Shown here: one piece after another, positions 1 to 61,261 of the stretch
Layout of the letters: the number at the start of each line of letters is the position of its first letter
Position numbering within the stretch: the stretch's first letter is position 1
DNA from: Clostridia bacterium
GTDB taxonomy: Bacteria > Bacillota > Clostridia > Oscillospirales > CAG-272
Direction: 5' to 3'
Assembly (NCBI GenBank): GCA_017455185.1
Contig: JAFTBN010000049.1
Span: forward strand, 1-61,261
Length of the DNA: 61,261 bases
Position numbers and translations under genes: made by a program
Notes under the pieces: generated by a model
Database searches by the model: none
What the model was told of the DNA's origin: nothing
The model's input: only the letters and a program-made list of their open reading frames with translations

Positions 1-111
1 CCACGAATTCGTCCTTTGCCTGACCCAAATGCACCAAAGAGACATGTTGGCAGACCACGTAAAGATGAAGTGTTAACCAAAAATGAAACCGACGATGACA
101 AGGCCCTATAG
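1..111 (+). CDS. 3' end of a CDS truncated by the window edge, with an AT-hook-like GRPRK motif
   Basis: Frame 1 is open from base 1 to TAG at 109-111: PRIRPLPDPNAPKRHVGRPRKDEVLTKNETDDDKAL*. Confidence 0.45.
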   Translation, partial: PRIRPLPDPNAPKRHVGRPRKDEVLTKNETDDDKAL

Positions 112-277
112 TACAAAAATTTGGGAAATTATTATTTGATAGCATCTCTGAAGTCTTTGATGTTCATTTTTCTTTCCTTTCTTATAAGGTTGTTTTGAGT
201 CAGGGAAAATCGTAGCTATTATCCCGTGTGTACGGATAACCCCTACACGAACCCCTTTCCACGAAAACGACAAAAAG

Positions 278-313
278 AAAAACCCCGGAAAACCGCATAG
301 TTCCGGGGTTTTT
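278..313 (-). terminator. Intrinsic terminator after rpsI (probably bidirectional)
   Basis: 13-bp inverted repeat AAAAACCCCGGAA / TTCCGGGGTTTTT with T-runs on both strands. Confidence 0.75.
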
Positions 314-332
314 GAGCATTTTGTAGTCTCGA

Positions 333-734
333 TCAGCGCTTGCTGAACTGACTTGCACGACGAGCGGCTTTGAGTCCGTACTTCTTTCTTTCCTTCATAC
401 GAGGGTCGCGGGTCATGAAACCGGCAGCCTTCAATGCGGGACGATATTCAGCATCCGCCTCAACGAGAGCGCGGGAGATGCCGTGACGGATTGCGCCAGC
501 CTGACCGGAGAAACCTCCGCCGACAACCTTGGCAACAACGTCGAACTTACCAACCGTCTCGGTAACGCCGAAGGGCTGGTTTACAATCAGCTTCAATGTC
601 TCAAGACCGAAGTAATCATCAATATCACGGCCATTGATGGTCACAGTTCCGGTGCCCGGGAACAGATATACGCGGGCAATAGACTTCTTTCTTCTACCAG
701 TTCCGTAGAAGCTTACTTTAGAACTTTCGTACAT
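333..734 (-). CDS. rpsI: 30S ribosomal protein S9
   Basis: [42 protein letters not shown]...QFSKR. Confidence 0.99.
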
Positions 735-753
735 GATGAATCTCCTTTCTCAA

Positions 754-1203
754 TTATGCTTCTTCGTATACTTCAGGCTTCAGGCCGGCATACTTGACCT
801 TTGCTTTTTCAAAGGCCTCTTCGGAAGCGAACACCTTCAACCGGGTAAACGCCGAAGCACCCAGCGAATTGTGGGGGAGCATTCCCTTTACTGCCAGTTC
901 CACCGCGAGTTCGGGACGGTTCTGCATCAAGGTCTTGTACTGAACGGACTTCAAACCGCCGATATAACCGGAGTGATGACGATAATATTTCTGCTCAAGC
1001 TTCTTGCCTGTCAGAACTGCTTTATCCGCATTGATAACGAAAACAAAATTACCACAATCAACATTCGGTGTAAACTCAGGAGCATTCTTGCCGCGGAGCA
1101 GGTTGGCTACTACGACAGCAGTCTTGCCGAGAGGACGATTTGCAGCATCAACAATATAGCACTTGCGCACTATATTTTCTTTTTTCTGCATAAAAGTAGA
1201 CAT
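754..1203 (-). CDS. rplM: 50S ribosomal protein L13
   Basis: YIVDAANRPLGK, FTPNVDCGNFV, YYRHHSGYIGGLK, KGMLP; start moved to MSTF, which follows a GGAGG RBS. Confidence 0.98.
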   Translation of the reverse strand: MSTFMQKKENIVRKCYIVDAANRPLGKTAVVVANLLRGKNAPEFTPNVDCGNFVFVINADKAVLTGKKLEQKYYRHHSGYIGGLKSVQYKTLMQNRPELAVELAVKGMLPHNSLGASAFTRLKVFASEEAFEKAKVKYAGLKPEVYEEA

Positions 1204-1245
1204 GTGTATTTCCTCCATTTAGATCGTCTTTTTAAACGCCCGTGC

Positions 1246-1275
1246 ATTATAGCACAAAGGCCTTGAAGTTGTCAA
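1246..1275 (-). promoter_or_regulatory. SigA-type promoter of rplM-rpsI
   Basis: Minus strand TTGACA-N18-TATAAT with extended TG. Confidence 0.8.
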
Positions 1276-1375
1276 GGCCTTTTTATAAAAAATCCAATTA
1301 TTTTAATTTAGCGATTCAATTACTTTCAAAATCGCCGTTTTTCGCCACAATCGATGCCTTTTCCTCACTTGTCAT

Positions 1376-2092
1376 TCACACGTAAGCGACGACCTTCTCA
1401 TAGATGGTCTTCACGGAATCCTCGGAGAGGTTGACCTGAGCGGCAAACGCCGGAACCGCAGACACAACCTGCGCAAGGATGGGAATGCAGCGGTTTCTTC
1501 CTTCCTCATCCACGGGGATGTAGGAAGAAGAAATCAGCATTCTGGCGGATTCTTCGACCGACAGTTTCTCGATCTTCGGCTCGTCGCCCCGCCCCAGAAA
1601 AACGATGGCGGACAGTCTGGACACCGCGTTGACGGCCAGTCCCTCCTTGCCGCTCCAGGGCGTCCCGTACACCGAAACCACCTCGTCGCTGATCCGGACC
1701 AGTGGTTTGTCCCCGTTGAGGATCCTTGCCTCATCGCCGAACATCTCGAGCCACATGCGGGCATGCGTGGTCTTCCCTACACCGCGGGGCGCCGAAAACG
1801 CAATCGTCATTCCCCGGCACTGAATCACGCAGGCATGCAGCAAAAAAGCCTTGTACTCCGGGAGCCTCAGCGCAATCTTGCGCATAATGACCATGTTCTC
1901 CGCTTCGCCCGGCTCAAGCTTTTTCCAGGTGACGGAGCGGGTCATGCATTGCAATTCCTTCTCCTCCGCCCTTACGGTAAACAGCGGGGATGCCGTATGG
2001 AAAGGCACAATATAATCCTGGCATACCTGACGTACGTCGGGATATTTTTCATCGATGCCAACGGTCATGCCGGCCACTTTTACGTAGAACAT
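1376..2092 (-). CDS. HprK-related P-loop kinase (ScmC / lasso-cluster-kinase-like)
   Basis: LLHACVI...FSAPRGVGKTTHARMW...ILNGDKPLV...YGTPWSGKE. Confidence 0.7.
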   Translation of the reverse strand: MFYVKVAGMTVGIDEKYPDVRQVCQDYIVPFHTASPLFTVRAEEKELQCMTRSVTWKKLEPGEAENMVIMRKIALRLPEYKAFLLHACVIQCRGMTIAFSAPRGVGKTTHARMWLEMFGDEARILNGDKPLVRISDEVVSVYGTPWSGKEGLAVNAVSRLSAIVFLGRGDEPKIEKLSVEESARMLISSSYIPVDEEGRNRCIPILAQVVSAVPAFAAQVNLSEDSVKTIYEKVVAYV

Positions 2093-2107
2093 GTTTCCTT
2101 CCTTTTT

Positions 2108-2148
2108 ATAAAGGGCTGCCGAACCACCGGTTGCAACAGCCCCTTTAT
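2108..2148. terminator. Intergenic hairpin, probable terminator
   Basis: ATAAAGGGCTG ... CAGCCCCTTTAT. Confidence 0.5.
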
Positions 2149-2158
2149 GCTATGAGTC

Positions 2159-2827
2159 TCAATAAAACGCGTCCAGATTCCGTCTGACGTATCCGTACAT
2201 CCGCTTCTGGATGTACTTGCGGTTCCCGATGATGTAATCCGAAACGCGGGAATAATCGTGGGAAAGGTTTTCCTTCAGATATTTCAAAACCCGGACCATG
2301 TCCTCCTCGCCGTTGGATCGAAGGGCATACAGAATCACCTTCAGATTTTCATCCGTGCAGTTTTCAAACATCGCCCAGCCGCGGTCACTGTTCTCTTCCG
2401 CCAGGTCATACAGCATCTTATAGGCGACAAGAGGCATATACACATGATTCTTGTCAAACCGCTCCTCGTGCTGGAGCACGTCTCCGGTCCAGAGGGCGGA
2501 AGCACGGCCCTGCGCAATCCGACTGACGAAGAAAGACATACGGCTGTTGACTATGTCAAAGGTGAGTTTATCAGGCTGAATGTTGCGCTTTTTCTTCTTG
2601 TCATACAAGAAATAATTCGGCATGCTCTCGCATTCCAGGAACGTATAATACAGGCACAAAACCATCAGAATCAGCAATATAATGCCGAACAAAATGGCAA
2701 AGACCTTCACCACCGTCACTTCACAGCGAGGCACAAAAACAGCAAACAACAAAATGGCAATAATGAGAGAAAGCCCGGCTCCGCTCAACGGAATCAGCGT
2801 AGATGGCTTTTTATTCAATGTCACCAT
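2159..2827 (-). CDS. Hypothetical membrane protein with two N-terminal TM helices
   Basis: Two hydrophobic stretches; ATG at 2827 follows GGAAGGAGAAGG; own promoter upstream. Confidence 0.75.
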   Translation of the reverse strand: MVTLNKKPSTLIPLSGAGLSLIIAILLFAVFVPRCEVTVVKVFAILFGIILLILMVLCLYYTFLECESMPNYFLYDKKKKRNIQPDKLTFDIVNSRMSFFVSRIAQGRASALWTGDVLQHEERFDKNHVYMPLVAYKMLYDLAEENSDRGWAMFENCTDENLKVILYALRSNGEEDMVRVLKYLKENLSHDYSRVSDYIIGNRKYIQKRMYGYVRRNLDAFY

Positions 2828-2871
2828 ATGCGGCCCTTCTCCTTCCTGCCAAATACATTTTAACACAAATC

Positions 2872-2900
2872 ATTATAACACACGCAAAGATGTTTGACAA
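2872..2900 (-). promoter_or_regulatory. SigA-type promoter
   Basis: Minus strand TTGTCA-N17-TATAAT. Confidence 0.65.
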
Positions 2901-2915
2901 GTCTGTTTAAAAAAC

Positions 2916-3029
2916 TTTTGCCTCAAACGGAATGCGCTGAAGTGTAAAGTTAACTTCCGCTCCAAAGGGGTAAAATTGAAGTCAGTCGTCAGGCAACTTC
3001 AGGTTTCATTCCGTCGTCAGATGGCAAAA
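2916..3029. ncRNA. Candidate structured RNA or palindromic element (long rod-like hairpin)
   Basis: Five nested helices: TTTTGCC/GGCAAAA, ACGGAATG/CATTCCGT, CTGAAGT/ACTTCAG, ACTTC/GAAGT, CTCC/GGGG. Confidence 0.45.
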
Positions 3030-3084
3030 AATCCTTGAAGCAGGCATGAACCATGGTTCAGCAAAAGAAGCGATTGCCGAAGCA

Positions 3085-4323
3085 TCAGGACTCTTTGTGC
3101 CGGATCCCGATTTCGGGGTTTTCGTACATCCCGAGAAAGATGCTGTTCCGCCCGTATCTGGAACGGATATCCGCCAGAACATCCTCGACCATTTCCTTCT
3201 TGTCCCCGCTCTCCCCGTCCGGATTGTCAAAAATCGTCAGCTGCCGTTCCACCTGATCCGCCGGGATCAGGCCGGTCACCGTCAGCGACAGAAGCCGGAC
3301 CGGCTTGTCCATCATATGCATGGCGGAAATCAGCTGCATCGCCCGGGGGACGAGCACGGACTTGAGCCAGGTCGGCTCATTCAGCTGACACTGCTTTTGC
3401 ACGACACGGAAGTTCGGATCCTTGACTTGGATCTGCAGCACGCTTCCCTTCAGGTTTGCCCGGCGCAGCCGGCTTGCCACCGAGTCCGCCAGTTCGGACA
3501 GTCCCTGACGGATTTCCTCCTCGCCCGAGATATCCCTTCGGAACGTCATGCTGTTCCCGACGCTTTTGACTTCCCTGCGTTCGTGATAGGCGTGCACCGG
3601 TTCCCGGTCCAGTCCGTTGGCGTAAATCCAAAGCGTCTTGCCTGCCTCGCCCAGGACTTCTTCCAGGTCCTCTTCCCTGGTCTGGGCCAGTTGCCCTATG
3701 GTGAAGATTCCCATCCGGTTGAGCGCCAGATTCGTCTGTTTTCCCACGTACAAAAGATCGGACGCCGGGAGAGGGTCCACAATTTCGGCTTTGTTCTGCG
3801 GCGTGATTTCGGTGGTCGCGTCAGGCTTTTTGTAATCGCTTCCGAGTTTGGCGAACACCTTGCAAAAGCTGACCCCGACCGAGATGGTAATGCCGATTTC
3901 CGCCTTCACGCGGGCACGGAGTTCATCCGCCACTTCATGGGGCGTCTTTTTCAGATAGGTCAGGCTGCCGGTGATATCCAAAAAGGACTCGTCGATTCCG
4001 AACGGATCCACAAGGTCGGTGTACTGCAGATAAATGGCATTGACTTTCTTCGATATTTCGGAATACAGGTCGTGATGAGCCGGCAGGCAAACCAACTGGG
4101 GACATTTCTGCCTGGCCGAATAGATGGTTTCTGCCGTCCGGACCCCGTACTTTTTGGCAATGTCGTTCTTCGCGACCACGATTCCGTGTCGGTCGGTCGG
4201 GTCTCCTGTCACGGCGACCGGACTGTTTCTCAGATCCGGCCGGGAAAGCAATTCACAGGAAGCAAAAAAATTGTTGCAGTCGCAATGCAAAATACTGCGA
4301 AGCGGTTCGGTTCCGTTTTCCAT
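3085..4323 (-). CDS. dinB: DNA polymerase IV (Y-family)
   Basis: ILHCDCNNFFASCE, AKKYGV, FGIDESFLD, AKLGSDYKKP; start at MENG after GGAGG. Confidence 0.95.
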   Translation of the reverse strand: MENGTEPLRSILHCDCNNFFASCELLSRPDLRNSPVAVTGDPTDRHGIVVAKNDIAKKYGVRTAETIYSARQKCPQLVCLPAHHDLYSEISKKVNAIYLQYTDLVDPFGIDESFLDITGSLTYLKKTPHEVADELRARVKAEIGITISVGVSFCKVFAKLGSDYKKPDATTEITPQNKAEIVDPLPASDLLYVGKQTNLALNRMGIFTIGQLAQTREEDLEEVLGEAGKTLWIYANGLDREPVHAYHERREVKSVGNSMTFRRDISGEEEIRQGLSELADSVASRLRRANLKGSVLQIQVKDPNFRVVQKQCQLNEPTWLKSVLVPRAMQLISAMHMMDKPVRLLSLTVTGLIPADQVERQLTIFDNPDGESGDKKEMVEDVLADIRSRYGRNSIFLGMYENPEIGIRHKES

Positions 4324-4345
4324 GCTTTCCTCCTTCTTCCTTGAC

Positions 4346-4370
4346 AAAAGGACGCCCGGGGCGTCCTTTT
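4346..4370 (-). terminator. Terminator of the V-ATPase operon
   Basis: AAAAGGACGCC / GGCGTCCTTTT 11-bp stem. Confidence 0.75.
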
Positions 4371-4386
4371 AATCCTATTTTCCGGT

Positions 4387-5100
4387 TCAGGCTTCTTCCT
4401 CTTCCGGCCGTTCGTCCGGGTGCGCTTCGTAAAAGATTTCGTCGTCTTCCTCGATGCGCTGCTCCCGCTGCGCCTTCAGCATCATGTCCTTGACTTTCAT
4501 CAGCCGGGTCGTGTTGCCCCGCTCGTTTTCATCCAGTTTCATCTTGATGGATTTGATGGTGGCAAGATATTGAGGCATCATGATGTATTCCAGCGCGTTG
4601 ACGCGGCGGCGGGTTCTCTCGATTTCCTGGGCCAGAAGCTGTGCGGTCTTTTCCAGGGCAGCCATCCGGATCAGGTCCTCTTGAATGCCGTTGAGTTCCT
4701 TGACCGAAGCGTCCAGTTCTCCCGAAGTAAACGCCAGACCGTAATTGCAGCTGTCCACGCCCGCGTCCGAAACCTGAATCTCGAACTGCGGTACGATGAC
4801 GCTCATCAGATTCCTGTAGGAAACGTCCAGGGCGCATTCCTTCTTCGGGCAAATCAAAGCCTCCTGCAGCATCTGCGGGTTTCCCACCGCACCGGCGATG
4901 GAGAATGAATGATAAACCTGCCCGAGTGCCATTTCCACCTTTTCGCGCAGCACCTTGTTCTCCCGGACCACATCCAGAAACTGCCTCATCAGCTCGTCTC
5001 TTTTGTCCTTGAGCAGCTTGTGCCCCTTGCGGGCGGTCTGATAGCGGGTCTGTATTTTTTTCAATTCCATCCGGGTCGGATTGACATTGATTCCTGCCAT
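4387..5100 (-). CDS. ntpD: V-type ATPase subunit D
   Basis: VNPTRMEL, GHKLLKDKRDEL, EIERTRRRVNALE. Confidence 0.95.
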   Translation of the reverse strand: MAGINVNPTRMELKKIQTRYQTARKGHKLLKDKRDELMRQFLDVVRENKVLREKVEMALGQVYHSFSIAGAVGNPQMLQEALICPKKECALDVSYRNLMSVIVPQFEIQVSDAGVDSCNYGLAFTSGELDASVKELNGIQEDLIRMAALEKTAQLLAQEIERTRRRVNALEYIMMPQYLATIKSIKMKLDENERGNTTRLMKVKDMMLKAQREQRIEEDDEIFYEAHPDERPEEEEA

Positions 5101-5115
5101 ACTAAATCCTCTTGC

Positions 5116-6492
5116 TTAATCCTTTTTCGGCCAATACTTTTCCACAAACTCAGGTTTGATACGCTTCATTTCGCTCTTGGGAAGAATGGAAAGCAGTTTC
5201 CAGCCCAGATCCAGCGTCTGCTCGATGGTCCGGTCCTCATAGAATCCCTGATTTATGAATTGGGATTCAAAGGCGTCCGCAAACTGAGCGTACAGACGGT
5301 CCATCGGCGTCAGGGCGGCCTCGCCCAGAACGACCATCAACTCCTTTGCGTCCTTGCCGCGGGCATAGGAAGCGAAGAGCTGGTTGAGCACGCCCGAATG
5401 ATCCTCGCGGGTCTTGCCTTCCCCGATGCCCTTGTCTTTCAGACGGGAAAGAGACGGAAGAACGTCCACCGGAGGCATATATCCCTTGCGGTACATCTCA
5501 CGGGACAGAATGATCTGCCCTTCGGTGATGTATCCGGTCAGGTCGGGAATCGGGTGGGTCTTGTCGTCTTCGGGCATGGTCAGGATCGGAATCATGGTAA
5601 TGGAACCGTCCGAACCCATTTTCCTTCCGGCCCGCTCATACATCGTCGCAAGGTCGGTATACAGATAGCCGGGATATCCGCGGCGTCCGGGCACTTCCTT
5701 GCGGGCGGCCGAGACTTCACGGAGCGCTTCGGCGTAGTTGGTGATATCCGTCAGGATGACCAGCACGTGCATGTTGCACTCGAAAGCCAGATACTCGGCG
5801 GCGGTCAGGGCCATACGGGGCGTGGAAATACGCTCGATGGCGGCGTCGCTCGCCAGATTGATGAACAGGACCGTTCGGTCGATTGCTCCCGTTTTCTTGA
5901 AATCGGAAATGAAGAAATCCGCTTCCTCAAACGTGATGCCGATGGCGGCGAACACAACGGCGAATTTGGAATCCGAATTGCGGACCTTGGCCTGTCTGGC
6001 AATCTGCGCCGCCAGTTCTGCGTGCGGCAGACCGGAACCCGAGAAAATCGGAAGTTTCTGTCCGCGGACCAGTGTGTTCAGTCCGTCAATGGTGGATACA
6101 CCGGTCTGGATGAATTCGGACGGATAGTATCTCGCGGCCGGATTGATCGGCGTGCCGTTGATGTCCAGCGACTTGTCCGGAATGATTTTCGCGCCGCCGT
6201 CGATCGGCTGGCCCATTCCGTTGAAAACGCGTCCAAGCATGTTCTGCGACACGGGCAGTTCCACGCCGTGTCCCGAAAAGCGAACCTTGGAATCGGCAAG
6301 ATTGAGGCCGGCGGCCGATTCAAACAGCTGAACCAGCACATTCCGCCCATTGACTTCCAACACACGGCAGCGGCGAACCGAGCCGTCCGGAAGTTCGATT
6401 TCTCCCAACTCGTCGTATTTAACGCCGTCCACCTGCTTGACCAGCATCAAAGGACCGGCGACTTCTTCTATTGTTCTGTATTCACGAATCAT
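5116..6492 (-). CDS. ntpB: V-type ATPase subunit B
   Basis: [44 protein letters not shown]. Confidence 0.97.
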
Positions 6493-6503
6493 AGGCTTCC
6501 CCG

Positions 6504-8279
6504 TCAATTCTCCTCTTTACTCTGCGCAACGCAATCGTTGATCTGATCGGTCATCTCGCTCTCAATCTGCATATAGGCTTCCTTATAATCTTTATAAGGA
6601 ACCGCTTTCGCACGGCCGATCTTTTCACGGACTTCCAGGTTCACCAGCTTCTCGATGTCCGCTCCCTGGGCAATCGCCTTACGCGACTTTTCCTCGAAGG
6701 AGAAAATCATCCGCAAAAGATCATGCTGCTTGTCGAGTTGGGTGAATCCGTCCACGTCGTCAAACGCGAACTGCTGAAGGAAGTCTTCACGGACCGAACG
6801 GGCCACTTCCATCGTCAGCCGGTCATCCGCCGAAAGGGCGTCCATACCGACCAGTTTTACGATTTCATCCAGGTTGGATTCCTCCTGCAGAATCTTCAAA
6901 GCGCGGGAAGTCAGCTCCATCCAGTCGGTCGCCACGTTCTCCGAGAACCACTCGGTCAGACGGTTGCGGTACAGAGAATAGGAATTGAGCCAGTTGATGG
7001 CCGGGAAATGTCTCTTGTACGCCAGCGCGCTGTCCAGTCCCCAGAACACCTTGACAATCCGGAGGGTCGCCTGGGTAACCGGCTCGGAAATGTCGCCGCC
7101 CTGCGGGGAAACCGCCCCGATGGCGGACAGTGTGCCGATCCGGGCATCCGAGCCCCGGCAGACCACCTTCCCTGCGCGCTCGTAGAACTGAGCCAGACGG
7201 GAAGTCAGGTAAGCGGGATAGCCTTCCTCGCCCGGCATTTCCTCCAGACGTCCCGACATTTCGCGCAAAGCTTCCGCCCAGCGGGAAGTCGAGTCGGCGA
7301 TAACGGCCACGTTCAGGCCCATATCCCGGTAATATTCCGCAATGGTGATGCCGGTATAAACCGAAGCCTCACGGGCCGCAACCGGCATATCCGACGTGTT
7401 GGCAATCAGCACGGTTCTTTCCATCAGGGACTTGCCCGTGCGGGGGTCGATCAGTTCAGGGAATTCCCGCAGAACGTCGGTCATCTCGTTGCCGCGCTCA
7501 CCGCATCCGATGTATACGACAACGTCCACGTCGCTCCATTTTGCCAGCTGATGCTGCACAACGGTTTTGCCCGCTCCGAAGGGGCCCGGAACACAGGCGG
7601 TTCCGCCCTTGGCAATCGGGAATAGCGCGTCGATGGAACGCTGGCCGGTAATCATCGGTTCGACCGGCGGCATTTTCTCGGCATAAGGACGGGCGACGCG
7701 AACCGGCCACTTGTGGGAAAGACGCAATTCAAAGGTCGTTCCGTCGTCCTTCTTCAGCGTGCCGATGACGTCGGTCACGGTGAAATCTCCCGAGCGCAAA
7801 TCGGAAAGAACGCCGGACTGATTTGGAGGAACCATGATCTTGTGGCAGATCACCTCGGTCTCCTGCACGTAACCCAGTACGTCGCCTGACGCGACCCGGT
7901 CTCCGGGTTTGCGTTCCGCATCGAAATGCCAGACCGTTTCCCGGCTCAGCGCAGGCTCCTGGATGCCTTTGGTGATGTTGGAACCGACCTTGAGCCGGAT
8001 GGTCTCCAGCGGTCTTTGAATGCCGTCGTAAATGTTTTTCAACAGACCCGGCCCGAGTTCAACCGACAAAGGCGCGTCCGTGGAAACCACGACGTCCCCG
8101 CGGCCGATTCCGGCCGTCTCCTCATACACCTGGACAGAAGCCCGGTCTCCGTGCATTTCAATGATTTCCCCGATCAGTTTCTTCGCACCGACATGGACCA
8201 CGTCAAACATATTGGCGTTGCGCATGCCTTCTGCAACGATCAGCGGGCCTGAAACTTTGAGAACCTTCCCTTCAACCAT
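6504..8279 (-). CDS. ntpA: V-type ATPase subunit A
   Basis: P-loop [29 protein letters not shown]. Confidence 0.97.
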
Positions 8280-8303
8280 GTTATCGTCCTACTCTTTCCT
8301 TAG

Positions 8304-8630
8304 TTAGTTGTTGTTATTGAACAGAATATCCGCCCCGACGGCTCTCTCCACCGCGTGTCTGAGATTGGAAATCCCGTATCCGGTCGAGCCATGGATACCC
8401 GGCATCGTCGTAATGGCCGGAAGAGGCAGATCCTTGTATTTGTCCAATTCGGATTCCATCTTTTCAGCGTAATCCTCCACCAGATAAATGACCGCATACT
8501 CTTCGGATTTGACCAGCCTATGCAATATTTTTCCGGCTTCCTGCGAATCTTTCGCCTCAAACACCGAAAAGCCCAAAGCCATGAATCCGATCACCGAATC
8601 CCGGTCGCCTATCATTCCGATTTTATACAT
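8304..8630 (-). CDS. V-type ATPase subunit F
   Basis: MYKIGMIGDRDSVIGF...VERAVGADIL; operon position. Confidence 0.92.
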   Translation of the reverse strand: MYKIGMIGDRDSVIGFMALGFSVFEAKDSQEAGKILHRLVKSEEYAVIYLVEDYAEKMESELDKYKDLPLPAITTMPGIHGSTGYGISNLRHAVERAVGADILFNNNN

Positions 8631-9633
8631 AGCTGTCCCGCAACCTTTCCCGGATCGATTCAACGCTCAGCCCGGAATCCTTTCCGGCCAGCAGAATCCG
8701 CATGTTTTTCACCGCCGTTTCCATTCCCTCCAGATACGCGATGGACACCTCGGGCCCGAACGAAATGAATTTCGCCTCCCGTACGGCCTCCATGACCGCG
8801 TTATCGGCCAGCCGCTCGAGTGTGGCCAGGGTGAGGTCGGATTCGAGCGCGGATTTGGAGAAGCGGTAGTAATCGGTCTTGGCAAGGCCCTCAAAGAGAG
8901 CCTGCTCTCCCGCAGAAAAGGCTTCCTCAAAAAAGGACGTTTCGAGCACCCCTCCCGGAACCAGGGCCCGGTCAAGCAGGGAGCGCGAAGCCTCGCTCTG
9001 GCCCATCCGGATGGTCCGGACGGTCATCATGCAATTGAGCAAATCCGCTCTTGCCGCGACAACCCGGCACAGATAGTCCGAGCGGAACGCCCGGGCCGCT
9101 TCGGCCGCCGATTCGAAATAGGCCCGGTCCAGAATCAGGTCGATGACCTGCGGGTTCTGTGTGGACGCATATTCCAGGTCTGCTTTGGCCGCCGCCTCGG
9201 CAAAGGGTCCTTCGAGATTCTCCAGGTCGTGCTGCTCCATCCTCTTTTGCAGGGATTCGACGTCCAGCGTACCCAGCGGGATGATCATGGAGGAAGGATC
9301 CACGTGCCTGTAGTAGCATTTCATCACGGACTTGATGTTGTGGCAGTCGTACTTCAAGCGGAGGAAGGACAAATCCTGCCCTTCGGGCATCATGCTGTCC
9401 ACCTCTGTGTACGCATCCTTCAGGATCCGGAGGAACAAATCCTCCCGGGTTTCCTCTCCGCTTTCCCGGTTCAGACGGATGCCGTATCCGTCCAAAGCCT
9501 GCATAACGGCCTCAGGGCCCTGCATCTCCAGCAGCCGGTTGAGTTTGTCCTGACCGATCAGTCCGTTTTCCAACGCGCGAATGCGGGCAGAACTATACAT
9601 ATATTCATTTACATTCAACCCACGTTTGCCCAT
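8623..9633 (-). CDS. ntpC: V-type ATPase subunit C
   Basis: YSSARIRALE, YDCHNIK, IRERLRDSYV; operon position. Confidence 0.9.
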   Translation of the reverse strand: MGKRGLNVNEYMYSSARIRALENGLIGQDKLNRLLEMQGPEAVMQALDGYGIRLNRESGEETREDLFLRILKDAYTEVDSMMPEGQDLSFLRLKYDCHNIKSVMKCYYRHVDPSSMIIPLGTLDVESLQKRMEQHDLENLEGPFAEAAAKADLEYASTQNPQVIDLILDRAYFESAAEAARAFRSDYLCRVVAARADLLNCMMTVRTIRMGQSEASRSLLDRALVPGGVLETSFFEEAFSAGEQALFEGLAKTDYYRFSKSALESDLTLATLERLADNAVMEAVREAKFISFGPEVSIAYLEGMETAVKNMRILLAGKDSGLSVESIRERLRDSYV

Positions 9634-9648
9634 CTTTCACCTCATCTG

Positions 9649-10323
9649 TCAGGAAAACAGCATCTTACTGACTTCCCCTTCCTTCTCCTCGCGCAATTGC
9701 GCAAACAAAACCGGGAAGGTGCAGTTCGACTCGATGTTGCCGTAACGGAGGATGAATCCTCCGCCGGTCTCCGACGTCTGCTCCGACAGTTGCACTTTCT
9801 TCATTCTTTCGCTGTATTGCGGCTCGGGAATGGCCTCGCACGCAAACCGCAGCATCTGCTCGCCGTACGCTTCCCTGTCCGCGGGACTGAGAAGGATCTC
9901 GTACATCTCGGGGCATTGCGCCTCCTCTTCTCCGTACAGAGCCCGGTTCTCGTCCTCGTTTGCAAACTCGGCACGCAGAGCCTGAATCAACAGCCCTGCC
10001 AGAAGGCGGCAGGTCTGCTCTGAGGGAAGATTCTCGATTCTTCCCTCGATGCGTCTGAACGTCTCGTCCAGACGGTCCGCCCGGTTCTGCAGCTCAATGT
10101 TGCGCAGTTCCATGGCCGAGGAAGACTGCCCTCTTTGCCGGATGGCCTCTTCCTCCTTTTTTTGCGCTTCTTCATAGCCGGCTTTCATGCGCTCGGTCTT
10201 TGCCTGCCATTCCGCGCGAATGGAATCGCAGTCGTCGTTGGCCGTCTGTCTGGTTGCCTGTGCATCGGCCATGGCATCGGCTATGATCTTTTCGGTTATT
10301 TTTTCAAGACCCTTAGTCGCCAT
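9649..10323 (-). CDS. ntpE: V-type ATPase subunit E
   Basis: GLEKITEKIIADA, GGFILRYGNIESNCTF; operon position. Confidence 0.88.
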   Translation of the reverse strand: MATKGLEKITEKIIADAMADAQATRQTANDDCDSIRAEWQAKTERMKAGYEEAQKKEEEAIRQRGQSSSAMELRNIELQNRADRLDETFRRIEGRIENLPSEQTCRLLAGLLIQALRAEFANEDENRALYGEEEAQCPEMYEILLSPADREAYGEQMLRFACEAIPEPQYSERMKKVQLSEQTSETGGGFILRYGNIESNCTFPVLFAQLREEKEGEVSKMLFS

Positions 10324-10342
10324 TGAAACGTCCTGCTTTCTC

Positions 10343-10831
10343 TTATCTGAACAGAATGAGCAGCAAAGAAACAAGCACTGCAAAGATTGCGTACGTCTCA
10401 ACCAGAGCGGCGTTTGTCATGGCATGTCCGAGTTCGTTGGGCTGTTTGGTCAGAAGAACGACACCGGATGCTGCGACCTTGCCCTGCTTGATGCCCGAAT
10501 ACAAACCGACGATGGCAATCGGAAGAGCGGCCAGAAGGAAATACGCGCCGTCTGCGGTCTCCAAAGCCATGGGAGAGCCGCCGATCACACCGATCTTGAA
10601 CAGGATCATAAAGGAAGTGATCAAGCCGTAAATACCCTGGGTCATAGGCAATGCTTCCAGGACGATGCACTTACCGAAAGCGCTCGGATTTTCGCTCAGA
10701 AGTCCGGATGCGGCGGTCGCTACCAGATAAACACCCTTTGCGGACCCGATACCGGCCAGAATCGTAGCCAGGGCGGCGCCCAGAATTGCGAGATTGAAAC
10801 CCGAGAAAATCTGTTTGAAAATTTCTGCCAT
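10343..10831 (-). CDS. ntpK: V-type ATPase rotor subunit K (4 TM)
   Basis: AGIGSAKGV, LPMTQGIYG, GIKQG, VETYAI. Confidence 0.95.
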   Translation of the reverse strand: MAEIFKQIFSGFNLAILGAALATILAGIGSAKGVYLVATAASGLLSENPSAFGKCIVLEALPMTQGIYGLITSFMILFKIGVIGGSPMALETADGAYFLLAALPIAIVGLYSGIKQGKVAASGVVLLTKQPNELGHAMTNAALVETYAIFAVLVSLLLILFR

Positions 10832-10870
10832 GATAGTAGTCTCCTTTTATATAACTCTTACGTTACCACG

Positions 10871-12868
10871 TTATGATTTGGATTGCTGCGCCACCCGGGC
10901 CGGAGCCGGTTCCAGGGGCGTGACCGTGAACTTTTCCGAAGGAACGGCCGGTTCGAACTTGACTCCGCCATCCTCATAGAACTTATTGAAGAATTCGATG
11001 TATTGCAGCCGGCTGGTATGTACGAACGTGCCCAGCACGTTGATGGCCAGGTTAAGCAGGTGCCCGATGACAAGGACCAGCAGCATGACGATGAAACCGA
11101 CGACGCTCTTCCCCATCATGGTAATCAGGTTGATGACCTGTCCGATGACGCCCGCGACCAGGCCCAGGGCCAGAATGCGGGAATAGGAAAGCAAATCCGA
11201 CATATAACTGACGATTCCGTACAGGCTCATCACGCCCTTGAGGAATTTCATGACAATGCCCTTTGCGTTTCTTCCCTGCGAGAAGATCAGCATCGCCGCG
11301 CCGACACCGGCCACGATACCGCCCACCGCCATGGGTTTGACCACGAAAAGAAGAATCAGCCCGGCGAAAATCACCCACCAGGAACCGACATCGAAAATGG
11401 CGGCAAAAGGATGGCCGGATTTCCAGATGTTGCGGAACTTGATGGCCATACCGGCGCACATGTGGATAAGCCCCATGCCAAGCGATACGAGCATAAAGCC
11501 CAGGATGTTCTCGGTCGGGTTGAACACGACCCCGTTGAAGAACGGAATGACACCCGCCGGTTTTTCGACGCGGAACAGATTCTCCATGACCGAATAAGGC
11601 AGGTTTCCGAACCATCCGCCGAACAGGATTCCCATCACGACGCAGGAAATGCCGCAATAGCCGAACATATTCAGAAACCGTTTGGTTCCCTCCCGTGGCT
11701 TGAGCAGCCTGGGGCCCAGGAACCCGGCCAGAATCAAAATCAGACCATACCCGACGTCTGCAAACATCAACCCGAAAATCAGGAAGTAAAAGATACTCAT
11801 GATAGCCGTCGGGTCAAACGAGCCGTAATGCGGATAATCGTACATCCCGATAACCGTTTCGAAATTGCGCGAGAACGGATTGTTCGAAAGCATGACGGGA
11901 GGAACCTCATCGGGCTCCGGGTCTTCGAATTCATAGGCGCACTCGTATTGATCGAGCAGGCGGGAGATGCTGTTCTCCTCCTTCTTCGGAACCCAACCGG
12001 TCATGATGCAGCAATACGGGGTGGACAGCATTTTGTATTGCTGAACCAGTGCGAGCCGCAGCGTTTCGTCCGAATCGTACAGATATTCAATTAAATCCAC
12101 GTTCTCAGCCAACTCGACAAACCGCTTTTCGAGAGACTCGGCCTCTGACCTGAGGCTGTCATTCTCAAGACCCAGTTTGCGGACCCGGTCCACAACCAGT
12201 TCTTCCTCTTCGGAGAACTGCATCCGGACAAATCCATATTGACTCAGCAAAGCATTCATTGCCTCGGTACAGGACCGATGGGCCATCACAAAAACGTAAT
12301 AATGATTGTCGCCTTCGTTGATTTTCTCAAGATAGACTCCCGCTTCCGCCATGGCAGATTCCATGACTTCAAACGAGGAAGACTGAACCGGAATGGAACC
12401 GAGGAATGAAACGACATCCCGGCTTTCGGGCAAACTCAGAGGCAAATCAAACTTTTCCCAGGGCCCCAGGGATTTGACAGTCGATTCATTCTTTGCATTC
12501 TCCGCGGATATCTCGGCCTGTCTTTTTATAATGGAGGAAGCCTCCTCAACCGAAGAACGGGCCTTTTCGCAATCGGGCGACTGGAGGAATTTATCAAAAT
12601 CCATCGGTTTGCGCCCCGCAAAAAGTTTCCTCTTTTTTCCGGATTTTTTACGAAGGACAGGAAGAACGGTGTTGATTTTTTCAATTTCTTTTTCCAGCCT
12701 CAGCCTTTCCTCTTCGCAAAGGAAAAGCCTGGCCTGAAGGGATTTGAATTCATCCGGAGATGTCTGATTGATCTGCACACAGCGAAACCGCATCATGCGC
12801 TTTACCATATCATTCACCTGAGACCGAATGGCAAACACCGTCAGCTTTCGCATTTCTAGAATTGCCAT
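10871..12868 (-). CDS. ntpI: V-type ATPase subunit I (a)
   Basis: FGLMFADVGYG, SDLLSYSRILALGL, HTSRLQYIEFF. Confidence 0.95.
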   Translation of the reverse strand: MAILEMRKLTVFAIRSQVNDMVKRMMRFRCVQINQTSPDEFKSLQARLFLCEEERLRLEKEIEKINTVLPVLRKKSGKKRKLFAGRKPMDFDKFLQSPDCEKARSSVEEASSIIKRQAEISAENAKNESTVKSLGPWEKFDLPLSLPESRDVVSFLGSIPVQSSSFEVMESAMAEAGVYLEKINEGDNHYYVFVMAHRSCTEAMNALLSQYGFVRMQFSEEEELVVDRVRKLGLENDSLRSEAESLEKRFVELAENVDLIEYLYDSDETLRLALVQQYKMLSTPYCCIMTGWVPKKEENSISRLLDQYECAYEFEDPEPDEVPPVMLSNNPFSRNFETVIGMYDYPHYGSFDPTAIMSIFYFLIFGLMFADVGYGLILILAGFLGPRLLKPREGTKRFLNMFGYCGISCVVMGILFGGWFGNLPYSVMENLFRVEKPAGVIPFFNGVVFNPTENILGFMLVSLGMGLIHMCAGMAIKFRNIWKSGHPFAAIFDVGSWWVIFAGLILLFVVKPMAVGGIVAGVGAAMLIFSQGRNAKGIVMKFLKGVMSLYGIVSYMSDLLSYSRILALGLVAGVIGQVINLITMMGKSVVGFIVMLLVLVIGHLLNLAINVLGTFVHTSRLQYIEFFNKFYEDGGVKFEPAVPSEKFTVTPLEPAPARVAQQSKS

Positions 12869-13179
12869 TGATCCAAAACACTCCTCACGATATAACGCAC
12901 TGCGTCTTCCATTTTATCCTGATTGTCTTGAAAGGTGTCCTGTGCCTGATTGACGGCCTGAAGTCTGGAATTGGCAAGGTCCTGCTCCACATCCGCACGG
13001 ATTTGTGCAAGATGGAGATTCATATTCTTGCGTATTTCCATTTCTTCACGGTCATACTTTTCACGGCATTCTTTTTCGGTCTGATCGACGCGGGCTTTTG
13101 CGTCTGCAATCGCATCCTCGCGGATCCGGCGTGCCCGGTCTTCCGCTGCAACGATTTCAGCCAATGCTGCTTTTGCCAT
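12856..13179 (-). CDS. V-type ATPase peripheral-stalk subunit G/H
   Basis: Short charged helical protein, first gene of the operon, overlaps ntpI start. Confidence 0.75.
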   Translation of the reverse strand: MAKAALAEIVAAEDRARRIREDAIADAKARVDQTEKECREKYDREEMEIRKNMNLHLAQIRADVEQDLANSRLQAVNQAQDTFQDNQDKMEDAVRYIVRSVLDQWQF

Positions 13180-13210
13180 AAGACCCTCCCGATTTAAACT
13201 TCATTGATTT

Positions 13211-13239
13211 ATTTTACCACAAACGACAAATGAGCGCAA
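13211..13239 (-). promoter_or_regulatory. Promoter of the V-ATPase operon
   Basis: Minus strand TTGCGC-N17-TAAAAT with extended TG. Confidence 0.6.
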
Positions 13240-13365
13240 GACAAAACCAATTCAAAACGTTCGACAAACATACCAAAATCAACAGAAAAAATGAAACGGA
13301 ACAAATGCATTTTTTACATCAGGAAAACGAACCGTTTGCTTACCGGCAAAGACGTTTTAGAGGAT

Positions 13366-13399
13366 AACAAAAAGGGGATTTTGCAATCCCCTTTTTGTT
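13366..13399 (-). terminator. Intrinsic terminator
   Basis: Perfect 15-bp stem AACAAAAAGGGGATT / AATCCCCTTTTTGTT. Confidence 0.85.
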
Positions 13400-13420
13400 T
13401 TATTCCTTCATCAATGATGA

Positions 13421-15502
13421 TTAAGGATTTGTAGGTTCTTCGCCGATGACAGGAAGCTGAGCTTTCAGAACTTCCCAACGCTGAGCGATTTCAGCCTTCA
13501 TATCGTTGATGATTGTCTCGAACGAGAAGCCCTCGTTGCCTTCCTTCTTGACATCTTCGAATGTCAGGTCGGTGACGAACTGCTCGTACTTGACATAGAT
13601 GACTGCCAGGTCAAGAGCTTCATAAGAGCTACGGCCGACGTTCTTTTCATCTACGAAAGCAAGATACTCAACATGGAGCTGTCTCAGGCAGAGGTTCTGG
13701 TCTCTGATGAACTTCAGTTTCAGGATCTGAACAACATATTCCTGAACCAGAGAGTAATCATCGTTCATGACTGCGCTCATATCTCCGTCATTCGCAATCG
13801 AGAATTTCTCGTACATACCCTTGGTATCATCATCATACTCAAATGCTGCAGGACCAACCAGTTCCTTGATGGCCTCTTCGTCCTCGTTATCAGCAATGGA
13901 GATGTAGTCAATGGTCGGGTTATTCTCAATGATATCAGCCTGCTTTGCCATCAGGTCATTGTAGAATTCAGCAAATTCCTCAGCCTCTTTTTCAGCAGCA
14001 GTCAGAACAGCAGAATCCAAGCCATAGTAAACGGAATCAGGATTGAAGGACAGGAAAACATCATCCTCAACTTCTTCGGTCAGAGGATCGTCGCCAGCCT
14101 CATAGAGATCCTTGTGTTCTCTGAAAGCACGAATTGCACCAGCCTCATAGGTTTCAGCCCATGCGACAGCTTCCTGATAAGCTTCGAACACAGTTGCAAG
14201 ATCGCCTGCAATGTTGCCTTCTTCATCCAGTTCAAGAGTCAGACGAATATAGTCGCCGTCAGCGTTCTGGAAGTAGTAAATCAAATCGCCATTCTCAATA
14301 ACCGGCTCGCCGGACGTAGCGTCAGCGGTCACATCCATCTTGGTTCCGACACTTGCAAGTTTCTCATTGATTGCCTTAGCAGCTTCTTTGGCGGAAACGC
14401 CGTTTGCAGCGACAACTGCGAGATCTTCGTAGTAACCGGTTACAGTGGAGAGCTTACGGTCACGGACTTTAACAAATGCATTCAGTTTAAGAGCAAAATC
14501 TGCCTGGCTGTCGCCGGGTGTGCCGCTTCCGTCGGCATCGGTTACATTGTAATATTTATCAACGAAGTCACCCAGGTTCTCAACATCGCCGCCGGCAGTG
14601 TATCCTTCAGACTTATCATAGAATGCAGCCGGGAAAACGTTGTCTCTCAGTTTTGCAATATCATCCGCATAGGTGGAGTTTTCGGGAACGTTGCCAGCCA
14701 GAACAGCATCAACGGTTGTGTCACCTTCCTGAAGTGCATAATAGATGGCGGAAACCTTGTCCCATTCCTCAATGTTGATGTAGATATCGGCAATGTCGCC
14801 GGAAACTACATTCTCAATCAGGTTATCAACAGCTTCTGCTGTGTAATAGTTCTCCAGTTCTTCAGTCAGAGCGCTGGACTTCAGATAATCCTTCAAAGCG
14901 TCTGTCAGAGCGGTCTTGGTGACATAATCGGTCAAAGCGTTGCTGATTGCCGTGTTGACATCAGACTTCTTTGCATAGTCATTCAGAGCGTCTGCCTTGA
15001 GATAGCCGGAGAGTGCAGAGTTGATTGCATTGGTCACTTCGGTCATTGTTACGCCGCTCGAGGAACCTGTAGGCAGGTTAGCGATTGCGCTGTTGACAAT
15101 TTCCTGAACCTTTGCTTCAGTCAGGGCATCTGATTTCTTCTGATAATCCTTAAGAGCATCGTTCACCGCATTCGAAATAGCGTTTGCCAACTCGGAAGCT
15201 TTCACGCCGTCCTCCGTCTTAAGGTAATCAGCTAACTTTTGATTCAATTGTGTCTCTGTAATAGCAGCATCTGCTGTTGCCTTCGCGGTATCGGCCGTAG
15301 CCTTGGCAGTATCAGCTGCAGACTTAGCCTGATCGGCAGCGGTCTTAGCCTGATCAGCAGCCGTCTTGGCGCTGTCAGCCGTTGCCTGCGCATTCTCGTC
15401 TGTGCAACCAGTCAAGCATACGACAAGCATCATAACCAAAGCCAAAGCCAAAGCAAGAATGCTTACTACACCAGTTTTCTTGTTGTTCTTAGAGAAAAGC
15501 AT
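13421..15502 (-). CDS. Lipoprotein with Ala-rich heptad repeats, coiled-coil stalk and acidic C-terminal region
   Basis: Signal peptide with lipobox LTGC; TAADQAK repeats; recurring (D/G/N)Y-x-(K/T) motifs. Confidence 0.8.
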   Translation of the reverse strand: MLFSKNNKKTGVVSILALALALVMMLVVCLTGCTDENAQATADSAKTAADQAKTAADQAKSAADTAKATADTAKATADAAITETQLNQKLADYLKTEDGVKASELANAISNAVNDALKDYQKKSDALTEAKVQEIVNSAIANLPTGSSSGVTMTEVTNAINSALSGYLKADALNDYAKKSDVNTAISNALTDYVTKTALTDALKDYLKSSALTEELENYYTAEAVDNLIENVVSGDIADIYINIEEWDKVSAIYYALQEGDTTVDAVLAGNVPENSTYADDIAKLRDNVFPAAFYDKSEGYTAGGDVENLGDFVDKYYNVTDADGSGTPGDSQADFALKLNAFVKVRDRKLSTVTGYYEDLAVVAANGVSAKEAAKAINEKLASVGTKMDVTADATSGEPVIENGDLIYYFQNADGDYIRLTLELDEEGNIAGDLATVFEAYQEAVAWAETYEAGAIRAFREHKDLYEAGDDPLTEEVEDDVFLSFNPDSVYYGLDSAVLTAAEKEAEEFAEFYNDLMAKQADIIENNPTIDYISIADNEDEEAIKELVGPAAFEYDDDTKGMYEKFSIANDGDMSAVMNDDYSLVQEYVVQILKLKFIRDQNLCLRQLHVEYLAFVDEKNVGRSSYEALDLAVIYVKYEQFVTDLTFEDVKKEGNEGFSFETIINDMKAEIAQRWEVLKAQLPVIGEEPTNP

Positions 15503-15532
15503 GGTTTGCCTCCAAAAATTTTTTATATGTGT

Positions 15533-15561
15533 ATTCTACAACACTTGTCTTTCTTTGTCAA
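15533..15561 (-). promoter_or_regulatory. Near-consensus SigA promoter of the lipoprotein gene
   Basis: Minus strand TTGACA-N17-TAGAAT. Confidence 0.75.
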
Positions 15562-15679
15562 GAGGATTTTTCATTTTTCAGTTATAAAAACGCAAAATAC
15601 CCCTAACGCGAAACACCAGTACGCGGTTATTATATCATAGCTCAAAAAGCAATGCAAGATATATTGAAATATTTTTTAC

Positions 15680-18499
15680 TTAATTCTGAACTTTTTGCTC
15701 CGTTTCACCCGGGTTTTCCAGGCCGAAGAACGCAATCAGTTCCGCTTTCCTTCCTTCATCCATGTCGGAGTTGCCGATGGCGGTTTTCAAAGAGTCCTTA
15801 TCCTGTTCAAGCATCAGGTCCGAAATGTTCATCGGGTCGTGCCTGAGTTCCCCGTCATCCGATCCTTTTACCGATTCGGAAATCGTGCTGGAAACCACTT
15901 CGGAATTCGTAAGACTCTCCAGGAACTCTTCCGCGCTCTTCCCGGTTGAGCCGCCTTCGTCAAACAGGATTCCGTCCGTATCCGACGAGGACATGACCAT
16001 GGTCAGAAGATCGCTGACCGCCCCGGCTTCCTCCGCAGCCTCCTCATCCGACTTCTCTTCCTTCATCTGTGCAAGATTCGTGATCAGATTCTGCATGACC
16101 TCAGAGGTACCTGCCAGTGAATCCTGCGGAACGCCCATGGATTCCAGGACCGTATCGTCCACGACACCGGACAGAATGGTAGCGGTGGTAGGCGTCAGAT
16201 TCTCCAGCATGGACCGGACTGCGTCCTCCTTATCCTCAGCGGCCGACAGGTCATTCACCGTCATAACCGCATGAATGACGTCGTACAGACTGACCAGCGT
16301 TTCCTCGTACGTGGCACCGGGGGTATTGGCGACACTGGTCGTCACCTTGTCCGCGAACGAAGCAGTCGCCAGCCGGTTCAGATCCAGCGTAGCCTTGAAT
16401 TCATCCGACTGCAAAAGGCCCTTGAGGAATTGGGGAACCCGGTTGTAGCCCGATGCGGCCAGGTTGTCAATCATCCGGCCGAACATCGTCAGCAACGGCC
16501 TGAGTTCCATATCCGAGCCGGACTCTTCCTCCATGGCGTTGATCTCATCCACCAGTTTTTTGCCTTCCACAATCAGAAAACGCGTGAAGGTCTTCTGCTG
16601 TTCAACTTCTTCCTGTCCGTGCTCAATCTGCTCGAGCGAAACCCATTCGGTCCGGAATTTCTCCTCCTGCCCGAGATTGAGCAGGCGGACCATCATTTCG
16701 GAATCGGCATCCTTGTCCATGATCTGCATCAGGCGCTCGGTCGTGCGGACAAGCTGGGCGCCGCCCAAATGGATTCCGGCTTCCAGAATCAGCCCGGCCG
16801 CCCTATCCCGATTCTGCTCGGAGAGAGTCCGGCTCATTCTTTCCATCCAGTCAGTTGCGAAACGATACGGATTTTCTTTTCCGGACTCAGTCAGATATTC
16901 AAATCCGCCGGCGTCAAGCGAGGTTGATTCCTCATTTTCCGAGGCAAATTCATAGAAGAATGCCTTCAGTTCCGGAACGGATATGCCGTTCTGCCCGCGG
17001 AATGCGAGCGTCAGAGAGGTTGCAAGCGTCAGCGCCTGAGCGTCGGTCACAATCAGACCGTAATCCGGGAACGACTTGCTGATTTCATCCGCCAGAGACA
17101 GAATCCTATCATCATAATTTCCGCTTAACACAGACCAGGTATCGCAAAGATGCGTCAGCAGTTCGTCGTAAATCTGGGCCGAATTTTCCGGAATGCCGAA
17201 CGCAGAGGAAAGAACGCGCAGCGCAATCCGTTCAAACTCACCAATCAGGGATGTCAGGCGGGCGTTGGCCTCCAGAACGTCGAAAATCTGGTCGAGCAGC
17301 CCCTCGGCTCCCATATTGGAAAGGATATTTGTTATATTTTTAGTATCTTCAAATATATGATGGTCAACCAGGATGATGATCACGTCCACTGCCGAGGACA
17401 GGTCTTCGATGATGGTTTCGGTCGTCGTCGCCGCCATGATCCGGATCAGCGAATCAATGGAAGGCTGCATCACCGAGGAGGTCACGTCGGGCGATGCAAT
17501 GCCCATGTATTCCTCTCCCTGGCTCCACCTCGTGCAGGATTCCGCCACGACGGACCCGACCAGCGAAGGCAGAATGGCGCTCTTTCCGATGGTCGTGATG
17601 ACATCCCGGAGCGGATCGAGCTGCCCCGGCTTGATGTTCGTGGTATCCAGTTCGGACACAAACGCAAAGCTGGACGCCAGGGCGCCGAGTGCCTTGGACT
17701 CATCCATCAGACGGATGGTTTTCCCCTCGTATTCGGCTTCGGAGGTCCAGTTGAAGATCAGGCCTCCGCCCATATAATACAGCGCCTTGTTTGAAGTGTT
17801 GCCCAGAATCTGCGAGATTCCCCTTACCAATTTGGAAGCGACGTCCCCTGATTCCAAAGACTGCACCGTATCCAGCAGGCCCGCAAGCTGCTCGTTTTCG
17901 ACCCGTAACAGGTCCATCTGCGTCCCCGTCTCGGCTTCCCGGCTTTGTTCCTGCTTCTGCACCGCCTCAGTCAGCACATAGGCCCCGTCCATGACATACG
18001 AACCGGACAGGCCGTACCCGGCGAAAACGGAAAAGATGGAAATGACCAGCAGAAAACCGCACAGTCCCCCGATGATTCCGGCAAGCCAGGTAAGTTTGTT
18101 CTCTTTCTCCATTTTGGAGGCGATGTCTTCGGTCAGGGTGCGGATCATGGAGCCCAGGCAATGGAAAATGATCGAGCAGACGGCAAACAGATTCAGAAAA
18201 ACCAGCGGTCCGAGAATCATTTTCAAAAGGGCCGGAACGGCGTCTGTCGAGGCCGGGACCGCGCTCTTCATCTGCTCGTATGCTTCGGGCAGAAACGTCC
18301 GGAAAGCCTGCACCAGCATGCCGCCGAACACGTTCATGATCACCTTGGTCGCGATAATCGACACGGTCAGCGCTCCGAGAAGCATCAGAAGCGAGCCCAG
18401 AGTATGCCCCAGTCCTTTGCGCAAACCGCGAATCAGGTGCACGAGTATTATGATGACTGCAAACACAAGTATGATTAAACTTGCTACCAGGTTGCCCAT
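15680..18499 (-). CDS. Large membrane protein: CvpA-like N-terminal TM bundle plus long acidic helical region
   Basis: About four N-terminal TM segments (IRGLRKG..., LAGIIGGLCG), then ~770 aa soluble. Confidence 0.7.
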   Translation of the reverse strand: MGNLVASLIILVFAVIIILVHLIRGLRKGLGHTLGSLLMLLGALTVSIIATKVIMNVFGGMLVQAFRTFLPEAYEQMKSAVPASTDAVPALLKMILGPLVFLNLFAVCSIIFHCLGSMIRTLTEDIASKMEKENKLTWLAGIIGGLCGFLLVISIFSVFAGYGLSGSYVMDGAYVLTEAVQKQEQSREAETGTQMDLLRVENEQLAGLLDTVQSLESGDVASKLVRGISQILGNTSNKALYYMGGGLIFNWTSEAEYEGKTIRLMDESKALGALASSFAFVSELDTTNIKPGQLDPLRDVITTIGKSAILPSLVGSVVAESCTRWSQGEEYMGIASPDVTSSVMQPSIDSLIRIMAATTTETIIEDLSSAVDVIIILVDHHIFEDTKNITNILSNMGAEGLLDQIFDVLEANARLTSLIGEFERIALRVLSSAFGIPENSAQIYDELLTHLCDTWSVLSGNYDDRILSLADEISKSFPDYGLIVTDAQALTLATSLTLAFRGQNGISVPELKAFFYEFASENEESTSLDAGGFEYLTESGKENPYRFATDWMERMSRTLSEQNRDRAAGLILEAGIHLGGAQLVRTTERLMQIMDKDADSEMMVRLLNLGQEEKFRTEWVSLEQIEHGQEEVEQQKTFTRFLIVEGKKLVDEINAMEEESGSDMELRPLLTMFGRMIDNLAASGYNRVPQFLKGLLQSDEFKATLDLNRLATASFADKVTTSVANTPGATYEETLVSLYDVIHAVMTVNDLSAAEDKEDAVRSMLENLTPTTATILSGVVDDTVLESMGVPQDSLAGTSEVMQNLITNLAQMKEEKSDEEAAEEAGAVSDLLTMVMSSSDTDGILFDEGGSTGKSAEEFLESLTNSEVVSSTISESVKGSDDGELRHDPMNISDLMLEQDKDSLKTAIGNSDMDEGRKAELIAFFGLENPGETEQKVQN

Positions 18500-19428
18500 C
18501 AGTCGCCTCCTTCAATCGTTTCGGCTGTTCTCTGCCGGTTGGCAAATTCCAGCGTATCCAGAAAGTCCCATTCGTCCGTCATGGTCCTGTCAAGCAGAAT
18601 GCGGGAGTTGTTCCATATAATATAAGGAAAACAATCTGCGAAACAGTTTTCGAACGTATCTCCGCCTTCCTCAGCCTTTTCCCCGGCAAAAGCCGAAAAA
18701 TCGACCGCGACAAACGAAACAGGGACATTCGGCCAGTCCATGTCCTCAGCCGACCTTACCCCGTCGCACGGAAGTCCGAGTCCGACGCAAACGCCGGGAT
18801 TCATCTGGCTGACAGAGGACAGATATTCTGACGTCGCTTCCAGGCTATCCGCATCCACGGGCAAGCCCAGAAGGATGATTTCATCCGGGCCGTACCGTGC
18901 AATTTCGAACAGAAGCGCCTTTTCATATTCCGCTCTCGCCCTTTGCGCCACCGCGCCGGACAGGCCAAAGGCGGTTGAGCGGAACAAAACGCTCACGTAC
19001 ACATCCCTTTCGGTCCAGGACCGCATGGCGTCCGCAAAGGAAATGTCCCCATTTGTCCCAAGTCCCAGCGCAGTATCGGTTTCAAACGCATAATTGGGAT
19101 TTCCCTGCCCGTCAAAGATTTCCACCGAAAGGGCGGTTGCATCCGCCGGGTTCAGGTCCTTATCATATGCGACAGCTCCGATCATCCTAACCGGGCCGAT
19201 ATAAGGGCTGGTTTCCTTTTCCGTCTGTACGGTCTCCGGAGAATCCGGAGGGTCAAGCTTTTTGGCTTTTTCTCCCAGTGCCAGCCCCAGTACGACCGCA
19301 AGAATCACGGCAAACAGAACCGAACCCGCAACGGCAAGGATTGCGGCTTTGCGGGACACCGTCCTTTTGTCCTTCTTTGCGTCCTGCCAGACGGGATACG
19401 CCTTCGGCTTATCTCCTTTTTGCCTCAT
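18499..19428 (-). CDS. Membrane-anchored hypothetical protein, possibly glycoside-hydrolase-like fold
   Basis: Single N-terminal TM; YGPDEIIL-type strand motif; coupled to both neighbours. Confidence 0.6.
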   Translation of the reverse strand: MRQKGDKPKAYPVWQDAKKDKRTVSRKAAILAVAGSVLFAVILAVVLGLALGEKAKKLDPPDSPETVQTEKETSPYIGPVRMIGAVAYDKDLNPADATALSVEIFDGQGNPNYAFETDTALGLGTNGDISFADAMRSWTERDVYVSVLFRSTAFGLSGAVAQRARAEYEKALLFEIARYGPDEIILLGLPVDADSLEATSEYLSSVSQMNPGVCVGLGLPCDGVRSAEDMDWPNVPVSFVAVDFSAFAGEKAEEGGDTFENCFADCFPYIIWNNSRILLDRTMTDEWDFLDTLEFANRQRTAETIEGGD

Positions 19429-20453
19429 GACCCGGTCTGCTCCGACTCTTCCATCAGTAAATGAAGTTTTTTGCCTTCCCCATTCAGTTCAATCTTCAGC
19501 CCGGTCTGCTTTTCCCGGATGATTTCCTGCATTTTCTGGTACTGATACTGAGCCAGAAGGTCACTCAGGTTGGTCTCCACGTACGAACGGGTCATTTCCT
19601 GCCGCACGATGACGTAAAAACCGTCTTCCCCTTCCACCACTTCGCTGACCTTTCCCACTTCAAGTGAAAAAGCGGCCTGCTCGTACGCAAGATCCATCTC
19701 GCCGTAGGTAAAACAGTAGGGGGTATTTTCAAACACATCCTCGTTGTAGGCCGAGGCAATCATCTGGGTGATGGTTTTCTCCCCGGACAGAAGCAGTTCC
19801 CTGGCCTTTTCGGCTCTTTTCCGGTTGTCCTCCGGGTCCTCGCCTTGGTCGTTCCGGACAAACACATGATAGGTCAGGACAAAATTGCCCTCCATTGCAT
19901 AATCCGCAAAGGAATCCCGGTCTGCCTGGGTAAGCCCCGAATGCGGGATGATGTCCAGTGCGTTGGCGTAGGTGTCAATCAGGGCGGATTCCAGCACGTC
20001 GCAGCCCAGGATGTACCGATAGTACCGGTCGGTCATGCCGTGTTCCTTCAAAAACTCCTTATAAGACGTTCCGGACATTTCCAAGGACTGCTTGGCACTG
20101 GTCAGTTTCACGTTGACCTGATCCTTGACGTCTTCGTCGTCGAGATGAAGACCCACGTCCTGTGCCAGCAATATAACAGAAAAATTATATGTTAAATTCT
20201 CGAGAACCAAGTCCCGGAGCATCCGGTCGTATTGAGTCGGAGCCTCATCGGTTCCCCAGATGTCCTCCCCATAGGCGTCCTCCAGTCCCTGACGGTACAT
20301 GGAGACCACAAAGGAATACTCGTCCTCGTACAGATTCAATCCCTGACAGGTTCCCACCACTTTGGCTTTGCCGCAGGAGGCAAGACTGACCAGCAGCATC
20401 ATCGCCGCGAGAAACACGGCCGCCGCCCGTTTGAATCGAATGGCATGTTTCAC
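19425..20453 (-). CDS. PrsA-like parvulin peptidyl-prolyl isomerase lipoprotein
   Basis: Lipobox LASC; YHVFV, YEQAAFSLEVGKVSEVVE..GFYVI. Confidence 0.8.
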   Translation of the reverse strand: MKHAIRFKRAAAVFLAAMMLLVSLASCGKAKVVGTCQGLNLYEDEYSFVVSMYRQGLEDAYGEDIWGTDEAPTQYDRMLRDLVLENLTYNFSVILLAQDVGLHLDDEDVKDQVNVKLTSAKQSLEMSGTSYKEFLKEHGMTDRYYRYILGCDVLESALIDTYANALDIIPHSGLTQADRDSFADYAMEGNFVLTYHVFVRNDQGEDPEDNRKRAEKARELLLSGEKTITQMIASAYNEDVFENTPYCFTYGEMDLAYEQAAFSLEVGKVSEVVEGEDGFYVIVRQEMTRSYVETNLSDLLAQYQYQKMQEIIREKQTGLKIELNGEGKKLHLLMEESEQTGS

Positions 20454-20630
20454 TGTATTACTTCCTTTTCAACGCGCCTTTGCGTATAATCATTCATTTT
20501 ATTTTAGCATGTAAAGAGTGCAAAAGTCAAGATATCCACGGTCTTTTTTTGTCAGTTTGCCATAAGCCTTTGGCACTTTCTGTCTGTTTTTTCTCCCGAT
20601 CGTTCCCCCTCAGCTTTTTGGGCAAAGTTC

Positions 20631-20659
20631 TTGTAATGTTTCAAAAAGTGATGTATAAT
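20631..20659 (+). promoter_or_regulatory. SigA promoter of hprK
   Basis: TTGTAA-N17-TATAAT. Confidence 0.65.
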
Positions 20660-20695
20660 TGCACCATGACCGAACTTTACAGGAAGGAACACAAA

Positions 20696-21628
20696 ATGGC
20701 CGATTTATATACCGTTCCGCTTTCTACCATCGTCGAGCAGTTCAACTTTGAGAAACTGTATCTGCCCGACAATTACGAAACCATTCTGATCAGCACGCCG
20801 GAAGTCAGCCGTCCGGGTCTGGCCCTGGCCGGATTCTACGAGCTGTTTGAAAAGACCCGGATCCAGATGATCGGAAACGCGGAATGCCGCTATCTGAACA
20901 GCCTTTCCAAGAACGCGCGGCGGACGACCCTGAAAAATCTGGCGGGCGCGCATCCCGTCGCCATCGTCCTGACGGCCGGAAACGCGTCCTATCCCGAACT
21001 GGACCGCTACACCAAGGAGGAGAACGTTCCTCTGCTCAGAACCCAGGAAAAGACCAGCGCCATCATGGCGTCCCTTGTCACCGCCCTGAACAACTATCTG
21101 GCTCCCCGCATCACCCGCCACGGCGTCCTGGTGGACGTATACGGCGAAGGTCTGCTGCTCCTCGGGGACAGCGGAGTCGGAAAAAGCGAAACCGCCATTG
21201 AACTGGTCAAGCGCGGACATCGCCTGATTGCGGACGACGCAGTGGAAATCAAGCGTATTTCGTCCGGGGAACTGGTCGGAACGGCACCCGAAATCATCCG
21301 CCATTACATTGAACTCCGGGGCATCGGCATCGTGGACGTCCGCCGCCTGTTCGGCATGGGCGCCGTCATGGACGAGGGCCTGATCGATCTGGTCATTCAG
21401 CTCGAACCCTGGGTCGACGGCAAGATGTACGACCGTCTCGGTCTGGACGACCACAAGATCAACATCCTGGGAGTCAACATTCCCACCATCACCATTCCGG
21501 TCAAGCCCGGCCGGAACCTGGCCATCATTCTGGAAATTGCCGCCATGAACAACCGGCAAAAGAAAATGGGCTACAACACAGCCGAGGAATTCAACAAGCG
21601 GCTGATGCAGCAAATGGAAATCGAGTAA
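20696..21628 (+). CDS. hprK: HPr kinase/phosphorylase
   Basis: HGVLVDVYGEG, GDSGVGKSETA, LIADDAV, IELRGIGI, PVKPGRN. Confidence 0.97.
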   Translation: MADLYTVPLSTIVEQFNFEKLYLPDNYETILISTPEVSRPGLALAGFYELFEKTRIQMIGNAECRYLNSLSKNARRTTLKNLAGAHPVAIVLTAGNASYPELDRYTKEENVPLLRTQEKTSAIMASLVTALNNYLAPRITRHGVLVDVYGEGLLLLGDSGVGKSETAIELVKRGHRLIADDAVEIKRISSGELVGTAPEIIRHYIELRGIGIVDVRRLFGMGAVMDEGLIDLVIQLEPWVDGKMYDRLGLDDHKINILGVNIPTITIPVKPGRNLAIILEIAAMNNRQKKMGYNTAEEFNKRLMQQMEIE

Positions 21629-21649
21629 TCTTCAATTCGGGAGCAAATT

Positions 21650-23284
21650 ATGCCAATAACAGAATTTTTGGAAAATAACGCGCGGTACTATCCCAACGAG
21701 ACCGCGCTTGTGGAAATCAATCCGGACCGCCAGCCGAACAAACAGACCACCTGGCGCGAATACAACCTGATCGAATCCGGATCCTCCGCCAAGTTCCGCC
21801 GGGAAATCACCTGGCGCCACTTCAATGAAATGTCCAACCGCGTGGCCAATCTTCTGCTGACGCGCGGCATCCAGAAAGGAGACAAGGTCGGCATTCTGCT
21901 GATGAACTGTCTGGAATGGCTTCCGATTTATTTCGGCATCCTGAAGACCGGAGCGCTGGCCGTTCCGATGAACTACCGTTTCTCCTCGGATGAAATCGAA
22001 TACTGCGCCGACCTTTCGGACCTGACCTTCCTGGTCTTCGGTCCCGAATTCACGACCCGCATCGAATCCGTGAAAAAGAACATGGTCAAGATTCACACCT
22101 ATTTCTTCGTCGGTCAGGAATTGCCGGACTTTGCCGAGGACCTGGTCAAACTCCTCAATTACTGCTCCATCGTGTCCCCTCCGATCCGCGTAACCGACGA
22201 GGACAACGCGGCCATCTACTTCTCCTCGGGCACGACCGGATTCCCCAAGGCCATCCTGCATTCGCACGCGGCCCTGGTGGGTTCCTGCATCACCGAGCAG
22301 AAGCACCATCACCAGACCCACGAAGACGTCTTCCTGTGCATCCCGCCCCTGTATCATACCGGCGCCAAGATGCACTGGTTCGGTTCCCTTCTCTCGGGCA
22401 GCCGCGCGGTTCTTTTGCGCGGAGTCAAGCCGGAATGGATCCTGCAGACCGTCTCGGATGAGAAGTGCACCATCGTATGGCTGCTGGTGCCGTGGGTCCA
22501 GGACATCCTGGACGCCATCGAGCGCAAAGAAGTGGACCTGAGTTCCTATGAGCTTTCCCAATGGCGTCTGATGCACATCGGGGCGCAGCCGGTTCCCCCC
22601 TCCCTGATCCGCCGCTGGAAATCCGTTTTCCCGCACCACGATTACGACACCAACTACGGCCTTTCCGAGTCCATCGGGCCGGGCTGCGTACACCTGGGCA
22701 TTGAAAACATCCGCAAGGTAGGCGCCATCGGCATTCCCGGTTACGGCTGGGAAGCCAAAATCGTCGACCCGGATTTCGTGGAAGTCAAGCAGGGCGAAGT
22801 CGGCGAGCTGGCCGTCAAGGGTCCGGGCGTCATGAAATGCTATTACAAGAACTCGGACGCGACCGATGAGGTCCTCCGGGGCGAATGGCTCCTGACGGGC
22901 GACATGGCCAAGCAGGACGAGGACGGTTTCATCTATCTGGTGGACCGCAAGAAGGACGTCATCATCACGGGAGGCGAAAACCTCTATCCCGTACAGATTG
23001 AGGACTTCCTGCGCGCTCATCCCAAGATCAAAGACGTAGCCGTCATCGGCCTTCCGGACCAGAGACTGGGCGAGATTGCCGCCGCAATCATCGAAATCAA
23101 AAAAGGCTGCACCTGCACCGAAGAAGAAATCAACGCCTTCGTTCAGGGTCTGCCCCGTTACAAGCGGCCCCGCAAAATCATCTTTGCCAAAGTGCCGCGG
23201 AACGCAACCGGAAAAATCGAAAAGCCCTTGCTGCGCAAGACCTATTGCAGCGAGCGGCTGGTCGAATCCGAAACCACAAGCTGA
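21650..23284 (+). CDS. Acyl-CoA synthetase (AMP-binding, class I adenylate-forming)
   Basis: YFSSGTTGFPK, YGLSE, TGD, DRKKDVIITGGEN, PRNATGK. Confidence 0.92.
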   Translation: MPITEFLENNARYYPNETALVEINPDRQPNKQTTWREYNLIESGSSAKFRREITWRHFNEMSNRVANLLLTRGIQKGDKVGILLMNCLEWLPIYFGILKTGALAVPMNYRFSSDEIEYCADLSDLTFLVFGPEFTTRIESVKKNMVKIHTYFFVGQELPDFAEDLVKLLNYCSIVSPPIRVTDEDNAAIYFSSGTTGFPKAILHSHAALVGSCITEQKHHHQTHEDVFLCIPPLYHTGAKMHWFGSLLSGSRAVLLRGVKPEWILQTVSDEKCTIVWLLVPWVQDILDAIERKEVDLSSYELSQWRLMHIGAQPVPPSLIRRWKSVFPHHDYDTNYGLSESIGPGCVHLGIENIRKVGAIGIPGYGWEAKIVDPDFVEVKQGEVGELAVKGPGVMKCYYKNSDATDEVLRGEWLLTGDMAKQDEDGFIYLVDRKKDVIITGGENLYPVQIEDFLRAHPKIKDVAVIGLPDQRLGEIAAAIIEIKKGCTCTEEEINAFVQGLPRYKRPRKIIFAKVPRNATGKIEKPLLRKTYCSERLVESETTS

Positions 23285-23314
23285 AAAAAACAGGGGCCTT
23301 GCCCCTGTTTTTTT
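23284..23314. terminator. Bidirectional terminator between convergent genes
   Basis: AAAAAAACAGGGGC / GCCCCTGTTTTTTT. Confidence 0.85.
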
Positions 23315-23349
23315 CTTCTCCTCTTCTCCTGCCTCCGTTTTGGGGAGGA

Positions 23350-23676
23350 TCAAAGTGGTTTCAATTCCCCGTTCATCAAAGCCTTGTAAGCCGCATCCGC
23401 TCCACCCTCAAAGGTGTACAGGCTCAAGCCGCTGCGCTTGAGCACCGCCATGGCTTTCGGGCTGTAGTTTCGGCAGACCAGAACGTCGGTCATGGATTCC
23501 TTGAAGCGGCGGATCTGCGCCTCGGTATCTTTGGAATACACCGAGAGGAATTGCCTTTTCTTCAGTTTCCCGTCCTCCATGCAATACAGCCAGAAGGCAT
23601 CCGCCTTTTCAAAATACGGAATCTGTTCGCTCCCGTCAAACGCAACCGCGACGAAGAGAAACTTCTTGTGTTCCAT
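23350..23676 (-). CDS. NifB/NifX-family (FeMo-co-binding fold) small protein
   Basis: VAVAFDG...FEKADAF...DVLVCRNYSPKAMAVL..GL. Confidence 0.6.
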   Translation of the reverse strand: MEHKKFLFVAVAFDGSEQIPYFEKADAFWLYCMEDGKLKKRQFLSVYSKDTEAQIRRFKESMTDVLVCRNYSPKAMAVLKRSGLSLYTFEGGADAAYKALMNGELKPL

Positions 23677-23982
23677 TTACGCTTCCGCCTTCTTCAACTG
23701 AAGATTGAGCCAGGTCTCTCCCAGGTCGAACGCCTCATACAGGCTTCCCTTGACTCCCTGCTGCAGAATGTTGCTCTGGTTGTGGGAATCCACCACCTGA
23801 ATCAGGACCTTGTCCGGCACTTTCTGCCCGCCCTCATCGCGGTATTTCATGATTTCCAGAATCAGCACGCAGCTGTCATTCTGCAAATCCCCGTAGCAAA
23901 TGGTATCTTCCTCCCGCACCAGCGGTTTGCCCTTGTACATCATATAGGTGTTCTGGTCGAGAATTTTCTTTTCTTCGCTCAT
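23677..23982 (-). CDS. Hypothetical protein
   Basis: ORF with GGAGG RBS, abutting the next gene. Confidence 0.7.
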   Translation of the reverse strand: MSEEKKILDQNTYMMYKGKPLVREEDTICYGDLQNDSCVLILEIMKYRDEGGQKVPDKVLIQVVDSHNQSNILQQGVKGSLYEAFDLGETWLNLQLKKAEA

Positions 23983-24040
23983 AGATAGGCCTCCATCGTT
24001 CTGTAATCAACCAAGATTATAACATTCCCTCATTTTTTTG

Positions 24041-25213
24041 TCAAACACAGGCATCCCCCAAAAGGACGGGATGCTTTTTTTCAAGGTCCCCGGCGGCAAG
24101 ACCCGGTTCGTATGCCGCGCTCACCCAGGCCAGCATCGCAAGTTCTGCCCGGTGCTGCTCCCGGCCGTCCTGAGTCAGATCCCGGTCAAACAGCCTTGCC
24201 GGCATCAGCACGTGCCGCAGGTCCTTTTTCAGACCGGACAGATACCTCTGTCCCGCGGAAGAAAGACCGAGCAGATGGAAATAGGAAGGCTTCTTTTTCA
24301 GTTGCGCCTCCCTCACTCCCGTCATGCCGAAAAGCAAGGTCCGGCGGAAAAAGGAATCTGTGTATTTTTTGGTCCGCAACGCCGAGAAAAAAGAAGCATA
24401 GTCCGCCGTCCCGGCGGCGCATTTTTCCACCCGCTGCGCCACGCCTCCTCCCATGCCCGAACAATCCCGATAGATTCCGGCGGGCGTCAGACGGTAATAG
24501 GCAAACAGCAATTCCTCGGATTTGGAAGGATCCGGGCCTCCTCCCGGCGCAAGCAGTGTCTGCTTTACGTCGGAGGGCACGCACGCCTCCCAGGCCGGGT
24601 CTTTTTCCCTCAGGCAGCGCCGGATAAAGGCTGAGGAAGGATTCTCCCCGTCCGCCTCCATCAGGTGATGCGTGTCGGGCCTTTTTACGACCTGCAAATT
24701 CCATTCCAGTCCGAGTTTTTCGGCCGCCCGCAGATAGGCAATGCCCAGCCGGTCGTTCGGCCCGGGGACCTCTCCCGCCAGAGTCTGCCACTGCTTTGCA
24801 AACGCCTGCGGCGTCCCCATTCCGGCCTGTGCCGCAGGCAGGTCTTTTGCATCCTCCATGGCGGAAAGCGTTCTGAGATGCTCTCCGTCTCCGGATTCGC
24901 TGCCGAAGCAAAGCGTGTCGACGCCGAGCCCGGAAAGTGTCCAGACTCCGCCCAGGGCAAAATGCTCCATGGCTCCGCAGGACCAGGGAAAAGGCACTTC
25001 GGCCACCAGGTCCGCCCCGTGCAAAAGAGCGGTTTTCGCCCGCAGATACGGATCGAGCAGGGCCGCTTCCCCTCTTTGGGTCGCGTGTCCGCTCATAGCG
25101 CACACCACGATGCCGTCCGGGCCGGCCGCCTCCCTCATGAAGGAAAGAAGCCTTGCGTGTCCCCGGTGCAAGGGATTCAATTCACAGACCGTCCCCAGCA
25201 CTCTCGGGCTCAT
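24041..25213 (-). CDS. tmcAL: tRNA(Met) cytidine acetate ligase (HIGH-type nucleotidyltransferase)
   Basis: GTVCELNPLHRGH, MSGHATQRGE, GADLV, FGSESGD, PNDRLG, KKYT. Confidence 0.85.
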   Translation of the reverse strand: MSPRVLGTVCELNPLHRGHARLLSFMREAAGPDGIVVCAMSGHATQRGEAALLDPYLRAKTALLHGADLVAEVPFPWSCGAMEHFALGGVWTLSGLGVDTLCFGSESGDGEHLRTLSAMEDAKDLPAAQAGMGTPQAFAKQWQTLAGEVPGPNDRLGIAYLRAAEKLGLEWNLQVVKRPDTHHLMEADGENPSSAFIRRCLREKDPAWEACVPSDVKQTLLAPGGGPDPSKSEELLFAYYRLTPAGIYRDCSGMGGGVAQRVEKCAAGTADYASFFSALRTKKYTDSFFRRTLLFGMTGVREAQLKKKPSYFHLLGLSSAGQRYLSGLKKDLRHVLMPARLFDRDLTQDGREQHRAELAMLAWVSAAYEPGLAAGDLEKKHPVLLGDACV

Positions 25214-26024
25214 GGGCCACCTCTCTCTTTTTCCTTTCCCACGGATGCGGCAGACTTTCCGTGTCAGTGCGTAAGAATTTCCAAAGCAAAACCACCGCCG
25301 TCGCCACTCCGAGCACCGCCATCAGGGCAATGGTCAGGGGCCGGAACCAGTTCGCATGTCCGAGCGTCGGCAAAAGCATTCCGCCGAAATCGAACAGCGC
25401 GTGAACGGCCATGCAATACCACACAGACCCGCTCAGAAGCAGCATCAGGCTGCACATCGCCCCGATCAGGGTGGAATACCCGACCTGCATCAGGGTGTCT
25501 CCCACGCCCGCCCCTTCGAACAGATTCAGCAAATGAACCAGGCCAAACAGGACGGAGGAAAGAAGGCTGACAAGCAGGATTTGCTTTTTGTTTGTATGAA
25601 ACGCCTCCAGAAGGCTGCACAAAAACAGCCCGCGGAAGACCAATTCCTCAAAACAGCCAATGGCCAGGGCGGCAAAAAACAGCACCACGGCCTCCCAGAC
25701 TTTTCCCTCGAACGAGGCTTCGCGGCGAATGACGGCTTCCCACTGAAAGTTGTTCAGGGCCACGAGAAAGGGAAAAACCAGATACAGGCCCGGACGGCCC
25801 GGTCCCAGGACCGGATACTTTACATAGCACACCATGCCAAAGAACAGCAAGGCCCCAAGCGTCCTGGAGACGAGCATCTCCAAAAGATACCGCTGCGTCT
25901 GCGTAAAGGTAAAGTCCCCGTACGTGCGGGTAAACGGACGCCAGACGTAAAACGCGACAAGGGCCAGAAGCACCATCCCCTCAAAGGCAAAGAAGGCGGC
26001 CCTGGATCCTGCCCACTTTTTCAT
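25182..26024 (-). CDS. CPBP (Abi/CAAX) intramembrane metalloprotease
   Basis: EELVFRG, FGLVH, HALFD. Confidence 0.9.
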   Translation of the reverse strand: MKKWAGSRAAFFAFEGMVLLALVAFYVWRPFTRTYGDFTFTQTQRYLLEMLVSRTLGALLFFGMVCYVKYPVLGPGRPGLYLVFPFLVALNNFQWEAVIRREASFEGKVWEAVVLFFAALAIGCFEELVFRGLFLCSLLEAFHTNKKQILLVSLLSSVLFGLVHLLNLFEGAGVGDTLMQVGYSTLIGAMCSLMLLLSGSVWYCMAVHALFDFGGMLLPTLGHANWFRPLTIALMAVLGVATAVVLLWKFLRTDTESLPHPWERKKREVAHEPESAGDGL

Positions 26025-26857
26025 GACTCTGCCGGAGCCGGGTTTTCCGGAGGCACGTCATCCCCGGACTTCTTTCCGGCTTCCTCTGCCCGGACCAGCC
26101 AGGGCACAAAGAATTTGCGCTCCGCCCAATAGACGAGGAACGCGCCCGCGACCATAAGGATCGCCACCAGCTGGGAAGGACTGAGGAACGGAACAACGGT
26201 CGCTCCCCTTTCGTCTCCCCGGAAGAATTCGATGATGAACCGCCATACCCCGTAGCTGACCATGTAGATCGGCAGCCCGAAGCGGCGTCCTTTGAAGAAC
26301 CGGACCATCAGAAAAGCGCACAGCGCCAGAAGGAAGAGCGCCTCATACAGCTGAAGGGGAACCACCTTGTAACCCAGGTCCACCATGTAAATGCCGTACC
26401 ACGCGTCGGTCGCCTTTCCATGGCAGCATCCTGCCATCAGGCAGCCGAGCCGCCCGAATCCGTGCGCAATCGTCACGCAGCACGGGGCGATGTCGAGCGG
26501 AATGATGAAATGGCTTATGTGATAACGATCCGGGAAGAGTTTGCGCCCGACCAGAAAATAGATCAGGAAGAACGCAATCGCCCCGCCGATCAGGCCCCCG
26601 TAAAACGTGGAGCCCGTATCCGAGGCAAGCTCGAACGTCCCGGTTTTCATGAAATTGTAAAACGCCTGCCAGAGCACGGCCGAACCGTACCCCACGAGCA
26701 CCGAGGCAACCGCGTCAATCAGGCACAGATTGAGCATCTTGGCCGGCATGTGCACCCGGTCTGCGCAGACACGGGTCACAACCAGAGCGCCCAGTATCCC
26801 CAGCGCAATCAGGATCGAATACAGATCGATTCCCCAGAACAATTCTTCGGGATGCAT
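26021..26857 (-). CDS. lgt: Prolipoprotein diacylglyceryl transferase family
   Basis: FYGGLIG, GRLGCLMAGCCHG, PLQLYE, RFIIEFFRGD. Confidence 0.88.
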   Translation of the reverse strand: MHPEELFWGIDLYSILIALGILGALVVTRVCADRVHMPAKMLNLCLIDAVASVLVGYGSAVLWQAFYNFMKTGTFELASDTGSTFYGGLIGGAIAFFLIYFLVGRKLFPDRYHISHFIIPLDIAPCCVTIAHGFGRLGCLMAGCCHGKATDAWYGIYMVDLGYKVVPLQLYEALFLLALCAFLMVRFFKGRRFGLPIYMVSYGVWRFIIEFFRGDERGATVVPFLSPSQLVAILMVAGAFLVYWAERKFFVPWLVRAEEAGKKSGDDVPPENPAPAES

Positions 26858-26896
26858 CCCGGCCTCCTTTCTCCGTGCCGCGCAGCGGCCATGGTT

Positions 26897-27460
26897 TCAA
26901 TGCTTCTTTTTCTTTTCCTTTTCCTGTTTTTTCGCCTCTTTGAGGTCGGCGCGGACCATGGAAAAGGCCGCCTTCTCCCCGTTTTCGCTCAATTCCCGCA
27001 GCCATTTTTCAAGCATCCGGGCCGTATCGGGGTGCATCAGGGTCTTCGCCCGCCCCCGCAGGTAGTACGCGTAAGCGTCCCCGTCCCGGTATTCCTTTTT
27101 TCGGTAAATCTTGCTTGCGGCCACCCGGTCGCAGAACATTTCGGCGACGTACCGGGGCGGCATGGGAACCGGACGGTATTGCTTGGTGGCGGGATCGATG
27201 TCCACCCAATATTCAAAATGATGACGATTTCTTCCCTTGTGGTGCATCCAGGCCAGAGAATACCCGATGGTTTCCCGCTCGGATTCGTTCGGACTCCGGT
27301 TGCCCTGAAAATATCTGGCGCCGGCCCAGAATTCGGTCGGCGAGTATTTGGACAGGTCGTGCCGCAGCCCCTGCCAGAAGATGCCCGCCTTGCGGCAGTG
27401 CTTCATGACCAGATGCCGGTGCCGGGTAATGGTCGCAAAATGCAAAAAGGGATGTGCCAT
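26897..27460 (-). CDS. DUF5662-like HD-fold protein
   Basis: GLRHDLSKYSPTEF, AWMHHKGRNRHHFEYW, EMFCDR. Confidence 0.8.
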   Translation of the reverse strand: MAHPFLHFATITRHRHLVMKHCRKAGIFWQGLRHDLSKYSPTEFWAGARYFQGNRSPNESERETIGYSLAWMHHKGRNRHHFEYWVDIDPATKQYRPVPMPPRYVAEMFCDRVAASKIYRKKEYRDGDAYAYYLRGRAKTLMHPDTARMLEKWLRELSENGEKAAFSMVRADLKEAKKQEKEKKKKH

Positions 27461-27471
27461 ATCCGCCTCCG

Positions 27472-28251
27472 TCAAGCGTTGTTTCTCAGTTCAGGGAAGA
27501 AATGATAGATTCCCTGCGCCACGCCGCCCTGTGCGGCATCGCAGCTGACGTACGTAACCAGTTCCTTGAGATACGGGTCCGAATTTCCCATCGCGACCGA
27601 AAGCGCGGCAGCGCGGAGCATTTCCTCGTCGTTGTTGCTGTCTCCCATGGCGATGATGTGATCTTCCGGAATTCCGAGATGCCCGCACAGAGCCAGCATG
27701 CCGGTTCCCTTGTCACAGCCGTGAAAGGTAGTTTCGGTGTAATACGAATGGACGTACACCTTGAAATAGCGACTCAGGAACGCTTCTTCCTCGGGCGTAA
27801 TCTGCCGCAATACGGTGATTTTGGAAACCCGCTGGGCCTTCGCCTCGGCGACAAGGTCGAACGTTTCGTCAAACGCGTCCTCGAACCGGTACCGGTCCGG
27901 ATGGTCGCGGAGCAGAAAAGGACGGTACGCCTTGTCCCCTTCCCAGATGACGCGGTCCCCTTTTTTTGCAAAATACATCGTGACTTCAATCAACTGTCCG
28001 GGGTCCATGCACCGGTTTGCCAGTTCCTGCCCGCGAAAGGAGATATACGAGCCGATGCTCGCGACAACGCCGTCAACCGGCACGGGAGAGAGCGCCTGTG
28101 CGGGATAGTTCCCGATGGTGCGTCCCGTGTTGATGAAGACGTAATGGCCCGCGTCGTGAAAACGGCGGAGCGCCTCTATGTTCTCTTTCGGGATGCCGAC
28201 CTGCTTGGCCAAAAGGGTGTTGTCGATATCCAAAAACAGCGCATAAGCCAT
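27472..28251 (-). CDS. Cof-type HAD phosphatase
   Basis: FLDIDNTL, NTGR, DKG, MGDSNNDEEM. Confidence 0.92.
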   Translation of the reverse strand: MAYALFLDIDNTLLAKQVGIPKENIEALRRFHDAGHYVFINTGRTIGNYPAQALSPVPVDGVVASIGSYISFRGQELANRCMDPGQLIEVTMYFAKKGDRVIWEGDKAYRPFLLRDHPDRYRFEDAFDETFDLVAEAKAQRVSKITVLRQITPEEEAFLSRYFKVYVHSYYTETTFHGCDKGTGMLALCGHLGIPEDHIIAMGDSNNDEEMLRAAALSVAMGNSDPYLKELVTYVSCDAAQGGVAQGIYHFFPELRNNA

Positions 28252-28276
28252 TCGTTCGTTCCTTCTTCCCGCAGTC

Positions 28277-29749
28277 TTACAGTTTGGGCTTGAAATTCGG
28301 TTCGGAGTGAACCAGCATGCCCAGTTTCTTGTAAATCCGGGAGTCGGTCTCCGAAAGCATCACGGTGAAGTGCGCGTCACAGCCGCGCAGCCGGTCCAGC
28401 TGCTTGAGGGCCAGGGCCGCCTCCTCGCTCTCCGAGGAGGAAATGGAGAGGGCGATGAGCACCTCGTCCGAATGCAATCTGGGATTGTGATGGCCCAGAT
28501 AGTTAATTTTGAGCTGACAGATCGGCTCGAGAGCCGCGGGGCTGATGATGTTCTTCTCCGCGTCGATACCGGCCAGCGCCTTGACCGCGTTGAGCAATGC
28601 GGCGGCGGCCGGTCCCATCAGATTAGAGGTCTTGCCCGTGATGATGCGTCCGTCGGCCAGCTGAATGGCTCCGGCCGGGCTTCCCTCGATCTGGCTCTTT
28701 TCAAGCGACGCGGCAACCGCCGGGCACAGATAGGGCGTGACCTGGGCGCGCTGCATAAGCAGTTCCATCTTGCGCGTCATGCGGCCGTTTCCGCCGTTGA
28801 GACGTTCAAAGGTCGCCGCCGCGTAATAGCGGCGCAGGATCTCCAGTCTGGCAGCGGCGCAGCAGGCCTCGTCGTCCGAAATGCAGAAACCGGCCATGTT
28901 GACTCCCATGTCGGTCGGGGACTGATACGGGCTCTTGCCCTGGATCCGCTCGAGCATGGCGCGGAGCACGGGAAAGATTTCGACGTCGCGGTTGTAATTG
29001 ACCGTGATGACGCCGTAGGCTTCCATATGATACGGGTCAATCATGTTCACGTCGTCCAGATCGACCGTAGCGGCCTCGTAGGCGATGTTCACGGGATGCT
29101 GCAAGGTCAGGTTCCAGATCGGGAAAGTCTCGAATTTGGCATATCCGGCCTTGACGCCGTGCTGATATTCATGGTAGAGCTGAGACAGACAGGTCGCCAT
29201 TTTGCCCGAACCGGGGCCGGGCGCCGTGATGACCACCAGAGGCTTGGAGGTCTCGACAAACTCGTTCTTGCCGTAGCCTTCCTCGCTGACGATGCGGGCC
29301 ACGTCGTTGGGGTAGCCCGGGATCGGATAATGCAGATAGGAGCGGATGCCCGCGTCGGCCAGTTTGCGGCGGAAGGCGTCGGCGCTGGCCTGGCCTGCGT
29401 ATTGGGTAATGACAACGCTCTCGCACACGAATCCGTGTTCGCGGAAAATGCCAATCAGGCGGAACACTTCCTCGTCGTATCCCACGCCGATGTCGTTGCG
29501 CCGCTTCCTGGACTCGATGTCGGACGCGTTGATGGCGATGACGATTTCGGTATCGTCCTTGAGCGCCTGCAGCATTCTGAACTTCGAATCGGGCTGGAAC
29601 CCGGGAAGGACGCGGGACGCGTGATAGTCGTCCGTCAGTTTACCGCCGAATTCAAGATACAGCTTTCCGCCGAACTGCGCGATTCTCTCGCGGATGTGTT
29701 CGGACTGCATCTTGATGTACTTGTCATTATCAAACCCAATGCTTGCCAT
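28277..29749 (-). CDS. DUF1846 family protein
   Basis: GFDNDKY..QS, YLEFGGKL, TAPGPGSGK, YAKFETFP, PTDMGVNM. Confidence 0.9.
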   Translation of the reverse strand: MASIGFDNDKYIKMQSEHIRERIAQFGGKLYLEFGGKLTDDYHASRVLPGFQPDSKFRMLQALKDDTEIVIAINASDIESRKRRNDIGVGYDEEVFRLIGIFREHGFVCESVVITQYAGQASADAFRRKLADAGIRSYLHYPIPGYPNDVARIVSEEGYGKNEFVETSKPLVVITAPGPGSGKMATCLSQLYHEYQHGVKAGYAKFETFPIWNLTLQHPVNIAYEAATVDLDDVNMIDPYHMEAYGVITVNYNRDVEIFPVLRAMLERIQGKSPYQSPTDMGVNMAGFCISDDEACCAAARLEILRRYYAAATFERLNGGNGRMTRKMELLMQRAQVTPYLCPAVAASLEKSQIEGSPAGAIQLADGRIITGKTSNLMGPAAAALLNAVKALAGIDAEKNIISPAALEPICQLKINYLGHHNPRLHSDEVLIALSISSSESEEAALALKQLDRLRGCDAHFTVMLSETDSRIYKKLGMLVHSEPNFKPKL

Positions 29750-29769
29750 TGTATGATTGCCTCCGGTTC

Positions 29770-30777
29770 TCAGGATCCGTTTCGGATCAATGTTTCGATT
29801 TTCAAAAATTCTTCGGGGAGCGGGCAGGTAAAGTGCATCCTTTCCCCGGTACGCGGATGAATCAGGTCCAACTCTGCCGCATGCAGACATTGGCCGTGTA
29901 TGAGTTTCTTGTGCTCCCGGTAAAACGGGGTTCCGCAGCCCCCGTAGAGCTCGTCGCCCAGAAGCGGATGTCCCAGGTAGGCCATATGCACCCGGATCTG
30001 GTGGGTTCTTCCGGTTTCCAGCCGGCATTCCAGATGATCGAATCCGGGATAGGACTCCAGCACGCGGTAATGCGTGACGGCATCCCTGGCGGAAACCGAC
30101 GGGTCTTTGACCACGGCCATCTTTTTGCGGTCCTGGGGATTGCGGCCGATCGGTTCGTGTACGGTTCCGCACGCCTCCCTCATGTGTCCCACGCACAAAG
30201 CGTGATACACCCGGGCCAGCGTATGCGTTTTGAGCTGTTCGGAGAGAGCCGCGTGCGCCGCGTCGTTCTTGGCCACGACCAAAAGGCCGCTTGTGTCCTT
30301 GTCAATCCGGTGCACGATTCCGGGTCTTGCGACGCCCCCGATGCCCGAGAGAGAATCCCGGCAATGGAAAAGCAGCGCGTTGACCAGCGTTCCCTTTTCG
30401 TTGCCCGGTGCGGGATGGACCACCATCCCCACAGGTTTGTTCACCACAAGGATGTCCCCGTCCTCGTACACGATGTCCAGCGCTATGTCTTCGGGTTCGA
30501 CCTGTGCGTCCTGCAGGGGCGGAATGAGGACAAGATAGATCTGCCCGGGTTCCACCCGGACCTTTTTGTCCTGCGGCAGGCCCCCAAGGCTCACCCGGCC
30601 CTCTTCGAGCCAGTGCGCCACCCGGTTCCTCGAAAGGCCGGACTTTTTCGCCAGCCAGCTGTCCAGGCGTTCCCCCGCGGCCTCCGGTTCCACCTCAAAA
30701 GTCTGAGGAAGATCGGACGTTGCGTCCTCGGGCAGATCCGGCCCGTCGTACAGGCCGAAGTCTTCGGGCTCAGGCAT
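29770..30777 (-). CDS. rluD: RluA/RluD-family pseudouridine synthase with S4 domain
   Basis: ERLD, VNKPVGMVVHP, HRIDKDTSG, LETGRTHQIRVH. Confidence 0.9.
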   Translation of the reverse strand: MPEPEDFGLYDGPDLPEDATSDLPQTFEVEPEAAGERLDSWLAKKSGLSRNRVAHWLEEGRVSLGGLPQDKKVRVEPGQIYLVLIPPLQDAQVEPEDIALDIVYEDGDILVVNKPVGMVVHPAPGNEKGTLVNALLFHCRDSLSGIGGVARPGIVHRIDKDTSGLLVVAKNDAAHAALSEQLKTHTLARVYHALCVGHMREACGTVHEPIGRNPQDRKKMAVVKDPSVSARDAVTHYRVLESYPGFDHLECRLETGRTHQIRVHMAYLGHPLLGDELYGGCGTPFYREHKKLIHGQCLHAAELDLIHPRTGERMHFTCPLPEEFLKIETLIRNGS

Positions 30778-31465
30778 CCTGCTCCGGATCTTCCGGGTCC
30801 TCCCCGGCCGGTCCGTCCTCCGGTTGTTTCTTTTCTTCTTCCGTCTCCGGTTCAGACCCGGATTCCGATTCGGGTCCGGGCTCTTCCGTTTCGGAAGGCT
30901 GCGCGTCGGCATAAGTCTCTTCGCCCGCGTCGGACTCCGGGCCTGCCGCCGGGATTGGTTCGGTTGGCGCGTTTTGCGCGTCCCCGGTTCCCTGCGCCCC
31001 TTTCTTTCTGAATTCCCTGATCAAACGGATCAGAAGATAGACGATGATGATCATCGCACCGACCACCACGCAGGCGTCCGCGATATTGAAAATCCATTTC
31101 CAGAACGGGAACAGATAGAAATCACAGAAATCCACCACATAGTTGAGTCGTATGCGGTCGATCATATTGGCAACGCCTCCGCCGATGATCAGGGACAGCG
31201 GAATGGTAAACCACTTGGAATCTTTGCGGCTCCGGTACAGATAGACCGTCAGGGCCAGCAAGGCAATGGTGGAAATCACCATGAAAACCCAGCGATGGTC
31301 GGACAGCATGCCGAACGCGGCGCCTTCGTTATGAATATAGGTCAGACGAAATACATGCGGGATGAGGTCGACCGACTCAAGCTCTTCCATGTTCTGGACC
31401 ACCAGAATCTTGGAAATCTGGTCGACCGCAATCACCGCCGCGATGACAACAGCGAACAGGATCAA
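30770..31465 (-). CDS. lspA: Lipoprotein signal peptidase II with long acidic tail
   Basis: DQISK, NEGAAFG, GGVANMIDR, FNIAD; TTG start after AAAGGAGG. Confidence 0.92.
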   Translation of the reverse strand: MILFAVVIAAVIAVDQISKILVVQNMEELESVDLIPHVFRLTYIHNEGAAFGMLSDHRWVFMVISTIALLALTVYLYRSRKDSKWFTIPLSLIIGGGVANMIDRIRLNYVVDFCDFYLFPFWKWIFNIADACVVVGAMIIIVYLLIRLIREFRKKGAQGTGDAQNAPTEPIPAAGPESDAGEETYADAQPSETEEPGPESESGSEPETEEEKKQPEDGPAGEDPEDPEQDA

Positions 31466-31518
31466 ATGGGCGCCTCCTTTCTTTCCCCACGGCGCCCGGG
31501 CGCCGGTGCGGGATCTGA

Positions 31519-34323
31519 TTACAGTCTGAGTATCCTGCGGCATTTCTCGCACAGGAATCCGCCGTCCTCGGTGTGCAGTCCGACCGTGGAGAAACTCCAG
31601 CAGCGGTCGCATTTCTCACCGTCCGCCGGTTCAACCGACACGGCGATGCCCGATACGGTCTCGCTGAAGGCACCTTCGGGCGCTTTCCCGCGCACCACGC
31701 AGGCGCCAGAGGTGATGAAGACGGTTGCCAGTTCGTCGCCGAAGGACTCCAGCTTATCGGCCAGCGCGTCATCCGATACGTAGATGGCGACCTTGGCATC
31801 CAGCGATTTGCCGATCTTCTTGTCGGCTCTGGCCAGCTCGAGCGCCTTCATGACGTCGTCCCGCAAATCGAACAGTTCGTTCCAGCGGGCAAGGACCTCA
31901 GCCTGACGTCCGGCCAGCGCCTCGTCGTAGGACGGCAGCTCGTTGAGGAATACGCTTCTCGTGTCGTCGACCGCCTTGTGCGGCATGACGCGCCATACTT
32001 CCTCGGCCGTGAAGACGATCATCGGAGCCAGGAGCCGGACCAGTCTGGAAAGGACATAATACAAAGCGGTCTGCCCCGAACGGCGCTGTACGCTATCGCG
32101 GCCTCCGGTGTACATACGGTCCTTGGTGATATCGATGTACAGTTTGGAAATGTCGATGGTGCAGAACCGGTTGAGCGCGTGGTAAGCCACGTGGAACTCA
32201 TAGGTGTCATAGGCCCTGCGCGCTTCGCGCACCACCTCGTTGGTCCGGGCGATCATCCACCGGTCGAGTTCGAGCAGATCTTCCTCGCGGACCGTATCGG
32301 TGTCCGGATTGAAATCATTCAGGTTGGCCAGCATAATCCGGATGGTATTGCGGATCTTGCGGTACACGTCCGAAAGCTGCTTGAAGATGGCGTCCGAGCA
32401 GCGGACGTCCACGTGGTAGTCGCTCGAAGCGGCCCACATGCGAACCAGGTCCGCGCCGTATTTAGCCACCATCTCATCCGGGCTTACGGTGTTGCCCAGA
32501 GATTTGTGCATGGCCTTGCCTTCACCGTCCACGGTCCAGCCGTGCGTCAGGACCGAACGGTAGGGCGCGCCCTCCCCTTTGGCTCCCACGGCGGTCAAAA
32601 GCGAAGACTGGAACCAGCCGCGGTATTGGTCGCCGCCTTCCAGGTACAGATCGGCCGGCCAGCTGACCTTGTCTTCCTTGCGTCCCTCCAGCACGGCAAA
32701 GTGCGAAGAGCCCGAGTCGAACCAGCCGTCCAGCGTATTGGTCTCCTTGGTGAACGAATGCGAGCCGCAATACGGGCAGGCGAAATCCTTCGGAAGAAGG
32801 TCTTCGGCTTCCATTTCGAACCAGCAGTTGGATCCTTTCTGTCCGAACAGTTCGGACACGCGGCCGATGGTTTCGTCGGTGCAGACCGGCTTGCCGCAGT
32901 CGCGGCAGTAGAAGACCGGGATCGGCAGACCCCAATGTCTCTGACGGGAAATGCACCAGTCGGCTCTCTCGCGGACCATCTGGATGATGCGGTCCTCGCC
33001 CCAGGCGGGAATCCAGTTGACCTTCCGGCAGGCCTCGACCGCCTCTTCCTTGAACGCTTCGACCGAGCAGAACCACTGCGGGGTTGCGCGGAAGATGATC
33101 GGGTTCTTGCATCTCCAGCAATGCGGATATTCGTGCTCCATCTCGGAATAGGCGAAGAGCGCGCCGCTTTGCTGCAGGTCGTTGAAAATCACTTCGTTGG
33201 ATTCGGCATAGCTCAGGCCCGCGTACTTGCCGGCCTCGGCGGTCTGGTATCCGCGGTCGTCCACCGGCACCAGGATATCCATATGATACCGTTTGCCGGT
33301 TTCAAAGTCGTCCGCGCCGAATCCGGGAGCGGTGTGCACGCAGCCCGTACCCGAATCCATGGTCACGTAATCCGCGGTGACCACCATGGAATCCCGGTCC
33401 AGGAACGGATGCCGGGTGGACATGTATTCCATATCGGCACCGCGCAGTTTGCGCAGGACCTTGTAATCCGTTTTGCCTGCCGCCGCCATCACGTTCTCCA
33501 GCAGCGCCTCGGCCACGATCAGGTTCTCCCCGTCGACCTGCGCCACGACGTAGTCGGCCTCGGGCTGGACCGCGATGGCCATGTTGCCCGGGAGCGTCCA
33601 GGTGGTCGTCGTCCAGATGACGACGTAGGTCCGGTCGAGATCCAGGCCTTCCAGAAGGCCCTTGTCCTTGGTGACGCGGAATTTGACGTAGATGGATTTG
33701 ACTTTGTCGGTGTTGTATTCGATTTCGGCCTCGGCCAGCGCCGTCTCGTCCTTGGGGCACCAGTACACCGGCTTCATTCCCTTGTAGATATACCCCTTCT
33801 TGTACATCTCGCCGAACACGCGGACTTCGCGCGCCTCGAACGAGGGATCCATGGTCAGATAAGGGTTCTCCCAGTCGCCGGTCACGCCCAGACGGATGAA
33901 CTGATCCCGCTGGATGTTCACGAAGTTGGTGGCAAACTCGAAGCATTTGCTTCTGAAATCCGGGATGGACATCTTCTTGCGGTCGATCTTGTTCTTCTTG
34001 ATGATCGCCGACTCGATCGGCATACCGTGGTTATCCCAGCCCGGGATGTAGGGCGTATAGAACCCTTCCATCGTCTTGGATTTGTTGATGAAATCTTTCA
34101 GGATCTTGTTGAGCGCCGTCCCCATGTGAATGTTCCCGTTGGAAAAGGGAGGGCCGTCATGCAGGACGAAAGAAGGCTTTCCTTCGTTCTTCTGCAGCAT
34201 GGTCTTGTACAGATTGAGCTCGTTCCAGTACCTGAGCAGTTCGGGCTCGCGCTGCGGCAGATTGGCGCGCATCGCAAAGTCTGTGGTCGGTAAGTTTAAA
34301 GATTCGGTATAATCCTTTGCCAT
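31519..34323 (-). CDS. ileS: Isoleucyl-tRNA synthetase (bacterial type 1)
   Basis: HDGPP, HMGT, WTTTTWTLP, GTGCVH, DWCISRQR, AMHKS, C-terminal zinc finger CDRCW...CEKC. Confidence 0.97.
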   Translation of the reverse strand: MAKDYTESLNLPTTDFAMRANLPQREPELLRYWNELNLYKTMLQKNEGKPSFVLHDGPPFSNGNIHMGTALNKILKDFINKSKTMEGFYTPYIPGWDNHGMPIESAIIKKNKIDRKKMSIPDFRSKCFEFATNFVNIQRDQFIRLGVTGDWENPYLTMDPSFEAREVRVFGEMYKKGYIYKGMKPVYWCPKDETALAEAEIEYNTDKVKSIYVKFRVTKDKGLLEGLDLDRTYVVIWTTTTWTLPGNMAIAVQPEADYVVAQVDGENLIVAEALLENVMAAAGKTDYKVLRKLRGADMEYMSTRHPFLDRDSMVVTADYVTMDSGTGCVHTAPGFGADDFETGKRYHMDILVPVDDRGYQTAEAGKYAGLSYAESNEVIFNDLQQSGALFAYSEMEHEYPHCWRCKNPIIFRATPQWFCSVEAFKEEAVEACRKVNWIPAWGEDRIIQMVRERADWCISRQRHWGLPIPVFYCRDCGKPVCTDETIGRVSELFGQKGSNCWFEMEAEDLLPKDFACPYCGSHSFTKETNTLDGWFDSGSSHFAVLEGRKEDKVSWPADLYLEGGDQYRGWFQSSLLTAVGAKGEGAPYRSVLTHGWTVDGEGKAMHKSLGNTVSPDEMVAKYGADLVRMWAASSDYHVDVRCSDAIFKQLSDVYRKIRNTIRIMLANLNDFNPDTDTVREEDLLELDRWMIARTNEVVREARRAYDTYEFHVAYHALNRFCTIDISKLYIDITKDRMYTGGRDSVQRRSGQTALYYVLSRLVRLLAPMIVFTAEEVWRVMPHKAVDDTRSVFLNELPSYDEALAGRQAEVLARWNELFDLRDDVMKALELARADKKIGKSLDAKVAIYVSDDALADKLESFGDELATVFITSGACVVRGKAPEGAFSETVSGIAVSVEPADGEKCDRCWSFSTVGLHTEDGGFLCEKCRRILRL

Positions 34324-34491
34324 TGTTCTTCTCCATCTATGCTTCAATGTTTTTTAACGGTATTTTTACGTTGCAACTCTTCCGGGACTCGCGCCTCGCG
34401 TACGCACGTGCGCGGGTGCGCGCAAAAAGAAATCCACGGCGGACCCGGAAGGAAAACCGCCGTTTCATTGTATCGCATTGCCGGGGCGCCC

Positions 34492-34782
34492 TCAGAAAGA
34501 GACAAACCCCAGGATCAGTTCCAGGAGCCACAGAAACAGGACCGCCGCCAGAAAAGGCACGTCCATCGGGGTGGACTGAAACCAGTTCATTTTGTAAAAC
34601 AGCTTGCGGAACGGCAGAATCACCGGCTCGGTGATAAACGTCATGAAAGCCGAAATCTTGTTATCCTCATCGGTAAACCACGACAACACGGCCCGGATCA
34701 GCAGCGCGAACTGCAAAAGGCCGAGCACCACCATGACCGTCCGGGCCAGAACCTGCCCGACCGTCAGCAAAACCTCATTCAC
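34492..34782 (-). CDS. ylmG: YggT/YlmG family membrane protein
   Basis: IRAVLSWF...ITEP..PFR; follows sepF. Confidence 0.85.
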   Translation of the reverse strand: MNEVLLTVGQVLARTVMVVLGLLQFALLIRAVLSWFTDEDNKISAFMTFITEPVILPFRKLFYKMNWFQSTPMDVPFLAAVLFLWLLELILGFVSF

Positions 34783-34802
34783 GGACGTTCTCCTTCCCCG
34801 TG

Positions 34803-35339
34803 TTACTCTTCCTCATCCCCTTCTGCCGAATTGGCAGCCGGAGCATTTTTCTGGATCATGGAACTGATGTCCACGCCTTTCGGAGCGGCAACCAGGGTAT
34901 TCTGGTTGGTCTTCTTCAGATCCGCGTCCAGCGCGTACACCGCGCCCGAAAGGAAGTCCACGAAACGCAGGGCGTTTTCATGGTTCATGGCGCTGATGTC
35001 GATGACGACGATGCAGTTCTCCCGGAGCAGGTCCACGAAATTCATGGCCTCGTTCGGCTTGATGGGCTTGACCAGTTTCAGGGAAACGTGTTCCGCCCTG
35101 GCCGGTGCGGGAGCAGGAGCCGGAGCGGGTGCGGGTGCGGGCGCGACAGCCGGTTTCACGGTCTGCACGGGCGCCGGAGCGGGCTCTTCCTCGGGTTCGT
35201 CGAAATCATCCATGGGATCCGCTTCGCTTCCCTGGCCGAATTCCTCGGCTCCGCCGTAATAGGTTCCGTTGTATGCGTCGTCGGCTTCCGCGTTGTTCTT
35301 TTTGCCTGTGCCGAAAATCTTATCCAGTATAGACATCAT
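34803..35339 (-). CDS. sepF: Cell division protein SepF
   Basis: RFVDFLSGAVYALD; between yggS and yggT; Pro-Ala linker. Confidence 0.9.
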   Translation of the reverse strand: MMSILDKIFGTGKKNNAEADDAYNGTYYGGAEEFGQGSEADPMDDFDEPEEEPAPAPVQTVKPAVAPAPAPAPAPAPAPARAEHVSLKLVKPIKPNEAMNFVDLLRENCIVVIDISAMNHENALRFVDFLSGAVYALDADLKKTNQNTLVAAPKGVDISSMIQKNAPAANSAEGDEEE

Positions 35340-36091
35340 GCCCCTCCATTTACAGTCGTTTCTTCATTTTCTTCCGAACCGGAACGGTCAAACAGGGTCC
35401 GGCCCACCCGGACCATCGTAGCCCCCTCCAGGATTGCCTCCCGGTAGCTCTGGGACATCCCCATAGAAAATACAGGTCTTTCTATATTATGCAGTTTTTC
35501 AGTCCAGATGTCAAGGCAAAGTCGATAAGTTTCGCGAAAATAATTGCGATATTCCCCGGCGCTTTGGCACACCGGGGCCATGGTCATGAATCCGCGCAGC
35601 CTCAGGTGAGACATCCCGGCGATCGCCAGGCACAGTTCCCCGGCCTGCTCGGGCATCACCCCGCTCTTGTTTTCCTCGCGTCCCGAGTTGATTTCCACCA
35701 GCACGTCCATCGTGCACCCGGCCTTTTCGCACCGCCGCTCGATTTCCTGCGCCAGCTCGGCCGAGTCGACCGAATGGATCATGCAGACCTTGCCGATCAG
35801 GTACTTGACCTTGTTCTTCTGCAATGTCCCTATAAAATGGAACCGCACTTCGTCCCTGTTCGGAAGGGCCTCGTAGTGCGCCAGGAGCTGCTGGACCCGG
35901 TTCTCCCCGACGTCCCGGACGCCCCCCGGCCCGCACAGATAGGCGATTTCCCCGTCGTCCGCGTACTTGACCGCCGCGACCAGGGTGACGTCGGACTCAT
36001 CCCGTCCGGCCTGCTTTGCCGCCTCCCTTATGCCCTGCCGGACCTTTCCGGTCTGCCGGGCGATATACGAATAATCGTTGATATTATCCAT
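35336..36091 (-). CDS. yggS: YggS-family PLP homeostasis protein
   Basis: LVAAVK, GENRVQ, HFIGTLQKNK, SMGMS, VRVGR. Confidence 0.95.
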   Translation of the reverse strand: MDNINDYSYIARQTGKVRQGIREAAKQAGRDESDVTLVAAVKYADDGEIAYLCGPGGVRDVGENRVQQLLAHYEALPNRDEVRFHFIGTLQKNKVKYLIGKVCMIHSVDSAELAQEIERRCEKAGCTMDVLVEINSGREENKSGVMPEQAGELCLAIAGMSHLRLRGFMTMAPVCQSAGEYRNYFRETYRLCLDIWTEKLHNIERPVFSMGMSQSYREAILEGATMVRVGRTLFDRSGSEENEETTVNGGA

Positions 36092-36098
36092 GTTTCAC

Positions 36099-37637
36099 CT
36101 ATTTCAGAATCTTTCCGTCGTACAGGTTGCGCCCGTACGTAATGATCTGGTCGTTGAGGTTGAGAAAGTCCCCGAAGTCCAAATCCCCCTCGTGGAGATA
36201 AGACAGAGCCTTTGCCTCATCTCCGCCCGTCCTGAGCACCTCGCTGTACTGGGCGTACCGGGCTTCTTTGGCCGTGCGTTCCTCGGCGATGACGTATCCG
36301 TCCCCCTCGTAGAGAACGGTGATCCGTCGGAAGCGCACCACGCTCCCGTCGAGCACGTACACACCCGGTTTTCCGTCCACATACTGAATCACTTTCCGGG
36401 GCACGTGGTAGCCCGAGGTATCCGACAGACGGATCCGTACGGCCTGGGCCCTTGTGTAGTGGAAGCCCGAGGGCATGACCGAGGTCTCGAACACCATCAC
36501 GGCCCCGTCGGTCTCGGAGAACAGCACGCGGTTGAGTTCCATGCGTACGGGCGTGGAAGCCATTTCGTCAAAGGTCAGATAGAAAATCTGGTGGGGATAC
36601 GCCACGCAGGCAATCCGCCCGTCCACCTCGACCTGCCATCCGGCAAAGTCCCCGTAAGCGTCCTTCAGGGTCAGCACGTCGGCCTCCAGCGGCACCGCGA
36701 CGTACCACAGCGGCGAGGAGACGATCTTCCCGATCACCTGCCCCGCAGCCGAATCCCCCTCCTTTGAGGGCGAGAGGGTTCCGCTCTGGGAATCGATGAG
36801 CATTTTGAGTTTGAACGGGGTCAGCGAGGCAATCTGCGAGGAGGAGAACAGGGACTCGAACCCGTCCACCTCGGCTGCCCGGTAGAAATAACCGCTTCCG
36901 GTCGCGAAGCTCAGCGCCTCCCCGGGAATGCCGTCGTCCGGCATGGTGTATTCCCCCGCCATGGAAAAATTGCCCGGATTGGCCCCGTCGGGCCCGTAGA
37001 GCGTCGAGTTGTAGAAATCCACGCCGCTCTCGCTGTATTCCTTCACGGTCCGGTCCAGCTCGGCCCGCAAGCTCTCCAACCTCTGTTCGGCCGTCTGTTC
37101 CTGGCTGACCATCAGCTCCCGGCGGGTCATGTGGACAAGCAGGTTGTTCTTTGCGTTCTGCGCCGTGGCCAGATTGTCCTCGGACAGCGCAAAGCGGGTG
37201 TCCAGGCAGGCCTGGCGGATCCTGTAATTGGTCCGGTCGAGTTCGGACAGGTTGACCCCGCCCTTAAGCGCTTCCTGCAGGACCATGATCTGGTTCTGGA
37301 TCACCGAAAGATTTCTTTGCAGATCCTCTCCGGCTTCCTGGCCCGAAGCGCCCGTATAGATGGTTCCGAGCCGGGTGGCCGTCGCGACCTTTTCCCCGCT
37401 CTGGACCTCGTAGGTGACGGCTCCCTCCCGGTCGGTCCGGAGCACGGTTTCGGTCCGGAACAGATACCCGGTTCCGCTCAGGCTGTTCTCGCTGGTCGTC
37501 AGGGTCGCGCTCGCGACCGACACGGCCGGGGCGAACACGCCCGCCGCGTTGAGAAGGAAAAACGCCAGTAGGAGGAAGACCGCGCAAGCCGCGATCCGTC
37601 CCGGACGGCTCAGCCGGACCGGCTGTTTCTGCTGCAT
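36099..37637 (-). CDS. HlyD-like adaptor-fold membrane-anchored protein
   Basis: N-terminal TM, V..GEKV lipoyl half-motif, coiled coil, beta-rich C-terminus; precedes yggS. Confidence 0.7.
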   Translation of the reverse strand: MQQKQPVRLSRPGRIAACAVFLLLAFFLLNAAGVFAPAVSVASATLTTSENSLSGTGYLFRTETVLRTDREGAVTYEVQSGEKVATATRLGTIYTGASGQEAGEDLQRNLSVIQNQIMVLQEALKGGVNLSELDRTNYRIRQACLDTRFALSEDNLATAQNAKNNLLVHMTRRELMVSQEQTAEQRLESLRAELDRTVKEYSESGVDFYNSTLYGPDGANPGNFSMAGEYTMPDDGIPGEALSFATGSGYFYRAAEVDGFESLFSSSQIASLTPFKLKMLIDSQSGTLSPSKEGDSAAGQVIGKIVSSPLWYVAVPLEADVLTLKDAYGDFAGWQVEVDGRIACVAYPHQIFYLTFDEMASTPVRMELNRVLFSETDGAVMVFETSVMPSGFHYTRAQAVRIRLSDTSGYHVPRKVIQYVDGKPGVYVLDGSVVRFRRITVLYEGDGYVIAEERTAKEARYAQYSEVLRTGGDEAKALSYLHEGDLDFGDFLNLNDQIITYGRNLYDGKILK

Positions 37638-37761
37638 ACGCTCTCCTCCCTTCAACTTACATATATTCTCTCTGTATTCTATCACACAAGGGCCGGTTTG
37701 AAAACCCCAAATGCGCATATTTCGGCGTCCGCGCACGCAAAAAAAGACGGGGGGCCGGACA

Positions 37762-38724
37762 TCACGTCCCGCTCCCGCCGTCAAAAATCTGTTCAATATC
37801 CCGTTCCACGTCACGGGCGCCCCGCAGGGTCCCGTCCTCCCGGTCTGCGTACACAAAACGGATATAGGACTTGGCCCGGAACCAGGTCTGCTGGCGCTTG
37901 GCGTACTGCCCGGTGGAAAGGATCAGCCTCTCCCGGCACTCCTCAAGACTCGCCTGCCCCGTAAGACAGGGCAGCATTTCCTTGTATCCGATGGCCTGGG
38001 CCGCGGTCGCGTTCGACTCGAACACGCCGGCGCGAAGAAGCGCCTCGGTCTCCTCCAGAAGCCCCTCTCCCAGCATCCGGTCCACCCGTTCCCTGATCCT
38101 TGCCCGAAGGGTCTCGCGGCAGTGATAGTCCAGGCAGACCACCCGGGCGTCCGACTCGGCAAAGTTTTCCCGGCTCTTCTCGTCCCAGTTTGTTTTGGTC
38201 GTCCCGGTCAGGCGGTACATCTCCAGCGCCCGGATGACCCGCTTGCGGTTGTTGGGATGGATGGCCGCGGCCGCTTCGGGGTCCACTTCGGCCAGTCTGC
38301 GGTGCAGCGCCTCGTTGCCGTTCCGTTCCGCAAAGACCTCGGCCTCCCGGCGGAACGCCTCGTCCCGGATTTCGGGCCCGGAAACGCCGCCCCAGAGCAG
38401 CCGGTCCAGATACAGGCCGGTTCCCCCGACCAGAAGCGGGATTTTGCCTCTTTCCCGGATCTGTCCGATTTCGCGCGATGCCAGGGTCACATACTCCCCG
38501 ACCGAAAAAGGCACTTTTGGGTCCAGCGTCCCGCACAGCCGGTGCGGCACCGACGCCTGCTCCTCGGCCGTGGGAGCCGCCGTGCCGATGGGCATGTCGC
38601 GGTAGATCTGCATGGAGTCGCACAGAACGATTTCAACCGGACGCGACGCGGCATAGGCAAGCGCGAAAGCCGTTTTTCCGCCCGCCGTCGGACCGACCAG
38701 GGCCCGAATGGGAATTCGATTCAT
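37762..38724 (-). CDS. miaA: tRNA dimethylallyltransferase
   Basis: GPTAGGKT, DSMQIY, VGGTGLY, IHPNNRKRVIRALE, YAKRQ.TWF. Confidence 0.97.
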   Translation of the reverse strand: MNRIPIRALVGPTAGGKTAFALAYAASRPVEIVLCDSMQIYRDMPIGTAAPTAEEQASVPHRLCGTLDPKVPFSVGEYVTLASREIGQIRERGKIPLLVGGTGLYLDRLLWGGVSGPEIRDEAFRREAEVFAERNGNEALHRRLAEVDPEAAAAIHPNNRKRVIRALEMYRLTGTTKTNWDEKSRENFAESDARVVCLDYHCRETLRARIRERVDRMLGEGLLEETEALLRAGVFESNATAAQAIGYKEMLPCLTGQASLEECRERLILSTGQYAKRQQTWFRAKSYIRFVYADREDGTLRGARDVERDIEQIFDGGSGT

Positions 38725-38854
38725 GGCAAAACCTCCTGTAGGGGATAATGGTAAGAAGCGGTCAAAGAATCAGCATCGCGTCGCCGAAGATGACGGCTTA
38801 TAGGATAGGACCGATCGGTAAAAGGCATTTCGGCACAAAAGCCATGCCGAATCA

Positions 38855-38920
38855 TCAAAACAGGTCGCTGTGAGTACCTGTTCTGGAAAGATACAAGATA
38901 GAAGGCTTGACCTCATACTT
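38855..38920 (-). pseudogene. yafQ: YafQ-type toxin remnant
   Basis: Minus frame KYEVKPS-ILYLSRTGTHSDLF*: YafQ-like N- and C-termini joined with the core missing. Confidence 0.75.
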
Positions 38921-39194
38921 CGCCGAGAATATCCTCCATCATCTGATCGACGTCTCGATAGGATTTATACTTTTCCGGGTGGTGTCTCATTTCTTCGGTT
39001 TCTTTCATTGCCGCAAGCGTCACGGCGTTAGGTACCTCCCTTGTGATGGTGAACGGGAACGCCCCTTCATAAACCATTTGTTTCAAGAAAATATTGACAG
39101 CGGTAGAAAGATCCATACCGAAATCAGAAAGCAATTCCTGCGCTTTTTTCTTTGTGTCAGCATCAATCGTGATATTGGTTGATACTTTAGGCAT
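38913..39194 (-). CDS. RelB/DinJ-family antitoxin
   Basis: NITIDADTKKKAQ...GMDLSTAVNIFLKQ...FPF...PNAVTLAAM. Confidence 0.92.
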   Translation of the reverse strand: MPKVSTNITIDADTKKKAQELLSDFGMDLSTAVNIFLKQMVYEGAFPFTITREVPNAVTLAAMKETEEMRHHPEKYKSYRDVDQMMEDILGEV

Positions 39195-39271
39195 ATCATC
39201 ACCTACCTTCGTTTTTGTTATGCTCATATTATGCGCATTTGTCAACTATATATTCGCATTATGTTGAATTT

Positions 39272-40342
39272 TCAACATATCAGCATCGCGTCGCCGAAGG
39301 AAAAGAAACGGTATTTCTCCCGGACCGCGCACCGGTATGCATCCATCACGAAATCCTTTCCGGCAAACGCGGACACGAGCATCAGCAGCGTGGACTGCGG
39401 CAGATGAAAATTCGTAATCAGGGCGTCCACGGCCCGGAACCGGTAGCCCGGGTAGATGAAAATGCCCGTCTCTCCGGAATAGGGCACAATCCGGCCCTGC
39501 TCATCCGCCACGCTCTCGAGCGTCCGGCAGGACGTGGTTCCGACGCAGATGATCCGTCCTCCCGCCGCGCGCCGGGCGTTGATCCGGTCGGCGGCCTCCT
39601 TGGAGACCGAAATCCACTCGGTGTGCATCAGATGGTCCTCGATGCGCTCCTCCTTGACCGGGCGGAACGTGCCGAGTCCGACGTGCAGCAGGACCGACAC
39701 GACCTCGGCTCCCTTCGCCTTCACCTGCTCCAGCAGTTCAGTGGTGAAATGGAGGCCAGCGGTCGGGGCGGCCGCCGACCCGTTTTCGCGGGCATAGACC
39801 GTCTGATAATCATCGTTATTTTTTAATTTTTCCGTTATATAAGGCGGTAAAGGCATCATCCCGACCTTGTCAAACACCTCGTACAAGGAGCCGAACCGGG
39901 TCTCGTCGAAGGAAAAACGGACCATCCGGTTCCCCTCTTCGACGATGTCCTCCACCACGTCCCGGAGCAATCCGTCCCCGAAGACGAGCTCCATGCCGAC
40001 CCGGGCTCTCTTGCCCGGCTTGACGAGCACCTCCCACACATAGCGGTCGCGCTCGCGCAAAAGCAGCATTTCCATATTCGCCTCGGGTCTGTCTGCCACG
40101 GTTCCGTACAGGCGTGCCGGAATGACCCTGGAATCGTTCACGACCAGCACGTCGCCCGGACGGATGTAGGAAAGCACATCCCGAAAGATCCGGTGCTCCA
40201 GGGTCCCCGCTTTGCGGTTGAGCACCATAAGTCTTGCGCTGTCCCGCGGATCGGCGGGATGCTGCGCGATGAGTTCCTCCGGCAGATCGTATTGAAAATC
40301 GCTGGTTTTCAGATCGGTCGGTATTCTTTCGTTCACTATCAT
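39272..40342 (-). CDS. queA: S-adenosylmethionine:tRNA ribosyltransferase-isomerase
   Basis: [51 protein letters not shown]. Confidence 0.97.
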
Positions 40343-40396
40343 CTCTGTCTCTTCCCCGGTCTTGCCGGGTCCTTTGCATCAGATTGGAAAATCCCA

Positions 40397-40425
40397 TTGA
40401 CAAACAATTTCATTTGTGCTATCAT
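40397..40425 (+). promoter_or_regulatory. SigA promoter of the lysine riboswitch-dapAB transcript
   Basis: TTGACA-N17-TATCAT with extended TG. Confidence 0.8.
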
Positions 40426-40451
40426 ACTCGCAAGAACACATATATACTTCC

Positions 40452-40617
40452 GATAGAGGCGCGAATCGCCACCGGACCCTGCCGAGATGGCCACCATCCG
40501 TGACGCGGGAACGAGGACGAATCGCCGAAATCGAAAAGATGTGGCATCTTTTCGGTTGGTAGAACGGCGCATAACCGTTATACTGTCGTCGAAGCTTTTG
40601 CTAGATGGAGAGCTATC
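40452..40617 (+). ncRNA. Lysine riboswitch
   Basis: P1 GATAG/CTATC, AGAGGCGC, CGCCGAA, ACTGTC, GGAGAGCTA; upstream of dapA-dapB. Confidence 0.9.
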
Positions 40618-40685
40618 TGTTTTGTATGGTGAGAAAGGGCGGCCGTTTGCCAAGCCGCATATCTTCTCTATTATAGTACAAGGAC

Positions 40686-40714
40686 AGCTGGTTTTCAACC
40701 AGTTTTTTGTTTTT
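40686..40714 (+). terminator. Attenuator terminator of the riboswitch
   Basis: CTGGTT/AACCAG stem followed by TTTTTTGTTTTT. Confidence 0.6.
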
Positions 40715-40798
40715 CTGGCGGGTTGAAGATGTGCGGAAGCGGATATGGGTCAGGGCGTCCGGACCGGTTTGCCCGGATGCGGAAAAGAGGAAAAACGA

Positions 40799-41695
40799 AT
40801 GAGTCAACTCAAACCGAGCATTTTCAAAGGAGCGGCAAGCGCCATCGTAACGCCGTTTGCCGACGGAGCGGTCGATTACGCAGCCTTCGGAGCGCTGCTC
40901 GAAGACCAGATTCAGAACGGGATTGACGCGCTGGTCGTCGCCGGCACTACCGGCGAGGGCGCCACACTGTCCCATGAGGAACACTGCCAGGTGCTCAAAT
41001 TCGCGGCCGAAAAGGTCGCGGGGCGCGTGCCTGTCATCGCGGGAACCGGGTCCAACGACACCGATTACGCCATCACGCTCTCCCGGTACGCCGAGGAGGT
41101 GGGCTGCGACGCGCTGCTTCTGGTCACCCCGTATTACAACAAAGCAACGCCGAAAGGTCTTGTCAAAAGTTTCGTCAAAACCGCGGACAGCACCCGTCTG
41201 CCCTGCATCCTGTACAACGTTCCCTCCCGGACCGGGTGCAACATCACCCTGCCGGTCTACCGGGAACTGGCCAAGCACGAGCGGATCGTGGCAGTCAAGG
41301 AAGCCTCGGGGAATCTGAGCCAGATTGCGCAGATTGCCTGCGAATGCGGGGACGCGCTGGACATCTATTCGGGCAACGACGACCAGATTGTCCCCATTCT
41401 GTCTCTGGGCGGCATCGGGGTCATTTCGGTCCTGTCCAACATTCTGCCCCGCCAGACGCACGACATCTGCCAGGCCTGGTTCGACGGAGACGTCAAACGC
41501 AGCCGGGATCTGCAGCTGTACTATCTCCCCCTGATCAACGCGCTCTTCAGCGAAGTCAACCCCATTCCGGTCAAAACCGCTATGGGTCTGCTCGGAATGT
41601 GCCGGGAGGAAATGCGCCTGCCGCTGTGTGAAATGGAAGAGGACAACCGGGCCAAACTGATTGCCATCCTTGCGCGGTACGGATTCCGGGTATAA
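40799..41695 (+). CDS. dapA: 4-hydroxy-tetrahydrodipicolinate synthase
   Basis: GTTGE, TPYYNK, LYNVPSRTG, VKEASG, NPIPVK. Confidence 0.97.
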   Translation: MSQLKPSIFKGAASAIVTPFADGAVDYAAFGALLEDQIQNGIDALVVAGTTGEGATLSHEEHCQVLKFAAEKVAGRVPVIAGTGSNDTDYAITLSRYAEEVGCDALLLVTPYYNKATPKGLVKSFVKTADSTRLPCILYNVPSRTGCNITLPVYRELAKHERIVAVKEASGNLSQIAQIACECGDALDIYSGNDDQIVPILSLGGIGVISVLSNILPRQTHDICQAWFDGDVKRSRDLQLYYLPLINALFSEVNPIPVKTAMGLLGMCREEMRLPLCEMEEDNRAKLIAILARYGFRV

Positions 41696-41706
41696 AGGAG
41701 GAAGGT

Positions 41707-42477
41707 ATGAATCCTGTCTCCATTCTGCTTTGCGGCTGCAACGGCCGCATGGGAAAAGCCGTTCAGAGCGCAGTCGCCCGGCATGCGGATGCTTTCACCG
41801 TCACGGCCGGCGTGGATATAGCCCCGGCCCAATGTTCCTTCCCGGTTTATCCCTCGGTTGAACAAGTGCGGGAACGCGCGGACGTATTGGTGGATTTCTC
41901 TCACCACAGCGCCCTGCCCTCCCTTTGCGCCTATGCCAAAGCAAACCGGGTTCCCCTTGTCGTCTGCTCCACCGGGCACACCGAGGAAGAACTGGAACTT
42001 CTGACGCAGACTTCCAAGGAGGTCGCGGTCTTCCGCTCGGGTAACATGTCCCTGGGCGTAAACCTGCTGCTCGAGCTGGTAAAGAAAGCGGCCGCGGTCC
42101 TGGGCGAGGACTTCGACGTGGAAATCATCGAAAAGCATCACAACAAGAAACTGGACGCGCCCAGCGGGACCGCCCTGATGCTGGCCGACGCCGCAGCGGA
42201 ACAGTTCGAAGGCGGAAAGGACTACGTCTTCGACCGTCACTCGGTCCGCCGGGAACGGAACAAACGGGAAATCGGGATTTCCTCGGTCCGAGGAGGCAAC
42301 ATCGTCGGCGAGCACGAAGTGCTCTTCTGCGGAGAGAACGAGACGCTGACCCTGAGCCATCAGGCGGCTTCCCGCGAGGTGTTCGCGGACGGAGCGCTCA
42401 AGGCGGCCGCCTTCATGGCCGGCCTAGCCCCGGGCTTCTATTCGATGTCCGACGTATTGGCCGAGGCGCTCGGATAA
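41707..42477 (+). CDS. dapB: 4-hydroxy-tetrahydrodipicolinate reductase
   Basis: GCNGRMG, EKHHNKKLDAPSGTA, RGGNIVGEH. Confidence 0.97.
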   Translation: MNPVSILLCGCNGRMGKAVQSAVARHADAFTVTAGVDIAPAQCSFPVYPSVEQVRERADVLVDFSHHSALPSLCAYAKANRVPLVVCSTGHTEEELELLTQTSKEVAVFRSGNMSLGVNLLLELVKKAAAVLGEDFDVEIIEKHHNKKLDAPSGTALMLADAAAEQFEGGKDYVFDRHSVRRERNKREIGISSVRGGNIVGEHEVLFCGENETLTLSHQAASREVFADGALKAAAFMAGLAPGFYSMSDVLAEALG

Positions 42478-42499
42478 GACGGAATAGCCGCGCGCATAG

Positions 42500-42539
42500 A
42501 AAGAATCCGGGAGGAACGAACCTTCCGGATTCTTTTTTT
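42500..42539. terminator. Terminator between convergent genes
   Basis: AAAGAATCCGG / CCGGATTCTTT plus T-run. Confidence 0.8.
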
Positions 42540-42543
42540 GCAA

Positions 42544-43281
42544 TCAGCCGTCCAGCCTTTGGGCGTACAGCCAGTCCAACAGTCCCCAGGAGTTGACCGC
42601 GATTTCCCAGCAGCCGTGTCCCGCGTAATTGTATTCGGTATAGCGCATCGTTTTTCCTCCCGCGTCGAGCACGGCCTGCACCATGTCCCTCGAACCGCTC
42701 ACCGGAACCGCCGGGTCATCCGAGGAATGGAAGGCATGAACGGGCTTTTTCGCCACGACCGGCGCGACCGTCATATCCCCGCTCCCGCAGATCGGAACGC
42801 CCGCGGCAAACAGTTCGGGGTTGTGTCCGAGCAGATGCCAGGTCCCGTGTCCGCCCATGGAAATGCCCATGACGTAGACCCTGGCCGGGTCGACCGGATA
42901 ACGGCTCATAAAATCTCCCAATACGGCCATTGCCCGGTTCAGGGAGGGCTTTTTGAGAGGCTCGCTTTCGGGTCCGGAACGGTAGGCGCCCTTGAGCAGC
43001 CCGTTGTTCACCCAGGTGTCGCCTTCAGCGCATTGCGGAATGAGAACAAGGCCCGAGTAGACCGGCGAGGCGGGATCGGCAAAGAGAGATCGGACCACGT
43101 GCTTGAGCTGAGCCCGGTTGTCATCGCCCCGCTCGCCTGCGCCGTGAAGAAACAGAAGCAGCGGAACCTTCCGGTCCTTTTCCATCCCCAGAGGGACAAA
43201 ATACCGATACGGGAGTTTTCCCCCTTTTTCGTCGGTGTAAACCCCGGCGAGCAGGTCCCTCTCCACGTCAATGGGCTGCAT
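42544..43281 (-). CDS. Alpha/beta hydrolase (esterase/peptidase)
   Basis: FLHGAGERG, GISMGG nucleophile elbow, D and GH triad motifs. Confidence 0.88.
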   Translation of the reverse strand: MQPIDVERDLLAGVYTDEKGGKLPYRYFVPLGMEKDRKVPLLLFLHGAGERGDDNRAQLKHVVRSLFADPASPVYSGLVLIPQCAEGDTWVNNGLLKGAYRSGPESEPLKKPSLNRAMAVLGDFMSRYPVDPARVYVMGISMGGHGTWHLLGHNPELFAAGVPICGSGDMTVAPVVAKKPVHAFHSSDDPAVPVSGSRDMVQAVLDAGGKTMRYTEYNYAGHGCWEIAVNSWGLLDWLYAQRLDG

Positions 43282-44255
43282 CAGGCTTCCTCCTTCCCGG
43301 TGCCCAGCATCGCGGCGCCGATGATGCCGGCGTCGTTCTTAAGCTGCGCCACCCGGATGCGGCAGGGTGTCACCACGTCGCCCCCGTAACGTTCCTTGCG
43401 GATGGTATCCATCAGGCGGTTGACCAGATCGTCTCCCTCGTTGGAGATACCGCCGCCGATGGAAAGGACCTCGGGCTGAAAGATGTTGACCAGGTTGGTG
43501 ATGCCGCAGGCAAGATACGAGCAATACTCGTCCACCACCTCGCGCGCGGCCGCATCCCCTTTGCGCATTCCGTCAAACGCGGTCCGCCCGGACACTTTCC
43601 CTTTTTCCCGGGCCAGGTCTTCGAGCAGGGTTTCGCGGCCGGTCTTCCGGCACTCTTCCATTTTTTCCTTTGTCATGGCAATCAAAGCAGTCGCGGAGGA
43701 ATATGCCTCCCAGCAGCCCCGGCGTCCGCAGGTGCAGGGCCTGCCGCCCGCCACGATGACCATATGCCCGAGCTCCGCTCCGGCACAGTTGAAGCCCGAA
43801 TAGACCTTTCCGTCGATGACGATTCCGCCGCCTACGCCTGTGCCCAGGGTCACCATGACCGAGTCGGAAGTTCCCTTGGCCGCTCCGGCAACCGCCTCAC
43901 CCCAGGCAGCCGCGTTCGCGTCGTTTTCCACGTGGATGTTCCCGCAGGGGATTTTCTCCCCCAGCAGCTGTGCCAGAGGAAAGCGGTGGAACGGCAGATT
44001 GTTCGCATACTCCACCACACCGGTTGTGTGGTTGACGGTTCCGGGCGCGGCGACGCCGACCGATTCCACCTTCTCAAAGGGGACGCCTGCCGTTTCACAC
44101 ACCGCCCGGCACAGTTCGGCCATCGTTTCCACGATGGCTTCTCCGCCCCGTTCCACCTGCGTCGGGGCGCTTTTTTGCGCGACAATCCTGCAATCCTTGT
44201 CAACCAGGCCGACCGCGATGTTCGTGCCGCCCAGATCAATACCCAAACGATACAT
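43281..44255 (-). CDS. ROK-family glucokinase
   Basis: GIDLGGT, ENDANAAA, LGTGVGGG, ELGH, CTCGRRGCWE. Confidence 0.92.
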   Translation of the reverse strand: MYRLGIDLGGTNIAVGLVDKDCRIVAQKSAPTQVERGGEAIVETMAELCRAVCETAGVPFEKVESVGVAAPGTVNHTTGVVEYANNLPFHRFPLAQLLGEKIPCGNIHVENDANAAAWGEAVAGAAKGTSDSVMVTLGTGVGGGIVIDGKVYSGFNCAGAELGHMVIVAGGRPCTCGRRGCWEAYSSATALIAMTKEKMEECRKTGRETLLEDLAREKGKVSGRTAFDGMRKGDAAAREVVDEYCSYLACGITNLVNIFQPEVLSIGGGISNEGDDLVNRLMDTIRKERYGGDVVTPCRIRVAQLKNDAGIIGAAMLGTGKEEA

Positions 44256-44272
44256 ATAAACCTCTGTTCCGC

Positions 44273-45151
44273 TCACTTCCTGTAGGTGTGAACTGTATAT
44301 TTTCTGACTTTGAGGAAGGTTTCCCCGTCAACCTGCAAAGGGGTCGGGCGGTCGAACTCCACCTCGATGTCATGTCCTTTTTCGATTTCGATCATGTCGG
44401 TGTATTTGACGTGCTTCCCTTCGAAGATGGACGGGAAGCGCATCAGGGAAGTCAGACGGCCCTTTCCGTGGAAGACCATCAGGGAAACCGTTCTCTCGGG
44501 ATTCAGCCGGTCCTGCTGGGGCGCGGGCTGTATGCCGCCGCCGTAATACCGGCCGTTCATGGTCGGAGCCAGCCAGACCTTCTTGAATTCCTTCCATTCC
44601 CCTCCGTCCACGCGGTAGCGGACCGAAGTGGGCTTGTATTTGAACAAAAGGCCCTTGATGGCGATGGCGGTGTAGTTGATCGGCTTGTTGGTTCCCTTGG
44701 CGCGGATCCGGTCGCCCTCCTCGCAGCAATATCCGTCGATGCCGTATCCGATGCCGTTCATGAAGAGCATCTCATGCTTGTATTCCCCCTCGATCACGAC
44801 GGTCGGCAATTCGCACAGATAGGGGTTGACCTGCACCGGCTTTCCGTCCTCGGCATACCCGATGTCGCGCAAAAAGTCGTTGCCGGAGCCCGCAGGAAAG
44901 AAATAGATCGGGCGCTCCATCTTCTCGTTGCCCAGCGCGTTGGCCAGGAAATTCAGCGTTCCGTCCCCGCCGATCAGAACGGGATCCGTATCCTCGGGCA
45001 GACCCAGGATGAAGGCCTTCATGTCCTGTACCTTCATCACGTCCGTCAGAATCAGTTCGTCGTCCGGCAGAACCTGTTTCAGCTTTTCGATTGCCTGCTC
45101 CCCGGTCCCGTTTCCGGACAGCGGGTTGTACATTACCTGATACTTTTTCAT
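44273..45151 (-). CDS. Diacylglycerol/lipid kinase family
   Basis: NPLSG, GGDGT, PAGSGNDF, QVDGE. Confidence 0.9.
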   Translation of the reverse strand: MKKYQVMYNPLSGNGTGEQAIEKLKQVLPDDELILTDVMKVQDMKAFILGLPEDTDPVLIGGDGTLNFLANALGNEKMERPIYFFPAGSGNDFLRDIGYAEDGKPVQVNPYLCELPTVVIEGEYKHEMLFMNGIGYGIDGYCCEEGDRIRAKGTNKPINYTAIAIKGLLFKYKPTSVRYRVDGGEWKEFKKVWLAPTMNGRYYGGGIQPAPQQDRLNPERTVSLMVFHGKGRLTSLMRFPSIFEGKHVKYTDMIEIEKGHDIEVEFDRPTPLQVDGETFLKVRKYTVHTYRK

Positions 45152-45179
45152 CTTTCGATTCCTTTCCTGTTCTTTTGCT

Positions 45180-45923
45180 TTATTGTTCTTTTTTGCTTTT
45201 CAGAAAGTCTTCCATCTCCGAGCGGATTTCGTCGCTCACCTGTCCCATGGGCTTTCCCTCCAGATACGAGGCGGGCAGCACATCCAATATGTCAAGATAA
45301 ACGTCGGTCCGTTTGAAAGGCATCCTGTGCCCGATCTGCTCCGTGCCCCGGATGACGCTGACCACCACGGGACAGGGGGCCCGGAAGGCAGGATAGAGAC
45401 TGCCTTCGTGGAACGGAAGAAGTTCCCCGGTTTTGGAACGGGTTCCCTCGGGATACACGCCCAGACTGACCACGTCCGACTCAATCAGCTGCTTCCCTTT
45501 CTGGAAGATGTAGAGAGACTGCTTGAGGCTGTTGCGGTCGATGGGCAGGCAGTTGCACCGGCGCATGATCGCTCCGGCCACGGGAATTTTCAGATTCTCC
45601 TCCTTGGAAATGAACACCAGGCGGAAGCGGCGCAGATACCGGATGGCAATCATCGGGTCGAACACGGACCGGTGGTTGGAAACCAGATAGAAGCGCCCGT
45701 CCTTCGGTATTCGTTCCGTTCCGGTCAGGTGCATCCGCACGCGCGCGACGCGCATCACGAAGAAAAGGGCCGACTGCATAATCCACCAATAGTATGCGCT
45801 TCTCTTAGCGTAAATCCTGTTTTTGTCCACGAACAGCGAGCTGACGATGACAAGAAGCACGTAAAGGAGAAACAGACCGACAAGCCCGCCGAGAACGGTC
45901 AATACAACAAAGTACCACTTCAT
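45180..45923 (-). CDS. plsC: 1-acyl-sn-glycerol-3-phosphate acyltransferase family
   Basis: SNHRSVFD, YPEGTRS. Confidence 0.88.
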   Translation of the reverse strand: MKWYFVVLTVLGGLVGLFLLYVLLVIVSSLFVDKNRIYAKRSAYYWWIMQSALFFVMRVARVRMHLTGTERIPKDGRFYLVSNHRSVFDPMIAIRYLRRFRLVFISKEENLKIPVAGAIMRRCNCLPIDRNSLKQSLYIFQKGKQLIESDVVSLGVYPEGTRSKTGELLPFHEGSLYPAFRAPCPVVVSVIRGTEQIGHRMPFKRTDVYLDILDVLPASYLEGKPMGQVSDEIRSEMEDFLKSKKEQ

Positions 45924-45932
45924 CCCGGACTC

Positions 45933-46580
45933 CTAGAAGACCTTGGACACGTCGGACTTGTTCATGATGATGAGCAGCGTGTCGTCCTTTTCGATCCGCC
46001 GGTCAGGATCCGGATTTCCCATGATCTTGCCCTTGACCTTGATTCCGATGACGTTGATACCGTATTTTTTACGGAGTTCGAGTTCGAGCAGCGAGTGGTT
46101 CACCCAGGCGCTGCGCGGAACCACTTCAATCAGGGACAGCGCGTCCTGGATGTTGAAGAAGTCCCGGATTTCGTTGGAATACAGGCGGATGGCATTCCGC
46201 TTGGCGCTCTCCTCCTCGGGATAGATGATTTCATCCGCGCCGACGCGCGTCAGGATATCGCCCATACGGACGTTGCGCGCCTTGGCCACGATCCGCCCGA
46301 CGCCGGACTCCTTGGCGATCATGCAGCACATGATGCTGGATTCCAGATTGGACGCCATGGTCACAAGGACCGTGTCCATCTGGGCCAGGCCCAGTTTCTT
46401 GAGAGACATCGGATCCGAAAGGTCGCACAGCACCGCGCGTTCCACCTGGTCCTTGACCTGGTCGATCAGGTCCTCGTTGTGGTCCGCCACCATCACCTGG
46501 GCGCCCAGTTTGGAAAGTTCGAGCGCAATTCCCATGCCGAACCTTCCCATGCCCAATACCGCAAATGTCTTGTTGCTCAT
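45933..46580 (-). CDS. ktrA: Ktr/Trk K+ uptake regulatory subunit
   Basis: GMGRFG Rossmann motif plus RCK-C domain. Confidence 0.9.
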   Translation of the reverse strand: MSNKTFAVLGMGRFGMGIALELSKLGAQVMVADHNEDLIDQVKDQVERAVLCDLSDPMSLKKLGLAQMDTVLVTMASNLESSIMCCMIAKESGVGRIVAKARNVRMGDILTRVGADEIIYPEEESAKRNAIRLYSNEIRDFFNIQDALSLIEVVPRSAWVNHSLLELELRKKYGINVIGIKVKGKIMGNPDPDRRIEKDDTLLIIMNKSDVSKVF

Positions 46581-46595
46581 CTTCTTTCCCCTTTA

Positions 46596-47996
46596 CTATC
46601 CAACCGTGAAATTCCCCTTTGCGACCACTACCGCGTCCCTCTTGGAGCGTCCGGCCTCAAAGAACAAAACAATCGTAATCGGCCCGATCCGGCCTAAAAA
46701 CATCGAAAGGATGACAATCACCTGCCCGACCGAATTGAGCAGCGGAGTCACGCCCTGCGAAAGCCCCACCGTTCCGGTCGCGGAAAACATCTCGTACAGC
46801 ACATGCATCACCGGCAAATCGTTGGTGGCAAGCAGCAGAATCGAACCCAGGATGGTCACCAGCAGCGACACGGTGACAATCGCGGCGGCCTTGACGATCA
46901 GGTCGTAGGAAATCAGCCGCTTGTGGAGCACCGCGTGCTTGCGCCCCCGCACGAACGCCAGCGCGTTCATCAGAAGGATCAGGACCGTCATGGTCTTGAC
47001 GCCGCCCGCCATACCGACGGGCGAACCGCCGATGAACATGAACAACAGCCCGATGACCGCCGTGGCGGACCGCAGTCCCTCCTGCGGGATCGTAAAGAAG
47101 CCGGCCGTACGCCAGGTCACGGACTGGAAGAAACTTTGCAGAACCTTCTGCCCGCCCGACAGACCGCCCAGCGTCGCGGGATTGTCGTGCTCCAGCAGGA
47201 ACACAAGCCCGGCTCCTCCCACAATGAGAATCAGGGTCATGACAAGGATTCCCTTGGTGTTCTCACTCAGTTTTCGGAAGAAATGAAGCGGACTCTTTCT
47301 TCCCTTGATCGCTTCCCGGCTCTTGTTCAGCCAGTCGAACCAGAAGACGAATCCAAGCCCTCCCAGCACAATCAGCGCCATGGTCACAATCAGGAAGAAC
47401 GCGTCGTCCCGGATGAAGGTCAGACTGTCGTTCCCGAACAAGTCCAGCCCGGCGTTGCAGAACGAGGAAACCGAATTGAAGACCGAATACCAGACTCCCT
47501 TTGCCCCGAACCGGGGGACAAGGCGGATCATCAGAAGGCCGGCTCCCAGGCCCTCGACGATGAACGTGTCGCGCACAAGCCGGCGCACAAAATTCCCGAG
47601 CCCTTCGAAAGTCGTCAGGTTGAAATTGTCCTGCATCAGCATCATGAAGCGCAGGGACAGCCTGCGCCGCAGCAGCGTCAGGATGAACGAGGCCATGGTC
47701 ACCATGCCAAAGCCTCCCGCCTGAATCAGGAGCAGAATGACGATCTGCCCGAACAGCGTCCAGTGGGAAAACGTCGGAACCACGGTAAGCCCTGTCACGC
47801 AGACCGAAGTGGTCGAGGTGAAGAAAGCAGTCAGAAAGGTCGTCTTCTCCCCTTCCGCCGTCGCGACGGGCAACAGAAGCAGCAGCGTCCCGGCCAGAAT
47901 CAGCAGCACGAAACAACCGACGATGATGTGCGGAGACTCGAGCCTCCTCTTGCGCCAGTCGGTGATATTGTCCTTAATCCTTGCCATCTGTCTCAT
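46596..47996 (-). CDS. ktrB: Ktr/Trk K+ uptake membrane subunit
   Basis: CVTGL, FCNAG, RTAGF, TVGLS pore loops. Confidence 0.92.
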   Translation of the reverse strand: MRQMARIKDNITDWRKRRLESPHIIVGCFVLLILAGTLLLLLPVATAEGEKTTFLTAFFTSTTSVCVTGLTVVPTFSHWTLFGQIVILLLIQAGGFGMVTMASFILTLLRRRLSLRFMMLMQDNFNLTTFEGLGNFVRRLVRDTFIVEGLGAGLLMIRLVPRFGAKGVWYSVFNSVSSFCNAGLDLFGNDSLTFIRDDAFFLIVTMALIVLGGLGFVFWFDWLNKSREAIKGRKSPLHFFRKLSENTKGILVMTLILIVGGAGLVFLLEHDNPATLGGLSGGQKVLQSFFQSVTWRTAGFFTIPQEGLRSATAVIGLLFMFIGGSPVGMAGGVKTMTVLILLMNALAFVRGRKHAVLHKRLISYDLIVKAAAIVTVSLLVTILGSILLLATNDLPVMHVLYEMFSATGTVGLSQGVTPLLNSVGQVIVILSMFLGRIGPITIVLFFEAGRSKRDAVVVAKGNFTVG

Positions 47997-48333
47997 CTGC
48001 GTTTGGCCTTTCCTCTTTCCAAAGATATCGGTCCAGATCCACGAATCCGTCCCTGACTTCTACCCCCTCGTCCCGCAGCAGCTGTTCCTGCACCTGCGGG
48101 CCTCCGAAAGCGAACGCGGGCGCCAGGCGCCCTTCCCGGTTCACCACCCTGTGACAGGGGATGACGCCGGGGGCGGGATTGACGTGCAGCGCGTAGCCGA
48201 CGATCCGGCTCATGCGGGGATTGCCCGCCATGGCCGCGACCCGGCCGTACGTGGTGACGCTCCCCCGCGGTATCCGCTTTACCGCTTCGTAAATACGGAA
48301 AAACGTTCCGTCCCGGTCAACCCCGTTTGCCAT
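47974..48333 (-). CDS. Single-domain O6-alkylguanine-DNA alkyltransferase (MGMT family)
   Basis: IPRGSVTTYG, RIVGYAL, IPCHRVVN with active Cys; start uncertain. Confidence 0.9.
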   Translation of the reverse strand: MANGVDRDGTFFRIYEAVKRIPRGSVTTYGRVAAMAGNPRMSRIVGYALHVNPAPGVIPCHRVVNREGRLAPAFAFGGPQVQEQLLRDEGVEVRDGFVDLDRYLWKEERPNADETDGKD

Positions 48334-48340
48334 CCGGTTC

Positions 48341-48775
48341 TTATTTTGCATGTTCCTGTTTTTTCTGCTCCGGGTCAAGTTTGAAACCCGTTCCGACGAA
48401 AAGAGCGACTTCCCTGCCCGTGTCGTCCGTCAGGCGGACCTGATACAGGCAGGTATTCCGGCCGTCCTTCAGGCAGGCGGCGCGGGCATAGAGATGCTCT
48501 CCCCGGGGCATGCTCAGATAATGCATGTTGACCTCCAGGGCAACCGTGGGCCGGTGCCGCTGGTTGCATGCCACCGCAAACGCGAAATCCGCCAGCGTAT
48601 AGATAACGCCGCCCATGACGCCCCCCAGCGCGTTTTTGTGCTGATCGGTCAGGGTCATGCTGCAAAGGCAGGATCCGTCCTCGTACAGCTCGTCCAGATG
48701 CATACCGCTTGTCATGGCATAGCGGTCGTTCTTGAAATATTCCCTTGCCTGTTCCAGGCTTTCAAAGGTTCCCAT
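48341..48775 (-). CDS. PaaI-family thioesterase
   Basis: HKNALGGVMGGVIYTLADFA. Confidence 0.88.
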   Translation of the reverse strand: MGTFESLEQAREYFKNDRYAMTSGMHLDELYEDGSCLCSMTLTDQHKNALGGVMGGVIYTLADFAFAVACNQRHRPTVALEVNMHYLSMPRGEHLYARAACLKDGRNTCLYQVRLTDDTGREVALFVGTGFKLDPEQKKQEHAK

Positions 48776-48795
48776 ATGTCTCTCTTTTCCTGTTT

Positions 48796-51342
48796 CTAGT
48801 CTCTGTTGTTTCTGCCGGCGCAAAACTCTTTCAGGCAGCGTCCGGTCAGGCTGCTCTCCTCGTCCATGAGCTGTTCGGGCGTTCCGCATACCACGACGCG
48901 CCCGCCCTCTTCGCCTCCGCCCGGACCCATGTCCACGCAATAGTCGGCGTTGAGCAGGATGTCGGGGTCGTGCTCGATGACAATGAGAGTCGCACCCCTG
49001 TCAATCAGGCTGCGGAACACGCCGAGAAGCGAACTTACGTCATCGGGGTGCAGCCCGATGGTCGGCTCGTCGAACACAAAGACGCTTCCGGCCTGACCGT
49101 GCCCCATTTCGCTCGCCAGTTTCAGACGCTGGGCCTCACCGCCCGACAGATTGGGCGTCGCCTCTCCCAGGGTCAGATAGCCCAGTCCCAGGGAGGACAG
49201 CACTTCGAGTTTTCGGTATACCTGGGGCAGATCCCGGCAATGTTCCATGGCCTCGTCGACCGAGCAGCGCATCAGCTCGGGCATGGAAAGCCCCGGACCT
49301 TCGTCCCCTTTCCTTTTCAGGCGGACCGTCTGCGCGTCCTTGGAATAGCGGGAGCCCTTGCATTCGGGACAGGGGATCTCCACGTCGGGCAAAAACTGCA
49401 CGTCCAGGGAGATCGTCCCCACGCCGTCGCAGACCGGACAGCGCAGCGAGCCCGTATTGTACGAAAAATCTCCGGCCCGGTATCCTTTCTTCTTTGCCTC
49501 GTCGAGTCTGGCGTATATGCGGCGCAGTTCGTCGTGCACGTCAGCATAGGTCGCGACCGTGGAACGTACGTTGATTCCGATCGGCGTGGCGTCGATCAGG
49601 CGCACCCGTTCAATCTGCGGCGCATCCAGACGCAGGACGTGGGAGGGAATCTTTTCCCCTTTGGCACGCGCGTCGAACGCCGCAACCAGGCTTTCCAGTA
49701 TCAGGGTGGTCTTCCCGGACCCCGAAACGCCGCTGACCGCGTTCAGCCGTCCCACCGGGAAGCGGACCGACAGCGGCTTTACCGTATGCAAAGGTCCGGT
49801 TTCCAGTTCAATCGCGCCGTTTCGGAACAGTTCATCGGGCGACAGGACCGGCCGGTTTTCCACCCTCTTTTTTCCGCACAGGTATCCTCCGATCCGCGAG
49901 TCCGGATTCTCTTCCAGCCGGGCCACCGTTCCCTGGGCGACGACACGTCCGCCGTTCTTTCCTGCGCCCGGACCCATCTCGATCAGTTCGTCCGCGTGCC
50001 GGAGCATCTGCACGTCGTGATCCACCAGAATCACCGAGTTTCCGTCCCGGACCAGGTCGTCCATCACCGAGATAACGCCCTTGAGATTCACCGGATGCAG
50101 TCCGATGGAGGGTTCGTCCAGGACGTACATGACGCCCGTCGTGCGGTTCCGCACCGCCCGGGCCAGCTGCATACGCTGGCGCTCTCCGGTCGAAAGCGTG
50201 GAAGCCTCCCGGTCCAGGGACAGGTAGGACAGTCCCAGGTCCATCAGCCGGGCCGCGGTATGCAAAAAGGAATCCGCAATGCTCCGGGCCATATTCTGTA
50301 CTTCCCCGGGCAGCGTCCCCGGGACTCCGTCCACCCAGCGGACCAGATCCCCCAGGGGCATCCGGCACACATCGGCCAGGTTGAGCCCCCGGATCTGCGG
50401 GACGCGGGCCTGCTCGGACAGACGGCTTCCGCCGCAGGCCGGGCACGGGCCGACGCTCAGAAATTTCTCCACGCGCTTCATGCCCTTTTCGTCCTTGACG
50501 TGGGACAGCGCGTTTTCCACCGTATAGACCGCGTTGAAATAGGTGAAATCCATTTCCCCTACCGCGTTGGTCGTTTCGTTGTGATAAACCAGATGATGCT
50601 TTTCGGGAGGACCGTGGAACACCAGTTCCTTTTCCCTCTCGCTCAGATCCCGGAACGGGATGTCGGTCCGGATGTGCAGTTTGTCCCTGGCGATGTCCTT
50701 CATCAGGGACCACATCAGCGTCTGCCAGGGCAGAACCGCCCCTTCGTCGATGCTCAGCGAATCGTCGGGCACCAGCGTGGACTCATCCACCCGGCGCACC
50801 GTGCCGGTTCCGTCGCATTCAGGACAGGCGCCCGTGCTGTTGAACGAAAGTTCCTCCGCCCCGAGTCCCCGGAAAGCGGCATGGCAGACCGGACAGATCA
50901 GATCCTTCTCGGCGGCAACCGCGGTTGAGGGCGGAACCCGGTGTCCGTTGGGGCACAGATACGACCCGACTCTCGAAAAGAGAAGGCGGAGGCTGTTGAG
51001 CAGCTCGCTCCCGGTTCCGAAGGTGCTCCGGATGCCCGGAACGCCCGGTCTCTGGTGCAATGCCAGCGCGGCGGGCACGTAGCGGACGTCGTCCACGTCG
51101 GCCTCGGCCGCCTGCGTCAGTCTGCGGCGCGTATAGGTGGAAAGGGATTCCAGATACCGCCTTGACCCCTCGGCGTAGAGCACGCCGAGGGCCAGCGAGG
51201 ATTTACCCGAGCCCGAAACGCCGCAGATTCCGACGATTTCGTGCAAAGGGATGTCCACGTCCACCCGTTTCAGATTATGAACTCTGGCCCCCCGCACTTC
51301 CATCTTTTCCGGGCGGCCCTTCCATTCCTTGTATGTTTCCAT
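48796..51342 (-). CDS. UvrA-like protein (class II / DrrC-like)
   Basis: GARVHNLK, two GVSGSGK P-loops, zinc-finger CxxC pairs, LSTGE/LSGGE; shorter than canonical UvrA. Confidence 0.9.
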   Translation of the reverse strand: METYKEWKGRPEKMEVRGARVHNLKRVDVDIPLHEIVGICGVSGSGKSSLALGVLYAEGSRRYLESLSTYTRRRLTQAAEADVDDVRYVPAALALHQRPGVPGIRSTFGTGSELLNSLRLLFSRVGSYLCPNGHRVPPSTAVAAEKDLICPVCHAAFRGLGAEELSFNSTGACPECDGTGTVRRVDESTLVPDDSLSIDEGAVLPWQTLMWSLMKDIARDKLHIRTDIPFRDLSEREKELVFHGPPEKHHLVYHNETTNAVGEMDFTYFNAVYTVENALSHVKDEKGMKRVEKFLSVGPCPACGGSRLSEQARVPQIRGLNLADVCRMPLGDLVRWVDGVPGTLPGEVQNMARSIADSFLHTAARLMDLGLSYLSLDREASTLSTGERQRMQLARAVRNRTTGVMYVLDEPSIGLHPVNLKGVISVMDDLVRDGNSVILVDHDVQMLRHADELIEMGPGAGKNGGRVVAQGTVARLEENPDSRIGGYLCGKKRVENRPVLSPDELFRNGAIELETGPLHTVKPLSVRFPVGRLNAVSGVSGSGKTTLILESLVAAFDARAKGEKIPSHVLRLDAPQIERVRLIDATPIGINVRSTVATYADVHDELRRIYARLDEAKKKGYRAGDFSYNTGSLRCPVCDGVGTISLDVQFLPDVEIPCPECKGSRYSKDAQTVRLKRKGDEGPGLSMPELMRCSVDEAMEHCRDLPQVYRKLEVLSSLGLGYLTLGEATPNLSGGEAQRLKLASEMGHGQAGSVFVFDEPTIGLHPDDVSSLLGVFRSLIDRGATLIVIEHDPDILLNADYCVDMGPGGGEEGGRVVVCGTPEQLMDEESSLTGRCLKEFCAGRNNRD

Positions 51343-51381
51343 TCTCGATTCTTCCAAATGTAAAAATGCTTCCGGCACGAA

Positions 51382-52071
51382 TCAATGCGTCTTCCCGCCG
51401 GTGTACGCCTTCAGCTTTTCCTTGCATCCGTCGCTGACCCGGAAACTCTCAAACGCCTTTCGGACGGTCATCCTGTGCACGACAGGCGAAAGACGGGCGT
51501 TTTGCAGATACTCCAGTGCCGCCTTTTCGTTGGTCGCCAGCAAGGTCGCAAAATACCAGGCCTGTCCCATTTCGACGTAGTAATGCTCAAAGGCAAGGTC
51601 CGCGATGCGCTCGGCCAGGTCCGCGGCATAATGCGGACCGGTAAAGCGGCGCATGGCCGTTCCGATGCCGAACCGGACGGTATAGGGTCTGTCGGATTCC
51701 AGCCAGCCCGGAATCCGGTCGTGCAGTTCCGGGTCCCCGTCCCGGAAGCACCCTGGCGAAAGCGCGTCGCACACCGCCCAGTTGTCCACAAAAGGCAGAA
51801 AGGCTTCCAGTCTCTCAAGGCAAAGGGAATAATCCCGGATTCCGCAAAGCAGGAACGCGTGAATCAGGTTCTCTTCCAGGTATGCGTGCGGCAATTCGGA
51901 GAGAAATGCCCCGGACCGACCCTCTTTTTCCATTTCGGAGGCAAGTCTGCGCAGCCGGGGTGTCCGCACGCCCAGGACTGCGTCCTCCGGAAGCCCCGGG
52001 ATCAGTTTCAGATTGAAAACCTTCAGTTTTTCCTCCGAAAGCTCCCCCAGACGTTCGGCCAGCCATTTCAT
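51382..52071 (-). CDS. AlkD-like DNA alkylation repair protein
   Basis: LGVRTP.LR, VDNWAVCD, YYVEMGQAW. Confidence 0.85.
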   Translation of the reverse strand: MKWLAERLGELSEEKLKVFNLKLIPGLPEDAVLGVRTPRLRRLASEMEKEGRSGAFLSELPHAYLEENLIHAFLLCGIRDYSLCLERLEAFLPFVDNWAVCDALSPGCFRDGDPELHDRIPGWLESDRPYTVRFGIGTAMRRFTGPHYAADLAERIADLAFEHYYVEMGQAWYFATLLATNEKAALEYLQNARLSPVVHRMTVRKAFESFRVSDGCKEKLKAYTGGKTH

Positions 52072-52079
52072 AGCCGGCC

Positions 52080-53126
52080 TTACTCCTGCAGGTACGCCAT
52101 CAGCAGCGCGTACGTGTTTTCCAAACCGTCCAGGTGCGTCCGCTCGTACCCGTGGCTGTTCGCCGTTCCGGGCCCGATGGCCGCGTGACGGATGTCGTAT
52201 CCCGCCATCACGCTTCCGTCGCAGTCGGTTCCGTAATGCGGAGTAAAGATGTCCATGACGTAATCCACTCCCGCGTCCTGCGCCGTTTTGCGCAGTTCGT
52301 TCGTCAGACCGTAGTGATACGGGAACCGGGAATCCTTGGCAAAAATCGAAACCTTGTGTTCGTCCGAGGTCTGATCCGGGCCCGTCGGCGCGATGTCGAT
52401 TGCCAGTATGTCCTTCACGTCGTCCGGCAGATAGGTCGTTCCGTGCCCGATTTCCTCATAGCACGCAAAATAGAAATAAATTTTTCTTCGGGGAGGCTGA
52501 TTGCAGTGCATCAGTTCCCTGGCTGCGGTCAGCATCACGGCAACCGCTGCCTTGTCGTCAATGAAGCGGGACTTGATGTATCCGCCGGATACCGTCAGTC
52601 TCGGTTCGAGCGCGATGATGTCCCCTGTCCGGACGCCCAGTTTCTCGGTTTCCTCCCGCGTTCGGACGTCCCGGTCGAGCACGACGCAGACGTTGGTCCG
52701 GTAGTCGGGCAGCGTAGAACGCAGTTCCTCCTCGGTGACGTGCACCGAGTTGGGAGTGCGGCAGACCGTACCGGTGATGACTTCTCCGTCCCTTGTGTAA
52801 ACCCGGACGTTCTCCCCGACGCAATAGAAAGGATACAGACCGCCCACCGGGCAGACGCCCAGCGTTCCGTCCGGATTGATTTTGCGCACCATCAGGCCGA
52901 TGTCATCCAGATGCGCCGTCACGGCCAGCGGGTCCTCTCCCCGGCTTAGGGTCGCGATAACGCCGCCTTTGTGCGTCCTGACGTAAGGGATGTGCATCTC
53001 GTCCAGCAGCCCGCAGACCAGTTCCTCGATTTCCTCGTACTGCCCGGTCGTACTGTCGACGCCGATGAGCCGTTCGAACACATCCATAAAAAACTCTCTG
53101 TCCATTTCAAACCTGCGCTGTTCCAC
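52080..53126 (-). CDS. M42-family aminopeptidase
   Basis: TAHLD, SRFIDDK, YEEIGHG, HGYER. Confidence 0.9.
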   Translation of the reverse strand: MEQRRFEMDREFFMDVFERLIGVDSTTGQYEEIEELVCGLLDEMHIPYVRTHKGGVIATLSRGEDPLAVTAHLDDIGLMVRKINPDGTLGVCPVGGLYPFYCVGENVRVYTRDGEVITGTVCRTPNSVHVTEEELRSTLPDYRTNVCVVLDRDVRTREETEKLGVRTGDIIALEPRLTVSGGYIKSRFIDDKAAVAVMLTAARELMHCNQPPRRKIYFYFACYEEIGHGTTYLPDDVKDILAIDIAPTGPDQTSDEHKVSIFAKDSRFPYHYGLTNELRKTAQDAGVDYVMDIFTPHYGTDCDGSVMAGYDIRHAAIGPGTANSHGYERTHLDGLENTYALLMAYLQE

Positions 53127-53137
53127 GGCGGTCCTCC

Positions 53138-53482
53138 TTACAGGGTAAACAATTCCAGCATTTTTTCCCGCGTCGAAAGAATCTGTCCGAGCACGGGAGC
53201 ATAGTCACAGGCCTTCCCGTTCCGGAGCCATTCGGTGATTTCGCAAAGCGGTTCGTACAAAGGCGTCAGCGAAAGGTTCCCGCAGGCGCCCTTGAGCGCG
53301 TGCGCATACTCGAAAGCCTCGCTGTGTCTTCCCTGCCCAATGGCAGAGCCCAGCTTCTCAAATTCCTCGTCCCGCAGTGCACGCTGAACCAGACTCAGAT
53401 AAAAATTCTCCTGCCCGAGACACCGGGCCAATCCCTCTTCGGTTCTGACGCCCATGGCGTTCAGTTTCTCCAGAATGTCCAT
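53138..53482 (-). CDS. Stand-alone Hpt phosphotransfer protein
   Basis: EGLARC...AHALKGACGNL. Confidence 0.88.
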   Translation of the reverse strand: MDILEKLNAMGVRTEEGLARCLGQENFYLSLVQRALRDEEFEKLGSAIGQGRHSEAFEYAHALKGACGNLSLTPLYEPLCEITEWLRNGKACDYAPVLGQILSTREKMLELFTL

Positions 53483-53498
53483 TGTCTGTGTCCCTTTC

Positions 53499-56400
53499 CT
53501 ATCCGTTCTCCCGGCGGGAGTCGCTCTGCTTGAGGTATTCCTTGTTGGCATACATGGCGGAATCCGCCCGCTCCAGGACCTGCTCCACCGAATCATCGGT
53601 TCCGGACTTGTAATCCGAAATGCCGCAGGCAACCACCACGCCGCCCTGTTCGGCCGCTTCTTTGTTGCAGGATTCCATTCGTTTCATCAAGGCATCCCGC
53701 TCGGCGTAATCCGATCCCACCAGGACCGCGACAAACTCGTCGCCGCCGATCCGGAATACCGGACTGTGCTTGAAGATGTCGCAGATCTGTTTGCAGGCGT
53801 TCTTCAGCAGATCATCCCCGAATTTGTGTCCCTTGAGGTCATTGACCTCCTTGAGATGGTTGACGTCGCACATGGCAACGGCAAACTCCTCCACGTCGCC
53901 CGAGCGAATCAGACCGTTGAGCTGCCGAATCTGCTCCAGGAAAGCCCGCTTGTTGCGCACGCCGGTCAATGCGTCCCGGTTGGCGTCGCGCAGCGCCTTC
54001 ATATAATCCATCTCCCGCCGGATCTGCGAGTCGATGTCGCTGATTCCGATCACGATATGCGGCGTCTCCCCGCCCTGCATCCGGATGGCTTTCAGGTGAA
54101 CATAGGACGGCTGATGATCCAGCACACGACGGTAGTTCATGGTAAACTTTTCGGACTGATCGAGCACCTGGGTCAAATTCTCCCGGGTGAACGAACTCAT
54201 GACCAGATCCTGGTCCTCGGAATAGACGTTTTCCTTCAATTCCTGCCGCATGAAGGTGAAGAAATCCCCGCCCTGTCTCTCGATTTTCAGCTCCCCGGCG
54301 TTGCGCCCGGCGCTGTATTCGAGAAACTCTCCTGTTTCCTCGTCGACGTAGAAAATGGAATAATAGTCGCTGGCGAAGGCCTTGGCCAGATTTTCAAAGG
54401 AAATGGCCTGGTTCGCCCGTTGGACTTCTGCGTCCACGTACCGCATACCGAAGATGATGTGACGGTCGTCCGTCTTGCTCAGCCGGGTCGCCTTCAGACG
54501 CACGTACCCTACCTCTCCCTGCATCATCGTCCGGTAAGTCAGGGATACGGACCTCTCATGCGCCAGCTCGCCAAGCAGCCGGTCCCGGCTGAACGTTTCC
54601 CTGAACTTGGCGCTGTCCTGCGGATGAACCACCCGTTCCACCCAGGTCATGCATACGCCGAAGAAATCCTTTCCCCAGCGGGTCACGGAGAACTCATCGT
54701 GCCCGTCTCCCGTGGAGTACTCGATGTAGGTATCCTGCTCCAGGTCCACGTAGAAGATCAGCGCGTAGTCCATGGCAAGGGCCTGCGCAATATTGGAATA
54801 GGTGACCCGTCTCATCTGCTTGAGCACTTTGCGGTGCTCGAAATCCACCGAAATTCCGTGCCCGGACAGGATGCCGGCCTGCTGCTTTTTGAGCAGTTCC
54901 TCAAAATCGGCGGGCGGAAGGGGCTTGGAAAAATAGTATCCCTGAATCATGTCGCAGCCCAGACGCTTGAGTTCGCGGTACTGCTCCTCGTTCTCCACTC
55001 CCTCGGCCACGACCGGGACGCCCAGATAGTCCGAGATGTCCAGCACGATTTCAATCATGCGGGTGTTTTTGGTCTGCCCGAACGCCTCGCGCACAAAGCG
55101 CATATCCAGTTTGAGTACGTCGATGGGAAGACTGGAAATCATATGCAGGGAGGAATAGCCCTGTCCGAAATCGTCCATTTCAATCAGGAAGCCGAGTTCC
55201 CGCAGCCGGGTAATGGTCCGGATCATCTGCTCGGAATCCTGCTCGTAAGCCGACTCGGTCACCTCGAGATGGAGTTCTCCGGGTTCCAGTCCGTACCGGC
55301 GGATCAGATCCGCGAACGTATCCACCAGGTTGGCGTCGTAGAAATCCATCCTTGACACGTTGACCGACACGGCCAGCGGAAGATGGTAATGCTCTTTCCA
55401 GCGACGGATGCTTGCGGCCGCCTGCTCCCAGACGTATTCGTCCAGATTGCGGATCAGTCCGTTGGACTCGAAAAGCGGGATGAAATCCCCGGGCGGCAGA
55501 AAGCCGCGGTCCGGATGAATCCAGCGCACCAGAGCCTCAGCCCCTGCAAACTGGGGGGTCGACTGGGTGACGTCGTATTTGGGCTGGAAGTAGAGCACGA
55601 ACTGCTTTTCGTCCAGCGCCCGCTGGAAATCCTCCACAAGCTGCTCCTCGTACAGTTCGTGCTGGCGGAGCTGGTCGTCGTAAATGCCCAGAGGTTCGGA
55701 ATAGATGGAGCGGACCCGGTCGGAGGCGCTTTTCGCCCGGTCAAACCGGCGCCCGATGTCCAATTCCTTGTCCACGGCGGGATACACGCCCATCCGGACG
55801 TGGACTTTGCCGTTGAAATCATCCCCCGGTTCGGTCAGGTTCATCAGGCTTTTGCGCAGCTCGGCGTAATCCGTGCCCTGGGGCAGATAGAGATAAAACA
55901 CGTCGGCCGAACGGCGGCAGACAATGCCTCCCTTGCCCGAAATAGCCTGCCGGATTTTCTTGGCCATCCGGCTCAGAATCAGGTTTCCGCTCGAGGTGCC
56001 GTAGCGTTCGTTGAACATATGGAAATGCGAGATGTCCACCACCGCCGCGTCCATGACAAGGTCCGGATAGTACCGGTCATACTGCGAAACGTAACTGCAG
56101 AAGAATTCCCAGTTGTAAAGGCCGGTCAGCGTATCCCGCTCGGTGGAGGACAGGATCTGCCGGTCCTCATACAGTTCGATGGCACGGCGGACCCGGGCCA
56201 GGATCACGTCGGGATGCGGATAGGGTTTGGAAAAGAAATCGCTTGCCCCGGCCTCCAGGCTCTCCACCTCGGAGCGCTCGTCCGCCGTCATCATGATAAC
56301 CGGAATGGCCTTAAGATTCTCGTCCATCTTTGCTTTTTTAAGCAAGTCCATTCCGGTCATACCGGGCATATATTGGTCGAGCATGACCAAGGACAGAGTC

Positions 56401-56594
56401 TGCCCCTGCTGCTCCAGAATCTCCCAAGCCTGCTGCCCGTTCTCAGCGTAGACCAGTTCGTAATCGGACTCGAGAAGATTGCCCAAAATATTCCGGCTGA
56501 TTTCTTCGTCATCGGCAATCAGTATTTTTCTGCTTCTGGCGGAATGAAGACCTATTGCGTAATTGCTCATACCAAATCCATAGCTCCGTTTCAT
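53499..56594 (-). CDS. REC-GGDEF(degenerate)-EAL-(PAS-like x2)-GGDEF c-di-GMP enzyme
   Basis: REC ADDE/LDQYMP/KP; RSADVF; AEALVRW, EVTES, DDFGQGYSS; RIGGDEF; start may be 56570. Confidence 0.92.
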   Translation of the reverse strand: MKRSYGFGMSNYAIGLHSARSRKILIADDEEISRNILGNLLESDYELVYAENGQQAWEILEQQGQTLSLVMLDQYMPGMTGMDLLKKAKMDENLKAIPVIMMTADERSEVESLEAGASDFFSKPYPHPDVILARVRRAIELYEDRQILSSTERDTLTGLYNWEFFCSYVSQYDRYYPDLVMDAAVVDISHFHMFNERYGTSSGNLILSRMAKKIRQAISGKGGIVCRRSADVFYLYLPQGTDYAELRKSLMNLTEPGDDFNGKVHVRMGVYPAVDKELDIGRRFDRAKSASDRVRSIYSEPLGIYDDQLRQHELYEEQLVEDFQRALDEKQFVLYFQPKYDVTQSTPQFAGAEALVRWIHPDRGFLPPGDFIPLFESNGLIRNLDEYVWEQAAASIRRWKEHYHLPLAVSVNVSRMDFYDANLVDTFADLIRRYGLEPGELHLEVTESAYEQDSEQMIRTITRLRELGFLIEMDDFGQGYSSLHMISSLPIDVLKLDMRFVREAFGQTKNTRMIEIVLDISDYLGVPVVAEGVENEEQYRELKRLGCDMIQGYYFSKPLPPADFEELLKKQQAGILSGHGISVDFEHRKVLKQMRRVTYSNIAQALAMDYALIFYVDLEQDTYIEYSTGDGHDEFSVTRWGKDFFGVCMTWVERVVHPQDSAKFRETFSRDRLLGELAHERSVSLTYRTMMQGEVGYVRLKATRLSKTDDRHIIFGMRYVDAEVQRANQAISFENLAKAFASDYYSIFYVDEETGEFLEYSAGRNAGELKIERQGGDFFTFMRQELKENVYSEDQDLVMSSFTRENLTQVLDQSEKFTMNYRRVLDHQPSYVHLKAIRMQGGETPHIVIGISDIDSQIRREMDYMKALRDANRDALTGVRNKRAFLEQIRQLNGLIRSGDVEEFAVAMCDVNHLKEVNDLKGHKFGDDLLKNACKQICDIFKHSPVFRIGGDEFVAVLVGSDYAERDALMKRMESCNKEAAEQGGVVVACGISDYKSGTDDSVEQVLERADSAMYANKEYLKQSDSRRENG

Positions 56595-56834
56595 GCTTCG
56601 GTTGTCAGTCGGGCCCCAAGGCCCGGAACCAAAAATACATCTTCTCTATTTTACTATAAATCTAATAAAATGACAATAGAAGAACGGCCTGCGGCGAAAA
56701 AAAGATTTTCGCCCGTCAGGCCGTCCAAAGACTCTGAATGACTGTTGCAATCAATGGATTGTAACGGATTTATTGAAAAGTAACATAAATAGATTGGCCG
56801 GGTTTGTCCCTTTTTTCTTTCATCGGAAGTTCTT

Positions 56835-57149
56835 TCAGGTCCCGATCTGACGGATGACCAGCTCAAGAACAAAAACCGTCGCACAGCAAATCCAGGCTAC
56901 GTTGAACATATTCACTCCGATGTAAGCCAGCACGATTCCCACCACCAGAGCCGCCACACCGGCCCATACCGAACCCGTGGCGTCAATCATGGCCGGGAAG
57001 GTCATCACGGCCAGTGTGACATAAGGGACGTAATACAGAAACGAACGCAAAAAGCGATTTTTGATTTGCTTCCGGATCAGCGTCAGGGGCAGCGCCCGGA
57101 TCAGAAAGACGGTCAGGATCATAACGCCGAGATAGAGGTAGACTTTCAT
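56835..57149 (-). CDS. azlD: AzlD-family membrane protein
   Basis: FLIRALP, FLYYVPY..L..MTFP; coupled to azlC. Confidence 0.88.
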   Translation of the reverse strand: MKVYLYLGVMILTVFLIRALPLTLIRKQIKNRFLRSFLYYVPYVTLAVMTFPAMIDATGSVWAGVAALVVGIVLAYIGVNMFNVAWICCATVFVLELVIRQIGT

Positions 57150-57967
57150 GCCTTGCCCTCCTCTTGCTTCTCCGTGTCTTGATCAGACATGTCTTTATCC
57201 GACGCGCCTTCATCCGGCGTTTCCTCTTCCTCATCCTTTCTCGGGAACAGAAGCGCCGCCAGGGCCGAAAGTCCGACGGTCAGAAGGATGATGCGCAGGC
57301 TCTCGTTCATCGTGGCAAGAAACGGCACGCGGGAGAACATGAAGCTGAGCGCGAAGCTCAGAAGCACCAGACCCGCCACCACCTTATTCTTTCGGGCCGG
57401 AGGGATGATGATGGAAAGGAACATACCGTACAGCGCGACGCTCAGCGCGGATACAACGCTTTCGGGCAACAGGTTTCCGACCAGGATTCCCACCGCCGTC
57501 CCGATCGCCCAGCACGGTCCGGCAAACAGCGCCGCCCCGTAGGTATAATACGGATCGATGAATCCGGGTCTTGCGATGGCAATTCCGAACAGTTCGTCGG
57601 TTAGGTAGAACCCGACCAGCAACCGGTGTCCCAGTCCCAGTTTCGGATCCATTCTCTGGCTGAGTGCGCAGGACATCAGCATATAGCGCGCGTTGGCCAC
57701 CAGCGTCACCAGGATGGTCGTCAGAATGCCGACGCTGTCGCGTATGGCATTGATGCCGGCGTACTCGCCGGCCGACGCATTCATAAAGAAACTCATGAAA
57801 AAGCCCTGAAACGCCGTCATACCTGCGTTTCTTGCGGCTATTCCCAGCGAAAAGGATACCGCGAAATAGCCAAGGCCGATGGGAATACCCGCTTTAAATC
57901 CCTGCAGAATCGCGCTCCTGCGGGATTTTTTCCGTTCTTCGTCTTGCATTCCTTCCCCTTTACTCAT
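57146..57967 (-). CDS. azlC: AzlC-family branched-chain amino acid exporter
   Basis: PIGLGY, ASAGEY, NARY, TDELF. Confidence 0.9.
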   Translation of the reverse strand: MSKGEGMQDEERKKSRRSAILQGFKAGIPIGLGYFAVSFSLGIAARNAGMTAFQGFFMSFFMNASAGEYAGINAIRDSVGILTTILVTLVANARYMLMSCALSQRMDPKLGLGHRLLVGFYLTDELFGIAIARPGFIDPYYTYGAALFAGPCWAIGTAVGILVGNLLPESVVSALSVALYGMFLSIIIPPARKNKVVAGLVLLSFALSFMFSRVPFLATMNESLRIILLTVGLSALAALLFPRKDEEEETPDEGASDKDMSDQDTEKQEEGKA

Positions 57968-59124
57968 TCTTCCAACAGTGTAAAGCGAAGCAAAACCGGA
58001 TTGTGGTCGGTTGCCTTGAAGCCCAGATCGAGGGTCCTGAGCTCCTCCGGATGAATGTTGGAGGAAAGAATGAAACCGTCGATCAGATAGTATTGGAACG
58101 TATCCCGGTCCGCCCCCACGTAGGGCTCAATCAGCGAGCGGCAGCTGGGCGTATCGGGATCCATCAGAAACTGCCATCTCTCATCAAATGCTTCCGTGTC
58201 AATCGTACCGGGAGCCCACTGCCCCTCCTGAATCGGATAGAGCCCTTTGTCCAGCGAGGAAAAGATCTGGTTGAAGTCTCCTCCCGCAATGACGTAATTT
58301 CCCTTGTCCGCTTCCTCCTGAAGGAGTTTGACCAGTTCTTCGGTCTGGGCGATCTTCCCCTCCCCGTCGTCATAGGCTTCAAGATGCAGATTGAACAGGA
58401 CCAGTTCCTTGTCCGTCCCGTCCAGTCTGATGCGATTGACCAGAAGACATCTCTTCAGATTCGCCAGGCGGATCGGCCCGGAAAACGGAATCGGAAGCTG
58501 AACCCTCTCCGCGCTCTCCACGGCGAACCGGGAAAAGGTCGCAATGCCGGATTCGACCCGCCCGATCGGCGGAACCGGATACGGAATGAAGGCCACTTTG
58601 AAATTGTACGCAAACGAGGAGGCATATCCCTCCAGTTCCTCGCGGAGCTGTTTCAGTTCGTTGATATGGTGGGAACGGGTGGATTTGATGTCAATTTCCT
58701 GGACGAACAGCAGATCCGGGTCATTTTCCCTGATGTGAGAAAAGATATCTTCCAAATTTTCCTGGACCCGTTCTTTGGATGCGCTCATGACCATCTTCCC
58801 GCCGTCCATAAAGAAATCCGCGTTATCCCCCAATGCTCCGTATCCGAGATTCCAGGTCATGAGAGTCATGGGCTTACCTGTCTGTGCGTGTAAGGCCGGT
58901 TCTCCCTTCACCTCCACCGTTTCGGACTCCTTGGGTCTGTACTCGGTAATGAAGAGAAACGGAATCAGTAAAACAACCGCAAGCAGTATAACCAGGAAGA
59001 CGCACCCGACCGTAATTCCGATTCTGGCCCCGGGGGTCAACGGCTTGCGGGATAGTTTTTCCTTTTTCTCCGGCTTCTCTGCCTGCTCCTCCTGCCTCGT
59101 TTGGGTCCCCTCATTTTCATCCAT
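57964..59124 (-). CDS. Membrane-anchored endonuclease/exonuclease/phosphatase family protein
   Basis: TWNLGY, QEID, NLHL, GGDFN, IDG, TDHNPV. Confidence 0.9.
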   Translation of the reverse strand: MDENEGTQTRQEEQAEKPEKKEKLSRKPLTPGARIGITVGCVFLVILLAVVLLIPFLFITEYRPKESETVEVKGEPALHAQTGKPMTLMTWNLGYGALGDNADFFMDGGKMVMSASKERVQENLEDIFSHIRENDPDLLFVQEIDIKSTRSHHINELKQLREELEGYASSFAYNFKVAFIPYPVPPIGRVESGIATFSRFAVESAERVQLPIPFSGPIRLANLKRCLLVNRIRLDGTDKELVLFNLHLEAYDDGEGKIAQTEELVKLLQEEADKGNYVIAGGDFNQIFSSLDKGLYPIQEGQWAPGTIDTEAFDERWQFLMDPDTPSCRSLIEPYVGADRDTFQYYLIDGFILSSNIHPEELRTLDLGFKATDHNPVLLRFTLLEE

Positions 59125-59827
59125 GAGTCGCCTCTTTCCTCCCGTTTCCGATTTCGGCACCGTCTGTGCCCGGAGACCGGGTGGATACGGGAAAATCAAA
59201 ATAAGTATCGGGAAAGGGTTCGTTCTCCAGGGTAAAATGCCACCACTCGCTGTTGATGGCCCTGAAGCCGCCTTCCAGCATCATGCGGCGCAGATACATC
59301 CTGTTTTCGTATGCCTGTCCCTTTATAAAATCACACGTCGGGTGGGACGCCTCCCCGAAGAAGTCAAAGGGGCTTCCCATGTCCAATTCTTTTCCGGATT
59401 GCATCTGCACCAGAGTCAGATCCACCGTGCTGCCCCGGCTGTGGCTCGAGCGCCCGTCGATGTATCCCCGCTGAAACAAATCCTGTTTTTCCATATCCGG
59501 GTAGAAATAGGATTTCATGCTTTGATCCGGATTCTGTCCCCAGCGCATGAAATGCTTCACGGCCCGGACCGGACGGTACGCGTCATAGATTTTGAATCGA
59601 TATCCCTGCGCAGCGATTTTGTCGCTGACGGCTCTGAGCGCCTTTGCCGCCTCTTTTGTCAGAAGTGCCACCGGTTCCTCGTATCCGTCCACCCGGCTCC
59701 CGATAAAATTGTAAGTCGAGTAGTAACGGATTTCCAGAATCGCATCCGGCACTGCATCGGTCAACAGAACAAAATCCGTTGCGTCAAGGGAATCCGGAAT
59801 CTCCTTATCCCGTTTTCTTTCATCCAT
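59117..59827 (-). CDS. M15D D-alanyl-D-alanine dipeptidase (VanX/DdpX-like)
   Basis: YDAYRP, SSHSRGSTVDLT, EWWHF. Confidence 0.92.
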   Translation of the reverse strand: MDERKRDKEIPDSLDATDFVLLTDAVPDAILEIRYYSTYNFIGSRVDGYEEPVALLTKEAAKALRAVSDKIAAQGYRFKIYDAYRPVRAVKHFMRWGQNPDQSMKSYFYPDMEKQDLFQRGYIDGRSSHSRGSTVDLTLVQMQSGKELDMGSPFDFFGEASHPTCDFIKGQAYENRMYLRRMMLEGGFRAINSEWWHFTLENEPFPDTYFDFPVSTRSPGTDGAEIGNGRKEATHG

Positions 59828-59903
59828 TTATCCGATCCGCCTCTCCATCTCTTTGTTTCCGGCCTTCCTTGCGGGCAATCCGGTATTTGACACGGTCAGA
59901 CTT

Positions 59904-60467
59904 TTATTCGAAAAGCCGGTCAATCCTGTGCTCGGCTTCCCGCAGAATGGCCTCCACGTCCGCGCCGTCCAAATCCAGGCCTTCCGCCTTGATCTGAAGG
60001 ACTTCCTCAATCCCGTAAAAGCCACGGGACAACGCTTCGACATAGCCGTAACCGAACGCGTCAGGAAGATGACATCCGCCCGATGTCGTCAGGTAAAACA
60101 GTCTTTTTGCGCGGCACAGTCCGACCGGTATGCCGTCTTCCCCGTACCGGAATGTAATTCCCACCACGTTCACCTGCTCCAGATACTGCTTCAGAGCTGC
60201 CGGGAAAGACAAATCCCAGCAAGGCGCCGCGATGACGATTTCATCTGCCTCCGCAAACTGACGGGCAAAATCAAAAAACGGGGCGTCCGTCCATCCCCTG
60301 GCAAGCAGACCGTCCCTGCGTTTCAGAAAGGATTCATCCGCCACCGGAAACCGGGCCCGGTCAAGTTTCAATGTCCGATCCGGTGCTCCCAAATGCGCAA
60401 ACAACCGGTTTGCGAGCCGGCGGGTTCTGGACTCTTCCCTCACACATGCATCAATAAACAGTCTCAT
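59904..60467 (-). CDS. FMN-dependent NADH-azoreductase / flavodoxin-2 family
   Basis: LFIDACVREESRT, AAPCWDLSFPAALK, TTSGG; no RBS upstream. Confidence 0.88.
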   Translation of the reverse strand: MRLFIDACVREESRTRRLANRLFAHLGAPDRTLKLDRARFPVADESFLKRRDGLLARGWTDAPFFDFARQFAEADEIVIAAPCWDLSFPAALKQYLEQVNVVGITFRYGEDGIPVGLCRAKRLFYLTTSGGCHLPDAFGYGYVEALSRGFYGIEEVLQIKAEGLDLDGADVEAILREAEHRIDRLFE

Positions 60468-60473
60468 TCAATC

Positions 60474-60482
60474 TGGTATAAT
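60474..60482 (+). promoter_or_regulatory. Extended -10 box at the IS110 left end
   Basis: TGgTATAAT with no -35 in the flank, consistent with a circle-junction promoter. Confidence 0.6.
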
Positions 60483-60489
60483 TAAATCA

Positions 60490-60875
60490 GCCCCCAGCAA
60501 CCGTTTAATCATACTTACCTTTCTAGTAGATTTTCGCACGATGATGTGCTACAATTACAGTACTTTTACCATATAGGAGGATAAGGCAACGCTGGGGAGC
60601 GACCTGAGCGCCTATATGGGTTTTGCGGGGGATAATATCCTCTTGCGAAATGGGTATTATCCTTTGGAAAACAATGCGATAAACCCATTTCAACAATTCT
60701 GGAAAAGTTCCGTAGTCCACTTCATTCTGTGTACAGCGTTAAACGACTGGTTAAAGGAGAGTATGGCTACGGCTTTTCTTGTATATGGTGATAAGTTGGT
60801 TACAGCGCAATGCGACTGGTAATAAGGAACCAGAATACATGAGAAAAGACCCGTAGATTGACTCGGAACTTTTTC
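60490..60875 (+). ncRNA. Putative IS110 bridge/seek RNA
   Basis: Multiple perfect helices and a duplicated TACAGCG-N5-CGACTGGT motif upstream of the recombinase. Confidence 0.7.
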
Positions 60876-60894
60876 ATTTTTTAAGGAGGCACCT

Positions 60895-61261
60895 ATGATC
60901 TACGTAGGCATCGACGTCGCATCAGAAAAGCATGACTATTTCATGATGCAGGGTGAAACTGGGCAAGTGTTCAGTCGCACTTCAACCACCGTTTCGAATG
61001 ATTCAAACGGTTACAAAAAGCTCCTCAAAGACATTTCAGACTTTTGCGGAGCTACTGGAGATTCCAATGTGCGCATAGGACTGGAATCCACCGGTATCTA
61101 CCACACTAACATCACCACTTTCCTAACAAGCAATGATTACAAAGTGATGATAATCAATCCGATTTTAACCAATATGGCTCGCAAAGAAGCAAAGCTGCAC
61201 AGCCAAAAAACAGACAACTTGGATTCACAAACCATTTGTAAGTATTTGATAAATCATCCCG
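60895..61261 (+). CDS. IS110 DEDD recombinase/transposase, truncated by the window edge (not in the ORF track)
   Basis: AAGGAGG RBS; MIYVGIDVASEKHD...GLESTGIY...INP...KTDNLDS. Confidence 0.95.
   Translation, partial: MIYVGIDVASEKHDYFMMQGETGQVFSRTSTTVSNDSNGYKKLLKDISDFCGATGDSNVRIGLESTGIYHTNITTFLTSNDYKVMIINPILTNMARKEAKLHSQKTDNLDSQTICKYLINHP

Follow-up and report, generated by a model that had tools for sequence, protein, structure and literature searches.

The described bridge RNA with which this locus can best be compared is that of IS621. According to the report of Durrant et al. (2024; PMC11208160), a 177-nt RNA starts there at a junction promoter, made up of a -10 box at the left end and a -35 box at the right end of the element, and the joined right and left ends measure 298 bp. 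More recently, the preprint of Sun et al. (2026; 10.64898/2026.10.21.760802) presented 86 bridge-RNA covariance models, obtained from clustered intergenic regions adjacent to IS110 genes; many of these models depart from the IS621 shape yet covary with target and donor. Sections 2.4 and 2.5 and method passages of that preprint make no mention of a shared 5' module or of a link with other IS families. The clade studied here may be among its clusters.

We analysed a window of 61,261 nucleotides from a Clostridia bacterium (contig JAFTBN010000049.1), at the right end of which an IS110-family element begins. As described for IS621 (PMC11208160), the putative guide RNA is encoded in the left non-coding end, 5' of a DEDD recombinase gene, and the core is CT; the first stem-loop has a variable internal loop that matches the target, the second has a conserved one that matches the joined element ends, and a left-end -10 box and a right-end -35 box would act as a junction promoter. 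Unlike in IS621, the bridge RNA begins here about 230 nt into a 422-nt left end, behind a second, internal promoter and a foreign module of 130 nt, and a common closing stem encloses both loops. The 3' domain fits the picture of bridge-RNA structural variants given by Sun et al. We read the locus, with a probability of about 80%, as a clade-specific fusion in which an ordinary bridge RNA stands behind a separate RNA module of mobile elements, as two tandem units on the + strand. The bridge RNA is of a kind already known, and what is new here is an undescribed RNA module, absent from Rfam, and its clade-specific fusion. Bridge RNAs are under development as genome-writing tools, and a natural clade that makes its guide behind a foreign leader RNA could reveal how guide expression or maturation is controlled.

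The IS110 element and its left end

The non-coding left end of this IS110-family insertion sequence spans 422 nt, at 60473-60894 (Table 1). The earlier note had recognised an IS110 left end, and the downstream gene agrees with this: DEDD_Tnp_IS110 (PF01548) was found with an E value of 1.3e-22 over residues 4-119 of the 122 that are visible. The end of the contig (61261) truncates this gene after 367 nt, and its remainder is absent from the assembly of this genome, in whose contigs PF02371 (Transposase_20) gave 0 matches. Both domains were found in the tested relatives L003, L069 and L124, and in L003, which is 96% identical, they belong to a complete protein of 399 aa.

The left junction, located by the onset of conservation among homologues, reads flank, CT, GGTATAAT. 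The right end of the studied copy and its right target flank were not assembled; in relatives, the right junction reads TTGAC(T)-N-AGTTGG followed by CT and the flank, and their right ends (TTGACTTTTTTATAGTTGG before CT) carry a TTGAC(T) -35 box. In the circular form, the right-end TTGACT, a 17-nt spacer and the left-end TATAAT would constitute a junction promoter. This promoter, the core at both junctions and the lack of terminal inverted repeats are the features of an IS110 element, the right side being taken from relatives.

The left end had been called unusually long, and the comparison agrees: it measures about 422-433 nt in this clade, the sister clade has left ends of about 315-320 nt, and those of a distant clade are much shorter, where the first bases of the element lie near the start of a 233-nt extract. 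The predicted minimum free energy of 60470-60895 was -129 kcal/mol, vs -103.5 +/- 5.9 for 100 shuffled sequences (z -4.35; 0/100 as good). The structure of the left end is beyond chance because this value beats the shuffles and, more importantly, because the helices covary in homologues.

Table 1. Coordinates of the features at the left end of the element and next to it
Feature	Positions	Strand	Basis
Flavodoxin-like (Flavodoxin_2/FMN_red) host gene	59904-60467	-	ORF; PF02525, E 3.4e-20
Left CT core dinucleotide; IS body from 60475	60473-60474	+	Homologue conservation begins abruptly here
TGGTATAAT, extended -10 box at extreme left end	60474-60482	+	TATAAT with TG before
CCCCCAGC, complementary to GCUGGGG of module hairpin	60491-60498	+	28/54 loci
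TGCTACAAT, internal extended -10 box of module	60547-60555	+	TAnnnT at fixed hairpin distance
Module hairpin P1: outer stem 60569-77/60611-19, conserved interior 60578-60610	60569-60619	+	Covariation
Remainder of module: hairpin 60625-46, then stem 60647-55/60683-91	60625-60691	+	Conservation, covariation
A/U-rich single-stranded linker, module to bridge RNA; possible processing site	60692-60702	+	
Bridge RNA, closing stem 60703-11/60865-73	60703-60873	+	Covariation, 47 sequences
Target-binding loop	60713-60770	+	Guide/flank covariation
Left target guide (5' side)	60718-60733		
Distal hairpin 1	60734-60749		
AAAGGAG in right target guide (3' side)	60753-60759		
Donor-binding loop: stem 60773-84/60835-48, hairpin 2 60803-18	60771-60856	+	Covariation; element-end matches
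Left donor guide, AGUUGGUU	60794-60801	+	Complementarity to element ends
Right donor guide, ACCAG	60829-60833	+	Complementarity to element ends
RBS GGAGG (60885-89) and first 122 codons of recombinase (60895-61261)	60885-61261	+	ORF and Pfam

The bridge RNA

The segment 60703-60873, for which the earlier note had proposed this role, is a typical left-end bridge RNA of the known kind, as judged from the covariation of its helices and of its guides with the DNA. Its proposed parts were found in place: the closing stem (AAAAGTTCCG, 60703-12, with CGGAACTTTT, 60864-73), the two copies of the core TACAGCG-N5-CGACTGGT (60732-51 and 60801-20), behind which AAGGA stands at 60754-58 and at 60824-28, respectively, and the long stem that pairs 60767-84 with 60835-56. 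Overstated were the covarying inner stems CGTT/AACG and CGCA/TGCG, which leave a one-base loop; a realistic pairing is CAG+CG/CG+CTG, with loops of 5 nt or 3 nt.

In the alignment of 47 homologous sequences, 80-82% of the cells in the helices were paired vs 32-47% with slid partners, and the cells changed on both sides were 275-281 vs 38-87. Such both-side changes affect 9/9 pairs of the closing stem, 5/5 of hairpin 1, 3/5 of hairpin 2 and 4/7 of the donor-loop stem. Two stem-loops with internal loops are structurally conserved, as is proper to a bridge RNA. The fold leaves one point ambiguous, namely where precisely the two loops have their base, because the middle segment GCUAC has two possible partners, a 5' GUAG (83.7% of cells paired) and a 3' GUAG (95.7%).

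The guides were compared with the DNA that they should recognise. The left target guide matched the left flank at 154/238 positions, vs 98.1 +/- 6.2 after shuffling, in the 34 of 47 loci with a callable left junction; for the right target guide and the right flank, the matches were 78/112 vs 43.9 +/- 4.8 (16 loci). The variable part of the right target guide comprises 3 nt (60753-55). None of 10000 shuffles equalled the left or the right value, although these controls take no account of relatedness among loci. In the studied copy the left target guide matches its actual left flank at 5/7 positions (relative L003, 1/7), and it ends in GU, while 30 of the 34 rows of the left-guide test end in CU. 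Regarding the donor side, AGUUGGUU matches AGTTGG/CT at the right end of relatives and ACCAG is complementary to CT/GGT at the left end (slashes mark the edge of the core). The general form of the latter, ACNAG, matches CT/NGT, and the base opposite the first base of the element is complementary in 40/40 loci, with all four base combinations represented. By analogy with IS621, the sides of the two loops would pair around the CT core, those of the one with the flanks of the target and those of the other with the element's joined ends, and this pairing would let the DEDD recombinase insert the circular element.

A separate module 5' of the bridge RNA

Sequence comparison indicates that the 5' part of the left end, at about 60547-60691, is a separate RNA module, composed of an extended -10 box and a covarying hairpin with a near-invariant loop. 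In 47/54 loci a TAnnnT box precedes the module hairpin by a constant distance, in 41/54 with TG, and transcription of the module probably starts near 60562. All the hairpins that had been described upstream of the bridge RNA are present, namely the pairing of CCATATAGG (60569-77) with CCTATATGG (60611-19), the hairpin 60625-46 and the stem of GAAATGGGT (60647-55) and ACCCATTTC (60683-91). In the first of them, P1, the outer stem has both-side changes at 8/10 pairs. Its interior, with a purine tetraloop, contains the inner helices GG/CC and CGCU/AGCG, in both of which the matches of model R1 have compensatory changes. The RNA strand of the module follows from pair 28-49, where 14 sequences have G-U and 7 have A-U, and from the -10-like box at its fixed distance.

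The conserved block GCGATAAACCC (60676-86) is enclosed, together with a small hairpin, by the last stem of the module, which covaries among IS110 left ends (GAAAUGGG/CCCAUUUC, GGAAUGG/CCAUUCC and CGGAC/GUCCG, in alignments read by eye). The conserved GCGAUAAACCC block is part of the accessory module, and a block GCG.TAAACC recurs 66-96 nt 3' of the motif in both IS110 and non-IS110 contexts.

Further pairings were considered. A closing helix between the 5' leader of the module (GCUUU) and its 3' block (AAAGC) was discarded, with 57% of the cells paired and no both-side changes. A pseudoknot of AGG/GGG with the distal CCC of AAACCC was rejected from the alignment, read by eye: the A that six sequences have at position 28 would create A-C mismatches, and U49, its local partner, is paired in 21/21. 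The third pairing is the possible pseudoknot of the earlier note, in which GCTGGGG (60591-97) is complementary to CCCCAGC (60492-98), a complementarity that we confirmed in the sequence. CCCCAGC is found 5' of the motif in 28/54 loci, exclusively IS110-type left ends and one remnant (0 in other contexts), and no compensatory change was found in the 54 loci. Since CCCCAGC precedes the internal promoter of the module, only transcripts that start at the element-end or junction promoter would contain it. We consider this pairing a lead and not a finding. To our knowledge, none of the described folds that were considered (K-turn, loop-E motif, c-di-GMP-I-like aptamer, HDV-like fold, mimicry of the AUAAACC handle of CRISPR I-E repeats) fits the module well.

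Occurrence of the module beyond IS110

An exact search of genome contigs with the 25-mer 60586-60610 found it in 55 genome stretches, its invariance being partly an artefact of the exact-match search. By their record titles, the sources are Clostridia, Chloroflexia/Anaerolineae, Thermoanaerobaculia, Armatimonadota, Desulfobacterota-type and gamma-proteobacterial MAGs. The start of an IS110 left end is located upstream of the module in only 27/54 testable loci; about half of the stretches lie inside IS21, IS3 and Mu-like elements, usually with a terminator after the module. The neighbouring genes in these other loci are IstB/IstA (IS21), IS3-type rve, rve with Mu-transpos_C and AAA_22, and HTH genes. 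Three IS21 copies on one contig have the module within the terminal repeats that they hold in common, and one Thermoanaerobaculia MAG contains a repeat of about 270 nt that comprises little besides the module. In addition, model R1 matched 18/151 genomes of the host's family, and a 2.4-kb uncultured plasmid gave one weak match (62 bits with model R1) within an unnamed CDS, a context that is uninformative. We make no claim for IS30, although L155 and L157 had been considered as IS30 5' UTRs, since the ORF downstream is just an HTH_38 protein of 87 aa.

For the module, Rfam release 15 (4227 models) was searched without a match: at E up to 10 with the IS110 left end and one stand-alone copy, at gathering score with 15 loci, and at E up to 0.1 with the viral and plasmid loci. 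A literature search at overview level on structured RNAs with IS21, IS3 and IS30 found no description of it. Its recurrence and covariation indicate that the module is an undescribed RNA family associated with mobile elements, situated at the inward-facing ends of several kinds of them. One hairpin, common near letter for letter to transposable elements that are unrelated and come from distant phyla, bears the signature of an RNA engaging something universal.

The fusion in one IS110 clade

Within IS110, the module has a narrow distribution. The motif is carried by only 5/80 metagenome loci, all of which rank among the six with the highest similarity to the query (63-69% identity). Sister IS110 clades, whose recombinases are 52-55% identical and whose bridge RNA has the same architecture, are without it; in a sister clade, TGTTATAAT is found directly 5' of the bridge RNA, so the promoter adjoins the bridge RNA. 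In the studied element, about 230 nt and the second -10 box stand between the junction promoter and the bridge RNA. The two contexts also differ in termination: a terminator-like hairpin follows the module in 16/20 non-IS110 contexts vs 2/16 IS110 left ends, and no terminator-like site was found within 60380-60960. The stand-alone copies, with promoter, hairpin and terminator, resemble small RNA genes of about 105-190 nt.

The fusion that we favour would have arisen when, in one IS110 clade, the module took a place after the bridge-RNA promoter, ahead of the bridge RNA itself, and lost its own terminator; in other kinds of elements it would mostly be a short RNA ending at its terminator. Because the module intervenes after the promoter, with no terminator, the bridge RNA is presumably the 3' part of a module-bridge transcript, from which a cut near 60700, within the A/U-rich linker, would probably release it. 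A weak hint in this direction comes from one contig of a metatranscriptome library that spans exactly 60701-60933, from the bridge RNA into the recombinase gene; such contigs are assemblies that may include DNA, their ends are not RNA ends, and stretches that they leave uncovered carry no weight. Contig X3 and part of X6, also from RNA libraries, cover the recombinase gene only, and look-alikes of the module with unrelated flanks occur in two RNA libraries. A promoter directly 5' of 60701 (AACAAT) is weak and without conservation in homologues, and we do not propose it.

The whole region of 330 nt could also be a single enlarged bridge RNA, with the 5' hairpin domain as an extra domain for recombinase binding or synapsis, which would define a new subtype. 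Throughout the IS110 clade the module is indeed kept and its outer stem has compensatory changes (CCAUAUAGG/CCUAUAUGG, CCGCAGCGG/CCGCUGCGG and CCACACAGG/CCUGUGUG), nothing like a terminator separates it from the bridge RNA, and the bridge RNA of IS621, as reported in PMC11208160, likewise begins with a 5' stem-loop, a hairpin 5' of the target-binding loop. Unlike that stem-loop, however, the module has its own promoter, a conserved interior of 33 nt, a second conserved block and copies free of IS110, and no sequence relation between the two was found. We consider this explanation quite improbable, given that IS21, IS3 and Mu-like elements devoid of an IS110 gene carry the module with a promoter and, mostly, a terminator of its own, and that the sister clades do without it. 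Of the earlier proposal for the additional 5' structure of about 200 nt, the existence of a separate structured module is retained; a new subtype of programmable recombinase is not, in view of these same occurrences and absences.

A module restricted to one IS110 clade might instead be a functionless passenger, a fragment of the end of another element captured once by the ancestor of the clade. Decayed copies do exist, such as the deletion derivative L013, the remnants L028 and L040, and L163 at 37 bits. This possibility appears very remote to us, because the interior is invariant and the outer stem has compensatory changes across IS110 lineages whose recombinases are 63-72% identical, the promoter is kept in the IS110 copies and the terminator is consistently lost; together, these observations point to selection in the IS110 context.

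Possible functions of the module

If the fusion is accepted, what the module does is a further question. We give about one chance in three to a cis-acting 5' leader or small RNA that is recognised by a conserved host component; this component would set the fate of transcripts from the element end, through their stability, termination read-through or processing. A broader proposal, plausible to us though somewhat short of an even chance, is that the module represents an undescribed class of structured RNA, of ancient origin and spread through mobile elements, which occupies the inward-facing ends of IS110, IS3, IS21 and Mu-like elements in at least 5 phyla. It would act via a universally conserved partner (for example RNA polymerase, a ribonuclease or a small ligand) to control the transcripts entering the element, and would have been co-opted here to tie this control to the production of the bridge RNA. 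IS110, IS3 and IS21 are named in this proposal as circle-forming insertion sequences. Naming the partner of the module could expose a general strategy of mobile elements for managing transcription at their borders.

More specifically, the module could be a regulatory leader, a riboswitch-like sensor or a processive antiterminator, gating inward transcription, which in this element includes the bridge RNA and the recombinase gene. Its anatomy resembles that of an aptamer, with variable covarying stems, conserved internal loops and a conserved distal strand, and it is always positioned just 3' of a promoter. The stand-alone copies have, 3' of the hairpin, a terminator that lies nested within a longer, alternative helix; L014 is an example, in which GGCAGGGCAGAG can pair with CUCUGCCC and a U-run or with the later CUGCCCUGCC. 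Nevertheless, we regard such a leader as unlikely: it has no known ligand or factor, no riboswitch or leader of Rfam matches it at E up to 10, conserved sequence flanks the first terminator on both sides, which is unusual for an aptamer with an expression platform, and the IS110 form has no terminator to control.

A trans-acting small RNA or a self-processing element, for example a decoy for a host factor or defence, or a self-cleaving or nuclease-recruiting cassette, would merely share the promoter of the bridge RNA. The gene-like stand-alone copies, the repeat of the Thermoanaerobaculia MAG and the look-alikes with unrelated flanks in RNA libraries speak for this option, as does the RNA contig that begins at 60701, right after the module, though its ends are not RNA ends. 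However, no complementary target was found in the host genome, where the best candidates for the conserved loop were chance matches of 13-15 nt (the best, 15-mers, at E 0.68), and no known ribozyme family of Rfam matched. For these reasons we hold this option to be rather doubtful. A search for a second copy of the left end in the host genome found none.

The insertion site

The element is inserted next to a flavodoxin-like gene on the opposite strand. The CAT of this gene (60465-67) adjoins the core CT, and because the start codon is only 5 nt from the insertion point, the element separates the gene from its presumed ribosome-binding site. The same start-codon arrangement was found in 44/48 left flanks. 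A literature search at overview level on IS110 with Shine-Dalgarno found nothing relevant. This IS110 lineage places its insertions in the gap that separates the Shine-Dalgarno sequence from the start codon of opposite-strand genes; targeting of this gap illustrates how a guide can become adjusted to a generic feature of the genome and not to one single site.

The IS110-family element and its ends

What is new in this DNA is the fusion of a bridge RNA with a widespread, unannotated RNA module, and the module is, in our judgement, more interesting than the bridge RNA itself. The window spans the complete contig, whose end cuts the recombinase ORF; the 122 visible residues match the IS110 DEDD domain (PF01548, E 1.3e-22), and the remainder of the gene was not found anywhere in the assembly of this 92%-complete genome. 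Since the gene is cut there and a flavodoxin-like gene lies upstream, the finding concerns the left, non-coding end of an element of the IS110 family. A protein search with the N-terminal part gave five genomic relatives (67-96% identity), and many further ones later. Among relatives, the element is ~1.6-1.75 kb long with CT as core dinucleotide; conservation begins abruptly at CT|GGTATAATTAAATC, and the right end, downstream of full-length genes, reads ..TTGAC(T)TTTTTATAGTTGG|CT. Joined in a circle, the ends give TTGACT, a 17-nt spacer and TATAAT, and a junction promoter of this type is already described for IS110 elements in PMC11208160.

Positions of the left-end features and pairing evidence for the bridge RNA (47 distinct upstream regions aligned, structure taken from the window)
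Feature	Position	Observation
Flavodoxin-like ORF, the gene struck	59904-60467	opposite strand, start at 60467
Onset of conservation among relatives	60473	
Most conserved 25 bases of the module hairpin (motif)	60586-60610	
5' GUAG	60712-60717	pairs with GCUAC(GG) in 83.7% of cells
Conserved (U)UUCAU opening the left target guide	60720-60725	closer clades
GCUAC(GG) between the loops	60765-60772	
3' GUAG	60851-60856	pairs with GCUAC(GG) in 95.7% of cells
Recombinase ORF	from 60895	
Closing stem		both-side changes in 9/9 pairs
Hairpin 1		both-side changes in 5/5 pairs
Donor-loop stem		both-side changes in 4/7 pairs
Hairpin 2		both-side changes in 3/5 pairs
Cells paired		80-82% as read; 32-47% with partners slid
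Cells changed on both sides		275-281 as read; 38-87 with partners slid

The bridge RNA and its guides

All the helices and repeats named in the earlier note were located in the sequence where it had placed them, and the region folds much better than its shuffles (z -4.35, with 0/100 equalling it). The one overstatement was in the proposed inner stems of the two repeated hairpins, whose loops would be of one base. With five full recombinases, aligned, as the query, a scan of metagenomes yielded 80 loci (35-69% identity). The helices of the 3' domain covary, and its guides match target flanks and element ends, which bears out its identification as the bridge RNA; at the level of sequence, it is one by all the criteria of the IS110 group. 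The two pairings open to GCUAC(GG), with the 5' GUAG or with its near-identical 3' counterpart, both covary, suggesting that the bridge RNA may adopt more than one conformation. That bridge RNAs vary in structure is already on record in the preprint of Sun et al. 2026, whose catalogue may already include the clade of the window.

The defining test of a bridge RNA is the complementarity of its loops to DNA. For the left target guide, tested in 34 callable loci, 154 of the 238 non-core positions on the 5' side of loop 1 agreed with the left flank, against 98.1 +/- 6.2 after random re-pairing of RNAs and flanks (0/10000 shuffles as high), and for the right one 16 callable loci gave 78 matches in 112 positions between the 3' side of loop 1 and the right flank's reverse complement (control 43.9 +/- 4.8), figures that are indicative and not probabilities because the shuffles ignore relatedness. 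L093 and L099, whose right ends were matched only with a mismatch, were left out of the right-guide test. Informative guide switches were GGAG/CTCC, CGAG/CTCG, GAAAG/CTTTC and GGGGAAG/CTTCCCC. Loop 2 has AGUUGGUU as left donor guide, a mirror of the right end AGTTGG|CT, and ACNAG as right donor guide, which pairs with CT|NGT of the left end; the variable base of ACNAG is complementary in 40/40 loci, with G/C, A/U, C/G and T/A all represented. The pattern of a variable first loop and a conserved second one is that of IS621. The window's own left guide, which closes with GU in place of the CU seen in most relatives, matches its own flank at 5/7 positions, the right flank being unassembled; in L003, a near-identical relative, the right flank is matched over 7/7 contiguous bases (AGAGGAG with CTCCTCT) and the left flank at only 1/7.

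Target preference

The junctions considered were that of the window (60465-60474) and the left and right ones of loci L003-L142. Of 48 distinct left flanks, 44 have CAT ahead of the CT core, at a distance of 4-14 nt that peaks at 8 (8/48 in a control window 20 nt farther out), and the right flanks start with CC. Therefore, the target corresponds to GGAG-spacer-ATG on the opposite strand. As read from these junctions, this IS110 lineage inserts antisense, between the ribosome-binding site (Shine-Dalgarno) and the start codon. The UUUCAU that opens the left guide would, at the usual 8-nt spacing, match ATGAAA, with which genes commonly begin. Long guide-flank matches were observed in some loci, reaching 15/17 bases in L073. 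Among the papers listed in a literature search, none described Shine-Dalgarno targeting by IS110 elements.

The upstream RNA module

The motif occurs exactly in 55 stretches of a species-representative genome collection, with carriers including MAGs labelled as Clostridia, Chloroflexia/Anaerolineae, Thermoanaerobaculia, Armatimonadota, Desulfovibrionaceae, Desulfobacteraceae, Syntrophobacteraceae and Methylovulum. Of the 54 loci long enough upstream to be judged, only 27 had an IS110 left-end start there. The neighbours in the remaining loci were IS21 genes (IstB, E 2.7e-70, and IstA), IS3-type rve genes, an rve+Mu-transpos_C gene with an AAA_22 partner, and a 400-aa HTH protein. One Chloroflexia contig carries the module in three IS21 copies, inward-facing and just inside the terminal repeats.

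A -10-like box stands at a fixed distance in 47/54 loci, TG-extended in 41. The outer stem of the module covaries (both-side changes in 8/10 pairs), and the conserved interior combines two short helices with a purine tetraloop, followed by a variable hairpin and, 66-96 nt on, by a second conserved block, GCG.UAAACC. Pair 28-49 is G-U in 14 sequences and A-U in 7, an alternation suggesting that the RNA corresponds to the + strand. Since exact-match searching inflates the apparent invariance, a covariance model of the hairpin was built, and 18 of 151 genomes of the window's family matched it at E up to 0.001. In the aligned matches, the inner helix CGCU/AGCG changes to CGCA/UGCG, UGCU/AGCA or CGGU/ACCG, and GGG/CCU to GAG/CUC, GCG/CGC or GUG/CAU. 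These compensatory changes in both inner helices show that the hairpin is a real structured RNA family; it had no match in Rfam 15.

Fusion of the module with the bridge RNA

The motif is present in only 5 of the 80 metagenome loci, each of which ranks within the six most query-like (63-69% identity); the sixth, L068, has just 53 nt of upstream sequence. In the sister clade (52-55% identity) the left end is ~315-320 nt long, with TGTTATAAT immediately 5' of the closing stem, and in a distant clade a 233-nt extract has the element's first bases close to its start and a -10 box directly abuts the bridge RNA. From both layouts it follows that, in the window's clade, the module and its -10 box hold the place of the bridge-RNA promoter. 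A terminator-like hairpin with a T-run follows stand-alone modules in 16 of 20 distinct contexts; such a hairpin was present in 2/16 IS110 left ends, one of these a deletion derivative, and no such site was found in 60380-60960. The simplest reading, we infer, is that module and bridge RNA form one co-transcript.

Transcript data came from assembled metatranscriptome contigs, in which RNA ends are not readable and DNA is possible. One contig of 233 nt (60701-60933) spans the bridge RNA and 39 nt at the start of the gene but leaves the module out, which hints weakly at a bridge RNA separate from the module. Several contigs of two libraries matched the module interior alone, with unrelated flanks. 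In run X2, an RNA library, 60472-60660 is joined to another left flank (..TTTTTCATCTTCT), which therefore marks a second insertion of the element, at at least one other site in a related community.

CCCCAGC and GCUGGGG could form the long-range pairing proposed in the earlier note, and CCCCAGC would be the 5' end of transcripts begun at the element-end promoter. It is present in 28/54 tested loci, all of them left ends of IS110 type apart from one that is a remnant of a left end of this kind, and no compensatory change of the pairing was observed among them.

Any role for the module has to account for its site just inside element ends, its inward reading, its own promoter, an interior conserved across phyla, and a stand-alone terminator nested in a longer alternative helix. 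It might be a leader or small RNA recognised by a host factor that sets the fate of the transcript; a termination-control element, or a trans-acting or self-processing RNA, are further ideas, ranked below this one. That it is a dead passenger is unlikely, because selection is seen within the IS110 clade.

Other occurrences of the module

Four loci are decayed IS110 left ends that kept the module: in L013 it is fused to the C-terminal third of the recombinase gene, in L028 and L040 the left end stops within or past it, and in L030 the fragment lies upstream of a 416-422-aa ORF, which by eye we take to be a putative tyrosyl-tRNA synthetase. In one Thermoanaerobaculia MAG, L010, L025 and L033 share a unit from GGCTCCTCGCTG, ~85 nt 5' of the motif; L010 and L025 agree until ~150 nt past it (..CCCATACTAAA) and diverge beyond, and L033 ends sooner. 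This looks like a ~270-nt short repeat with little besides the module. L158 carries tandem hairpins (1501-1562 and 1642-1708) 80 nt apart, the second with a diverged outer part.

The viral contigs L143, L144 and L145 keep the hairpin's inner 20-mer exactly, within quite different loops, and two of them have GATAAACCC downstream. One site is directly past an HNH-type gene and another is flanked by a ParA-like and a 486-aa gene. The module family may be wider than its IS-end form.

Some bacterial group II introns target terminators. Locus L011 (1-1407) encodes a group II intron reverse transcriptase (RVT_1 + GIIM), on the strand opposite to a module and directly past its terminator, a position that would fit such targeting.
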